This document shows positions 1 to 64,000 of a stretch of DNA of 64,000 nt, one piece after another (within the stretch, counting starts at the first letter, position 1; every line of letters starts with the position of its first letter). Where the stretch lies: NCBI GenBank assembly GCA_004431415.1, contig QPMI01000080.1, positions 1 to 64,000 on the forward strand. Direction: 5' to 3'. A model generated the notes under the pieces. It saw only the letters and a list, made by a program, of their open reading frames with translations. It was not told the DNA's origin and searched no databases. This stretch comes from Cyanophora paradoxa CCMP329 (lineage: Eukaryota; Plantae; Glaucophyta). A program made the position numbers and the translations under genes.

Positions 1-247
1 ACATTCGGACAGGCGTACGACACTGGAGGCGGACTGGGGACCCCAGCAAACCAACGCGGTTATAACGTAACCCCTCGTTCGACATCATCCGGCGGCAGCA
101 CGGATGTCGATTTCTACGGGGCCAACGTCACGGCGGTGAGTCACACTGGCTTTACAGTTAAAGTGAGATTCCAACCAGAATGACGGTCACGCCACCAAAT
201 TGTCAGCTTTTTATTCATTGGACCGCGATCGGCAAGCTGCTATGTAA
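1..247 (+). CDS. C-terminal part of a fibre/receptor-binding protein (gp53-like or H-type-lectin-like domain), frameshifted
   Basis: Frame 1 reads TFGQAY...DFYGANVTAVSHTGFTVKV; a shifted frame ends IHWTAIGK, matching the 'TF..AY ... GFTV ... W.AIG' pattern of this domain. Confidence 0.55.
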
Positions 248-271
248 TCGATTTTCTGATGCAATCCAAAA

Positions 272-1319
272 ATGTCGGTCGCTGTCCCTCTATTTACCTA
301 TGCTGCCAGCGTGAATCACAAGGGCGATCACACGATTAAGGAGACCACCCTCGGAAACCAGGCCACCGAGGCCCCTACAACGCCACGGCCGTCCCCTTTT
401 CCGAGGCCGACCTCGTCCGCGTCGGCGAGCTGCGCTGCGAACAAGATGCGCACGCGGGAGGGCGGTCGGCCGTGCGGGGCGCGTGAGGACGCAGAGGCTC
501 ACCGTCACGAACGGGCCTGGGACGGGAGCGGGTACACCACGAATCAGGTGACCTTTAATGGACTGTGAACGGGGAGGGGAATGCGGCTCTGTATGTGCAA
601 GGAGGCGGAGCAAACGTGGTGGGGGGCTTAGGGTGAGCGGGGCTTCAAACTTGGCGGGCATCGTACATTGGACGATAAGCTGCAAATTACCGGAACGTCA
701 CGTACATAAATGGCGGTGGTTCAGGCGTAGCTATAAAGTACAACAAAACGATAGACTCCTTGTGGGACTCTTGGCGTTGGTGTTACAGGTACTCTATTTA
801 CCTCGGCAATCGAAGGCCCTACTAATGGCCTAAGCATAGCAACACTTCAATCGTTGATAGCGGAAGCGTCAGCGTCAGCTCTGGTCTATCTTGAGAAACA
901 ACGGCACCGAACGACTGCTGTGCGGAACCGTCGGCGTTGGCTCACGGGTCGGCTCATCGTTCGACGCTCACGGGGCGATGGAAACCGAGCCGTTTATCGG
1001 ATGCTCAAGGATACCTGACAAACTCGTCGAGCGATAGCCGCCTGAAGAAAATGTCGCGAGCATGTCGGGCATTCTCCCTCTTCTGCTGCGCTGAATCCCG
1101 TGTCGTTCACCTGGAAGAACACATCTCGGGGGTTCGAAAACGGATTACGGTCTCATCGCACAGGAAGTCCAAGGCGTCTTCCCGAGTCTCGTTTTCGAGA
1201 ACGGGATGGATTTCTCGGGTAAACTACGACAGGCTCATTTCCTGTCGTTGAAGGCAATTCAGGAACTTTCACAAGAAGTTCAAACTCTCAAAGACCAGGT
1301 AGCGGCACTGGCGAGCTGA
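272..1319 (+). CDS. Viral fibre protein with C-terminal Peptidase S74 intramolecular chaperone domain (several frameshifts)
   Basis: Joined frames give GYLTNSSSDSRLKK(N)V...LNPVSFTWK...DYGLIAQEVQGVFP...VNYDRLI..LKAIQELSQEVQTLKDQVAAL*, the canonical S74 motifs plus the terminal coiled coil. Confidence 0.85.
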
Positions 1320-1339
1320 TCTGGAACAACTAGGAATAA

Positions 1340-3022
1340 CTACACCGCGAGTATCACAATTCGACCGTTGCCACCGTCGCTGAAAGACGAGCCACCGTTG
1401 CCGCCCTACAATGCCTGCTGCGTAAGTGAGCGTCTCCGCTATTTCCTGCCACCTGGCCGGACCCAGGATACACCGTAGCATCGTCAAGTTTCCTATGTAG
1501 CTCGAGCCACCGCCACCTCCAAACATTCTTGCTATTGGGTTCTCTGACACTCCGCTCCTGCTGGACCAGAGCCTCCACCGAAGTAACCACCACACACCAC
1601 ACCGAACCTGTAGCCGCTTGAATCAGGCCAGTCTCTCCACCTTGGCGCAAAGTTCCGGGTTGCTGGGCTGGCCCTGAGGCCACAACACCGGCTCCGCCAG
1701 CGGTTTGGGTGCCTCCTTGAGCCGGTATCTCTCCGGTTACTCCAACCAACCCAGCCGCACCACCGGTCACCCCCGCTACTCCCCCGCCGCCATTCGAATC
1801 ACATGTACCCCCACTCCGGCCCTGCAACAACCAAGTCGGTCCTGCAACGCGCTGAATTGCAGAACGACCACCACGGCGCCGTTTTTGTACTCCGGATCGA
1901 CGCTATGGCTCAGCCCTTCACCACTCCGTAGACGGTAGCAGTGCAGTCCCGATACACCTTTGGGCGCCGCATCCACAACAAGGATGAGCGTCTCCCCGAG
2001 GACACAGCCAATGTACCAACTACGCAAGCACCCGGCTCACGGACCCCGTACTGCGCGTTCTCCGCCTCCACCCCGGCCGCCATACGATACACGCACAGCC
2101 ACAGTCCCGTTGGTACTACGAAAGTCTGGTCGGCCCGGTGTAGGAGAATGTACCCAAAACAGGAGCGTTTGCAGTTGTTGCACTGGCAGACGAGGACTGA
2201 GGGCCTTCCTCGCGATCTGGTTGACGCCTTGATGGTGTAAGTGTAAGTGGTTCCGTAAACGGTCGTTGTGTCCGAAAGGGGCTGCTCGTGTCGCTGGCAA
2301 GGACACGCCACCCCTGTAGATGTTGTAGGAGACGGTGACGCCCGTCACGGCACCGACCACTCGAGCACAACAGGCTGTGCTGCCCCGCGCGGGGGTTGCA
2401 GTGAGCCAGTGGGCGCCCCGGGTCGTGGTGACGTACGCCGCAATACTCTTCGGCCCTCCCTCCGTGTTCGTCGCGGAGATCTGGTACTCGTACCTGTACC
2501 CAGACGGTGGTCGTGTCGCTGTAGGAGTTGGTCGCGGAGTCTGTGAGGTAGGCCCGTCTCTGTAAATCTTGTATCCGTCGCTCCGTGGACGCAGTCCAGC
2601 TGAGGCTGACAGGCTGCTGCTGGTCGTTGGGTGCTGATGCCGTCACGTTCGTGGGGCGTTTGGCATAGTCCAGACCAGGAGCGGATCGGACTTGTCGTAT
2701 TCGACACCGCCACGATGCCGGCACCTGGTAAGAGTATTCCGTGCCCACGTAAGAGCAGTGCTATCGTCAATGTACGAGGTAGACAGGGCACTGCTCGCAA
2801 ATCCGATTGGCGTACCGTTCCTGTAAATTCGAATCGAGTCCGCGCCTCCATGGCCACCCAGTTGATTGTGACGACTATGGCGGGTTTCGGGAAGCCCGAA
2901 GACGCGGGGCCGCCCCGGCAATAAAATCGCCGTAGGTCTGGGCGTGGCGGTCGTGAGCGTGGTGTAGGCTTCGATCTGCGGCTGAAGCCGCCTATGCCTT
3001 GGAAGAGAATGTAATTGCTCAT
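1340..3022 (-). CDS. Fibronectin type III repeat protein with C-terminal glycine-rich domain (frameshifted)
   Basis: Repeated FN3 motifs (PTNVTASAP, VSLSWTAST, YNIYRGG, GTTYTYTIKA, GTEYSYQV). The C-terminus has GGGGGSSY and ends DGGNGRIVILAV*. Confidence 0.75.
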
Positions 3023-3408
3023 GGCACCTCGTGGGTGTAGAGAAGCGACTGTGCGTAGGTTGTGGGCGGGGCTTTGCCATCAGAGCCCGTGCTGCTGCTG
3101 CCTGTTCGCGAACCGCCGCCACGCGGTAGAGTCGCTGGGCCCCAACTAAAGGAGAGTCCGTGTAGGTGACGGTTGGCGCATTCACCGTGGCCACGAGATC
3201 CAGGGGCCGTTGATGCTGGTCGCCCTGTACACCTTGTACTTGACGGCGTTGGTGACCGCGACCAGTTCAGCTGAAAGCCGTACGTACTGTTCCCGTTGTT
3301 GAGCACGGAGCCCGATCGCACCTGGGCCTGCCACAGTCAGCGAGATCGGCTCCACGCCATACTGCGGAGCCTGCACACCTGCTTTTTCACGAATACGAAG
3401 CGGGGCAT
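3019..3408 (-). CDS. Small single-FN3-domain protein (frameshifted)
   Basis: Starts MPRFVFVKK at 3408; contains FQLNWS..TNAVKYKVYRATSINGPW..ATVNAPTVTYTDSPL....YRVAAV. Confidence 0.6.
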
Positions 3409-3445
3409 TTTCCTCTACGATCCGAAAAAATATCTGCCCGGGTAA

Positions 3446-4130
3446 ATGACTTCCAACTGGTACCAGACCTCAGCGGCTCACTTGACGTTGGCAACAACAC
3501 CAAGGATTTCGCACGCATACCCTCCGGCAGTTACGTCGACGTCTTTCTGCAGAATCCCGTCGTGATTCAGGTCGTTCAGAACGCCTACGCCACGCCCAAG
3601 ATTTATTCCTACCAGCTCTTCTTCGACCCTCTGAGCTCAGCGCAGAGGTTATCGAGCTGCTGCACGAATCAGGACTCGTGAAAAAGGTGGCACCTGCCAC
3701 GGCCACTGCCAACGTCTTGCGCTGTCTCGAGGTCAAGTTCAGGAGACGGGTACGGCCCCACCGTGAACCGGTACCCCAGTTCTTCGAATCTTCCGGGTAC
3801 GGAATTACCAGATGAGGGTACGCTCAAGGGCGACGTGCTCTTCACGAAATTCAATCCAAGTCCCGCGACCCTGGGGGCCCTCTACACGGGCGGCAACCCA
3901 CGCGGCTCGACTCTACCCCGCTTCCCTTCACCTTTTTCAGGTTCCAGGTCTTCCCCTCTCCTACGCCGCCGACCAGCCCCACTTCAGCACGGGCGCCAGC
4001 CTCTGCGCGGAGCTGCGTGAGTGCTCGATTTCCTACGCGTACGGCACCGACGCTGACTCTGTGCCTGGGGCCCGCGTCATGAACATCGGTGGCGACATCA
4101 CCCTCTTTCACGGATAATCTTTCTCATTTG
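3446..4130 (+). CDS. Hypothetical viral protein, paralogue 1 (frameshifted)
   Basis: Joined frames give MTSNWYQT...VDVFLQNPVVIQVVQNAYATPKIYSYQLFFD...ELLHESGLVKKV...LRCLEVKF...DVLFTKF, sharing motifs with the next gene. Confidence 0.6.
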
Positions 4131-4140
4131 AGGTCGCAAA

Positions 4141-4943
4141 ATGCCGACCACCTCGGCCACCATCGTGAAGACCGTGTCTGCCGGCTCGATCGTCCCCGAT
4201 TTCTACGGCAACGCTGGGAACGTGGCCAACGCAGGGACGGACAAGGTGGAGTGGGACGGAAACTACGCCACCCCGCTCACCGTGAGGGTCCAGAATCCCG
4301 TCATGTTGCGCGTCACCTCCAACGATTTCGAGAATCCCGCCTCCTGCTCCGTGTACGTGTACTTTGACATCGACTCGGGCGTGAGCGCGGATGAGGCGGA
4401 GGCGCTCTGGCTCTCGGGCCTCCTGAAAAGATAGAGCCCTCTGTGCCTGATCGGCCCGCCATTCGCGTGCTCGAACTCAAGTTCACCGCTAACACGCCCT
4501 CACTCGCAATTCGGGAATGGTGCGAATCCGAACATCAAAACGCATTTAGATGGCGCCCTCATCGATGCCACACACAAGACCACGCAGGCCGTTCCTTTGA
4601 GATGTACAACCTCTGGAGATGACCGCAAAGGAGATGATGACGAATGCCACACGGGCGGCGCTCGGGTACCGATTATTCATACGGCGCCTCGAATCCCGTA
4701 CCCAGGTCTGGCCCGGCTCCTCTTCACGAAATTCACTTTCAAATTGTACAACAACATCGCCGGAATGCTACCTCTGGAATGGTCGTGGGCTCTACCCTCA
4801 TGGCCGAACTAATTGAGGCAGAGGCGGACTACACGACTGCGACTACCAACTCGACAGCGCCAGGCGCCGGAGCCGAAGTTTACGTGGCCTGGGAAACGGT
4901 CGGTCGCGAGTACGACACCAAGATTCACACCACTAGCGTCTAG
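4141..4943 (+). CDS. Hypothetical viral protein, paralogue 2 (frameshifted)
   Basis: MPTTSATIVK...LTVRVQNPVMLRVTSNDFENPASCSVYVYFD...EALWLSGLLKR...IRVLELKF...LLFTKF...[23 protein letters not shown]. Confidence 0.6.
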
Positions 4944-5296
4944 ACTGGCTAAGCTGCATTAGCACCTGTGTCGCCTCCATCATCTCCCGAATCTCCTCGC
5001 TCTTCTCCTGTAAATTGGCGTACCCCTCCTCTTCTTGCGAATCTCCGACATTGATGCCCAGCGCAGGTTCTCCTCCTGTAGTCCAGCGGGTTGCCGTTGA
5101 TGTGTTCCACGTAGCGTCCACGTGGCGACTTCCCGAGGATCAGTTGGGAGAGGTAGTGCTTGCGCCCTCCAAACGTCTTGCTCACCCTGTCCCTGTCCAC
5201 TCTCCAGGGAAACTCCAAGGCACTCGGGGGTACGTCCGAGTTGACCAGGACGTTGTAGGCGACGTCTTGCGAGTCGGTGCACCGGAGCAGGGCCAT
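4933..5296 (-). CDS. HNH endonuclease-like protein (HNH_3 type), frameshifted, possibly inactive
   Basis: [29 protein letters not shown](E)NLRW resembles the DHINGNxLDNRxxNLR consensus. Confidence 0.75.
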
Positions 5297-5311
5297 TTTG
5301 CCCTAGGTTCA

Positions 5312-5450
5312 GAAAAACCTGGGACTTGGGACTTGGGACTTGGGACTTGGGACTTGGGACTTGGGACTTGGGACTTGGGACTTGGGAAGAGTTGAAACCC
5401 AGGTCCCGGCCCAGACTTTCTCCAGGATCAGAAATTTGTCAGACAAGTCA
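5312..5450 (+). repeat. Repeat module A: 9 x GGGACTT, then GGAAGAGTT and a conserved spacer
   Basis: Perfect heptamers at 5321-5383, followed by gggaagagttgaaacccaggtcccggcccaga. Confidence 0.95.
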
Positions 5451-5762
5451 GGTGAGTTTTTCTACCGACTTTTTTACTCCTACCACTCCTCATACTCTTT
5501 TTTACTCGTAGTCTTTTTTACTCGTAGTCTTTTTTACTCGTATCCCATCTCGTACCCTCCTTCTCTCGACATCTCACACGAAAACTCCTACCCTCTTCAC
5601 ATCCGTTTTCGGTTGCATACTCTCGTGAGCTTTCATGTCCAGTATCATGCTACAAGTCGTACACCAGTTCAGACTCTACCTCGCTTGAAATCTCACCTGG
5701 AATGTCACAGAAACGTCATATGCAGATTTCGTACCCCTCTACATGTCTGCCCGGTGGTTAGG

Positions 5763-5886
5763 GACTTGGCGCGGCAAACTCTCAGATCCAGAGAGATTCT
5801 GGGCCCAGACCCTGAGTCTAACTCTTCCAAGTCCAAGTCCAAGTCCCAAGTCCAAGTCCAAGTCCAAGTCCAGATCGCGCCAAGTC
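5763..5886 (-). repeat. Repeat module B (inverted relative to A): 7 x GG(G)ACTT plus GGAAGAGTT
   Basis: AAGTCC(C) units at 5829-5871, preceded by aactcttcc; the spacer aligns with that of module A. Confidence 0.95.
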
Positions 5887-5940
5887 GTAACTGAATAGTC
5901 GGCCAATTTTTACAAGTATGTACAATGGAATGACGCAATA

Positions 5941-7001
5941 CTATTTACAGCATCTCAAAGTCAGAGTCATCGTCATCGGAAACCAACTCAATGAGGCCTC
6001 GGGCGCCGACTTAAGGGGAATGCGGGGAAGGGACTGCGCTGCCTGCACCAAGTCCTGCGCTCGCGCTCGCGCTGCGCCGCCAAGGCCGCTGCCGCCTCTG
6101 CTCGCGCTGCTGCTGAGCTCGATGCGCGCCTTGAGCTCGGCCGCCTCCTTCTGCTTGCGCTCGGCGATCCGCGCCTTGTTGATCTGGTACTGGACAAGGC
6201 GCTCGTGGCCGCTTGCGCTCCAACTCTTGCGGAGCTCGTTGCAGAGGACGCGCTTCTCAATGGTCTTGACGTGCTGAGTCAGGCGCTCGCTGTAGTGTGA
6301 CGTCACGCGAGAACGGGCAATGCCGGCGCCGAGCTTCAAGTCCTTCTCGTGTGCCTTGGCGGGGTCCTTGACGCGCTCGGAGTTGTCGGTGAATGACGTA
6401 GTCTCCATGAACTTCTTCTTGACGATTGACTTGGTCTTGATAATGCGGCGCTTGCGAGTCGGGTTTTCGTTGTCGCTTCAGAGTCAGAAGACGACTCAGA
6501 GTCGTATGGAATCGGCACGTCAAAGTCGATGAAGTCGTTGATGTCAGACTCGGCGTCAGAGGCCTCGGACTTGGCGTCATCGGCGGGCTGAGGGCGGGCT
6601 CGGCGACGGGCTGAGGGGCAGATGACGACGATGACGGAGGGGGTAATTCGTGAAGACTTGAGGGGGGTAGGCCCAGGCGAGCGTCTCGGCAGCAGACTCG
6701 GCGAAAAGCTTGGGGTCGCCCAGCCGTTGGCGGTCTTGACCCAGCCGGGGACGGGGGCACGTCGACGGGGGGCTCGGGCTTGGGTTGCTTGGACTTGGAT
6801 TTCTTGGCCTTGGACGTGAAGGCGGACTTGGGGAGAAGTTGCACTTCGGGGCCAGTGGCGCGTAAGATGGCATAATTGTAGATGTACCCAGAGCGTCGGC
6901 GCGCTGCTCCATCTCAGGGGTAGCCCTTGAGTGCCACCGGAGTTAGCCCACGTTGCTTGGACAAAGGCGAAGTCCTCGGCAAGCTCAGCGGGAATCGACA
7001 T
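5941..7001 (-). CDS. Hypothetical viral protein with basic/Pro-rich, acidic and coiled-coil regions (frameshifted)
   Basis: Overlapping ORFs 6336-7034, 6257-6844 and 5941-6408 join into one protein: MSIPAELAEDF...KAKKSKSKQPKPEPP...SDAESDINDFIDFD...KARIAERKQKEAAELKARIE. Confidence 0.55.
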
Positions 7002-7458
7002 CTGCGCAAAGGGAAAAGAAATCAGCAAAGGCAAAACGTGAGGTGACTGTGAGGGCGGACTTGTGAAAATTCGGAGAGGCAGGGTTTCCTTGGGCTGAGA
7101 GAAGGCGGCGAACCCGTTTCAAGAGTGAGGCAAAATGGCGGCGGACCGCGGTTTTGTGGGCGAATTTTTTCCTGGGCTAGTTCGCAACGGAAAACGTTGC
7201 CAACTGGCCTGAAAAAGCCAAATTTAGCGTTGGACCGAAGACAGAAAAAGGAGCCGGCCTGACGGAAATTGCCCGAGTGCGTCCGCCGAAGGTCGAGTCT
7301 CGGATGGGGGTACACCTCAGGGGCCCCCCTGGCCCTCACCCTGGTAGTACCCTCTCAAAGGGATTTTCGAAGCCGTACAATTCTTGGTAAGTCTCGTAAT
7401 CCGGGCTGTACCCTCACAATCTGCGGGAGCCCCATTGAAAGCCTCCGTCTATCCTCTC

Positions 7459-7803
7459 TCAATTCCTGCGGAAAAGTCTACGGTCTTCTCGAGCTTCGCG
7501 CGTCACGCCAGCTGGGCGTGGTCTATGATTGTTAGGGTTGTCGTAGCCTGGTCCCACCAGCCTCACGAAATTTTCGCGTATGGCCTCGGGGAGACTCTGG
7601 AAACGGTTCGTTGCGTGGAACTCGATCCATTCATTGAATCGACGCGGATATTGACGGATGACTTCAAGCACGCCCTGTGTGTTGGGCTCTGGTGTTATGT
7701 CGGGAATGTCATGTCCTGTGAGGTGCCAACGCCAGAACTCGCGCAGCCTCTCGAATGCCATATGCAACTCAAAGGGGAAATCGTAATAGAGATTGCCTGA
7801 CAT
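7459..7803 (-). CDS. Hypothetical viral protein (about 114 aa)
   Basis: MSGNLYYDFPFELHMAFERLREFWRWHL... after an AAAAATG start; complex, non-repetitive composition. Confidence 0.55.
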   Translation of the reverse strand: MSGNLYYDFPFELHMAFERLREFWRWHLTGHDIPDITPEPNTQGVLEVIRQYPRRFNEWIEFHATNRFQSLPEAIRENFVRLVGPGYDNPNNHRPRPAGVTREAREDRRLFRRN

Positions 7804-7829
7804 TTTTCTCCCCTCCGAAAATTTCCCGT

Positions 7830-7918
7830 TTTGAGTCCAGACTCTGATTCCAACTCTTCCCAAGTCCAAGTCCCAAGTCCCAAGTCCCAAGTCCAAGTCC
7901 CAGGTCCATTTTTCTCCC
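7830..7918 (-). repeat. Repeat module C (same orientation as B): 6 x GG(G)ACTT plus GGAAGAGTT
   Basis: AAGTCC(C) units at 7862-7901, preceded by caactcttccc. Confidence 0.95.
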
Positions 7919-8033
7919 ATTTCAGTCCGAGATTTTGCCCAAGTCCAAATCCGGGCCGGGATTCGAACCCTCGTTTTCGGTCGATTTCACGCGTGAAAAA
8001 CGCACTTTTCGGCCTTTTCCGATTTTTCCTTTC

Positions 8034-8165
8034 TCGCGATCGCAGAAATGCCCCCGATCTCGAAATCGCGATCGAAAAGGGTCGCGATCGGGAGAAAGTC
8101 GCGATCACCAGGGTCGCGATCGGGTCGCGATCGCCGCGATCGCCAGCCTCGGAGGGGGTACCCCC
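8034..8165. repeat. Cluster of 7 (T/C)CGCGATC boxes ending in the palindrome GGGGGTACCCCC; probable terminal region of the element
   Basis: Copies start at 8034, 8066, 8082, 8099, 8114, 8125 and 8134; the 12 bp palindrome is at 8154-8165. Confidence 0.85.
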
Positions 8166-10378
8166 ACAGCTGTTGCGGCGGTTATAAGAACCTCCGCAAT
8201 CCAAGCGTCACTTCCGAGTCTCGAGCTCTCGGAGTTGCCTTTTCGCGTTTGGCCCATTGATGGCCCTCCTATATAGGCCGCCTACTTAGTAGTACCGTAG
8301 TACGGCGCCTAGGCGCCGCGGCCGCGCCGCTATACTAGGAGCTAGCTACCGGTAGGCTAGCTAGCGGCGAGCCTAGCTAGCTATAGCGCTAGCGCGCGCC
8401 CGCCGCCGAGGCCGGCGCCCGGCGCCGCCGGCCCGCGCCGGGCCAGCGGGCCACGGCCGCGGGCCAGCGCCGGCGCGTGGCCCAGTGGCTGGCAGTGGCC
8501 ATGGGGGGCTTTGACGAGCAGGTCCGCCCCCGCCGGGCCGCGGGCCCGCCCCGGGCCCTCCCCAGAGCCCGTCGAAGCTTATATATAATTAAGCCTGAAC
8601 TTCGGAAGCGGACGCGGCTCCGGATCCCGTTCCTATATAGCTAGGCCTCGTCCTCGTCCTCCCGCCCCTCCTCCTCCCCCGCCTCCCCTAAACCCCCCCC
8701 CTTCCCCGGCCCCACCGGGTACCCCGGGCCCTCATGCCACCCCACCCCCTCTATGGGTGCCCCGGCCATGCCACCCCCCGCCCCCGGCCCCCGCGGGAGT
8801 TGGAGCGGCTCACCAGGCGGGGCCGCCGGGCGGAGGCGCGGCAGCTGCAGGCGCCGGCGCGGCTCGCCGGCGCCGGCGGGGCGCCAGAGGCCGGGCGCGG
8901 CGGGCGCGCGGCGTTTACACGGAGAAATTGGAAACTCAGAAGAGGAAGCAATATTAATCTCAATGTAGACTCTGAAATACTATTGAATAGGGCTCAAACT
9001 ATCGAAAAAATTGAAAAGCACTGCGGCACACGTGCACCATGGCCAGATGTAAATCTAGATATCCCCGATATAGCGCTATACAGTTAACACTCATCTATAT
9101 ATGGTCCCGCGCATGCGCAGTGGCGCCGGCTCGGCTGTTAATGTCGACGTCTTGGGGCGTGGCCATGGGTGAGATCGAGAGGGGGAAATTGAAGGGGCGG
9201 GGGGGTTACGGGGGGGCGGAGCGGGGGTACGATCATGGGGCGGGAATTCGAACCTTCGTTGTGTCGTCGATAGCCCCTCCTCTCTGGAATCATAATTTTT
9301 TTAATAAGCTGTGCATGTACCCCGGGCCGACGCCGGGCCAGGGGAGCCCGGGGTACCGGTCCCGGGGAGCCGGCGCGCGAGGGCGCTGCCATGGACGGCG
9401 GAGGAGAGGCTGGGGCAAGGAGGGGGGGGGGGGGGGGGGGGGGGAAACAACCCAGGGGGAGGCGCCGGCTTCTCGCTCAGCAGAACGTTCACGTGGCGCT
9501 GTTCGTGCAGAGCCTCGGAGCCCGGCCCCTAAGAGGCTGCAGCCGCGCGAGCGAGTCAGCCTGCGAGAACATCCGAGTCCGACTCGGCGAGGGGAGGAAG
9601 GGGCTTGCAATTGAAGGAGCAGCCTAAGAGCCCACTTGCTCATGCATATGGAGTGAAAATTGAAGCCGGGCCCGATCGCGATCGGGAATGCTTCCGCGCC
9701 AAGCAGGCGTTGTGCGCGGCGCCTGACCCAGTGACCTAGCCGGGGACGTCGACAAGGACCGGCGCCGCCGAGCGGCGCGGCCGCCAAACCGCAGGGCCGG
9801 ATCATATCACAGATCCTATGCGAGGCGCTTCTATAGCTGGGCTTGTGCACGCACTCCGAGGCTCTCCAAGCAGCGCGTTAACGTTGACCGGGCAGGCTGC
9901 AAGGTGGGAAGGCACGCAGTCATCGACCTGCCGTGGCCCGCCTGCTGAACGTTCGCCGCAGCTCGCTTGATTCTGTGCCTGCGCCGGCGGGCCGGCGTGC
10001 ACGTGCGTTTGCGGCTGAGCTCAATCTACTCAATCTGTGGCGGCCGAGCTCCGCCGAGCACTCCGGCAGTATATATATACGTAGCTCAATCTGCGCGTTG
10101 ACCGGGCTGGAGCTGAGGACTAGCTGTATGTTGAGCTGCCAGGATGAGCTATCTGTCCAGGCTTCGTTCAGCAGTTGCGAGTGTTGCGATTGTTGCGTTG
10201 CGGCGCCGGCGCAGTTGCGAGTCACTTGCGACGATTGCGGCGTCATGCGGCGACATGCGCGCCCGTCGGGGTACAGCCGACCCAGGCGGGGTATATTCAT
10301 AATCAACAGCCCGGCTTCTGCCGCGGTAAATAAACAGCAGCGAAACAGCCCGGGTCTTCCGGAAGACTAGAGAGAGAC

Positions 10379-13336
10379 ATGGCGCGCGTCGCGTGCCTCG
10401 CGGCCCTTGTGATGGCGCTTTGCGCCGTCGCCTCGGCCGCCACCTTCACCATGATCAGCAACACCACGGCGGCTTACTCGGCCAAGACCCTTACCATCTC
10501 CAGCGGCGGGCTCAAGGACGGCCGCTTCCGCGGCGCCTGCTCTGGCGCGGGTAAGTCATTCGCGAATCTGCGCCGTCCTGGCCTCCGCTGCTTGCGCCAT
10601 AGCGACTAAGATAGCGACAATGACACGGCCGAGTGACCTAGAGGCCCCAGCGCCGTCGACTAGCGCCTCGCGTGCATCGTGGCCGATTCGATAAGCTTGT
10701 CCCGACTGGCGATTCCCGAGCCCCGACCTCGTCATCGCGCCGCATCAGGAAGAGATTCCAGACAGACCCTTTAGATCTGTTTAGAGCGTTCCGCCGCTGT
10801 GCGGCAGGTGCCTCCAAACACCTTTCTTGGTACCTCCTGGATTCGCGCGGCCACGGCGATTGCCAGCTCAAGACGATCGCAATCATGCCGTGTGTTTAGA
10901 GCTTCTTGTCGGTCTAAACCTTTTTCCGGCGTGATTTCTCGGGCTAGACGATCGCCCCTTCATCGCGCGCGCACCCACTCCGGAGCGCTTCTCGCATTTC
11001 TGATTCTCTCTTCATTCAGATTCCAACGGCAACTTCTTCATTGCGGGCGGCCAGACTGGCCCGTCCGGCGCTCGTAACGGCTCGACCAGCATCTACGGTA
11101 AACCGCTGCAGGTCTCAGGTTCCTTCGAATCTCGAATGACCCGAATGCAGTGTTCAAGAGCGAGGAGGTCGCGGCCGACGGCACCATGGGCACCGTCGTT
11201 GACACCGGGGCCTCCCTCCCCGGCAGCATTACCTTCGCCGCCAGCGCCGTCGCCGGCAACAAGCTCTTCTGCCTCGGCGGTCTCAGCAACCGTGAGTGTT
11301 TGATAGCGAGGGTTGTCTTCTTTCTCCCCTTCGTGATCTTTTCTCTCGCAGCGAACGGCAACAGCAACGCCGACATGTCGACCAGCCTGCACGTCATTTC
11401 CTTCTCCGTTAACCCCGTGCGTCGCTTCCTCCTCTCGTCTTTGCGAGTCTGCTCCAGAACTTCCTCTCTTGTGCACTAAACCGTCGTCTCCGAATACCAG
11501 TTCAAGGGCAAGGGCGCCACCGCGACCGTCAAGAGCATCGCCCTCACGGAGGCCACCGGCCTGTCCGCCGCCAAGCGAAGCCAGGGCGTCATGACGGTGC
11601 GAATGCTTGGCGTCCTTCTTAATTCCTCGTGCGCGCCCCTTCTAACCCGCGCCGCCGCAGATCATCCCCCAGGCTCAGACCTCTGACTACCTCCTGGCCG
11701 ACCTGTACGTCATCGGCGGCTCGACCGACACTGGTTTCGGCAAGCCGAGCCCCCAGTTCGCCAAGTGGAGCGTGAAGGTTTTCGCCAACGACTCCAAGGA
11801 CGCGGAGGTCGTCTTCTCGTCGCCGGCGCAGCCCATGGGCAACGGCACCGCGGGCCTGTTCAACTCCAACAACACCATGTTCGGCCCCGCCTTCTGGTCC
11901 GTCAAGAGCACGGGCAAGGTCTACCTCTACTCTGGCTCCAACTCGATCCTCGCCAACGGCACCTTCGGCGTGTACGACGTTGCCACCAACTCGTGGAGCT
12001 ACAAGACGTCCACGGCGTCGTCGCCCATCTTCGGCAACGGCGCGACCGTCGTCGACCCCACCGGCACCAACGTCGTCTACGTCCCCGGCGTCGGCCCCGC
12101 CGCCGGCGCCTTCCCCTCGATCTACGCCCTCAAGTGGGGCGCTGACGGCTCCCTCGGCTGGACCGCCGTGACCACCACCGGCGAGACCCGCGCTGACACC
12201 GTCGACCGCCGCGTCTTCTTCGTCGCCGGCTGGACTTCGGCCATCGACGGCAACATCATCATCTTCGGGTACCTATCTCCTCTTCCCCTGCGGCCCGTCC
12301 TTTGCCTGCCATCTGACGCTTGCGCAGTGGCGAGCGCCGCACGGACACGCAGAACTACAGGACCATCGTCACGGACGGGAGCGCGTACGCCCCGGCCCTC
12401 AAGGAGATCTGGCAGGCGACTGCCTTCGTCGAGGCGACCGAGCTCCCCTCGACCGCCACCGGCGGCAAGTTCTCCCTGGATACCAACACCGAGTACCTGA
12501 TCACCATCAACGGCGTCCCCACCAAGGTCAAGAAGCTCTACAGTAAGCGAGATTCACGCGGGACGCTCGTTCGCGCTCGACATCGAAGCCTGACCGCACC
12601 GCACCGGATCGCAGACGGCGGCTTCGTCGTGACCGTCTTCAAGGCGTACTCGCTCTGGCTCGTGGAGGACTTCCCTAAGTTTAAGGAGGACTTCAAGAAC
12701 GCGCTCGCTTCCCTCGGCGTCCAGGATCTCAACCAGTTCAACTTCGAGACTTTCGACGCCGTGCGCCCTTCCCAGCGCCTCGCAGACTCGCTTGCCGCCG
12801 CCGCTAACCGACCGACCGCCAGACCGGCCTGAGCAACCCGTTCGCGCGCCGCCACCGCCGCCGTGCCCACCAGACCGCCACCCAGATCGGCATCATCGTT
12901 CAGGTGCCTTCCTTTTCTCGTCGCTGCCTTCTTCTCTGGCTGAGCTGTGAGCTTTCTTTCTTTCAGATCCTCGGCGACCCCGCCACGACCTCCTGCGGCA
13001 GCTTCTCGTCGGCCATCACCGCCGCCTCCAACCGCGGTCCGCCCCCTCCTTTCCGTGTTCTTTTTTCCCCTTTCTTTCTTTCTCACATGTGCCGCAGACA
13101 CCGCCGCCTGCTCCGGCAAGGCCGCCGGCACCGCGATCACCGGCGCTGCGTACACCTGCCCCGGCCTCTCGGGCGTTACCGTCCAGCAGGCGATCAACAC
13201 GGCCAACTCCGCCTGCAAGGTCTCCCCCGTCTCCGTCCCGATCCCGGTCCTCTCCGGCGCGGTCTCGCCGGCCTCGCCCCTGGCCCTGGTCGCCTCGGCG
13301 ATCCTCGCCCTGGCCGCCCTCTTCCTGGCCCTGTAA
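10379..13336 (+). CDS. Secreted/cell-surface protein with signal peptide, Kelch-like beta-propeller segments and GPI-type hydrophobic C-terminus (multi-exon)
   Basis: Signal MARVACLAALVMALCAVASA; Kelch-like KLFCLGG, LYVIGGS and GVYDVATNSWS; ends SGAVSPASPLALVASAILALAALFLAL*; GT-AG introns. Confidence 0.75.
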
Positions 13337-13545
13337 AACTTTACAAAGGGACCCGTCTCCCGTTCTCCCTTTCGGTTCGTTTCGCTTTCGCTTGCTTTCG
13401 ATCTAGTACGTGCACATTCAAGGGCGTGCGCCCGATGTAAAGCATCAGTACAGCCACAGTACATTGTCTGTATTGTTAGTTTGAATGGTAAATAAATAAC
13501 AGTCCACGCCCTCGAGGCCTCTTTCTTTAATTTGCGTCAGAGCCT

Positions 13546-16498
13546 CTAGGTAGGGGGTGGGGAGCCCGAGCCGCCGGGGGTAGAGCCCTCGTCGAGGGAA
13601 GTCCGAGAGGACGAGTACCCCCCAGCGCTGCCGCGGGGGGAGCCCGGGGCCGGCGCCGAGTCAGCGTAACCCGGCCCTCCCGCGGCCCCAGCCTCTCCCA
13701 GATGCTCCCAAAGCGGAAGGCGGCTTCCAGCAGCTGAGCCGAGGAGCTTCAGATTCGATCGCGGCCGAAAAAAGGGGAACGGCGTACCCGGGACACCTGC
13801 GCCTGGAGGGCACCCATCGTGCCCTGGAACACCTCGTCGGGGAGGGGTACAGGGATCGAGGAGCGGCGGCGGCGGCCGGTCTCCGACGAGGCGGAGGCGG
13901 CGGCGGCGGCCGAGGCGGCCGGCGGGCCGAGAAACGCCTCCGCCGCGACCCGAACCGCGGCCCCCGGCTCGGCCTCGGGGGGTACAGTCACTGGAGAGGG
14001 CGCGCTGCGCGCCGAGTCTTCGTCGGCGGCAGTGCACGCGGCCATCTTTGAATGAATCGCGTATCCCGCACCCGTGGGCGTGGGAGGAGGATGAAGAGGG
14101 GGAGGAGGAGGAGGGGTACGGGTCGAGGAGGGCGCCGGGTACGGCATCGCGGCGCCATCGGCCGAGGCGGCCCTCGAAGGCGTCCAGGGCCGCTTCCATC
14201 TGCCCGGGGCGGCTCAGCGGCTCTCGGGGGAGAAGAGGAGGGAGGGAGGGGGATCTAGAGGGGGGTAGCAGAACGTCAGGCGGAGCCTCGGCCGTAATCG
14301 GTCGTAAGCTTAGTTCTTATACGGAGCAGAGTTCGTACTACGGTATGCTAAGTCTTATAGATGAGGCGTTAGCTCGGCCGTAAGATTAGCGGCTCGGGGG
14401 TTAGAGCGAGGAGAAGGCCTCTGGGAGGAAGAGCTCATTGGGTCCGGCAGAGTTCTAAGTTCTTAGTTCTGGGGAAGAAGCAGAAGAAGAAGAAGATGGG
14501 AGCAGGGAGGCAGAGCGCACGGCCGCCCGGGCCGCCTCGCCGGCCCCCGCGCCCTCCCCCGCGAGAAGGGCCCCCAAGGACCCCTCCAGCTGCGCCGCGG
14601 GCTAAGAGAGAAAAAGGGGGGGGAGGGCGAGGGGGGGGGGTACGTGGGAGGAGAGGGCCGCCAGCTCGCCCACGAAGTGGCCGACGTCGATCGAGAGGCG
14701 GCGGGACTGTGCGGGGGAGGGGTACGATGCGAATCGAAAGGGCGTCGGGGGGCGGGCGGGCGGGCGGGCGGGCGGCGCGGGCGGGCGGCGCGAGCTTGGC
14801 GAACTAGCTCGAGCTCGAGATAAAGTCGCTGAACAAGCCTTGGCCTGAGCTTTTTCAGCTCGTCTCTTACCTCCATGCGGGAGACGATGGACTCCATCAG
14901 ATAGTGTAGGATGGCGTCCTGAAGGAGAAAGGAGGGGGGCGGTAAGGGGGGAAGGGCGCGGGGCGGCCGCGGGCCCGGGGGCGGGGCGGGGCGGAGGGCG
15001 CGGACCCGCTCGCAGAGGCGGCGGAAGGCGTTTGTGTGCGGGTCCGCGAAGCGACGGCGGCGCATGCGGGGCGGCGAGATCTGTGCCCCGGGCCGGGCTT
15101 GGGATGCCGAATTCGATCGAATTCGAGTTCGAATTCGATGCCGGCACCTGGCAGATCTCCTCGGGCCCGTTCGACTCCATTCCCCTTCAGAATCGAAAAG
15201 CGCGTAAGGCGGGCCGGCAGGCGCGCGGAGCCGCTGCGCTGCACCGCACCGCACCGGAGCGTGAAGGTGCCGACCGGGGTGAGGATGGGGGGCGCGCGCC
15301 GGCCCAGCGTCCCGCCCTCCTCCGCGATGCAGGCCCGGGGGGCGAGGATCTGTCCGCCCTGCGCGAGCGCCGCAATGCGGGCCACTCGGTTGACGGCCTG
15401 CCGGCGCTTAGCTTAGCTGGGCGCGGGCGCGGAGGCCTCGGGGAGGAGCGCGCGGGCCCGAGGCGGCGCACCGGGCCGACGTAGTCCATTCGCTTCGTCG
15501 TGGGGTCCCGCTGGGCGCGGGCGGGGCCCGTGTGAAGACCCATGCGCACCTGCAGAAGAGTCAGGCTTGCGAACGTGGCACGGATCCCGGAATCGAATTC
15601 CACGGCGCACGCGGAGACCGCGGAAGACGACGCCAGACTCCAGGATCGTCTCGCACTCCATTCCCACGAAGCGGGCGGCCTCCAGCTCGTCGGCCAAGCC
15701 GCCTTCCGTCGACGTCGCGGGCACGACGGCCGAGTCAGGAAGCTTCAGGATGTCCTCGGGCCAGTCGGCGCAAAGAAGGTCGGTCTGCACGCGCGCCCGG
15801 CCCCAAGAAGTCGAACCAGCCGCGATCGAAGCTTAAGCGCGGAGGAAACACAAACACAAGGACCCGCGCCTGAACGTCGCAGCAGAAGAGCGCGGCATCG
15901 ACGACGTCGTTGAACGCGAAAAGGAAAGAATCTCCCTCTGTCTTCACTGCGTAGCCCCGATGGCGATGGCTCTGCGGTGCTCCGCTCAAACGCGAAGAGG
16001 GTGGCCATGGCACGCATGCGATGAGGGGCACGCGCTCGCCTGCAGCCGCATGATCTTGTTGTGTATGCAAAGAGCATGTGCGAAGGCGTCGGGACACGCC
16101 TCCCACTGCTTGCTGCTGCCCTGAGTACGCGCGAAGTCCGTACGCGTCAGCTTGAGCGCTAGCTGGCGCTTGCGCGCGACCGAGGAGCAACGCGGCGCAC
16201 CTGGATGTCGGTGAGCACCAGCGAAACATCGCCTGGGGACGTGAATGACAGCGACAAGAATGAGAGCGTGAACAAGAGCGCGAGCGCGGAGACGGATCGT
16301 GCGACTGTGCGAGCATACGCGGCCCAAAGAGCTCCTGCTGGCTGCACCTGTCGGCGGATCGGCCTCGAGCTCGCACGACGTGGAGGCCTCCGCAAGCGAG
16401 AGGCTGAGCGCTGAGACCCGCTTGCGCAGCGCAGCCTCGCTAGCGTCGGGTGGTAGCGGGCACGATGTGCACCCGCGTGCATCGTCAAACATGCGCAT
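13546..16498 (-). CDS. Class III adenylyl cyclase (fungal/trypanosome-like catalytic domain), multi-exon
   Basis: VSLVLTDIQ, GYAVKTEGDSFLFAF, FRGLRVRMGLHTG, MDYVGP..NRVARIAALAQGGQIL. The Lys and Asp specificity residues indicate ATP. Confidence 0.9.
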
Positions 16499-16816
16499 TC
16501 GTGCCGTAAGCGTGCTCGAGCGAGCGAGGGGATAAAGAATTCGCGTACCCAAAATCGGTCAGGTACTGACAGGTAGCCGGAGGTCGCTGAGGTCGCCTGA
16601 AGTCGGCGATGGCCGCCGCTGGTGCAGGGCGCCTTATTGTTGAGGACGATCCACGGCCTCCGCGCGGTCCGTCTGCCAACTCAAACGCGCCTGCTTTTGA
16701 ACGCAGTCCGCGCCGCTCCAGTGTCGTCCACGATACAGTTTTACATCTCTATTAGCTTGTAGTGCTGCCTCTGACATAGCCGCGCTCGCCGCTGATCTGC
16801 GACCGCAGCTCCGGCT

Positions 16817-19800
16817 ATGCAGCCCCGAGCGAACGCGCACCCCAGCTTGCCAGCGGAGGTGATCGATCTGGTTGACGACGATGAGGACTTCTTGGAGCCA
16901 GTTGCCGACAAGCCACTCGCTGCGCCGGGCGGCGTGCTTGAGCGCCGAGCGGGCGACTTCGGCCAACCTCTCCCTTCAATCGCCGATCCACTGCAATTGA
17001 TAGACCTCGAGGACGACGATGAGGACTTCCAGCGCGCCGTTGCCAACTCATTGCGTGCGCCGCCCCATCTGAACGCTGCCGTACAAGATCTGACAATTCG
17101 GTGCCTGCACGTTCGCCTCGCAAACCTGAACGCGCCATTCTCCTGCGCAGAAGATCAGCCGCAGCAAGCGCATCGTTCTGAAGGAAAACGAGCCATCCGG
17201 GAGTCGCAGCTGATCGACCTTGACAGCATGAACCCGCTGCCCTCGTCGTCCAGCCGCCCCGCGCCCGCCGCCGCATCAGGGCGAAGGAGAGGTGTTCGCG
17301 CAGCGGTCTGCCCTATTCGCGGTCGTACCTCTGACGCGGCGTCAGTGTACGGAAACATCCTCGACCTGGAGGACGACGACGAGGAGAAGTCGCCGTCTCC
17401 GCCCGCGAGCGCCCTCTACGTTTCGCTAGACTCGTCCTCGACCTCGGCATCCAGCTCGTCTTCGACGTCTTCGTTCTCGTCCGTCTCTTCGCTCGTCGAT
17501 TTGGTGCGGCTTTTCACTCGGCCGCGTTGCCTTGGCCCGCCCGCATCGCGCGTAACACGCTCGAAGATCGTATCTAAACACGGGCACGGGCGCGTGCAAG
17601 TCGAGGCAGCCATAACGGTGCGCGATATCGACTTCGCCACTCGCGCGCGCGGCGCGGGAGAGCGCGCCGCGGCCGCAGCTGAGGCGGCCTCAGACGCTGC
17701 GGGAGGCGGGGATGGGCCTGGAGCAGCTGCAGGACGCGAACGGGATCGACACCGTTCTCGACGTCCTCGCCAACGAAGGCGAGTAGGATCACGCGCTCGC
17801 CTTCTTTCGAGAAGAGGCCCCGTCGAGACCCGCCCGCCCGTCCGCAGGGGCCGACGCCGAGGTGGAGTGCTCGCTGTGCGCGGACTCGGGCCCGGCGCGC
17901 AAGACGGTCGTCTGCACGGGCAGCGAAGCGCACCGGATCTGCGCCGACGTGAGCGCACGCGCGCGCGCCAAACCGCCTGCTCCGACCTCCGCTCACTCTG
18001 CCGCGCCGCTCCCTATCCGCCCGCGTCCGCAGTGCGCCAGTCACTACATTTCGGACTGCAAGAAGTTCGCGACGGGGGGGCCCGCCTGCCCCTCGCACGT
18101 CGCGGGATGCGACGGGTTCTACCCCGAAGGGGCCCTGAGGCTCGCACGCGGCCCCGCCCGCCGGCTCCGCCTCGCCCTCTTCTCCGCTGACGGCCTCTCT
18201 CTTTCTCTCTCAGGCGCCTGGCGACCCCGGAGGCCTTCGAGAAGATGCAGGAAACGATGCTCCAGCGGACCATCGTCGGCGAGGCGAGCACGCGCGCGCG
18301 CGCATCCGAACCGCTCCAGAGGGGCTGGCCGGCTTACCTGGAGTGCGCAGAACTACCTGGAGTGCCCCCGCTGCCACAACCCCTCGTTCCGCGACGAGGG
18401 CGCCGGGGCGCACTGGGCCCACCAGTGCCCCTACGACGTCAGCTTGCTTGCTGCCTGAAGGAACACGACGCGCCCGTGCCTAACTTGGGCGCCCGCCGCG
18501 CGCAGGGCTGCCGCACGACCTTCTGCGCGACCTGCCGCGAGCCGGTCGCCGGCGGGCAGCAGGCCCACGTCTGCCGCGCCGTGCGCCCCGCCCCCGCCTA
18601 CTTTTCTGAGGCCCCGCCTTCACGTTCTTTCTTTCTGTTCTGAGGCGCCCGCCCGCAGAACGTGCACCAGGTCCTCGTGGACGAGACGATGCCGGGCAAG
18701 TCGGACGAGGAAAAGGCGAGTCGGCCGTGCCGTGCCGTGCCGCCCTTCGGCTGATCGGAGTCCCCGTCCCGTCGGGCCCGCCCGCAGATCGTGGCGTTCA
18801 ACAAAGAGGTCATCGCGCTCGTGAAGGTGCTGTCCCCTCCTCCGCCCCCTCATCTTCTCCTCCTCACGGGCCTCCCTCCCTCCCTCCCTTCATTCAGGGG
18901 GCGGACGCGCTGGAGTGCCCGCGCTGCCGGAAGCTCGTCCTCAAGGACGAGGGCTGCAACGCCATCACCTGCGGTCCGCCCTCTCTCTCCCTCTCTCTCT
19001 CTTTCTCTCTCACACACCTGTCTGCAGCGTGCGGGTGCCACATCTGCTGGTACTGCGGCAAGGACACGGGCATCTCCCACGGCGCCCACGTGCGTGAGAG
19101 CGCGCGAGCGAGCGCGCGACGCGGCCCCCTCCAAACAGAACCGACCCGCCCGCGGCCCTCTCGCCCCCCCCCCCCCCCCCTCCCACGGCGCCCACGTGCG
19201 TGAGAGCGCGCGAGCGAGCGCGCGACGCGGCCCCCTCCAAACAGAACCGACCCGCCCGCGGCCCTCTCGCCCCCCCCCCCCCCCCCCCTCCCACGGCGCC
19301 CACGTGCGTGAGAGCGCGCGAGCGAGCGCGCGACGCGGCCCCCTCCAAACAGAACCGACCCGCCCGCGGCCCTCTCGCCCCCCCCCCCCCCCCCCCCCCC
19401 CGAGCTGAGCCCAACTGCCCGCGGCCCGCTGACCTCCCCCTCCGATTCCGGGCCCCCGCCCTGCCCGGCGCCCTCCCTAGACCTTCCTACTGCCTGCGGC
19501 ATTCTTTTCTGACCTCCTCCTCCTCCTCCCCCTCCTCCTCCTCCGCAGGAGTGCACCATGAAGCTGCCGCCGCAGTACGCCTCGGCGGCGAACGCCCGCC
19601 CCGGCACCGTCAACAACGCCCAGGTGCGGCTCTGAAGGCTCGAAGGGTTCTAGGTTCGAGGCTCGAGGGGTGAAAGGGCGGCCGGCGTGGACGCTGGCTG
19701 CGGCCGGCGCTCTCCACCGCCCTTCTCGTCTTCATAGACCTCCCTGCCGGCGGTGCCGGTGCCGCGCCGTGCCACACGGTCGCTCGCTCGGGGCCGGGGC

Positions 19801-21573
19801 CGGGGCCGGGCCCGGATCCTTCGGATGCATGTGCGAAGTCGACCGAGCTTCCCTCTATCCCTCTATTGGGAGGCTGTGGATGCGTAGGCTGCTGAGACGC
19901 AGCCGCGTTGAGGCTCTCTCTCGTCTGGCTCGGGGCCGAAGCCGAAACCGGGACGAGACGGCTTCCCTCCTCCTTCTTTCCCTCTTAGATACTGCTCTCC
20001 GTGCCTTCCGCCCCCCCTCCTACCCGGCGACTTCCCTTTCCTCTTCTTCTCCCGACACCCGTCCCCCCGCCCCTTCACCCCCCTCCTTCCCCCCCCCTCA
20101 CCCGCCCCGCGCGCAGTTCTTCTCGGCGATCGACCCGGCGGTCCTGCGCCGGCAGAAGCGCCTCGACGAGATCGTCTCGACGGTCAAGGGCCGCCGCGAG
20201 GAGGCGTGGCTCAAGAAGCTCCTCGCGCTGCCCACCTGGAAGGCCGACAAGGACCTGAAGCAGCTCATCTACGACCCGGAGGGCGCCGGGCACGACAAGC
20301 TCAACGAGAAGGCGTCGCGCCCGCGCGCGCCGGCGCCCGGCGTGATCGGCAACGCGGACGCTGCGCGACTGCCCCCGGGGGCCTTCCTCCCGCTCGCCGT
20401 GGACCTGCAGCGCCTGGACGAGCGGGTCCAGGCGGCCGCCGCGCAGGTGACCGGCCCACCGGGGGGGGGCCTCGATTGACTGTCCGAAGCCAATTTGATC
20501 CGCTCGCTCGCTCGCAGGTCGCCGCGCAGCTCGCGGAGCTGGACAGGCGGCTGCAGGAGATCGGGGAGGGGCAGGGGCAGGCCGCCGCGCGGCAGCGGGC
20601 GAAGCTCCAGCGGCAGCGGGAGCGGATCGCGCAGGTGCAGGCGATGCAGGCGGCCCACCGGCAGGCGCATCAGGCGGCGGCGGCGGGGCGACAGGCCGCC
20701 GTCGCCGCCGCCCTCGCCGGCGGGCAGGCCGCCGCCGCCGCGGCGATGGTGCGGCCCGGGCTGAGCTCGTGCCCCCCATTCTTCCCCTCACGCGCTCCTG
20801 CAGGCCGGCCTTATGGGCCGAAGGGCCGCCGCCGCCGCCGCCGCGGTCGCGGCGGCCGCCCCCGCTGCTCCGGCGAACCCCGAGGAGCAAGCGCGGGTCA
20901 GTCCGCCCTCCTGCCGCCCGCCCGCGCGGCGCTCGCCTGAATCCTACTCACGGCCCCGGCCCCGGCCCCTGCCCCCGCAGAGAATGGACGAGGCGCGGCG
21001 ACACGTGCGGGGCGCCTGGCGCAACGCGATGGAGGAGCAGCTTGCCGATCTGGTGCGTACTCTCTCTCTCTCTCTCTGGTGGCTGCCCGGCCGCTTGTTT
21101 GGGTTCGGACTTAGGCGGGCGGGCGATACAGGTCCGGGACGTGGAGCGGCAGCGCGCGGAGGAGGCGGCGCTGCGGGCGCAGGACGGGCGCGGGGCGGCC
21201 CGCCGCGCCAAGGAGCTCGCCCAGCAGCGGCAGGCCTCCGAGCGCCGCGTCGAGCAGCTCAGAGCACAGATCCGGCAGCTCTCCGCCCGCTTCGCCGCCG
21301 CCCCCGCCGGCGGAGCGGGCGGAGCGGGCGGGGGAGCAGCCGGCGCCGCGGCCGGCGGGGCGTTCCCCCTCCCTTCGGTCCCCCTTCCCGGGGGGCGTGC
21401 CTGGCGGCTTCGGCTTGCCCCCCCGGGGCCCCGCCCCGCTACGTCTTCGCCGCCGCCCCGCCGGCCCCGCCCGCCCCGGCTCCCGCTGCGGCCGCCGCCC
21501 CGCGGTCGTCCGGAGGCCAGCGCGGGCCCGGGCGCGGGAGGCGAGCCCTGCGGCGGCCCCTGCGGCCCCTGCC

Positions 21574-21604
<31 letters not shown>

Positions 21605-21805
21605 GGCCGGCGGGCAAGCGGCGGCGGGAGGCGCCGCCTCCGCCCCCGCCCGAAGAAGAGGAGGAAGAGGCCGAGGTCGAGGCGAGCGCCGTACCCCCCC
21701 TCCTTCTCCTCCCCCCTCCTGATCCCTGAGCAGGACCCGATGGAAGTCGACGATGCGCCGCCCGCGCGGCCCCGCAAGCAGACCCGCGGCAAGGCCCCCG
21801 CGTAG
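16817..21805 (+). CDS. RBR (RING-IBR-RING2) E3 ubiquitin ligase with N-terminal SIM/UIM cluster and C-terminal coiled coil, multi-exon
   Basis: RING1 CSLC...CTGSEAHRICADC...CP....C; IBR CPRC...CPYDGC...FCATC...HVC; RING2 CPRC...KDEGCNAITCACGCHICWYC. Exons continue through splice sites to 21805. Confidence 0.85.
19074..19400 (+). repeat. Three tandem ~108 bp copies of an exon end plus intron start, each ending in poly-C
   Basis: ctcccacggcgcccacgtgcgtgagagcg...ctctcg(c)n occurs three times. Confidence 0.95.
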
Positions 21806-22118
21806 CCACATCTAGACGTACGTATAAGGGCCGAAGCTCAAATCGGCTTAGAATTCGAATTTTCACTGGGAATGGACTGCAGTGGGCAGTACATCAGCAG
21901 ATCTTTAGCTAGATGGCAAATCCGGATCCAGATCTGTTGTTGATGTTTTTAGAGATGCTTGATGCTTGTTGTGCGAACCCTTCACCATCACCACATGTAC
22001 ATTGGATGCCTAGAGTTGCACGCGGATGTGCTTCAATCTGAACATAATCGGAACAGGCTCGAATCTCATTAAGCATCGCACAAGCCACCCACGGCTATAG
22101 CTATCCGCCACCTACAGC

Positions 22119-23401
22119 CTACAGGAAGGGGCCCGGGGGCGCCGCGCCGGCCGCCTCGGCCGCCGCCTCCGCCTCGTCCGCCTCCGCCGCGTGCTTCCTC
22201 ACTGACTCTGCGAACTCCGCTATGCTCCGCGTGTAGAGTCCCGAGACCTGCGAACGAAGTTGAGGGGGGAGGAGCCGGGGAGGGGTACGGGTGCGGGACG
22301 GGACGGGACGGGACCTGCGGGTCCTTCTGGTAGTCGACGTTGCCGTTGAGGACGAGGACGGGGAGTTTGCGGCCGGCCGCCTCGGCCTCGGCGTGCCAGA
22401 CAAGCGGGTGCGTCCCGTTGTCCCCCGGCAGGATCGAGACGGGTACCGGGTTCGGCAGCTCAGAGTGGAGGGAGGAGGGGCGGCCGGAGGAGGCGACGGC
22501 GCGGGCGACGGGGGACGGGTGGGCGGAGGCGGGGGCGGGGGAGGGGGCGGGGGTGAGGGGTACGTTGGGCGACCGGTTCTCGTCGGTTGGGGGTATGACG
22601 GCGTCGCGGTGGTTGAGCCAGCGCTCGTGCCGCTCGTGGAGGGACTGGAGGTAGGAGAGGGGTACGGTGGATTCCTCGCGCCGGTTGCGGGCGCAGAGGC
22701 GCGCGTACGCAACCTCGGGGCGCGTCCAGAGGTACACGAATCCGTAGATGCGCGGCGGGAATCGCGCGTGCATGAAGTCGAATTGATCCGCGTACAGCGC
22801 CCACTCCGCCGGGACGAAAAGGCCCGAGGCGCGGGCGTTGGTGGCGAAGATGTAACTGCGGGTGGCGGCATTGTTGGCTCCAGCTTCGGCGACAGCTGCG
22901 GGCGTCCCGGGGGCCCGCGCGGGCAGCGGACCGGTCGGAGTAGATGCAGCGCTCGTGTATCCTGATAGGCAGCGACGTCGCACGCAAGTCGGCGCCGCTC
23001 GCCCGCATCAGCATCCGCTCCTCCTCTGCGAGCGCCGCCGCCGTGAGCAGCGAAGCGGGACGGGGCGCACGCGGGCACGCGGGGCCTCACCGAGGTTGGA
23101 AACCTGCTTGACGCGCGAGTAGAAGGCGAACATCTGGAAGGAGTAGGCCCAGCGGGACGGGTCCTTGTAGAAGAGCTCGAGCAGGTTCTGCCCGTTCAAG
23201 TCCGTCCACGCCTCGATCGGCTCCGGCACCGATTCGATCGGAATTGGGCAGCGCTCGGCGAGGAAGCGCAGGAACGTCGACTGCGGCGGGGGCGGCTGCG
23301 GTTGGAAGGCCGCGCGGCGCGACGAGGCCGGGCTCCGGCTGCGGGCCACGCGGGCGTACCTTTCCCGCCCCTATGTTGCCTTCGATGGATATGCCCGCCA
23401 T
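22119..23401 (-). CDS. Deoxynucleoside kinase (dCK/dGK/TK2 family), multi-exon
   Basis: ISIEGNIGAGKST P-loop, VPEPIEAW, LLELFYKDPSRWAYSFQ, ERCIYSDR, RNRREES..LSYLQSLHERHERWL. Confidence 0.93.
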
Positions 23402-23622
23402 CGCGCCTCGCAGTGCAGCTGCAGGCCCGCGGGAGCGCGGGGACGGGATCAGTCAAAGTGGGACGCTCGGAGAACGCCGCGAGCGGCGACGACTAGCTCT
23501 AGAGTTGTCCGAGTGTCATCGGAGCGACGGGCGAACGCCGCGGCGGCCGGCGGCCCGCACCTGCTGCTCGTGCCAGTCTCATACCCGTCTGCGGTCTGCA
23601 CCCCCGTTCGGAAAAAAGTTTG

Positions 23623-25419
23623 ATGGCTCGGGCGGCGTTCAGCGTGGGCCTCCCGGCCTCGGCCGGCACCAGCGCGGTGCAGAGGGTGGCCGCTACAGCT
23701 TTGTCTACCTGCGCACCGCACCGCGCCGCCGTGCACGCGGCCCTCGCGAGGCGGCAGGCGGACCGAGACCAGCAGCGCCGCTGGCTGACCACCGGCGCGT
23801 TCTTCGGGGTCGTTCGGACGCTCCGCGGCCGGCGCGCTGGCTCGCCGCACGCCAGATCCGTAACAATCTCGCTGACGGTCTCGGCCTCGGCGGCGGCGGA
23901 TGCGGGCCCCAGCAAGCTCTGGAACGGTGCGCGGCACATTCTTGAGCGGCTCCGTCGCGCTCCGGCGTGGCCCGAACGCGCGCGCGCGCCCCGCGCGCAG
24001 TCCGTGTGCTGGAAGAGTTCATGCGCGAGATCGGGGGCGTGGAGCCGCCGGCGCGGCTCCGCGCGCTCCTTGCGTACCTCCACGAAGTGGCGGGGGACGA
24101 GCCGCTCGACGCCTCGAAGCCCCCCGCGGGCCTCCACCCGCTCCTCATCCCCCTCAGCATGGAGAAGGGCGGCGCCGGCGTGAAGGGCCTGCTGCGGTAC
24201 CCCACCCCGCCCGAGGACATGCCGATGCCCGTCGTTCGCATGGACCTCACCCGCGGCAAGGGCCTCACCCGTGCGCGCTTACCCGATCGCCCCCCGCCGT
24301 CCCCGCCCCCGCCTAACCGCGCGCGGCCCGCCCACCCGCCCGCGCGCCCTCAGTCCTCGCCGCATCCCCGGAGGAATTGATCCACAGAGAGCTCGCCACC
24401 CGCGACTCCAAGGGGGTACGCCTGCCAAACCCGGTCGCCCTGTACCCCCTCCCCCTCCCTGAGCCCCTCCCAGGAGGCCCTGCCGGAGGGCGTCATGGCG
24501 GAGCTCGCGGCGGACGGGGGTACCCCCATCTACGAGGCGGGACGGCTCGCGTCCCTCAAGCTGCCCCTCAAGGTATACCTGCTGACCAAGGTCCGCGGCC
24601 CCGGCGCCCGTCGAAAACGCCGTACCCGTAGCCAACGTCTGATCTATTTTTAGGTCGGCGGCTTCCCGGAGCTGTACGAGGAGTTGGTGGCGTCGCACAT
24701 GGCGAGGGGGGACCTCGATTCCGCCCTCGTCACGGCGCGTACCCCGTCCAGGGGGTACGGTGCAGCCGTCTGAGGGAGTGCGCAGGTCGACCGGCTTGTG
24801 GGGCGCTTCAAGGGCTGGGCCCACCCCCTCGCGTACCGCGCTCGCCTCATGAAGGAGGTGGGCGGCGCACCTCCACTGCCCGTACCCCCCTACTCTCCGA
24901 AACTGAGTACCCCCGGCAGCTCGGCCGCGAGCCGGAGGCGCGTGACTCGGCGCGGGCCGCCCTCATGCTCCCCCTCTGGACCCTCGGTACCCCCCCTCCC
25001 TCCAACCTCCCCCTCCCCTTCTCTATCCCGCTCTAGATCTTCCTGAACCCGGGGGTACAGGCTCGGAATCCTTCGAGGAGCTCGCAACAATGGCGGGATG
25101 GAAGGAGGTGCACGGTACCCGTCCCCCTACCCGCCCTCGATCTAATGTACCCCCGGCCCTCAGGTGAGCTCGGCGCCCTTCCGGCGGCTCGTCGAGAACA
25201 AGGAGAAGCCCCCGCTCGACCGCGCGGCGCACCTCATGGTACCCCCCACACACCTCGAACTCCATCCCTCGAACCCCCTTCCCACCCCTAATCTATTTCT
25301 AGGACGCGACGTTCGCGGAGGGGGCGGACTGGGACGCGAGCCGCGCTGGGCTCGTCGAGCTGTACAAGGAGGGCGAGCTCGAGCCCCTCGTCAAGTTCGT
25401 CGGGTACCCCCTCTCCTAG
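23623..25419 (+). CDS. PAB: Plastid-targeted PAB-like protein (protein in chloroplast ATPase biogenesis), multi-exon
   Basis: Transit peptide MARAAFSVG; PAGLHPLLIPL, GLLRYPT, MPVV, YLLTKVGGFP, GD..SALVT, F.GW.HP, EARD.ARAAL..PLWTLG. Confidence 0.8.
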
Positions 25420-26045
25420 CCGCGCAGCTGTTTGTGGCTCGCTGTCTTCGAAATTTAAAATTAGGATTTAAAGAACCGTGATCATCAGCATCCGATGATC
25501 TACATGGCATCATCGACTCGGCGAGTCATGATGTGCGAGTCATGATGCCATGATCATGATCTCCTAGGCTACGTGTCATGACGCAATGATGTGGCCCACT
25601 AGGCTAGGTCCTAGCTTAGTGGTGCATGATCACTCGGCGACTCGGCGACCTGATCCTGCATATGATCATGCCATATGCATGCATATGCATGCAATATTGC
25701 AATATCTCCAGAAAGCTCACCGTGGCACCGTATGCGTCACGCCGTGGCACGAGTCAGCAGCTTCCAAGCTGCATCCGATTACCCGCCCAGCCGGACCGAT
25801 GATATCGATGGTTCCAAGTTCTTGATGCCGCGTGCTACGCCCTTGACGCCGGGGCCCCGGGCCACCGGGAGGCCTCTAGCTTCGGCCTGGAACTCACTGA
25901 GACTCAGCATTCCAGGCCCAGGCCGGGACCCACTGGGCCAGGGACGCGTACGAAAGAAGGGCGAGCTAAGGGGCGAGGTCACTGGGTCTAGCTTGAATTT
26001 TCTACCTTTGATAAATTAGCTGCAGCCTAGCCTATCAGCTACGAA

Positions 26046-29000
26046 CTATAAACTGACTGACTGGCTACCGGTCCTAGTCGCCGCAGGCGCCGCCCCGCGC
26101 CGCCTGAGGCCTGACGCCGGGGTACCGGTGCCAGGAGGGGCCGCGGCGCCCGCGGCGGCGGCCTCGGCGGCGGCGGCGGCACGGGCCGCGTCCGCCCCGT
26201 AGGGGGGCCGCGCCAGCCGATACCTTCGAAGATGAAACCCGTCAGCGAAGATCAGATGGGGAGGGGGGGGGAGGAAGGGGGGGTACCGGGAGACGAAGCC
26301 CTCGGTGAAGTACCCCAGGATGGGAAAGGTCGGGGGCGGGGACCAGGGCGCGCCCCCGCTCTCGCAGTCCGCCACGCTCTGCAGAAGACAAATTCAAGAA
26401 GGCCCCAGGTTGGGGGGGGGAGAGCTTAAGGGGGGTACGCGGACCTTGAAATGGAGGGCGGTGGGTACGGCGAGCAGGTGCTCCAGATCCTCTCCGACCC
26501 CGCTGGCGGAGTCCAGGGGCCGGCGCGTCAGGCCGGGCGGGGGCAGGGACGCAGGCGGGGGCGGCGTGGGGGGCGGCGTGGGGCCTTAGGCGGCCGGCGC
26601 GGCGTACGCATCCTACCCCTCCTCGCTTTGCCCCTCCCCCTTCCCCTCCCGCGCACCTGTACACCAGCTCGTGGTCCCAGATCAGGCAGACCTGTACCCC
26701 CGTCAGTATTTCAGAGGGGGGAAGAAGTGGTGGTGGGGGGTAGGTCGCGCCTCGGCGCCGGCGCCGGAGGCGAGGAGGAGCTCCGGTTGCGAGTAGATCC
26801 CCGCGTACCCTGCCCGGGTCCCCCCCGTCTTTCGGGGGGGGGGGTACAAGAGGAACGGAGGGGAAGGGGGGTACCGAGGTTGAAGGAGAGGCGCCCGGCG
26901 CGGTCGTGCTGCGCCCCGAAGACGGCGAGCGCCTGCGGGAGGGGTACGTGTGCCGCGGTCGGCGTCTGCCGCAGGCGCAACGAAGGGACGACGCTACGAA
27001 GGGAGCCGGGGGGGGGGGGGGGGGGAGGGTTACCTGGATAGGGATGCCCGCGAGGCCGACCTGCGCCGGGGGGGGGGGGGGGGGGGGGCCGACCTCAGAA
27101 CCAGCACACGCTTTAGCTCCATGGATCATGTGAGGTTGGTTGCTCAGAGGTGCTGGCGGGGCGGGGCGGGGCGGGGCGGGGCGGATAATTTGAAGAATTC
27201 TTTGGACGGGGCGGAGGTGTTCGTAGGCGGCCCGCGAAATCGATTATTTATATGAGGTTGCTCAGGCGCCGGCGGGGCGCCGGGCGAGGCGGGGCGGGGC
27301 GGGGGGTGGGACCTCGAGGAGGGCCGGGTGGTCGTACGCGGCCCGCGTCAGGAGCGCCAGCGGCGCACCGTCCGACGCGCTGCGGTGCGATCGCCGGGGG
27401 CGCGGCTCAGGCCCGGGCTCATGCGCAGGATCAGAAGAGCCTAAGATTAGAAAATCTAGAGCATTAGCTCAAGGTCCGATCAAGGCGAGGCGGCGGGTTT
27501 TAAGGCCCGTGACTTGGAAGATACGACGAAGTTATATATATATAATAAAAGGCTTAAAAGCCTACGATTAGAGAATCTAGGAAGCTTAAGAAGCTTGCGG
27601 ACCTCCAGGAGAGGAAGTGGGCGGCGAGGCGGCGGAGGCGGGGCGCGGCGGGGAGCGCCGCGGCCAGGTCCGCCAGGCACGCCGCCGGCAGCTGCGAGCG
27701 GCCCACGTCTGCGGCGTGGGGCCAGGGCTGAGTGAGGGGCGGGCGGGGCGGGCGAGAGGGGCGGGGCGGGGAGGGGGCTCGGGGTTAGAAGGCGTGCGGC
27801 AACGCCTCGCCTCGCCTCGCCTCATCGCGCCTCATCGCGCTTCGTGTTCGTACCTATGGAGAGGAGGTGGGGGGCGAGGGCGGCGAGGGCGGCGGGGAGC
27901 GGGTGGGGCCCGCCCTGCGCCCCCGGCCCCGCCCCGACCCCGTCAGATCACATCAATCTGGACAGCAAACAGCTTGGCGCCAAGCGGCTAGCGCTCGCCT
28001 GCGGACGGCGACGCTCTATGGTTCTAGGTTCTAGGTTCTAGGTTGATGACATTGAATTCTGGGCTCGTAAGGCTCTCCAAGGCATGTTATCTCTAAGGCC
28101 CTCCCCATCTCCAGCGCCGCAGGCTCGCCTGCGCCCCCGGCCCGAAGCCGGAGCCGAAACCGTAGTCGCGGACGGCGACGCTCTCCAGCCGCCCGCAGCT
28201 GCGGGGGGCCCGGGCTCAGCTCGGCGCAGGCTCGAGCCTGGCGGAGACGGGGGGCTCGGGGGCTCAGGGGCTCGCCTCGGGCTCGGACCGGGCTCGGCTT
28301 AGTTAAGATAATTATAAGGGAGGGCGGGAGGGGAGGGGAGGGGCCGGGCTCGCCCCGCGAGGGCGCCGCGGAGGGCGGCGGCGGCGGGCGGGGAGAGCTC
28401 GTGCCGGAGGGCGGGCCCCACGCCCCGCGACCCGAAGACCGGGCCCGAGAGCTGCGCGGATCAGGATCAGGTGAGCGCGGAGGTCGGGTCAGGTGAGGTC
28501 AGGCACGGCCGGGGCCCGAGACTTCAGTTTAGTTTAGATGTTCGAGCGGCGATGTTTTAGTTTAGATGATGTTTAGTTTAGTTCAGTTTAGTTTAGTTTA
28601 GTTAGGGCGGCGGCGGCGATGTTCGAGCCCTCGCACGCACGCACCCCGAGGCGGGTGAGGGAGGGTCTAGTTTGTTAGTCTAGATCTGGCATTAACACGA
28701 GTGGAGGCTAGTGCGGTATGTTCGTGGAGCACTGGACGCTTGATCGCTCGAGCTCGCACCTCGAGGCGGATGAGGGACGGGCCGGAGGCGCCGACGGCGG
28801 CGAAGGCGGCCCGCAGGGCGCGCTCGCGCGCCACCGGGCCGGGCGTCTCCACGCACGCGCAGTCCCCCAGCTCCAGCTCCTGCGCGCCGCCCCGAGCACG
28901 AGTCAGCCACGGAGCAGATCTATCCGAGGCAGCCAGGAAGATAGCAGATAGATGGGCGGATAGGAGACGGCGCTCTGCAAGGCTGTACTGCGTGCGCCAG

Positions 29001-32000
29001 GAAAGCGGATCTAATCCTTCGCTTCTACCGGTAATCGCGTTTCCTCCTCCTCTAGTCCGATCCGATCCCCAAGCTAGTTTATAATTCGATCCCCCCCTTC
29101 CTCTCCAGCCCGGCGCACCTGGAATGCGGCGTTGCGGGCGATGCCGGCGGCGACCGCCAGGAAGTCCTCCGCGTACGCGTACTCCTGTAAACGGCCCCCG
29201 CCTCAGACCGGCCGGCTCGGACCGGCCAGCTAGGGGCGCCCCAGCCCTCCAGGCGAAGGGGCGCTTGGGCGCTAGGGGGTCCCTTAGTCTCTAAGCTCTC
29301 AGACCCCTCTAGGGGCGGGGCGGGGCGCACGCCGAGGCCGAGGTGGAGGGACGCGATGCGCGCCCGCGCCAGCGCCTCTCCCAGCGTCCTGCGGGGGGGG
29401 GGGGGGGGGGGGGGGGGGGAGATCGAGTCGGGGGAGGGGGGGGGGGGGGGGGGGGGCGAGCTCGAATTGTTTGTCTAGGTTTGACTGGAAGGGACCGGGG
29501 GCACCTCGCGGCGCTGGAGATGGGGAGGTGCGCGCGCAGCGCCACCCGGTCGAAGCTCCGCCCCGCCGCGCTGCCGCCCACCTCGCTCAGATCTAGAGGC
29601 GGGGCGGTGCGGGGGATTCGGGGGCGAGCGGTCCCGGGGGGGGCGTCCCCGTGCATTCGAAGCTAGAACCGTGCAGGCAGCTAGTTTTAGAGCCGGGCGG
29701 GCCGGCGGGGCGGGGGCGAGGGCCGGGTCGTCGGGCGCGCCTGGCGTCGCGGAGGCGAGGGCCGGCCTAGCTTTAGCTGAGTAGCTCCCTCTACCCTCTA
29801 CCCCCCGGGGGGGGGGGGGGGCCTTGGGCGCACCTGGCTTCGAGGAGGGCCTCCGCGATGTCCCGCATCCCGTCCGACCCGAACCCTGCCCGAGGCACCT
29901 CAGAGGCCGCAGGGGGCCGCAAGGGGCCGAAGCGGCTTCTCTCGAAACTCCTCGGCGATTGCGCCCAGGATGCGTTCTATCCGTTCTCCTCATACGTTCT
30001 ATCTTAAGCTATCTCGCGCACCGGTTTTATCTTACGCTTAAGCATAAGCTTCTCCTATCTTGAGCTTAATCTTAAGCTTAAGCTATCTTAAGCTATCTTC
30101 GGGGCGCACCGGTGAAGGAGAGGTCGAAGGAGCGGAGGGCGGGGCAGGGCCGCAGCGCCCCCGCCGCGAACATGCACACCCCCACGTCCCCCAGGTTGTT
30201 GTACCCCAGGTCCTGTCCGGGGGGGGGGGGGCGCGGGAGAGTGAGTGAGGCGGGACAGACGCGCGAGGGGATGGGCGGGAAGCCATCGACTAGAGAACAC
30301 CCCACAGTCCTCGAGATTAGATCGCCAGGTCCTCTGCCGGGTCTAGATGGGCGAGGGAATGGGCGAGGGGGCGGAGGGGTGTGGCGGGTGTGGCGGAGGC
30401 GCTAGGCGTGCTCCCGTTCGAGAAGCGGCGGCGTCCCCCGTTCGTGGGGCGCAGAAATGCGTTCGTGGGGCGGGGCGGTCGCGCGAGGGGAGGGGCGGGG
30501 CGGGGCGGGGCTAGATCCGGCGGCCCTCTACACCCTACGGCCACCCGCCGAGGTCCAGATCGAAAGAGAGCGGGGACGCACGACGCTGCGGAGGGCGGAG
30601 TAGGGCCCCAGGCTCAGGTGGTGCAGGATCCCCAGCGGCAGCACCTGCCGACCCCGCGGCGTCTTAGAGGGGGTACGCTGTTGTTGTTTAGGGGTACGGC
30701 GCACGTCGTGGCGGAAGGCGCCGCAGAGGTCGAGGGTCTGGAGGTCGGGGGGGTACCAGGGCGCGGGCTGGCGGGAAGGGGGGGAGGGGTGAGCGGAGGA
30801 GGATGGAGGTGGAGGAAGGGGGGTACCGGGGCGGCGCCGGGGCCGCCCTCCGGGGCGGCGAGGCGGCGGCGTGAGTCACGCGCGTCGCGGAGGCGTCCCA
30901 CCGCCCTGCAGAAGGGGCACACGAGGCCCCAGAAGACAGCCAGTACCCTGCAAAGGCTCAGAGGCAGCCTAAATATAGAACGGCCGGGGGTACGCGGTCG
31001 CTTACCACAGTCCGCAGGCGGCGTCGAATAGGTAGAGAGCGACAGCGGGGAGTACCCGGAAGGGGGAGCGGCGGAACCTGCACGGAGGGGGTTACACGGT
31101 TCAGGACGGGGGTACGCGACTCGGAGAGGGGTACGCGGGGCTCGCCGGGAGAGGAGGATGGCGGGGGTACGGCGGAAGTGGGTCAGGAACCACTGCGGCC
31201 GAAAGACGGCGGGGGCCTGCGCACGGATGAAGTCAACAAGATATACAATTAGGCCTCGCCCAGACCATAGAAAATGAGGGAGAATACTAGTATAATATCA
31301 CAGGGCGGGGCTGCACAGCTGTCTGGCTCGCCTGGTCCATGATGAGGAGGGCGCGGTCGAGCCTGGCCAGGTCGGAGACGGCGCGGCGGAGCCGCAGGCT
31401 CCGCACCCGCGGGCTCCGCCTCAGCAGCGCCAGCAGGGCCCGCATCGGGACCTGGGCGGGGGGGAGGGGGGGGGGAAAGGAGATCAGGGGTACGTTGGTT
31501 TAGGGGGTGGACATGGTAGGGGGACGCGCGTGCCTGGACGCCGGGCCTTCCCCGCAGCTTGACTCGCTCCGTGTCTGCCAGCCGCCGCCACTCCCGGCAG
31601 ACCTGACGGGCACGAACTCGCATGCGCAGGGGCAGGGCCGGCGGCAGCGGGTTGGGGGCACGGCGGACCGCCGAGAGCTCAAGGGGGCTGGCCCCGCTCA
31701 TCGCCCAGATGGAGCAGAGGAGCTCGTCGGGGAGCGAGCCGATTCCGCCGACGGGAAAGACGGCATCGATGTCGCTGGCCGCCTTCCCCGCGAAGCTCGG
31801 GGAGCGGGGGAGGGCGCAGGAGGAAGAGGACGACAGCGATCGGAGGGCGAGCGCCTGTGTGCGAGCGAGCGCGCGCGGGGGCGTCGGGGGACGGGGCGGG
31901 GACGGGGACGGGGGCCGGGGCTTGCTCTGGGCGCCGACCTGCTTTTGGACGGAGGCGCCGCGCTCGAGGCCCCAGAAGACCGGAGCGCCGGCCGAGTAGA

Positions 32001-32231
32001 GCGTCGAGAACACTGCGAGGGACTCGTCAGATCGTCGGATCGCAGTGGCCCAGCCCAGAGGCGGCGAGATCCAGAGCGGCGTGCAGCGGCCTGGGGACCG
32101 CCCAGCCGCTCGCGGCGCTTCGTTCGATGCCCAAGCGGTCATCCACAGCGCCGCGCACCTCGGCGGACGCCGGCGTAGACGAGGAGCGCCAGCGCGGCGG
32201 CGCCGGCGAGGGCTACCGCCAGGAAGAGCAT
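26046..32231 (-). CDS. F-box plus leucine-rich-repeat (RNI-like) protein with hydrophobic N-terminus, many small exons
   Basis: F-box IGSLPDELLCSIW...LSAVCREWRRLA; LRRs LQTLDLCG and DLGYNNLGDVG...LRSFDLSF; starts MLFLAVALAGAAALALLVY. The 3' exon chain is uncertain. Confidence 0.65.
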
Positions 32232-32398
32232 CCCGGCTTGCTTTCAGCCCGCGCTACATGCGCTCGGGGCCGGGGCTGGGCAGCTGCGAGCTGAGCTGGC
32301 ACCTAAGCGGCGGTATCCCCCCCAAGTGCGCTTTCAGCCCTGAAGCAGAGCCGTGGCAGCGCCGATCACTCGGAGCCTGGACATTCGGCCGAGGGCAA

Positions 32399-35300
32399 AT
32401 GACCGAGGCGCTGTTGGACTCGCTCGCGGGCGCCCTGCGCCTGCGGTCGGCCCAGGCGCGGCGGGCGGAGGAGGAAGCCGCGCGCCTGCGCGCCGAGCTC
32501 GATGCGCTCAAGGCAAACGGCGGAGCGGCGGCCGCTGACGCCTCGGAGGCCGCGCTCCACCGGACCGAGGACCGCCTCCACCGCGTCCGCGCCGCGCTCG
32601 CCCAGGCGGTCGCCGACGCCTCGAGGGCGCCGGCGGATGTGCGGCGGCCCGCGACCTCTGCGGAGACCGAGGAGCTCGAGGCGATGCTTGAACGCGAGGT
32701 CGAGCGGCGCGGGTGCGCCGGCGCGGCCTCCCGCCCCGCGCCCCGCGCCATTCGCTCACCCGGAAGCCGCCCGCAGCGAGTACGAGCTGGCGATGATCGT
32801 CCGTGCCACCCGCCGCCTCCCGCGGCGCGCCGCGGGCCCGCCGCGCGCTGACCGCTCAGCGCAGCGCGCCATTTCGGCGCTCGGCGGCGCCGTGGAGGAC
32901 CCGGACAACTTCGACCTCGCCACGGAGCTGCAGAAGCGCGCGGCGAACGCCGGCGGCCTCCGCGCCGCGTCGGTGCCGGCCTCCCATCCTCCCATCCTTC
33001 TCCGGGCGCGTTCCGCGCCTCATTCCGTTCCTCCGGCCGCGCGCAGGGCACGAACGAGGCCGCACGGCTTCGCGCGGAGCTCGCGGAAGCGGAGCGGACG
33101 CGCTCCGACGAGTCGTCGCGGGCGCGGGCGATGGAGCGCGACCTCGGCGAGGCGCGGGCGCGCGTCCGGGCGCTGGAAAGCGAGCTCGCGGTAAGCTCAG
33201 CTCTGCCTCCCTCCAGTCTCGCCCCGCTCAGCTTCCGGCGTTAGGGACTTAAGGCGTCCGGAGCGGGCGCCGCGGCTGCGCCGCGGGCAGGGGACCTCGA
33301 GGCGCTGGAGGGCGTCAACGAGTCGCTGAGGGCCGCCGTGTCCCGGCACCGCGCGGCGGCGGAGGCGGCGGAGGCGGCGGCGGCGGCCGCCCGATCGGAG
33401 GCGGACGCGGCGCGCGCGTCGGCGGCGGAGGCGCGGGCCGCCGCGCGGGCGGCGCTGGCGGAGGCGGCCGAGGAGGCGGTGCGCGCGCCCTGAAATGAAT
33501 CCTAAGAAGCCGCTTTAAATCCGCTTTACACCTTAAGATCTCAAGACGTTAAGATCTTGAGAGAAAGCCGCTAACACCGCTTTCGCAGGCGAGGCGCGCG
33601 GCATCCGCCCGGGCCCTCGGCGACGCGCGCGAGGTAAGCGGGCGCGCTAAGAAGACGCTCACGATCTTAAGAATTCGAATAGCTTATCATAAACACTCAA
33701 ACTAAGAAGAAGAAGCTTTGAATCTTGAAGAAGCTTTAGCACACAGAGCGCCCGGGGCCCCCCGGCCCCCTCGGTCGGATCGGCTCTGATCCGCTCGGAT
33801 CCGATCCGACCCACCGCCTCCTCCCCTCCCCCTGATCCGCTCTGATCTGATCCGATCCAATCCGATCTGGCACCCCCCTTTCCCCCACCGCCCCGACCCC
33901 CTGATATCCCCACCCCCCCGATCTGATCCGATCTGAGCCGATCTGACGCCCCCCTTTCCCCGCCCCAGGCGCAGCTGGCGGACCTGGCGGCGCAGCTCGC
34001 CGCCGTCGACGCCGCCCTCGCCGGCTACGGCCCCGCCGACCGCTCCGTGCGCCCCCGCGCCCCCCAAGAAGCCCAAGAAACCGCTCTAGATTCTAAGATC
34101 TTAAGACGCTTAAGATTTGAAGATTATTAGATTTTAAGGATAGAAGACGTGCTGCAGCCTAAGCGAAGGCGGCTCAGGGGCTTGATCCTAAGTCGCCCAC
34201 GCCTAAGCAGTCTGAGCCTGAGCGCCCTCGCTGAGCCTCGCCTCGCCTCGCCCCTCGCAGGTGGACGCGGCGCTGCGGGTGCGCGCCGCCATCGACGCGG
34301 CGGCCGCCTCCGCCGCCGCCGCCGAGGCCCGCCGCGCCCGCGTGCGTTCGCCCGCCCGTCTCTTGCGCGGCTTCTGCCTTCACCTGTTATCAAGTCCTGC
34401 CTTACTCTTGAGGATCTAGAGCCCTAGAAGAGCTTAAAGCTGTCCTCCAGCTGTCCTCGGGCCCTGCCTCACTCTAGAGGATCTAGCTCGCCTAAAGGAT
34501 CTAGCCCACCGATAGCTAGATAGGATCTAGCTCCTCTTGCGTGGCTACAGCTGCTCTCGACTAGATAGGGACCATGAGAAACGACTTAGGATCTCACGCC
34601 TAAAGACCTCGAGAGATCTAGAGACTCGCCGCGCCCGCGGCGCGTGCCTTTCCCCTCGAGATCCCGGATGACTCCGGCTGTCCTCGTGCCCAGCCCCCTC
34701 ACTCCGCTTCGAATTCGATTTTCGGCGCAGGCGGCGCTCGACTCGGCCTCGTCGGACGCCCAGCGGGCCGCCCTCCTCGCCTCCGAGCACGCCGCCGAGG
34801 TGAGTGAGAAAGCGTTAATCTTCTAGGGCTCTCACAGAACCGTTTAGAGCGTATGAGAACCTTTACTAGAACTCTAGAGAACGTTTTAGAGGCGTGCAAA
34901 GCTCGTTTGACGGGGGCGGCAGCTTCAGCGGCTTCGGGGGCGGGCGGCGGAGGCGGAGGCGGCGCGGGCGCGGGCGGAGGACGAGTCCCGCTCCCTCAGC
35001 GCCTCCCTCGCCGAGGTGCGCCCCGAACTTTTATAAAGGGAACCGCACTTGAAAAGAACTCATAAGAAGAACCGAAAGAACTCTTAAGAAGAACCCTTCT
35101 TCTTCTTCTTCTTCTTAAAGAACACTTGGAAACACTTAAAAAATCGCCCTTCTTCTTCTTGTTGTTGTTCTTCTTCTTCTTAGACCTCGCGCCAGGCCTC
35201 CCGGGAGCGGGCGGCGGCGGCGGCGCAGGCGGCCGCGGCCGCCGCGCGCGCCGCGGAGGCGGCCGCGCTCCGGGAGGAGGTCAGATCATACCTCACCTGA

Positions 35301-38300
35301 GCTCAGACGATCTCAGGTGATTCTAACTTTGCTCAGGCCGCGTCGATGCGGGGAAGGCTGGAGGAGGCACAGGGGCGGGCGGCGGCGGCGGAGGCGGAGG
35401 CGGCCGCGCTGCGCGCCGCTGCAGCCGAGGCGCGCGCGCCCGCGCCCCGCCCGCCAGCCAGCCAACTTGCACCGTGACCTCCAAACAGACCGTGTCGTCG
35501 CGGGCGCTGGGCGGGGCCTCTGAGGAGGAGCTGGGGTCCGCCCTGCGGCGCCTCGCGCAGGCCGAGGCCCGCGCGGCCTCCCTCGCAGAGCAGCTGGTGC
35601 GCGCGACCCGCTCGCTCGCTCGCCGGCTCCATCCTAGTCATGGATAGCCATGGGCAAGCGTGTCACTCTATCCGTCTCACCTGGTCTCACCTTCGCGGCA
35701 GGCTGCGGCGCAGGCGGCGGCCGCGGCGGCGGAGGCGCGCGTGGCGGCGGCGGCTGACGAGGCGGCGGCGCACCGGCGCGAGCGCGACGCGGCGGCGGCC
35801 GCCGCCGAGGCGGCCGCGGTGCCTTCATCTGAGCTTTAGCTTAGCTTCGCGTTTGCTGAGCCGCGGCGGCGGCGCAGCGGGCGGCGGCGGCGCGGGAGGA
35901 GGAGGCCGCCTCGGCGGGTGCCGCGCCCTCCCCTCCCCTCCCTCCCTCGCGGGCCCGTGCCTCAAGCCCGTTCGCCCCGCCCGCCCCGCCCCTGCAGCGC
36001 GGCGGGAGGCGGCGGCCGCGCTCGAGTCGGCCCTCCGCGAGCGGGACGACCTGCAGGCCCGCCCCCGCCCCGCCCCCGCCCCCGCCTCCGCCCTTGATAC
36101 TATCTAGTCGACGGCACACGACGGTCCTCGATAGTACCCATAGTATATAGTATCTAAAGTATCTGGGCGCTCTCCAACTCTGACCTAACCGGCCCTGCCG
36201 CACCGCTCTCTGAGTTACCCGCCCCCGCCCCCTCGTCCACCGCTCTCCAACTCTGACCTGACCGGCCCTGCCGCAGGCGCGCCTGGCGGCGGCCGCGGCG
36301 GCCTCGCGAGATGCCGAGGCGCGCGCGGCGGGCCTGGACGAGTCCCTGCGGGCCCGCGAGGCCGCCCTCGCCTCCGCCCAGCAGGAGGCCGAGGACCTGA
36401 GGGCCCGCCTCGCATCCCTCCAGGTCCCCCGTCCTTCTTTCCTTCTCCTGTCGTGGTCTATCTTATCTTTTCCCGCACCCCAGGACCGCATGCAGGCGGA
36501 TCGGGGCGACTCGGATCCGGCGTCCGCCGCCATCGCCGAGGCGCACGTGCGCGTACCCCCCTCTTCGTTGCCTTGGGGGGTACCCCTCCCGACCCTTTCC
36601 CGCGCTATTTTTAGGCGCTAGGCGACCGGCTCCGGGAGGTGGCAGTGACCGCCGCCCGCACGGCCGAGCAGGTATGCCGTAACCCCACTCGGGCCCTCCT
36701 CTACCTTCTTAAAGCCCTGTACCCCCCATCGCAGCTCGCCGCCCACGCCGAGGAGAACCGGCGGCTCCGTGACGAGCTCGAGCGGCTTGGAGCCGAGGCG
36801 AGGATCCCGTACCCCCCCCTCCCCCGCTCGTTCCCGCCGCACTCATGTACCCCCCAGGGTGGGGCTGATGCCCTCCGGCGGGAGCGCGACGAGATCGCCG
36901 CGCGCGCGGCATCCCTCCAGCGGGTGCCCTACCCCCCTCCCTTCCCCCCCCCCCCCCCCCTTCGGCCAACCACTCCCTCCCCCCCCAAAAAAAACAGGAG
37001 CTCGATGCTTCAAAGGCAGAGGCCGCGGCGCTCTCTGCGCGCCTGTCCGAGCTGGAGGGTACCCGATTTTCTCTTCCTTCTCTTTTTGTTTTAGAATGCT
37101 AAGCGGCCGGGCAGCCGGGGCCGGTGCGGCGTGGGACGCCCGCACCCGCTGCGACGCCCTCGAGGCTCAGCTGAGCGAGGCCCTCTCCAAGGTACCCCCC
37201 CCCCGCATTCCCCCCCCCCTTCCCGCTTCGTTCACATTGCGCAGGCGCGGGCGGCGGCGGCGGCGGCCGAGGCGGCCGAGGCGCGCGCCCGCCGGGCGGA
37301 GGCTGAGCTGTCCTCCCGCGAGGCGCGCGCGCCGTACCCGTACACCCGACATCTCCCCTGTACCCCCGCCAACCCCTTTCGTTTCCCAGGCGGAGGAACG
37401 GTCGCTTCGGGAGCGAACGGGCGCCGCGGAGGCCGAGCTCGCCGTCGTCCGCATCCAGGTACCCCCCTCTTTCGTACCCCACCCCATTTCCCCCTTCAGT
37501 CCTTCCTAACTCCGCTTCTTCCCCCCCCCCCCCCCCCCCCCCCCAACTACAGGCGGAGGCCGGGGACGGACGGGTACGGAGTATGGCCTCAGAGCTCGCG
37601 AGGCTCCAGGAGGCCCTTCGGCAGGTGCGGGGTACCGGGTACCGCGCCGAAAACTTCGTACCCCGTTCCTGACTCCTGACGGCGGGACCGCCGCTTTGCG
37701 ATTCGCAGACGGATTCGGCGATGGGAGCCGGCGGGGCCGGGGGTAGGGGCACCTCAGCCGCGGCCGAGGACGGTGAGACCCTCCGCAAGCTCGAGGAGGC
37801 ACTTACCCAGGTTCGCTCCCCCCCTTCGCTCTGAGCGGTCGAACCCCCCGCTGACCTTTTCCCCCCTCTTCCAGGCCGCGGTGGCGGACCGCCGGCGCGA
37901 GGCGGCGGAGCGCCGCGCCGCGGATCTCTCCGGCGAGGTCCGCGTACCCCCCCCCCCTACTTGCCCGACCCTTAGAACGCGCTTTTAATCCGTACCCATC
38001 CAGGTCGCCGCGCTCGAATCGCAACTGGCGCTCTCCCGGCAGCAGGCCCGGGGCGCCGAGGACCGGGTTCGATCCCCCTCGGTTCCCTTTTATCCTCTCA
38101 GCGTCTTTCAACTCGATCCGCTTCTCTCTCGCCTCAGGCGCGGGCCGCCGAGGCGGCGCTCCGCGATGCCGAGAGCCGCGCCGGCCGCGTGCGCTCCTTC
38201 CCCCCCCCCCTCCCCCTACCCCCCTTCTCACCCCCGGGCAGGGCGGGGAGGGGGCGGAGGCGGCCAGGCGGGAGCGCGACGCCGCCTTCGACGAGCTGCG

Positions 38301-39799
38301 CCGCGCGAAGGTGCGAACGAAGCGTGGGGCCTCCGCCTGGGCCTTCTACCCCCTCTGCCCTGCCCTACCCACGCCATCGTTCTCGGCAGGGGCGGGCGGA
38401 GGGGGCGGAGGCGGAGCTGGCGAGCGCCAAGGTCCGCACCGCCTCTCTGGAGGAAGAGTTGCACAAGTGCGGCCCCTGTGGAACTAAAGAATAACTAACG
38501 GACTAACGGACCAGCTAGCTAACGAACTAACTAGTACTTGTTCCGTATGCCTCTCACTAGAGACGAACTAATCGTCCTGGGATGCTAGAGATGACGAACA
38601 AGAAAAATATCCGGTCGTTTCTTATACTAGCCCGGTAGCTTGCTCTACTTTCTAAGCTGGGGGAACCTTCCAACCGCCCCGCCCCGCCCCGTTCAAGGCC
38701 CGGTTCCAACCTTAGAAAGGCCCTTTGCTCGCCCGCACGCCAGCGCCCCTAACGCCGGGCAGGGCGGCCGGCGGGGCCGGCGGCGGCTCGACGGCAAGCA
38801 CCGCGGAGGTCCAGCGGCTACAGCTCCAAGTCGCCGAGCTCCAGGTACCTCCCCTCCCCGCTCCCCCCCCCCGGTTCGCTTATCCCCCCCCAGGGCAAGC
38901 TGAAGGTCGAGGCTCACCTGAGGGAGGAGGAACGATCGCGGCTCCAGGAGAACGCCCTCCGGTGCGCGCGTACCCCCGCTCTCCGTCCTGTACCCCCCCT
39001 GGCCGGCTGACGTCACGCAGGCTCGCGACCGAGCTGGAGGAGGTAAGGCAGGGCAGGGGCGCCGTACCCGCCCCCGCCCCGGAGAAGGTGGGCCGGGCCC
39101 CGCCTCTTGCGGAACGAGCTTCCCCGTTTAACTTCTAAACTGGAATCCCGCAGCACGCGTCGGCCGCCCACCACGCCCCCGACCCGCACTCTCAGCCCAG
39201 CTCCGCCCGCCAGTGCGTACCCCCCTCCCCAGGCGCTAGGCCGGTACCCCTCCGATCCGCGGGACGCCCGACCGCTTCTTTCTTTTTCTGTCTTTTTTTA
39301 GGATCGGCCAGCTCCCAGCGTCCATTATGGGCCTCGGGCGCGTGGCTTCTTCCACTGCGGCAACGTACCCCCTCTTCATCTTCCCCCCCCTTTCCCCCTC
39401 CCGCCCTGATTTCTGCCTAGCCCTGCCAAGGACGGCCCGCCCCAGCTTCCGGCCAGCGTCATGGGGATCGGCCGCTCCCAGCCTGCCCCTCCCCCCGCCG
39501 AGCCCACCCCTGCCGCTGCGGCCCGGGCGTCCGTCCCCAGTGCCGTACCCCCGGCCCTTCCTGAAACTGACTACCCCCCTTCCCCACCCCTCCCGGACAG
39601 GAGCATGGAGGCTTCGAGCCGCGCGTCGGGGGAGATCGCGAGGTACCCCCCTCCTCCCTCGTCCTCCCCCCCTTCCCCCCTTCCCCCCTCCATTGCTGAT
39701 CGGGCACAGGCCGGGGCAGGCGGCGCCGCCTTCGGCGGACGCTCCCAAGTGGAAGCGGTTCCTAAAGTTCTGAAGCGTCGACGTCTGACTGTAGGCTAG
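32399..39799 (+). CDS. Long Ala/Glu/Arg-rich coiled-coil protein with basic C-terminal NLS-like motif, many exons
   Basis: MTEALLDSLAGALRLRSAQARRAEEEAARLRAELDALK; heptad-like exons throughout; Ser/Pro-rich tail ending PKVLKRRRLTVG*. Confidence 0.7.
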
Positions 39800-40826
39800 C
39801 GCTTGTCGGATGCAGCTTCTAGATTGTCTAGGTCCTAGGCGCGACACCGCACATTGATGTTGGTTCATACGTATAGCTAAATCTAGAAATACGACATGGA
39901 GCCTCGGAGGGTTTAAATTTGGGGCTCGGCGACCGATGCATATGCGACTTATCACGCAAGCGCGAGCGCTGCGAGGGCTAGCGGCCGCGGCGGGGTAGCC
40001 GCGGGCTCGAGGCGCACGCGTCGACGTCGCTGCGGCATGCGCACTGTACATGTGGGAGTGCGCTGACTCTCGCCACTGAGTCGGGCCTGCATGCAGCTGC
40101 CGCGCGCGCAGTACGTGCTGCACGCGTACGTGCACGTGCTGCAGCGCTAGCTGCCTGTGCATGCGCAGCGCGCGCCGGCTGCAGCTGCGGCCCCAGCGCT
40201 ACCGTCGCCGTCGGACCCTAGGCCGCGCGCGGACCGTCAGACGCGTGCCCGGCGCTGCGCATGCCCGCGCGCGAGCTAGTAGGGCCGCGGGCCTCTGTTG
40301 GCGCCGGCTAGAGTAGCGCGCGCATGCGCAGGCCTAGGCTGCCAGGCTGTGCTGTAGGCTGTGCTGTTACACTAGTACTGCTGTAGCGCGCGCGCGCGCG
40401 CGCGATCGCGAGGGCCGTCACGGCGTTGACGACCGAGTCGCGACTCGCGAGTCGCGACTCGGACTCCGGGACCGCCGCCAAGCTCGAGTCACTGGGACTC
40501 ACTGAGTCAGCTGCAGGCTGCAGCCTGCAGAGGCTCTGTGTAAACTTGAACGTGCATGTACCCCGGCCCGGCACTCGCTGCGAGTGACTCGCGCGCACTG
40601 CGTTGCATCTACCTGGCCGTTGGCCGCAGCCGTGCGCTCTGCGGCGTGCTGGCGTTGCCTGGCACAGCCTTGCAGCCGTGCAACCGCCGCGTGACGCCAA
40701 GTGCGGCATAAGCGCGAGGGAAAGTGTTCGAGGACCAGGCGTGCATCTTCTTCTGCTGCAGTATCTGTGGCGGTTCTGGAGCAATAGCAGGAAGAAGCCG
40801 CTGTCATAAACCCGCTAGTCGAAAGG

Positions 40827-43800
40827 ATGGCGGGGGCTGGAGGGACGGTGATCAACAGCGCGGGGGAGACGATTCCCCTCTGCGACGATGCTCTCCGCTC
40901 GGAAGAAGTCCTTCACAAGGTTCGCCGCGTCGCCCTCAGCGGATAAGTTTCATCGTGACGCACCTGTCTGAGCTTGCGCACACCGTCCTTGCTTTGCGGT
41001 TGCGCGTACTGATCAAGATCCTTGTCGTTTCAGATTCACTGGGAGCAGTGTGCGCTGATTGCCTTCGATCTGCTCGCTTCGACCCGCGGCCGCGCGTGCC
41101 CCGCTATCCTCCGAGGGTTGCTGACTTCGCCCCTCGCGCAGTGCACCTCATACAAACGATTCAACCTTTCGGCGTGCTCTTCGTTCTAGAGCTAGGAGCT
41201 GACGGGGGCAACCCGGGCAAGGCTGGCCAGCAGCGCCCCGTCGTCGTCCGTCAAGTCAGCGCGAACGTTTCGGACCTTCTCGGCGCAAGTGTCACGCCCG
41301 CGGATGTCATCGGGAAGGATGTATCGGAGCTGTATTCGCGCTTCCTTCCGGCAACGAGCGCGGCCGTGCGGCAGCGAATCGAGGGCCAGAGCAGCGGGCC
41401 GTTCCTGTTCAACCTCGCCGACTCGAACCCGAACGACCCGGGCGGATGGATCGGCAACGTGCATCCGCCCGTCGATGGGTTGCCTGACATCTACATGCTC
41501 GAGGTCCTGCGATCCGAGAACGGCGCCGTCGACTCGCTGGACATTCTTGCGGACAGCCAGCACGCCGTGCAGTGTCTGCAGGACGCGGACAGCGCAGACT
41601 CGCTCTGCCAGGTCCGCGGCGCCGGCTACCGCCGCCGCGCCAACGCGGGAGAACGAACGCTCGCCCGCGCGTAGGTCCTTGTGAAGGAGATCGCCGGCAT
41701 CACGGGCTTCGACCGCGTCATGTGCGCTGCCGCGCGCTGCGATCGCCCCCGTCGCCCCCTCCTCCTCTCGGGCGCTCACGCTCCGCTCCGCGCAGGGTGT
41801 ACAAGTTCGATGCCGAGGTGCGCCCGCGCCCTCTGCCGTCGTTCCTTCGTTCGCTTTCTCCGAGCGCGCTGACCGCGTCGACCCCGCCCGCCTGCCGTCT
41901 CCGCCATCGACGCCACAGGGCCACGTGCGTCTGTCCTCCCGCGCCGCCGCCCGGGCTGGCCAGCCACGGCCGCCGTGGCGTTCGTCGCTGATCCTTCTGT
42001 CCGCCCGCAGGGCCAAGTCATCGCGGAGTCTCTCAAGGGCGACCAGTACGAGCCGTACATGAACCTCAAATAGTGCGCTTCGCTTCACGTCGCCCCTAAA
42101 TTCAGATCGTCCGCGTGGCCGTGGCCGACCCCCCCCGCCCTCCAGCCCCGCGACCGACGTGCCCTTCGTCGCTCGGGCGCTCTACTGCAAGACTAAGTTC
42201 CGCCTTATCCCCGACGTCGGTGAGCGCAAATTCGAGGCGGCGGCGGTGGCGCCCGGCCCTCGCCCGCCCGCCCCCAATCTGACTCTGTCCTCCGCAGAGT
42301 ACCAGCCCGTGCCGCTCGTCTCGGCCCCTGCGCAACATGGGGGTGCGGGCCTCCTTGTCCTTCGCGATCGTTCAGGACGACAAGTGCTGGTGCGAGCAAG
42401 CGAGCCGCGCCGCTCTGTTGTCGCCCGCTGCCGCCGAGCCCGAGCCACGCGCAGGGGCCTCTGCTGCTGCCACCACTACGAGCCCAGGGCCCTCCCCTGC
42501 GCAACATGGGGGTGCGGGCCTCCTTGTCCTTCGCGATCGTTCAGGACGACAAGTGCTGGTGCGAGCAAGCGAGCCGCGCCGCTCTGTTGTCGCCCGCTGC
42601 CGCCGAGCCCGAGCCACGCGCAGGGGCCTCTGCTGCTGCCACCACTACGAGCCCAGGGCCCTCCCCTACCACGTCATGGTGCGCGGGACTGCACCCTGCC
42701 TTCCTTGCCCCGCGCGCGCCCCGGCCGGCTGATCGTCGAGCCTTCCTTCCTTCCTCCCCCCTCCTCGCAGGCGGCCTGCGTCACCCTCGTCTCGATGTTC
42801 CAGGCCTCGATGCAGGCCAAGACGCACAAGCTGCGGCAGGAGTACGAGATGAAGGCGCGCTCGATCCAGGCGCAGATCCTGAACCAGTCCTGCGTCAACC
42901 TGGACTACGTGGACGCCCTCATCAACTGCCCGCCGAGCGTCCTGGACCTCGTCGAGTCCTCGGGCGCCTCGATCGTGGCCGGAGGCGACGTCTACTCGCT
43001 GGGCGTCGCGCCCAGCAAGGACCAGGTGCTGGCCTTCACGCACTGGCTCCGCGACGAGACGGCGTCGGCCCCCGCCGACGAGATCTGGATGTCCACGTGC
43101 CTCGTCCGGGACTACCCCGCCGCCTCGGCCTTTAAGCACGTCGCGTCGGGCGTCCTCGCCGTCGCCATCTCGCGCGAGCAGTCCGAGTTCGTCCTGTGGT
43201 GGCGCAGCGAGGTCTCCAAGGCCGTCCACTGGGCCGGCACGCCCGACAAGTCCTTCGTCGTCTCCAGCAAGGACGTTCTCCACCCCCGCAACTCGTTTGA
43301 GCGCTGGACGGCCCTCGTGACGGACCGCTGCGAGGTTCGGCGGAGATTTGATTTGATCCGGATTCGATCCGGAGGAGAGGATTCGATCCGACTCCCGTTC
43401 CAACTTCGTTCGCAGGTGTGGAGTGACGCGGACATTGCCGCGGCGCGCATCTTCCGCATCACAGTCGGAGACCTGAACGTCCGCATCTCGGCCGAGGTGC
43501 TTCCTACCCTCCCCCGCCCCCCTCCCTCGAAAGCAAAGCAAGACCCGGCACTGACTGACCGCGCACCCGCCCGCCCGCAGCTCAAAGTGCGCGGCGAGAT
43601 CCTCGGAAAGCTGAACGCGGAGCTAGAGGAGTCCAACTCGAAGCTGGCGCGCCCCGTTCTCTTTATTTCTTTCCGGCCCCGCGCCTGCGTTACGGAGCTG
43701 ACGAGCTTGGCCGCGCAGCGCTACGTCGCCTCGGAGCTGACGACCCTCATCCAAACGGTGCCCGTGCCAGTCATCGGCATGAACAAGACCATGAGGATCG

Positions 43801-46800
43801 ACGAGTGGAACCCGGGTGCGCCCGCACGCCTGCCCGCCTCCGCCGAGCCAGCCAGCCAGCCAGCCAGCCCTGCCCACGCCCCCTCCCTCCCTGACGCAAC
43901 GCGACGCGGCCCCGGCAGCCTGCGAGAAGTACTTCGGCTTCAACAAGCAGGAGATCCTCGGCTCCGACTTCGTCGAGAAGGCGGTGCGCGGGCGGACCGC
44001 CCTTCTGCCAGTTGTTATTAGGATAACTTGGAAGGAACATGAAGAAGAAGAACTCACCGACGCCTCGAGCAGGTCATCTACGAGCAGCGGGAGGCCTTCA
44101 CGAAGGCGCTGGCCCTCGCCCTGGCCGGCAAGCAGGTCAAGGACGTAGAGTTCACGGTGAATTCTGGCCCATCCTATCCTAGCCTAGCCTAGCCTAGCCT
44201 AGTCTCACCGGGCCGGACAGGTCTTCGCGAACGGCAAGCGGACCGAGTTCTCGCTGCACGCGGCCCCCCGCATCGACTCCAACGGCCAGGTGGAAGGCGT
44301 CGTCGGTACTTTAAGCTTTCTCCGCTCTCCTTCGTACTTTAAGAAGGCGGCCGCTGACCGGGAGGCGCGCCCGCGCGCCCGCGCGCCGCTGGGCAGCCGT
44401 CTGCCAGGACATCACGGAGCGCAAGGAGGTCGCCAAGGCCGAAGTCCGCGCCGCCCAGGGTCCGCCCCCGCCCGCCCGCCATCCCGGCCGCCTCCCGCTC
44501 ACGCCGGCCGCGCAGCCCGCAGCGCGAACGACGCCAAGAGCATGTTCCTCGCCACCGTCTCGCACGAGATGCGGACCGTGCGCCGCCGCGCCGCGCCCGG
44601 CCTCCCTTCCCGCGCGGCGCGGCGCTGACGCACGCGACCCGCGCGCAGCCGCTCAACGGGATCCTGGGGATGCTGCAGCTGGCGATGGACAGCGAGTCGC
44701 TGCCCAAGGTGGCGGAGGACTACGTGAAGCGGGCGTTCCAGTCGGGGGAGCACCTGCTCTCGCTCATCTCGGACATCCTCGACATCTCCCAGATCGAGTC
44801 GGGCAAGATGCAGCTGCGGCACATGGCCTTCGACATCCGCTCGCTGCTGCGCTCGGCGATCAACCTGATCAGCCCCAAGGCCGAGGCCAAGGGCCTCAAG
44901 GTCTCCTCCTGCCTCTCCGACGACTTCCCGATTCGCGTCATCGGCGACTCGGACCGCCTCCGCCAGGCCCGGCCGCCCGCCCGCCCCGCGAGCCGCCCTG
45001 CACCGCCCGGCGCTGACGGGGCGCCCCGCAGGTGCTCATCAACCTGTGCAGCAACGCCGTGAAGTACACGCGCAAGGGCCGCATCACCGTCACCTGCTCC
45101 ATCGAGGAGGAGGAGGAGGATCACCGCCTCGAGAAGAAGACGGCCCGCCTCCGCTTCGAGATCAAGGACACCGGTTCGCGCCCCCGCGCGCCCGCGCCCG
45201 CGCCAGCCGCGGGTCGATCTTCTGGTCCGCCGACGCGGGCGCGGGGGCGCAGGCATCGGCATCCGGGAGAGCGACCTGAAGATCCTCTTCACGCTCTTCA
45301 CGCGCATCCGCGAGGAGAACTTCCAGGACCCCGGCGGCACGGGCCTCGGCCTCGGTGCCCGCGCCCCACGGCGGCGCAACGCGCCCCGCGGCCCGGCTCA
45401 CCGCCCCGGCAGCCATCTGCAAGCAGCTCGTGCAGCTGATGAACGGCGAGATTGGCGTGCAGAGTAACTACGGCAAGGGATCCGTCTTCTGTGCGCCCGC
45501 CCCGGCCCGACAGCGGCGTCTGCGCTGTCGTGCGCTGCCCACGGCTGACGCGCCCGTCCGCCCGCCCGCCCGCCGCGCAGGGTTCGTCATCCCGTTCGAG
45601 ATCGCGGCCGACGCCAACGCGGCGATCGACGACGGCGAGGACGAGTTCAACAAGCCCGCGGTGCGCGCCGGCAGGCCGGCCCGCCCGCCCGCCCGGCTTG
45701 CCCGTCCGGTCGACCGACTCGGCTCGCGCCGCCGCCGCCAGATCGAGGTGCACCGCTCGGCGGTCATTTTGCTCGCCGAGGACAACGAGTTCAACGTGCG
45801 CCCGCGCACGGCCGCCGCCCCGCCCCGCCCCGCCTCGCCCCGCGCCGCGCGGCCGACGGCGCGGCCGACCGGGGCGCAGATGGAGGTCGCCCGCGTGCTG
45901 CTGCAGAACGCCGGCCACGTCGTCTTCACCGTGCGCGCCCCGCCCGCCGGCGCGCCGGCGCACTGAGCGGGAGCTGACGGGGCGGGCGGGCAGGCGCGGA
46001 ACGGGCTGGAGGCGGTGGACCTGTTCGCGCGGCGGGTGCGGCTCGCCAAGTCGGGCACGTCGACGCAGGCGGCCTTCGACCTCGTCCTTATGGACTGCGA
46101 GATGCCCGTCATGTCCGGCTACGAGGCCGTCCGCAACATCCGGTCCGCCCCGCCCGCCCCGCCCCGCCCGCCCCGCCGCGACCCCGGCCCGGCGGCCCGC
46201 CGACGCGCGCGCCCGCGCGCCGCAGGACGGTCGAGTCGAGCGAATGCGTCGCGCGCACGCCCGTCATCGCCCTCGTGCGCAGCGCCCCGCGCCTGCCGAC
46301 CCGCCCGCCCGCCGCGCCCCGCCGAGGCCGCCCCGCAGACGGCGCACGCCATGAAGGAGCACAGCGAGAAGTGCTTCTCGAGCGGCATGGTGCGCCCCGC
46401 GCGCCCCGCCCCGCCCCGCCGGCGCCGACGCCGTGGCCACCCGCGCAGGACGACTACATCACGAAGCCGATCTCGAAGGAGGTCCTCCTCCAGACCGTCG
46501 CCAAGCACATGCAGGTCGGCCGGCCGGCCGCGCCCCCGCCCCTCGCTTCTTCTTCTGTGCTCACCGCGTCCCAGGCGCGCGAGTCGCGGCGCATCAAGCC
46601 CGGGGCCTCGCTGGCGGCGCCGGCCTGCTCCTCGTCCTCGGCCTCTCGCCCGGGCTCAGGCGTCGCCTCGCCGCCCTCCACCGCCTCGGACCCGACCACC
46701 GCGCCCTACTACTCCACCTCGCGCCGCGAGTCCATCGGCGGCGGCAGCGGCGGCGGCGGGCCCCACGGCTCCGTCGAGCGCAAGTCCTCCGTATCGGATT

Positions 46801-47688
46801 TTGCGCTGCCCCCGGCCGCTTCCCAGGTGCCTTTGGCGCCGCAGTACGGGAGTTCGAATCCGCTCAGGTCTGCTTTTGGCGCAGGTTGAGGCAGCGAGGT
46901 CGGCATCGCCGGCCCGCTACGCGGCCGCGGGGCGCACCCCGCCTCGTTCCCCCCCCGGCCCCAGCGCCGTCGACCCCCGCCCCGCCCCCTCCGAGGCCGC
47001 CCCGGCCGCCGGCGCCAGCGCGGGCCACGCCGCCCCGCGGACGACTCCGTTGTGGACGCCGCCACTGCCGTCCGCGTCCTCGGTGCGCCTCTACCCCTCC
47101 CCGGCGGGTACCCCCCTTCCTTCCGCTGACCGCCCGCAGGCGGCTCCGAGGAGCTCTTCCGCTCCCTGCTGGGCAAGTTCAGCCACTCGAGTGCGCCCCG
47201 CCCCGCCCCCCCCCCCCCCCCCCACCCACCCGGCCAGCGTTGTACCCCGCCGGGCCGCGCCTCACGGCGGCGGCGGCGGCGCAGGCCTCGAGACGGTGAA
47301 CAGCATCGAGCTGGCGCTCATCTCGCGCCAGTGGTCCGAGGTCCGCCGCCTCGCCCACTCCCTCAAAGGTCCGCCCCCGCTCCGCCGCCCGCCCCCCCCC
47401 CCCCCCCTCCCCCTTCCCCCTCCCCGCCCTCCGCCCTAAAACGCGCGCGTACCCCCGCAGGAAGCGCCTCGTACATCGGGGCCCAGCACCTGGCGAACGC
47501 GGGGGCCGACCTTCAGCACGCGGTCGAGATGGACTCCCTCGAGCAGGTACCCCCCTCCCTTCCACCCCCCCCCCGCCTTCGTTCTCGCGCTCACGGGAGC
47601 GCCCCGGCAGATCCGCTCTCTTGCGAAAGTCGTCCGGCTCGAGTACGAGCGGGTCCGCCACTGGATCGCAGTCTATTTGGCGAACTAG
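40827..47688 (+). CDS. Phytochrome: PAS-GAF-PHY-PAS-HisKA-HATPase-REC-HPt (GAF disrupted in this assembly)
   Basis: IQPFG; TGFDRVMVYKFD; YPATDVP; LRNMGVRASLS; WAG...HPRNSF; PAS..QDITERK; SHEMRTPLNGI; NLCSNAVKYT, DTGIGI, GTGLGL; LAEDN...LMDCEMPVMSG...KP; HPt LAHSLKGSASYIGA. Confidence 0.93.
42325..42667 (+). repeat. Perfect 169 bp tandem duplication inside the phytochrome GAF domain
   Basis: cccctgcgcaacatggggg...gagcccagggccct at 42325 and again at 42494. Confidence 0.95.
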
Positions 47689-48559
47689 CCCTCCATTTCT
47701 AATTTGCTTCCGCACTCGACGCGAGCTCGAGTCTAAGCGAGCGATTCTGGCACAGCGTTGCGGTCTATTTGTAGCGAGCTAGGGCCCCGATTTCTCTTTC
47801 TACCCGATTTGATATCCAGTGCCGGTATATACCGGCGAGCTTTGTCCCCAAACCTATAGATAGATACGGACCGTGCGCAACATGCATGCGCTTCTTCTTA
47901 CGTAAGGTATTTGTAGCTAATAGTCGTGTTAACGCGTATTCTCCGCTTGAAACCGCTTATTCTTTCCATTGGCGCGTATCTGTCTCTTCGTATCAGTTTT
48001 CTTTAATATGTTTCATTCCCACGTGCAAGGCCTTGGCCACCACTGGCCTGATTTTCGTACTGGAGTACTTGCGGCTATGTATTCAAACCTCGGATTTCAA
48101 GTCACGCTCAATTTTTCCGTAGAAGAGGGAATTAGTTCTGATAGGTGGCCCGCAGCGGGCTTTTCCGCTCCCCGCTCTCTCTTCAATTTGATACGGTTTG
48201 AGAGAATTACGCCGTTTTGCAGTTTGCAATTGAGAATTACGTCACGTGCATTACGTGTTTCATCTTCTTCGGTGTCATGTTGGAGCACCCCTCTGTCTGC
48301 GTAGCTTAGCGATAGGTTCATAGTCTTCCGTCCGATCAAGCGTCGGATGTGTGATTCAACTGATCATGAGTGATGTATTCGAATCCTCAGCACTAGTACC
48401 GGTACCAGTGCTGGCGCCTCATCGTATGCTTAGCTTCCCTGGGCCCCTGCCCAGCGCTCCTTATTCAATAGTTGACGCCAGCCCCGCCGGGCCGGCGCCG
48501 CGGGCGAATCTAGAACGTTTAACCGCGGACGGACATGGCTCAGCGGCTGGTCCTTGAAC

Positions 48560-49640
48560 TACCCCAGTGCGGCAGCGCCCCAGGCGGCCGTGCCTCGCCT
48601 GTGACCCAACGTACTCGGCCCCAAGTCGTGGATTCTTAATAGCTTGAGCAGCTAGTAAGCTTTGAATTAAGTCCTTAAGCCATGCATACGGTACCCCGGT
48701 ACGTATACCGGTGCAGATACAGCAGCTGCAGATCTAGAAGCGAAAGAACGCAGAAAATTCTAAGCCGAACTTCGGAAGCTTTTAAGATCTAGAGCTAAAC
48801 CAGCGACAACAAAAGAGGCGGATCGGATCGAGACAGAGACGGAGAAAACAGCTTCGAATTCTTCGAAAGAGGATCCGGAGGAGCTCGCGATCGAGAGGAG
48901 AAAACAGCAGGCGAACCGGCAAAGAAAGATTCGTGTACGCACTAGTGCTGCGGCATGTACGGCTTCTGTACGGCATGTGCACGCGTACGCGTACGTGGCT
49001 AGCGCTAGCAAAGGCGCTTGTCTTGTCTTGCCAAGTTGCTTTGAACTTCGGAAGACGAATTCGAAGCTGAAGAAGAGTATTCTTTTGCCGCAGTGCCCTG
49101 AACAAGTCTGGCCGGGCAATTTTCTGAGATACCATGATACTGCCAGGCTGCGATGGGGCGAAGCCCCCGTTTATACGTTGGTAACGCGCGCAAAGCATTT
49201 CATATCAGAAGACATCAAAATTGTTCAATGGGAGGGGTGCGGGGGGGCTTGCCCCGGCGCCCCCTGCTTGTCTAGATACAGGATCCCGGAGCTCCGGATC
49301 CCCGGAAGGTCGAGGTCTGGAGCTCGAGAGGGAAAAAAAGCTCGAGAGGAGAATTCGAGAACAGCAGCCGAAACCGGCATGCGCAAAGGAGGCTGAGGAC
49401 AGAATTAAGTGAGAAAGATATATCACGTGCACATGTATACGTACAGAAAGCAGACAAGTTAGAGGAAATATATATAACAAATAACAAAACAAAGCTCGAG
49501 CTCGATCGCGAGATCAAGCCTTGCAATTGAAGATCCTGCAGCTGCTACGATTAATATTGCGATCAAAGCGTACGGAGCACGACAAAGGTGCGCGCGCGCG
49601 CGCCTTCAGCTTGCGATTAAATATTGGAATTTGAATGCAA
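48560..49640 (+). repeat. Decayed interspersed repeat (probable TE remnant), copy 1
   Basis: Purine-rich; shares gtgagaaagatat, aagcagacaa, agaggaa, aaacaaagct, tcaagcctt and gaagatcctgcagct with 52760-53200. Confidence 0.65.
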
Positions 49641-49725
49641 AGCCGCTTTAGTTTCGCGCGCGCGCTCATGATCGATTGCCATTGCAGGTTGCGGGCACGT
49701 CGACGTCGTCGACCGCGGCGCGCGC

Positions 49726-52029
49726 ATGATGAGCTCGAAGTCATCGCAGAAACGAGCTCGGGATGCCGATCCGGCGGCGCCCGCGGCCGCGGCCGCGCCC
49801 GTGCACGTTGGCGGCTCCGACGTCGACACCTCCGAAGACGGCGAAAACTTCATTTGCGCTCTCCCCGACGTACTCCTGGAGCGCATTTTCGGCGAGCACC
49901 TCGGCGCAGCCGAATCGTGGCGAGCCGCAAGGCCGACCTGCCGGCGACTGCGCGCCATCGTGGAAAGCACATCAATATCATTCGAGTCGTTGGCGGCCTC
50001 GGGGAGCCGGGCGGAGGCGTTCGAGGCGCTGGCGGCGGTCATTCGGAGCGGCAAGCTGCGTCTGCGCCGCGGCGGGACAGCTTCGGTCGCTCTGGAGGTC
50101 AGCCAGCCTATAGCTAGCGACGTCGATGATCTAGATCTGGAGGTGCGCGGCAACTTCGTCGGGCTCGCCATGTACGACGCGCTGCGGGCGTGCACGGTGG
50201 CGACGGGCGGCCTGAAGGCAGCATCCGTGTTCTTCAGAAGCGGGTGCCTCTTACCCAGGTCAGACCGCACTGGCGTACTTCGTGCGTTTGCAAATCAGGA
50301 CGGCTTGCAATTTAAATTAATTTGCAAGTGCTTTTTCCACAGAGAAAGCGAGAGGAGAGATTTTCGCGGCTTCAACATGGCGACCGCGCACATTCTCGGC
50401 GTCCTCTTCGCCCTTCGGCCGCCGCCATCGGCGTCCAGCCCCGTCCGCAGCATCAGCATCAGTTGTGGTGGCAAGCGCTGCGCAATGTCGGACCCCTTCA
50501 GTCTCGCTCCGGGCACTCTGCTGCAGGCTCTCTCGCCCTTCTCCGGCCTGCAGTCACTGGTCCTGCCGGACTTTTTCGAAGTGGATGGGGAGCTCGCGGC
50601 CGAGATCGCGCGGGCCTGCCCCGCGCTCCGCAGCATTGTGCTCTTTTTCCACGATTTCGCTCTCACGAATCTCGGGGACCTCGACGGCCTCGAAGAGCTG
50701 CGAAAGTGGCGCCCCTCGCCATGGCTCTTCGGAGCTATAAACGGTTCGATGAACGGGTACCAATATTGCGGCGACGACATTTTCTTTCCGGCCTGCGAAG
50801 ACGGCCTCCTGCCGCTGTTCAGTGCTGCCGGCAACACTCTTCGCGTCCTGGGCGACCGGTGTGCATTATACAATCAATATTATAATTAGTTATATTCGGT
50901 CGGAAATAATCTTAAATATATTTATGATTTATGATTAGCGATCTCCCATGGCCACTCCGCTTCGAAATTCACCGCGCGTGCGCACATGTACAGCGCGGCT
51001 CGGACCGATTTCGCGGCGGATCCCTTCCAGTGGGGCGAGAACCGCCGCCTGGCGCGCGCACCGGCCATTCTCGACCGCGAGGTGCTGAAAGAGCTGCGGG
51101 GCCTCCCGCGCCTCCAACGCCTGGACTTCGCGGACGGCCTGCTGATCCATGTGCGTGTACGCTTATAATTATACATGTTGACGTCTAGCTATATATAGAT
51201 ATGCGCCGGCGCCTCCGGTATCGACATCGACGTGCACATTATTTTTGTGTTTTGATTAAATTGGAGCGTGCAGCGCGCGCGGAAGGCGGTGGCGGCGCTG
51301 GGAGATTGCCCCGCCCTGGAGGAGCTCTCCGCCTGTGTTGTGGTCGACGCCGACGCCCACGTCTCCGGCATGCACGGTCTTGCGGACGCCCTTGAGCGCT
51401 CTGCGAGCCTGCGCCACCTCGACCTCTACTTCGGTCCCCCACTTCTTATTTAATTCTTCACTCGTCTTATTTTTCTCTCCTGATCGGCGGCCGCAGAAAT
51501 CGACACGAAGGCGACGTACTCGCCCGCGGACCTAGGCCTGGAGCGGATCATTCAGGCCCTGGAGCGGCTCCTGCGCGCCGCGGCGCCCGTCCTCCGCTCC
51601 TCCCGCGTCGACCACAAGGACCCCGGGGACTACACGCTCCCCAACGGGACTTTCGCGGCCGCCCTGACGGCCGCCGGCCCGCTGGGCGCCGAGCTCGCCG
51701 AGGCGTACGCCTCGGACCCGAAGGAGCGCCCGCAGTGGCGCCGCTCCGGCAGCCGCGTCCTTGCCGGATCGATATCGGCGGGCGCAGGCGCGGCCACGGC
51801 CGCGGCTGCGGGCACAGGAACCGGTCCCAGCGCTAGCGCTAGCGCTGCCCCAGAGCTCGAGCCCATCGATATCGACATCGCGAGTGCCGATCGCGATGAG
51901 GTCGACGTCACTGATCAAGAGGAGGACGTCGACTCGGACTCAGCTGCAGCTGAGAGCTCAGGCGAGAGCGATCGCGAGGAGTACCAGAAGTGGATATCTC
52001 GACAATCGAGATCAGCGTATTATTACTAA
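49726..52029 (+). CDS. F-box-like plus degenerate LRR protein, few introns
   Basis: FICALPDVLLERIFGEHLGAAESWRAARPTCRRLRAIV; LQSLVLP, CPALRSIVL, LPRLQRLDF, CPALEELS, LRHLDL. Confidence 0.75.
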
Positions 52030-52759
52030 TGCGCATGCGAAGCCGCTATATAGTATATCCATGCGAATGAGCCTCGGAGGTGTCGACGTCCATGATCCAT
52101 CTGTGTCAGCGTGTACAGAGTGGCATGGCTTAGATTATAGAGCGCCTTCGAATTCCCGGAGGCTCTAGCTAACTAGGCATAGCTACAGCTGCAGCTCACT
52201 TCGGCGTCCACATCTGCTTTCCACCTTAGTCCTTGGATAGTCACTCCCTTCGTAGGATCTTTCTTGTACTGCAGCTCTAGAACTATCCCCTGGGGTAGCT
52301 TCTCCAGCCACTTCCACATCCCAGCTCCGCCCGGCCCGGTCCGATGTCCGAAAGGCTGAGCTCTAGTCCCGTAGGCTCATCTCTCGACTTGACACAGATG
52401 GACACCTCAGTTGTATATATATCTCTAGCCATTAATTTGTCTCGGTGTGTGCGAATTCATTTCTTGTAAATCCATCTGTGTCATGATCTTGATATGGACG
52501 ACGTGCCAAGCTTAAGAGCTCAGCCCAAGAGCTCAGCCCATCGATATATATCGACGACGTGAGCTCAGACTCTGATCATGAGACGAGAGCGCTAGCGAGG
52601 CGGACATCGATGAGCCCGAGTGGGATCCTGTGGCTTCTGAGGATTGAACTTCGTAAAATTGCACGATATATATATCGTTTTCGGTAAATTACGTATACGC
52701 ACTACGGTACAGATCTAGACATGTGCACGTGGCCATAATAAATGCATGGGCAGGGGCAC

Positions 52760-53200
52760 ATGCGGCACTGCGGCAGATGTAGAAGCAAAAACTAGGACAA
52801 GAACGCAGCTGCAGAAAATACTAAGACGTCGACCGTCGGAAGAATTCGAAGAGATAGACAGAGAACAAGCAGAGACACGTGCTCGAGATCTCGAGATCTA
52901 GCTATATAGAGGCCGAGCTCGAGCTCGAGAGAGAAAACAGCAGGTGAAGCCGGCGAATTAAAGGAGAACAGAAGTGAGAAAGATATCGATAATTCAATGC
53001 ATATGATTCACAGGAAGCAGACAATGCAAGTTATAATTAGAGGAATCATTGAATACCAAAAACAAAGCTTGAGGTCAAGCTACAATTAAGCCTGCGTGCG
53101 CGTGGTCGATCGACGTCAAGCCTTGATCGAAGATCCTGCAGCTAGCTGCTGCGTGCAGTAAGGTGCGCGCGCGCAAACATACCTTGCAATTGCAAATATT
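52760..53200 (+). repeat. Decayed interspersed repeat, copy 2
   Basis: Colinear motif blocks with 49320-49600 and 48720-48930. Confidence 0.65.
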
Positions 53201-53299
53201 AATAAAATATCACAGCGAATATCAAATATCACACACCTTGCAAATAAAATATCACAGCGAAACCGCTTTCATTTCGAATTCGCCCAAGCTCATTTGCGA

Positions 53300-54564
53300 A
53301 GTTGCGAGCAGGGCGTCGACCGCGGCGCACGCGCACGATGAGGGCACGTGCACGGGTGAACATGCGGGGGGTACGCACTGCGACGGCCAAGGGCGGGCGC
53401 AACATATGAGGCCGGCCCGAGTGGGTGATCTGCTGCGAGTCCAGCTCCCGGAGTACCCCCTCAAAGGCCAGCGAGAAGGAGGCGGCGGGGAGGGGGTCCC
53501 CCGGCTGCAGGCAAGGGTGGTGGGCACGTGCACAGGTCCGAACGCGTGTGCGGAATCGTTCGTGCGATAGGGCTGCCGAGAGGCTGCGGCGGGGGGTACG
53601 TCGGCTGCAGACGGAGGGGAAACGGCAGGGGGGGGGGGGGGGAAATGGGGGCACACACGTCCCGAGCTTGAGGCGGAACCCGTCGGCGTTCAGCTCTCTG
53701 CCCCAGAAGGCCTAGGGGCGCGGGGCCGTCGACGGCAACGACGCCGAGAGCTGGAGAAAGGCGTCAGGGGTACGGAGTTTCGGGGGGTACGGGGGCTGAC
53801 CCGGATTGGCTCGAGCTCCTGGACGGAGCCGCTGGGGAGGTTGAGGCAGGGGCGGAGGGTACCACCTCGAAGCGGACAGAGGAGGCTGGGGAGGCGGAGC
53901 CGGGCGCCGGCGGCGGGGGCCGGGGCGCCAGGGCCGCGGGTGGCTGCTGGGGGCCCGAGGCGGGACGGGCGCCGCCGCCGCCTCCGGAGGGGCCGGGGGG
54001 CTTCGGCGGCCTGCTTCGGGGCCCGGGGGGATGGACGGCGGGCCGAGCTGCCGCGGGGACTGCCGGTGTGGCGCTCGAGGGGCCACGCGCCCTCCTCCCG
54101 CCCGTGCAGCAACACTTGCTTGCAATTGGCCGAGGACCTCGTCCACCTTCCGCGCCGGCCCGCGGCCGGCGGTCAGGGCGCGCTCGCGGCGCACCGCGGG
54201 CCGCGTCGGCGCGTGCCTGCGACCAGCTGAACGCCATCGTCGAGAGCCGGTGCAGCCGCGCAACATCCGGCGCCGGCGCGCCGCCCTCGACGGCGGGCGC
54301 GGAGCGGTTCTGGGCCGGCGCCCCGCCGAAACGTGCACGTGGGCCCGAGGCGCGGCAAAAGATGGCGGGGCGGGCCGCACCTCGGGCGTGGCTGTCTCGA
54401 GCTCGAGGAGGCGAGGCTAGGTACTCTAGCGCCGCTCGCCGTACGCGTTTCCGCCCGTCTGCGCACGCTCGGGTCGCCCTGGGGCGCGCGCGCCGTGTCG
54501 TGTGAGTAGCCGTCGAGCAGCAGCACGAGGCCGAAGCGGCGGCGGAAGGCACGCGCTCCGGCAT
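53300..54564 (-). CDS. Hypothetical multi-exon protein
   Basis: ATG at 54564 (MPERVPSAAAS...); exon-like blocks (ARKVDEVLGQLQASV, AFWGRELNADGFRLKLG, SFSLAFEGVLRELDS) lie between intron-like tracts; no recognisable domain. Confidence 0.4.
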
Positions 54565-54751
54565 GCCTAGCGGTGCAGCGGGAGAATGTCGCGTGCCGGC
54601 ACGCCTTTGGCTTGCCGTCCTCGCGCTGCAGGAAGCAGGAGAACAGGAATGTCGCGTGCTGGCACGCCCGGCGGCCTCGCGGTGCAGGAAGCGGTCAGGC
54701 ACATAGCGGACATAGCGGTCGGGGCGGGGCTCTGCACTGGAATAATGCAAA

Positions 54752-54823
54752 GCGCACATAGTCCAACGGTTAGGATATTGCCCTTCCAAGGCAGTGACCC
54801 GGGTTCGACTCCCGGTGTGCGCA
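54752..54823 (+). tRNA. tRNA-Gly (anticodon TCC)
   Basis: GCGCACA/TGTGCGC acceptor stem, GTCC/GGAT D-arm, TTGCC-CT-TCC-AA-GGCAG anticodon arm, CCGGG-TTCGACT-CCCGG T-arm; no encoded CCA. Confidence 0.97.
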
Positions 54824-54831
54824 TACCCCCC

Positions 54832-54858
54832 TTTTTTCGACCGGGGGTCCCTTTTTTC
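54832..54858 (+). terminator. Pol III oligo-T terminators
   Basis: Two T6 tracts just downstream of the tRNA. Confidence 0.8.
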
Positions 54859-54891
54859 GACTGGGTTGGCCGCGGTCACCGGTTTTGCAAC

Positions 54892-55693
54892 CGAGCCCCG
54901 CGCGGGCCGCGCCGGCCGCAGTGCGCCGTGCATGCACGCGTGGAACTTCGGAACTTCCCGGCGCCGCCGGGCTGAGGGTTTTTCTTCCTGTCGTTCGTCT
55001 TCGCCTGACGCCGGGAACAGCGGCGGGCGCCCTCGCGCTTCGAATTCTAGATCTCCGCATCGCGGTGTGCAACGTGATCATGAGGCCCTCTGATGGCCTC
55101 TCCGACGGTGCGCGGCGCGCGCGCCCGGGATGCGCCCCCTTCTCTTAAATTTCTCGAGCCCCGCGCGCGCGGGCCGCGCGGGCCGCGCGCAGGGCGCCGT
55201 GCATGCACGCGTGAAATTTCGGAACTTCCCGGCGCCGCCGGGCTGAGGGTTTTTCTTCCTGTCGTTCGTCTTCGCCTGACGCCGGGAACAGCGGCGGGCG
55301 CCCTCGCGCTTCGAATATTAATTCTCCGCATCGCGGTGTGCAACGTGATCATGAGGCCCTCTGATGGCCTCTCCGACGGTGCGCGGCGCGCGCGCCCGGG
55401 ATGCGCCCCCTTCTCTTAAATTTCTCGAGCCCCGCGCGCGCGGGCCGCGCGGGCCGCAGGGCGCCGTGCATGCACGCGTGAAATTTCGGAACTTCCCGGC
55501 GCCGCCGGGCTGAGGGTTTTTCTTCCTGTCGTTCGTCTTCGCCTGACGCCGGGAACAGCAGCGGGCGCCCCCGCGCTTCGAATTCGAATTCTCCGCATCG
55601 CGGTGTACAACCTGAGGCCCTCTAGATCTGCTGGCCTCTCCGATGGTGCGCGGCGCGCGCGCCCGGGATGCGCCCCCTTCTCTTAAGTTTCTC
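54892..55693 (+). repeat. Tandem array of three ~263-271 bp units
   Basis: Units start at 54892, 55155 and 55426 (cgagccccgcgcg...gatgcgcccccttctcttaa). Confidence 0.95.
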
Positions 55694-56479
55694 CATCCTG
55701 AGCCCGAACTGCGTTCGCCCGCGCTCAGACCTGACGGCGTTGCGCGCCGGCTCGCTCGCGCACCCGCTCGCCTCCTCCGTCTCTTACTTACGCTTCGGTC
55801 TATGAACCGCTAGCGCTGGCGGCCTGCAGCTGGTGCACGCGCGTGAGCTCAAGCTCGAGCCCCGCGCGGCCGGCGCCCGGCGGGGCGCAGCATGTGCACG
55901 CGCGGAACTATAGGTGCTGAGGATCTGGAATTGGTTTTAATTTGCGGCTACCATGCATATGGCCTCGGCTCCCTCCTCGCCTCTAGATCTTCCGTAGACC
56001 CTAGGCCTGGACTCTCCGCCTGCCACTGTCTACGGGGTACCTCCGCCGCCGCGTTCGGCGCCGGCTGTCAGTACTTTGCTCGGTAGCTCCCCCGTTGTGG
56101 CTCCTCGGGGGGCCTCTTCGTCGTCGTCGTTCGCTGGGTTCCGGCTCCGGGTCAGATATCGATTTCTCGCCGGGCTTACCTTCTCCTGGCTCTGCTCCTG
56201 GGCCCTCAACTCCGGGACCGGCTTCCCCGATCTCCTCCCGGACTCGTGGTCGTACCCGTCGCCGGCTTGCCGAGCCTGCGTCTCCTTCTACTTCCCTCCG
56301 GCGGTTTGCCGGGCCGGACCCTCCGGCCTTTGTTCTTGATCCCGGACGTCGACTGCCGCCTTTGCCTTCGTCTTCTGCTTCGCTGGTCGTATCCCGCCGG
56401 CGCCGGCGTACTTCGTCTTATAGTTTAGTTCGAATTCGGTCTGGTTCGGATTCTGATCGTAGTGTTGATGCTAGAGTTA

Positions 56480-57015
56480 GTTTCAATACTAGCTATAGTC
56501 CTCGTGCTCGACCTGTTGTTCGCCGTCGTTTGCAGTTCGACTGCCCGCCTCGACCCCGGCCGGCTTTAGTGATTCCTTTGAGTGTCCTTTTGCCTGCTCT
56601 TGATCCGCCTGCTCCGCCTCCTGTGTCCTCGTCGACCTCGTGCCGTAGCTCTGCCCTTTCGCATCGTCCTGCTTCGCCTCCGCCTCCACGTCGTCTTGTT
56701 GTTCCTCTTACTTATCTGCTTCCTGTTCTTTATCTTTCTCAATTTTGTCCTCCGCTTCTTAGTGATGTAATTCCTTCCGATATTGATGGTATCTCTATAG
56801 TTAGCTCTGGCTCTTCTTCGTGTCAGTCATCCTCTGTCCCTAGATCTGCTCGATTTATCTACTCTTCTCGATCTGTCTTGAGCTCTGTGTCTTTTCTTTT
56901 TTATTGTCAATTTAGGCTCTTTGTCTTATCTTTCTTCGTGCTCTTGTCGACGTCTTAGTTATTTTGCTTTTTTGTCTTTATGCCCCCTGGGCTGCCCCCG
57001 CAGTGCTGGTGTCTA
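56480..57015 (-). repeat. Decayed interspersed repeat, copy 3 (inverted)
   Basis: The reverse complement shares ctaagacgtcgac, tgagaaagata, aggaagcaga and agaggaa with copy 2. Confidence 0.5.
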
Positions 57016-57434
57016 GAGACTGTGGCCCGTAATTCACCAAAAACAAATAGAGCTGTGCATGCACATGGTGCATATATGCATATGCATGCTCAATTATAAG
57101 CTTATATATGGCTCGACGCGGTAGCGTCATGATCATGGCGTCGACGTCGACGTACGCGTCGGTCAACGTCGTAACCTGGAGCTCAGTAAATCTACTTCAC
57201 TATTCGAATCTAAAAAGCGATCAGGCACTCCTGAATTACGAGATAATGCTCAGCGGAAGACGAAATGCTGGGGATGTCAGCCCAGCGGCTAGCGCTGGCA
57301 ACGTGACACTGACACATTGCACGGAATCTAAAATTACGAGATGATGCTCAGCCGAAGACGAAATACTGCGAAGGTCAGCTCAACGGCTAGCAACCGAAAA
57401 CTGCGGCGCGTGACACGACCGGACTTCGGCGGGA

Positions 57435-60400
57435 CTACAAATTGCATAGGCCGGCCGGGGACGACCCCTGCAGCGCCGCCTGCGTGGGGGTAGAGCGGGA
57501 AGGCAGCCAGCGGCTGAGGAGCCAGACGAGCTCGAGGCGGCGCGTGGGCTTGGCGCCGTACTCCTGCGGCCCGTACCCCTGCTCACACCCGGGGGGGGGG
57601 GGGGGGGGGGGGGGCGCGGCGCACCGTGATGCCGGATTCGACGCAATGCGCCCGTTCCCTGCAAATGCAAGGCCGTTCAGCTCTCTAACGAACGGATTTC
57701 GGGGGGCCGGATGCGCACTCTGGGAGGGGCAGGGCGGCGAGGGCGAGGAGCGAGGCGGCGCCCCGGCCCGAGGCGGCCTCGGCGGCGCGGATCTGCCGCG
57801 CGGCCGCGCACGCGCCCTCCAGGTCGTCCCCGTCCAGGAAGACGCTGCCGTTCGGAAAATGAGAGCGAAGCCCGAGTCGAATCGAATTCAGGGGGTACGC
57901 GCACATGTCGAAGGGGTCGCCCGCGGCGGGGGCGGCGGCGGGGGCGAGGCGGTTCCCCGCGACGGCCTCGACGCGGGCGCCGAGGGAGAGGAGCGTGGCG
58001 CGCTTGAACTCGCGCGAGGCGTCGTCCGTCTCGGCGAGGAGGACGCGCGGGGCGCGGGCCGGGGGCGCCGCCGGCGCCGCCGGCGCCGGCAGATCTCGAT
58101 CGCGGAGGGCCAGCGAGGAGACGGAGCCGAGGAGGATGGCGTCGAGGGAGCGCCGGGCGACGTTCTCGGCTCCCGGCGGCAGCCCCGACAGCTCCCCGTG
58201 CGACCGCGGCCGCAGGCGCTCCCGGCTCAGCACGCGCCGCACCGTCGCCGTCGCCACCGCCACCGCCGCCGAGGCCGCCGCCGCCGACGCCGCCGCTGTT
58301 TCCGACGGTGAAGCCGCCGGCAACGGCGGCGGGGTGGCGGCGTTGTCGCGCGTGGCGGCCAGGGCGGCGGCGGCGGCGGCAGCGAGCGGGGCCTGGGCGG
58401 CGGGGGGCGGGCCCTCGCGCGGGCCGGAGCTCCGCCCGCGCCAGCGCTCGAGCGCCGCTTGGAGCTCTGCTTTCCTCGCCGGCTTTGTGAGGTACGCGTC
58501 CTGCGCGCGTGAGCGGCGCGTGAGCGGCGCGGCGGCGGCGGCGGCGCGGCGCGCGGCGAGGGACGGCGGACCATGCCGCTGGCCAGGCACTGCTCCGCGT
58601 ACTCCTTCGAGGCGTTAGCCGTGAGCGCCTGCAGCAGCGAACGAAGTCAGTCGGGGGCGGCAAACGAAGCCGAGGGGCGCGCGCGCGCGTGCGCGCGCCA
58701 CGATGGGGAGGCCCGGGCGGCGCAGCTCCCACTCCCAGGCCCGGACGAGGGCGGCCGCCTCAAGCCCCCCGCACCGCGGCATCTCTGCGCGGCCGCTCAG
58801 AGCAGAGTCGAGCGGAGCGGAGGCGGCGCAGCGACTGGGGGAGCCGTGGGCGCGCGCGCGCGCACCGCAGTCCATGAAGACGAGCGCGTAGGGCCGGTGG
58901 GCGGGGCCCGGGGCCGAGGCCCGCGCCGCCCCCTCCCAGTCCCGAGCCACCTTCTCGAGGGCCTCAACCCCTATACCCCCCCGCCCGCCCGGCGCTGAGG
59001 GGCGACGGCGAGGCGGGGGCGGGGACGGAGGCGGGGGCGGGGGTGGAAGGGGGTACCGTCACTCGCAACGTCCACCTCGCAGCCGGCTGCCGGAGCGGGA
59101 GAGGAGGGGGCAAGGGTCGGCGCCCGCAGCGCGCCGGGCCGAGCCGGAACGCGGGGCGGGCGGGGCGGACCCTGCTGCAGGAACTTGGTCGCTATGATCG
59201 CGTTGACTGCGGGAGCGCGCGGGGCGGGCGGGGCGGGGGCAGGGCGGGGCGGTGTGGGCCTCAGCGCGGTTGGGCGCCAGGCCGCGCTCGCTTCGCTCTT
59301 GGCACTCACCCGCGTTGTCCTCTGCGCGGCTCGGGTGAGCGCTCAGGTGAGGCGGGGGGCGAGGTTGGGTGGGTACCGGCGAGGAGGACCCGGAGCTTCG
59401 CGGCCGGCGCAGGATCGTGCCCTGGAGCGCCGGGCACCGCTGCCGCGGGAGGGGCGGCGTCACGGAAGGACGGGCGAGGGGGCGGAGGGCGTGCGTACCC
59501 GGGGCGGCTGAGGCGGCGGCGTTGGCGTCGGCGGCGGCCGGGGCCGGGAGGGGCGTCGCGCCGGGGGCCGGGGCGCCTCGAGGGCGGCCGCAAGTGCGAA
59601 GAGGACGCGGCGCTGCTGCAGCGGCTGCGCGGCGCGGCGCGTCGGCGGAAGCGGCCTTCAAGGGGCGTGGGGCGAGGCGGGGGCGGGCCTGCGAGAGGAC
59701 GGAGCCGAAGCAGCGGGAGACGGCGGCGCGGGAGGCGGGCGACGAGAGGAGCGCAGCCGGGCCGACCACGAGCACCGCCGGCGGGAGCGGCCTGCCGCCG
59801 CCGCCGCCCGCAGCGCCTCCGCAACGCTTTCGGCGTCGTCTGGCCCCCGGCAGCTCGGGCGGGGCGGGGCGGAGCGGCGGGGACGGGCCGCGCGGACCGG
59901 TTTCGGCGCAGCCGTCGACGAGGAGGGCGTCGAGGCCGGGGGGCAGGGCGGCGAGGAAGGCGGGGCCGGGCCCGGGTACGCGGTGTGGCCCAGCGACTGG
60001 AGGATGCGCGAGGCGGCGGCGACGACGGGGCGGGAGCCCAGGACGCCGACGCGGGCGGCCCGGCCCCGCAGCGCCTCGCGGAGCGGGTCCTGCCCGCCCA
60101 CGGCGGGAGCCCCCGGGACGGCCCCGAGGGCCACGCGGAAGCGGAAGGCCGTCCCGACGCCGAGCTCGCTGCGCCCCGCGGTCAATCAACGAAGAAGTCT
60201 CATGGTGGATCAATATAAAATCACATGGTGGCTCTTTTATAGGAACCGATCATTGCACACAAACCACGTTCTATGGGGCGCGGGGCGCGGGGCGCGGGGC
60301 GCGGGGCGCGGGGCGCGGGGCGTGGGGCGCGGAGCACCTCTCGACGGCGATCTCGCCGGCGCCGAGGGCGGGGGCGAGCTCGGGCGGGCCCCGCATGGCC

Positions 60401-63400
60401 CCAACGAGCAGCTTGCAGATGAAGAGCCCGAGGCCCGTCCCCCGCGCCTTGCTCGCGTCGCTGCGCGTTCGAATTCGCAGGCCCCGCTCACTATGCATGC
60501 CGCGGGGCCGCTGCCGGCCCCGGAGGGCGCGGGCGGGCGGGCGCGGAAACGCACCTCCCCAGCTGCGAGAAGCGGGAGAAGAGGCTTCCGACGGCGTCGG
60601 CGCCCATGCCGGGGCCCCTGCCGCGCCGCGGATCAAAGGCGCTCGCTCGGCGGGGGCATGTTCGCTTATAATATTATGTCGTCCTATCTTGATGTCCAAT
60701 GAAATTCGAGCGAGCTCGAGGGCTCGAGGGGGCGCACGCACGTGTCAACGACGGCCACGTCGAAGTAGGCTACGCGGGGGTCCGGCGCGCAGCCGGCGCC
60801 GGCGGCGGCCGCGGCGACTGCCTCGCCGGGGACCGGGACGACCTGGCCGCCCGAAGAAGCTCATCTCAGCTCAGCTCAGCCGCGGCCGCGGCCGCGGCCG
60901 TTCCCAATGAAACACATTGGGCTGCAAAACATATTTCACTCGAAAGCCGATCATATAGAGAATTCACATCCATGTATTTGTTGGTCTCCCAAGCGAGAAG
61001 AGCTCTTTAAACCCTTCAAAGGTGCGCATGCGCCGGCGGCGCACCTCGAGGCCGACGAGGCGGTCCTCGGGGCGCTTGAGGGGGTCGTAGAACTTGGTCG
61101 CGTTGTAGGCCAGGTTGATGAGGACCTGCCGCAAAGAATTCACCACTGGCGTCTATTTATACATGCGAGGCTCCGGACCTGCTTGAGGCGTCCCTTGTCC
61201 CCGCGGCAGACCGCCGGGCAGCGGGGGTCGACGAAAGGCACGAGGTGCACCCCGTTGCGGTGCGCCTGCCGGGGCGGGGCGGTGTGAGCCCGGGCCCGGC
61301 AATCGCGGCGGAGGCGGAATTCGAAGGGGGCGAGGCTCAAGGGGGCGGGCCTGGGCGATGAGTGTGCCGACGATATGGATGTCAATATCAGCAACAACAA
61401 CAACAACCAGCACTCTTATCTTATAAGCTCTTATAAATGTCAGCAATTGCAACTTATATCTTATAAATGTCTTATAGCTCTTAAATAAAGGGGGCGGGGC
61501 TCAAGGGGGCGGGGCGGGGCGGGCCTGGGCGATGAGGGTACCGACGGACTCGCCGACGGTGTCGCAGAGGTCGAGCTCCTCGTCCGCCAGCACCAGGCTC
61601 CCGTTCCCTGCGGAGGGGCGCGCGTCGGGTCTAGAGGGAGGAAGAGGCTTCGGGGGACGTGGGGAGGAGGAAGAAGGCGCATGGCGCATGGCGCACGGAT
61701 GGCGGCCATGTCCACAAGCTGGCGCCGCCGCCGGTCGGTCGGTCGGTCGGTCTTCGATCGGGAGCGGGGGGGCGGGCGGCGGGGGGAGGCGCGCGGGCAC
61801 CGAATTCAACAGCGCCAGGAGGTGGTCGGCGCTCTGCTGGACGATCTGCGCCATCTCCCGCTGCCGCTCGTCCCCCAGCGACTGCGCGGGGCGGGCGGGC
61901 TCGGGTATAAATTCAAAGGGACGCGGGCCGGCCGGGGGGCCGAGTGCAGGGCACGCCTGCAGAAGGAGCGAAGTCAAGACTTGCTAAGCCACCTAAGACT
62001 AAGCCACCCCCGATACTAAACTCTAAGACTTTACTCTTTAGACTTTAGACTAAGACTAAGACTTTATGCTATGTATGCTATATCTCTCCGCACCTCGAGC
62101 AGGAGGGACGTCATTCCTGACATGCCCGCGCAAGGCGTCCGCATCTGCAGCGGCCAAGCGCGTGAGCGGAGCGCCGGGCGCGCCCTCCCCACCACTCCGA
62201 CTCGCCTCATGGGCCGTGTCCACCAGCAGCTGGTCCTTCGCTTTGTCCCTGGCGGCCCCGCCTCAGCGTCCGGGCGGGCGCGCCGGCCGGGCTGGCCGGC
62301 GGGCGCACAGCTTGGCCAGGCTCTCGTTCTCGAGCGCGAGCTCCCGCGCCCGCGCCTGCTCCTCGTAGTACCGCGCCCCGCGGAGGCACGCCACCGCCTG
62401 GGCCCCCAGCAGCTGCGCGCGCCCGGCGGGTCAGGGCGCGCAGGCCGGGCCGGGACCGGGCCGGGGCGGCCGCGCGCGCCTGGGCGAGGGGCGCCCGGTC
62501 GGGCGCGAAGGCGCCGGCCATGGCGCTGCTCTCGAGGTAGAGCAGCCCTTGCACCTCGAGCTGCGCGGGCGGGCGTCGGCGGCGGCGTCGGCGGCGGCGG
62601 CGGCGGGGCCGACGGCGCGGGGGCCCTCCGCGGCGCACCTCGTGAGTCACGGGGACGCAGAGAAGCGAAAGGGGCGGCCGGCGCGGGCGGCGGGGGCGAG
62701 GAATGGGTCCGGGGCGAAGCGGGCGTCCCCGGGGCGTCGCCGAGCACCAGCGGCGCCCCGTCCGCTGCGCGAACCGCAGCGCCGCCAGCGGCAGCTGCGC
62801 CCGCACTCCGCGATGGGGGCCCCGGGGGCGGGCAGCCGGCCCCGAGGCGGCGGCGACGCGCAGGGCCAGCAGGCCCTCGGCGGGCGAGTCGCCCTCCTCG
62901 GCCAGCGCCAGCACGCAGCGCGTCGCGCCCATCACCTGCGCGGGCAGGTCGGGCCCCGGCCCGGCCCGGCAAGCCCCGGCCTCGCCTGAGCCTCACCTGA
63001 GCGACGATGGAGGCGACGCCCTCGCGGGGCGAGGCGGCCCCCCCATAGCGGCCTCTGCTATCCTGCCCATAGCCGCGAACAGGCCGGCCAGGTCGAGCTC
63101 CTGCGCCAGGCGCTGGAACGCCCGCGGGCCCGCTGCCTCCGCCTCGGGCCCGGCGCCCCCGCCGCCGCCGCGCCCTCCGGGGCAACGCCACCTCCCGCGC
63201 CTTGGCCGGGGCCTGCGGGCGCTGCCGGCTCGCCCCGCCCCGCCGCCCCGCGCTCAGCGGCGCGCACCCCGAAGGCCTCGTACGCCTGCGCCGCGGCTGC
63301 GCGGAGGAGGCGAGCGTGCGCGGCCTTGCCAGCCCCGGCCGCCACCTCCGCCCCCGCCTCCGCTATCATACCCTCCAGCAGGCTGCGCCCGGGCGGGGCG

Positions 63401-64000
63401 GTCGGGCGGCCGCCCGCGGGCCGGCGGCGGCAAGCGGCGCACTAGTTTCCGGCGCCGCGGGCCTGGTCGAGCCCCTCTATGAGCAGATCCAGGGCCCCGT
63501 GTCGTCCCCTGCCCCGCGGCCGCGCGTGACCGAGTGAGCGGGCGCGGCGGCGGCGGCGGCGGCGCGCACCGGCGGCGGCGCGCGTCGCCGCCCGCCCGAC
63601 GGCGAGCTTGGGGCCGAACTCGATGGGCGAGGCAGAGGCGAGCCTGCCGGCCCGTGAGTCACGACTCGGCAGAGCTCGGCGCCCCGCTTCGTTCGCACTC
63701 GGCGAGGCGGGCCTCGTCGGCGGCGGGCTGCCAGGGCCCGGCGACGCCGCTCGGGTCGGCGCGGCGGGCGCGGCAGCGGAGGCGGACGAGGGCGGAGAGA
63801 AACGGGGCGTCGTAGACGATCCCGAGCACCCGCGGCGCGTGCTCCTGCAGCAGCTGCGGCCGTGGACGGGGGCGGCGGGTCGTGGGTGAGCGCCGGGGGC
63901 GCCCAGCAGAGGCACGGACGGCAGCACCCGCAGGTCGGCCCACGCCGGCTCGGAGTCGACGCGGCCGCTCAGGAGGGCGGCGTTCAACCGGAGGAAGAGC
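57435..64000 (-). CDS. Large hybrid histidine kinase, 3' part: helical region-GAF-HisKA-HATPase-(linker)-REC-degenerate REC; begins beyond the right edge
   Basis: GAF IMGATRCVLAL...GLLYLES...GAF; HisKA TAHE|MRTP..GM.GMTSLLL; RGDKGRLKQVLINLAYNATKF; RGTGLGLFICKLLV..M; SELGVGTAF; REC VNAIIATKFL, ALVFMDC-MP, ALTANA, DAYLTKP; second REC VLLAETDD..VFLDGDD. Confidence 0.88.

What the first reader, a model, noticed from the sequence alone, without database searches (positions are those of the whole stretch)
1..8290. Integrated DNA virus with a phage-like fibre module in a probable glaucophyte genome
Seen: 8 kb of compact genes (lectin-like fibre tip, S74-chaperoned fibre, two FN3 proteins, HNH, several unknowns) abutting intron-rich host DNA. 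Known: S74 and FN3/Gly-rich fibre genes occur in Polinton-like viruses, virophages and larger algal viruses. Inference: this is the right arm of an endogenous virus, possibly of an undescribed lineage, since viruses of glaucophytes are poorly known.
Basis: partly seen in the sequence, partly recalled or inferred. Interest (0 to 1): 0.8.

Follow-up and report, generated by a model that had tools for sequence, protein, structure and literature searches.

The report
Multi-copy virus end in glaucophyte genome
This is the right-hand end of a virus-like element repeated at dozens of places in the genome of an alga (likely Cyanophora paradoxa), carrying likely attachment-fibre genes and two predicted DNA-binding proteins; integrated viruses are already counted in this alga, so it is likely one more family of a known kind.

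Summary
Real and integrated, but not a first. Bases 1-8275 differ from the host (GC 57% vs 68%). In two DNA runs, contigs of the end reach depth 2,900 against 40-65 for the flank, and 4-5 contigs per run leave position 8275 into other, TA-rich flanks. Homologues lie on at least 42 Cyanophora paradoxa contigs in conserved order. The frameshifts look like assembly errors: in two genes all 16 breaks are base losses, with no stops and 468 of 480 codons identical to intact copies. S74 is supported, HNH weak, FN3 and lectin only by eye. Two unknowns are paralogues predicted to fold, weakly, like T7-type ssDNA-binding proteins. Capsid, ATPase and integrase lie outside the window, so the class is untested; a mriyavirus-like branch is slightly favoured over a classical Polinton-like virus. 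Published surveys already count 366 capsid genes and 156 such elements in this host group. This scan noted a probably identical family on other pieces of the same genome.

The parts
1..245 (+). C-terminal end of a giant protein (1,395-1,682 aa in other copies): long charged, probably coiled-coil body, then phage-tail repeats and a lectin-like tip; likely a virion fibre
   Evidence: 75-82% identity to P0053-P0057; intact copies hit PHROGs minor tail/tail proteins at residues ~1400-1590, E 3e-7 to 1e-5; no Pfam hit; lectin label by eye
272..1319 (+). Fibre protein with C-terminal S74 chaperone and coiled coil (frameshifted in this assembly)
   Evidence: PF13884 E 2e-4; PHROGs tail fibre E 2e-7
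1338..3022 (-). Large protein with about three FN3-like repeats and a Gly-rich C-terminal domain (frameshifted; limits approximate)
   Evidence: motifs read by eye in six-frame translation; Pfam and phage tblastn negative
3025..3400 (-). Small protein with one FN3-like repeat (limits approximate)
   Evidence: motifs read by eye; no Pfam hit
3446..4117 (+). Paralogue D (226 aa when intact); predicted OB fold like T7-type ssDNA-binding proteins
   Evidence: 209 of 219 codons identical to P0044; model pLDDT 69, pTM 0.75; best folds Enc34 SSB Z 4.0, T7 gp2.5 Z 3.9; viral Foldseek E 6e-5 to 4e-3
4141..4943 (+). Paralogue E (270 aa when intact), 29% identical to D; same predicted fold
   Evidence: 259 of 261 codons identical to P0030; D-E BLASTP E 1e-16; low-confidence model (pLDDT 37) matched DUF2815 Z 6.9, Enc34 SSB Z 6.0, T7 gp2.5 Z 5.9
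4950..5296 (-). Probable HNH endonuclease (frameshifted)
   Evidence: PF13392 E 0.046; weak tblastn to annotated phage HNH genes
5320..5387 (.). (TGGGACT)n array, 9.7 copies; inverted relative to the two arrays below
5791..5876 (.). Second array (TCCAAG/TCCCAAG) with a shared unique flank
   Evidence: 81% direct repeat with 7829-7860; 74% inverted repeat with 5385-5422
5941..7001 (-). Unknown low-complexity gene of about 350 codons with a basic stretch; preceded by a pyrimidine tract ending in CAG that resembles a splice acceptor
   Evidence: sequence; no Pfam, PHROGs or Atlas hit; splicing untested
7340..7803 (-). Unknown gene of about 150 codons (3' limit approximate)
   Evidence: no relatives found
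7829..7908 (.). Third (TCCCAAG)n array
8034..8132 (+). Subterminal array of six TCGCGATC motifs in one orientation; likely protein-binding sites (origin or end recognition)
   Evidence: 6 of the window's 17 matches lie in 99 bases; 5.0 expected in 64 kb; DNA fold of 8030-8150 z -3.4
8251..8275 (.). Right terminus: conserved end at ...CT (8270) followed by ATATA; junction with host DNA
   Evidence: depth falls from thousands to 40-65; 4 (X1) and 5 (X2) contigs continue from 8275 into other TA-starting sequences; single copy in the window

Best explanation
Bases 1-8275 are the right end of a repeated element inserted at a TA-rich site in an algal chromosome, likely a young provirus of a small double-stranded DNA virus on the mriyavirus-like side of the Polinton-like-virus continuum. 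Shown: a fixed end shared by many loci, tens of near-identical copies, conserved gene order. Inferred: the giant protein, the S74 protein (which would trimerise and shed its chaperone) and the FN3/Gly-rich proteins would form virion fibres that bind the cell surface; the two predicted ssDNA-binding proteins would coat the displaced strand during strand-displacement or rolling-circle copying; the TCGCGATC and TCCCAAG arrays would be binding sites for the replication or integration protein; an element-encoded nuclease (HUH-type or integrase, left of the window) would paste whole copies into TA runs. The frameshifts are likely long-read assembly errors. That it is an integrated multi-copy viral end is about 0.95; the confidence given is for the whole statement including the branch.
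For: End contigs at depth 2,900.3 (7990-8202, no differences) and 5,043.5 against 40.4 for the flank in X1; several different flanks at 8275 in both DNA runs, consensus starting TATA. D/E homologues on at least 42 named contigs, 84-100% identical in the two main subfamilies; the fibre gene lies within 4 gene numbers of D or E for 8 of 12 fibre records. Both paralogue models rank T7-type SSBs first. A T7-type SSB is described as conserved in gamadviruses and several giant-virus families (PMC11253617). Unchecked scan notes describe a family in this genome with fibres, an SSB pair, repeat arrays, HUH genes and TA-rich sites: a lead, not evidence.
Against: No capsid, ATPase, helicase, HUH or integrase gene is in the window, so no defining gene was tested. 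The SSB fold is weak (Z 4.0 on the better model, 6.9 on the poor one; no PDB Foldseek hit at E<=0.001), and the Atlas pointed instead to CRESS-virus capsids at 0.83-0.86 (lead only). S74, HNH and H-lectin fibres are documented in elements called PLVs in this host. Mriyaviruses are described as lacking integration genes. No listed contig bridges the junction by 31 letters on both sides; the best has 19 inside the element. Sequence look-ups did not link this window to the scan notes.
Confidence: 0.5

Rival explanations
1. Classical Polinton-like virus: TIR-bounded, inserted by an rve integrase with a 5-6 bp target duplication (ATATA or ATATAG), copied by pPolB or a primase-helicase.
For: S74 in 37, HNH_3 in 40 and rve in 85 of 156 Glaucocystophyceae elements (PMC12220804 Table S6, columns mapped by position); a Cyanophora PTR-PTR-H_lectin fibre is reported in a PLV. 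End depth of 72-125 times the flank against at least 42 contigs fits two ends per element. A ...CT-3' end fits Polinton termini (recalled).
Against: The listed other flanks share ATATA and go on TA-rich, which suggests a TA-run target preference and not random sites (12 of 139 loose-end rows shown). No SSB column is among that table's PLV marker genes.
Confidence: 0.35
2. Capsid-less satellite or virus-derived transposon that keeps fibre and replication genes and borrows capsid or integrase from another resident virus family.
For: No capsid gene in 8.3 kb; an unchecked scan note found none in 18 kb of a similar element.
Against: Three or four fibre-type genes kept in order across many loci argue for a virion of its own; only part of the element was seen.
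Confidence: 0.1
3. Decayed viral relic whose frameshifts are real.
Against: 16 of 16 breaks in D and E are base losses, 0 insertions, 0 stops, 468 of 480 codons identical; the host flank shows the same missing C/G letters against contigs, 22 gap letters in 1,147; intact identical copies exist (P0030, four or more accessions).
Confidence: 0.03
4. Bacterial phage contaminant joined to host DNA by a chimeric assembly.
For: S74 and tail-repeat domains are phage-like; no listed contig meets the 31-letter bridging rule.
Against: No blastn match in 50,697 phage records, no relative in GTDB genomes; the same end meets many different flanks in two runs, and one contig runs from 19 letters inside the end through the flank; homologues lie on dozens of host contigs.
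Confidence: 0.02

Closest known systems
Endogenous small dsDNA viruses of Cyanophora paradoxa (PMC10120064: 366 MCP hits in two clusters of 272 and 94; PMC12220804: 156 Glaucocystophyceae PLVs)
   Same: Same host species by homology; multi-copy integration; lower GC than host; S74, HNH and lectin-tipped fibres; apparent frameshifts that such surveys attribute largely to assembly errors.
   Different: Whether this family is among those counted could not be checked; none of the six capsid contigs shown is among the contig names carrying D, E or the fibre. The paralogous SSB-like pair is not among the marker genes of the rows seen.
Gamadviridae / Mriyaviricetes (PMC11253617) and mriyavirus-like Zora, VC134, VC218 groups (10.64898/2026.06.19.733378)
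   Same: T7-type OB-fold SSB (PEV_26 in gamadviruses) is predicted here too; algal hosts; the related groups include integrating members.
   Different: Two tandem SSB-like paralogues here; defining MCP, ATPase, VLTF2/3 and HUH not seen in the window; mriyaviruses proper are said to lack integration genes.
T7 gp2.5 / Enc34-type ssDNA-binding proteins (PDB 1je5, 5odk, 4klk; ASFV CP312R 8hw5)
   Same: Top structural neighbours of both paralogue models.
   Different: 9-11% identity, rmsd 4-7 A, Z 4-7; no sequence-profile match; variable Thr/Ala/Gly-rich loops and no clear acidic tail (tail feature recalled).

Membership tests
Endogenous DNA virus (general) | Fixed terminus joined to host DNA at many loci | tested here: met
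   sharp depth drop at 8275 and several different flanks in 2 of 2 DNA runs
Endogenous DNA virus (general) | Virion-type genes in conserved order | tested here: met
   S74 and tail-repeat hits; order kept for 8 of 12 fibre records
Polinton-like virus | Double jelly-roll major capsid, penton and A32-like ATPase | not testable with these tools
   left of the window; no genome held; no related locus retrieved
Polinton-like virus | Terminal inverted repeats and 5-6 bp target duplication | tested here: inconclusive
   only one end is in the window; depth ratio is compatible with TIRs but does not show them
Polinton-like virus | rve or tyrosine integrase; pPolB or primase-helicase | not testable with these tools
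   not in 1-8400; rest of the element unavailable
Mriyaviricetes / Gamadviridae | HUH endonuclease (duplicated in gamadviruses) | not testable with these tools
   none in the window; claimed only by unchecked scan notes for another piece
Mriyaviricetes / Gamadviridae | Giant-virus-type MCP, ATPase, VLTF2 and VLTF3 | not testable with these tools
   left of the window
Mriyaviricetes / Gamadviridae | T7-type OB-fold SSB (conserved in gamadviruses, not unique to them) | tested here: inconclusive
   top hits for both paralogues but Z 4.0-6.9
Tailed bacteriophage (contaminant) | Phage or prokaryote relatives; no host junctions | tested here: not met
   negative; many host junctions

The most novel reading that the evidence does not exclude
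A glaucophyte-specific lineage of mriyavirus-like dwarf viruses, still intact and spreading, that has no classical integrase and pastes its whole genome into TA runs with its own HUH nickase, Helitron-fashion, and that carries a duplicated ssDNA-binding gene and a 1,600-residue coiled-coil fibre with a phage-tail lectin tip.
Probability: 0.25. Interest if true: 0.7.

Novelty: new member of a known kind. Interest (0 to 1): 0.38.

Why it matters
A young family with intact, near-identical copies in a cultured model alga is a candidate for induction, which could yield a glaucophyte virus particle for study. The precise end and TA-rich target make the integration mechanism directly testable: a target duplication points to an rve integrase, its absence to HUH-type pasting, which would be new for a virus of this size. 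The case also shows that broken genes in this assembly mostly reflect missing bases, not decay.

Tried and rejected
No whole genome was held, so the left arm was unreachable. Relatives with context: IMG/VR scans with A1, P0030, P0056, the 7462-7803 frame, P0046 and the terminal 20-mer found none; JGI metagenomes none; GTDB none. An HMM of E over 1.84 billion representatives gave 9 hits: 8 Cyanophora, 1 unnamed Logan record. The idea that D/E are pentons or CRESS-like capsids (Atlas 0.83-0.86, recognition 1412) was dropped: no jelly-roll appeared among the rows listed, which does not exclude it. PDB sequence searches were blank. Expression: no RNA holder listed on record; runs guessed as RNA held 0.15-0.21 of the words and could be DNA, so nothing is concluded. 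No sigma-70 promoters, no Rfam hit in the element; no notable hairpin in 5400-5880 (z -1.9 to 1.0). Literature searches for Cyanophora with Mriyaviricetes, Gamadviridae or NCLDV-like dwarf found 0 papers; one search listed none joining Cyanophora to these viruses; one search found none for PLV with SSB, tape measure and fiber together. Supplements of the two bioRxiv preprints were not seen and may list Cyanophora elements. I first read the 272 and 94 capsid counts as GKS1 and GKS2; by column position they fall under 'Iterative HMM searches', so I do not label them.
Full report

2. Host. The gene at 4141-4943 (E) has 14 homologues among longer proteins, 12 with EukProt names; cluster listings name them Cyanophora paradoxa. 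Counting contig names, E or its upstream paralogue D occurs on at least 42 contigs. Full-length E copies are 99-100% (4), 91% (1), 84-86% (7) and 65-67% (2) identical to P0030; two unnamed records are 62-66%. The first 245 bases end a 1,395-1,682 aa protein whose last 250 residues hit phage minor-tail families. For 8 of 12 fibre records a D or E gene lies within four gene numbers on the same contig.

3. Integration and copy number. Twenty runs of one coded organism hold part of 3000-9500, 14 of them 0.60-0.62 of the words. Laying contigs on 7910-9400: in X1 a contig on 7990-8202 has depth 2,900.3 with no difference, one on 8180-8232 has 5,043.5, and the flank contig 40.4, a rough ratio of 72-125; X2 shows 2,250-2,900 against 64.6 for variant contigs. 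The tool warns that depth is no copy number, but the order agrees with 42 or more contigs. At 8275, 4 (X1) and 5 (X2) contigs go on for 255 letters or more into other sequence that starts TATA; one leaves at 8266 into a TA run (12 of 139 loose-end rows shown). X2's flank contig begins at 8257, 19 letters inside the element, and runs through 9400; this falls short of the tool's 31-letter rule for a bridge. X1's flank contig begins exactly at 8276, which could be an empty-site branch or an error tip; unexplained. The conserved end reads ...CT at 8270 followed by ATATA; whether ATATA is element, target or duplication needs the left end. No phage or prokaryote relative was found.

4. Intact or decayed? 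Against intact database copies, D shows 209 of 219 and E 259 of 261 identical codons, no stops, and 16 frame breaks, all losses of one or two bases, none an insertion (one search gave the same for P0006). In the single-copy flank the contigs carry C or G letters that the window lacks, 22 gap letters in 1,147. The simplest reading is long-read assembly error. It is indirect for the coding part, where no reads were laid. PMC10120064 section 7 reports the same artefact in other protists.

5. The unknown pair. D and E are paralogues (29% over 201 residues, E 1e-16) with no Pfam, PHROGs or PDB sequence match and only 9 hits in 1.84 billion representatives. A poor model of an E relative (pLDDT 37) matched DUF2815 (Z 6.9, rmsd 6.7, 131 aligned), Enc34 SSB (Z 6.0) and T7 gp2.5 (Z 5.9). 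A better model of D (pLDDT 69, pTM 0.75) again ranked Enc34 SSB (Z 4.0, rmsd 4.2, 115 aligned) and gp2.5 (Z 3.9) first, over a list of OB folds; viral Foldseek gave three hits at E<=0.001 (two unnamed, one uncharacterised Pandoravirus protein) and then phage ssDNA-binding proteins at E 2e-3 to 9e-3; PDB Foldseek had none at E<=0.001, with Enc34 SSB in the top four rows. Against this, the Atlas listed CRESS-virus capsid-like clusters at 0.83-0.86, below its reliable range. An OB-fold ssDNA-binding pair is the best reading and is weak.

6. Repeats. A unit ending in (TCCCAAG)n occurs three times, once inverted (5320-5422, 5791-5876, 7829-7908), and six TCGCGATC motifs lie in 8034-8132, 140 bases from the end, in a stretch that folds at z -3.4. 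They are likely protein-binding sites; this is inference.

7. Mechanism. Shown: fixed end, many loci, young copies, kept gene order. Inferred: fibres for cell attachment, with S74 as a self-cleaving trimerisation chaperone (PMC12220804 section 13); ssDNA-binding proteins for strand-displacement or rolling-circle copying; an element-encoded nuclease that inserts whole copies at TA runs. No capsid, ATPase, replicase or integrase gene is in the window and no related locus could be fetched, so class membership is untested. I put a mriyavirus-like branch at 0.5 and a classical Polinton-like virus at 0.35. For the first: the T7-type SSB, described as conserved in gamadviruses (PMC11253617), the TA-run target, and unchecked scan notes on other pieces of this genome that describe fibres, an SSB pair, repeat arrays, two HUH genes and TA-rich sites. 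Those notes moved my reading, but sequence look-ups did not tie them to this window. For the second: S74, HNH and lectin fibres are documented in this host's PLVs. A 2026 preprint treats the two as a continuum.

8. What is known. PMC10120064 (outline, sections 5, 7, 9; supplement rows of Tables S1, S2, S4): 366 capsid hits in C. paradoxa, in clusters of 272 and 94, with best matches to giant-virus-type capsids. PMC12220804 (passages, first part of section 13, supplement rows): 156 Glaucocystophyceae elements, with S74 in 37, HNH_3 in 40 and rve in 85 (columns mapped by position and checked against the percentage row). PMC12344493 (passages): giant-virus endogenous elements in C. paradoxa, with methylated genes mostly silent. 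PMC11253617 (passages and section 6 part 2), 10.64898/2026.06.19.733378 (passages and section 6) and 10.64898/2026.10.13.758929 (passages): no mention of Cyanophora in the main text; preprint supplements were not seen.

9. Verdict. A genuine, young, high-copy endogenous virus end in a glaucophyte. The phenomenon is published for this host; this family's gene set and precise TA-flanked end are not described in what I could read. New member of a known kind, interest 0.38; 0.7 if HUH-type pasting without an integrase is shown.

Noticed in passing
window:40712-45436 (+): Host phytochrome gene (PAS_2, PHY, HisKA, HATPase_c) containing a perfect 169-bp tandem duplication at 42325-42662, possibly an assembly artefact.
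   Followed up: no
window:54752-55707: tRNA-Gly(TCC) at 54752-54823 followed by three tandem 271-bp units, 87-95% alike.
   Followed up: no
window:22072-23370 (-): Deoxynucleoside kinase gene in at least two pieces (Pfam dNK E 1e-18 and 1e-12).
   Followed up: no
window:8276: In run X1 the single-copy flank contig starts exactly at the junction, while in X2 it starts 19 letters inside the element; may mark an empty-site allele or excision in X1.
   Followed up: partly
window:8215-8275: An 8,148-base contig in both DNA runs carries only this 61-base end piece (4 differences) in its interior: a possible solo terminus or sister-family end.
   Followed up: no
P0035 (another copy): Its predicted protein runs from gene E directly into the translated TCCCAAG array: a deletion at the array or a false splice in the gene model.
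   Followed up: no
window:7339 and 7002 (-): GTGAG donor-like and pyrimidine-CAG acceptor-like sites flank a 340-base gap between the two unknown terminal genes; part of the downstream gene has host-like composition.
   Followed up: partly
window:48000-53300 and 56400-57400: Further lower-GC stretches (49-60%), including an intron-broken gene at about 49700-52000 without a Pfam hit and a strongly T-skewed segment near 56-57 kb.
   Followed up: no
window:19074-19405: Three tandem 106-108 bp units, 95-97% alike.
   Followed up: no
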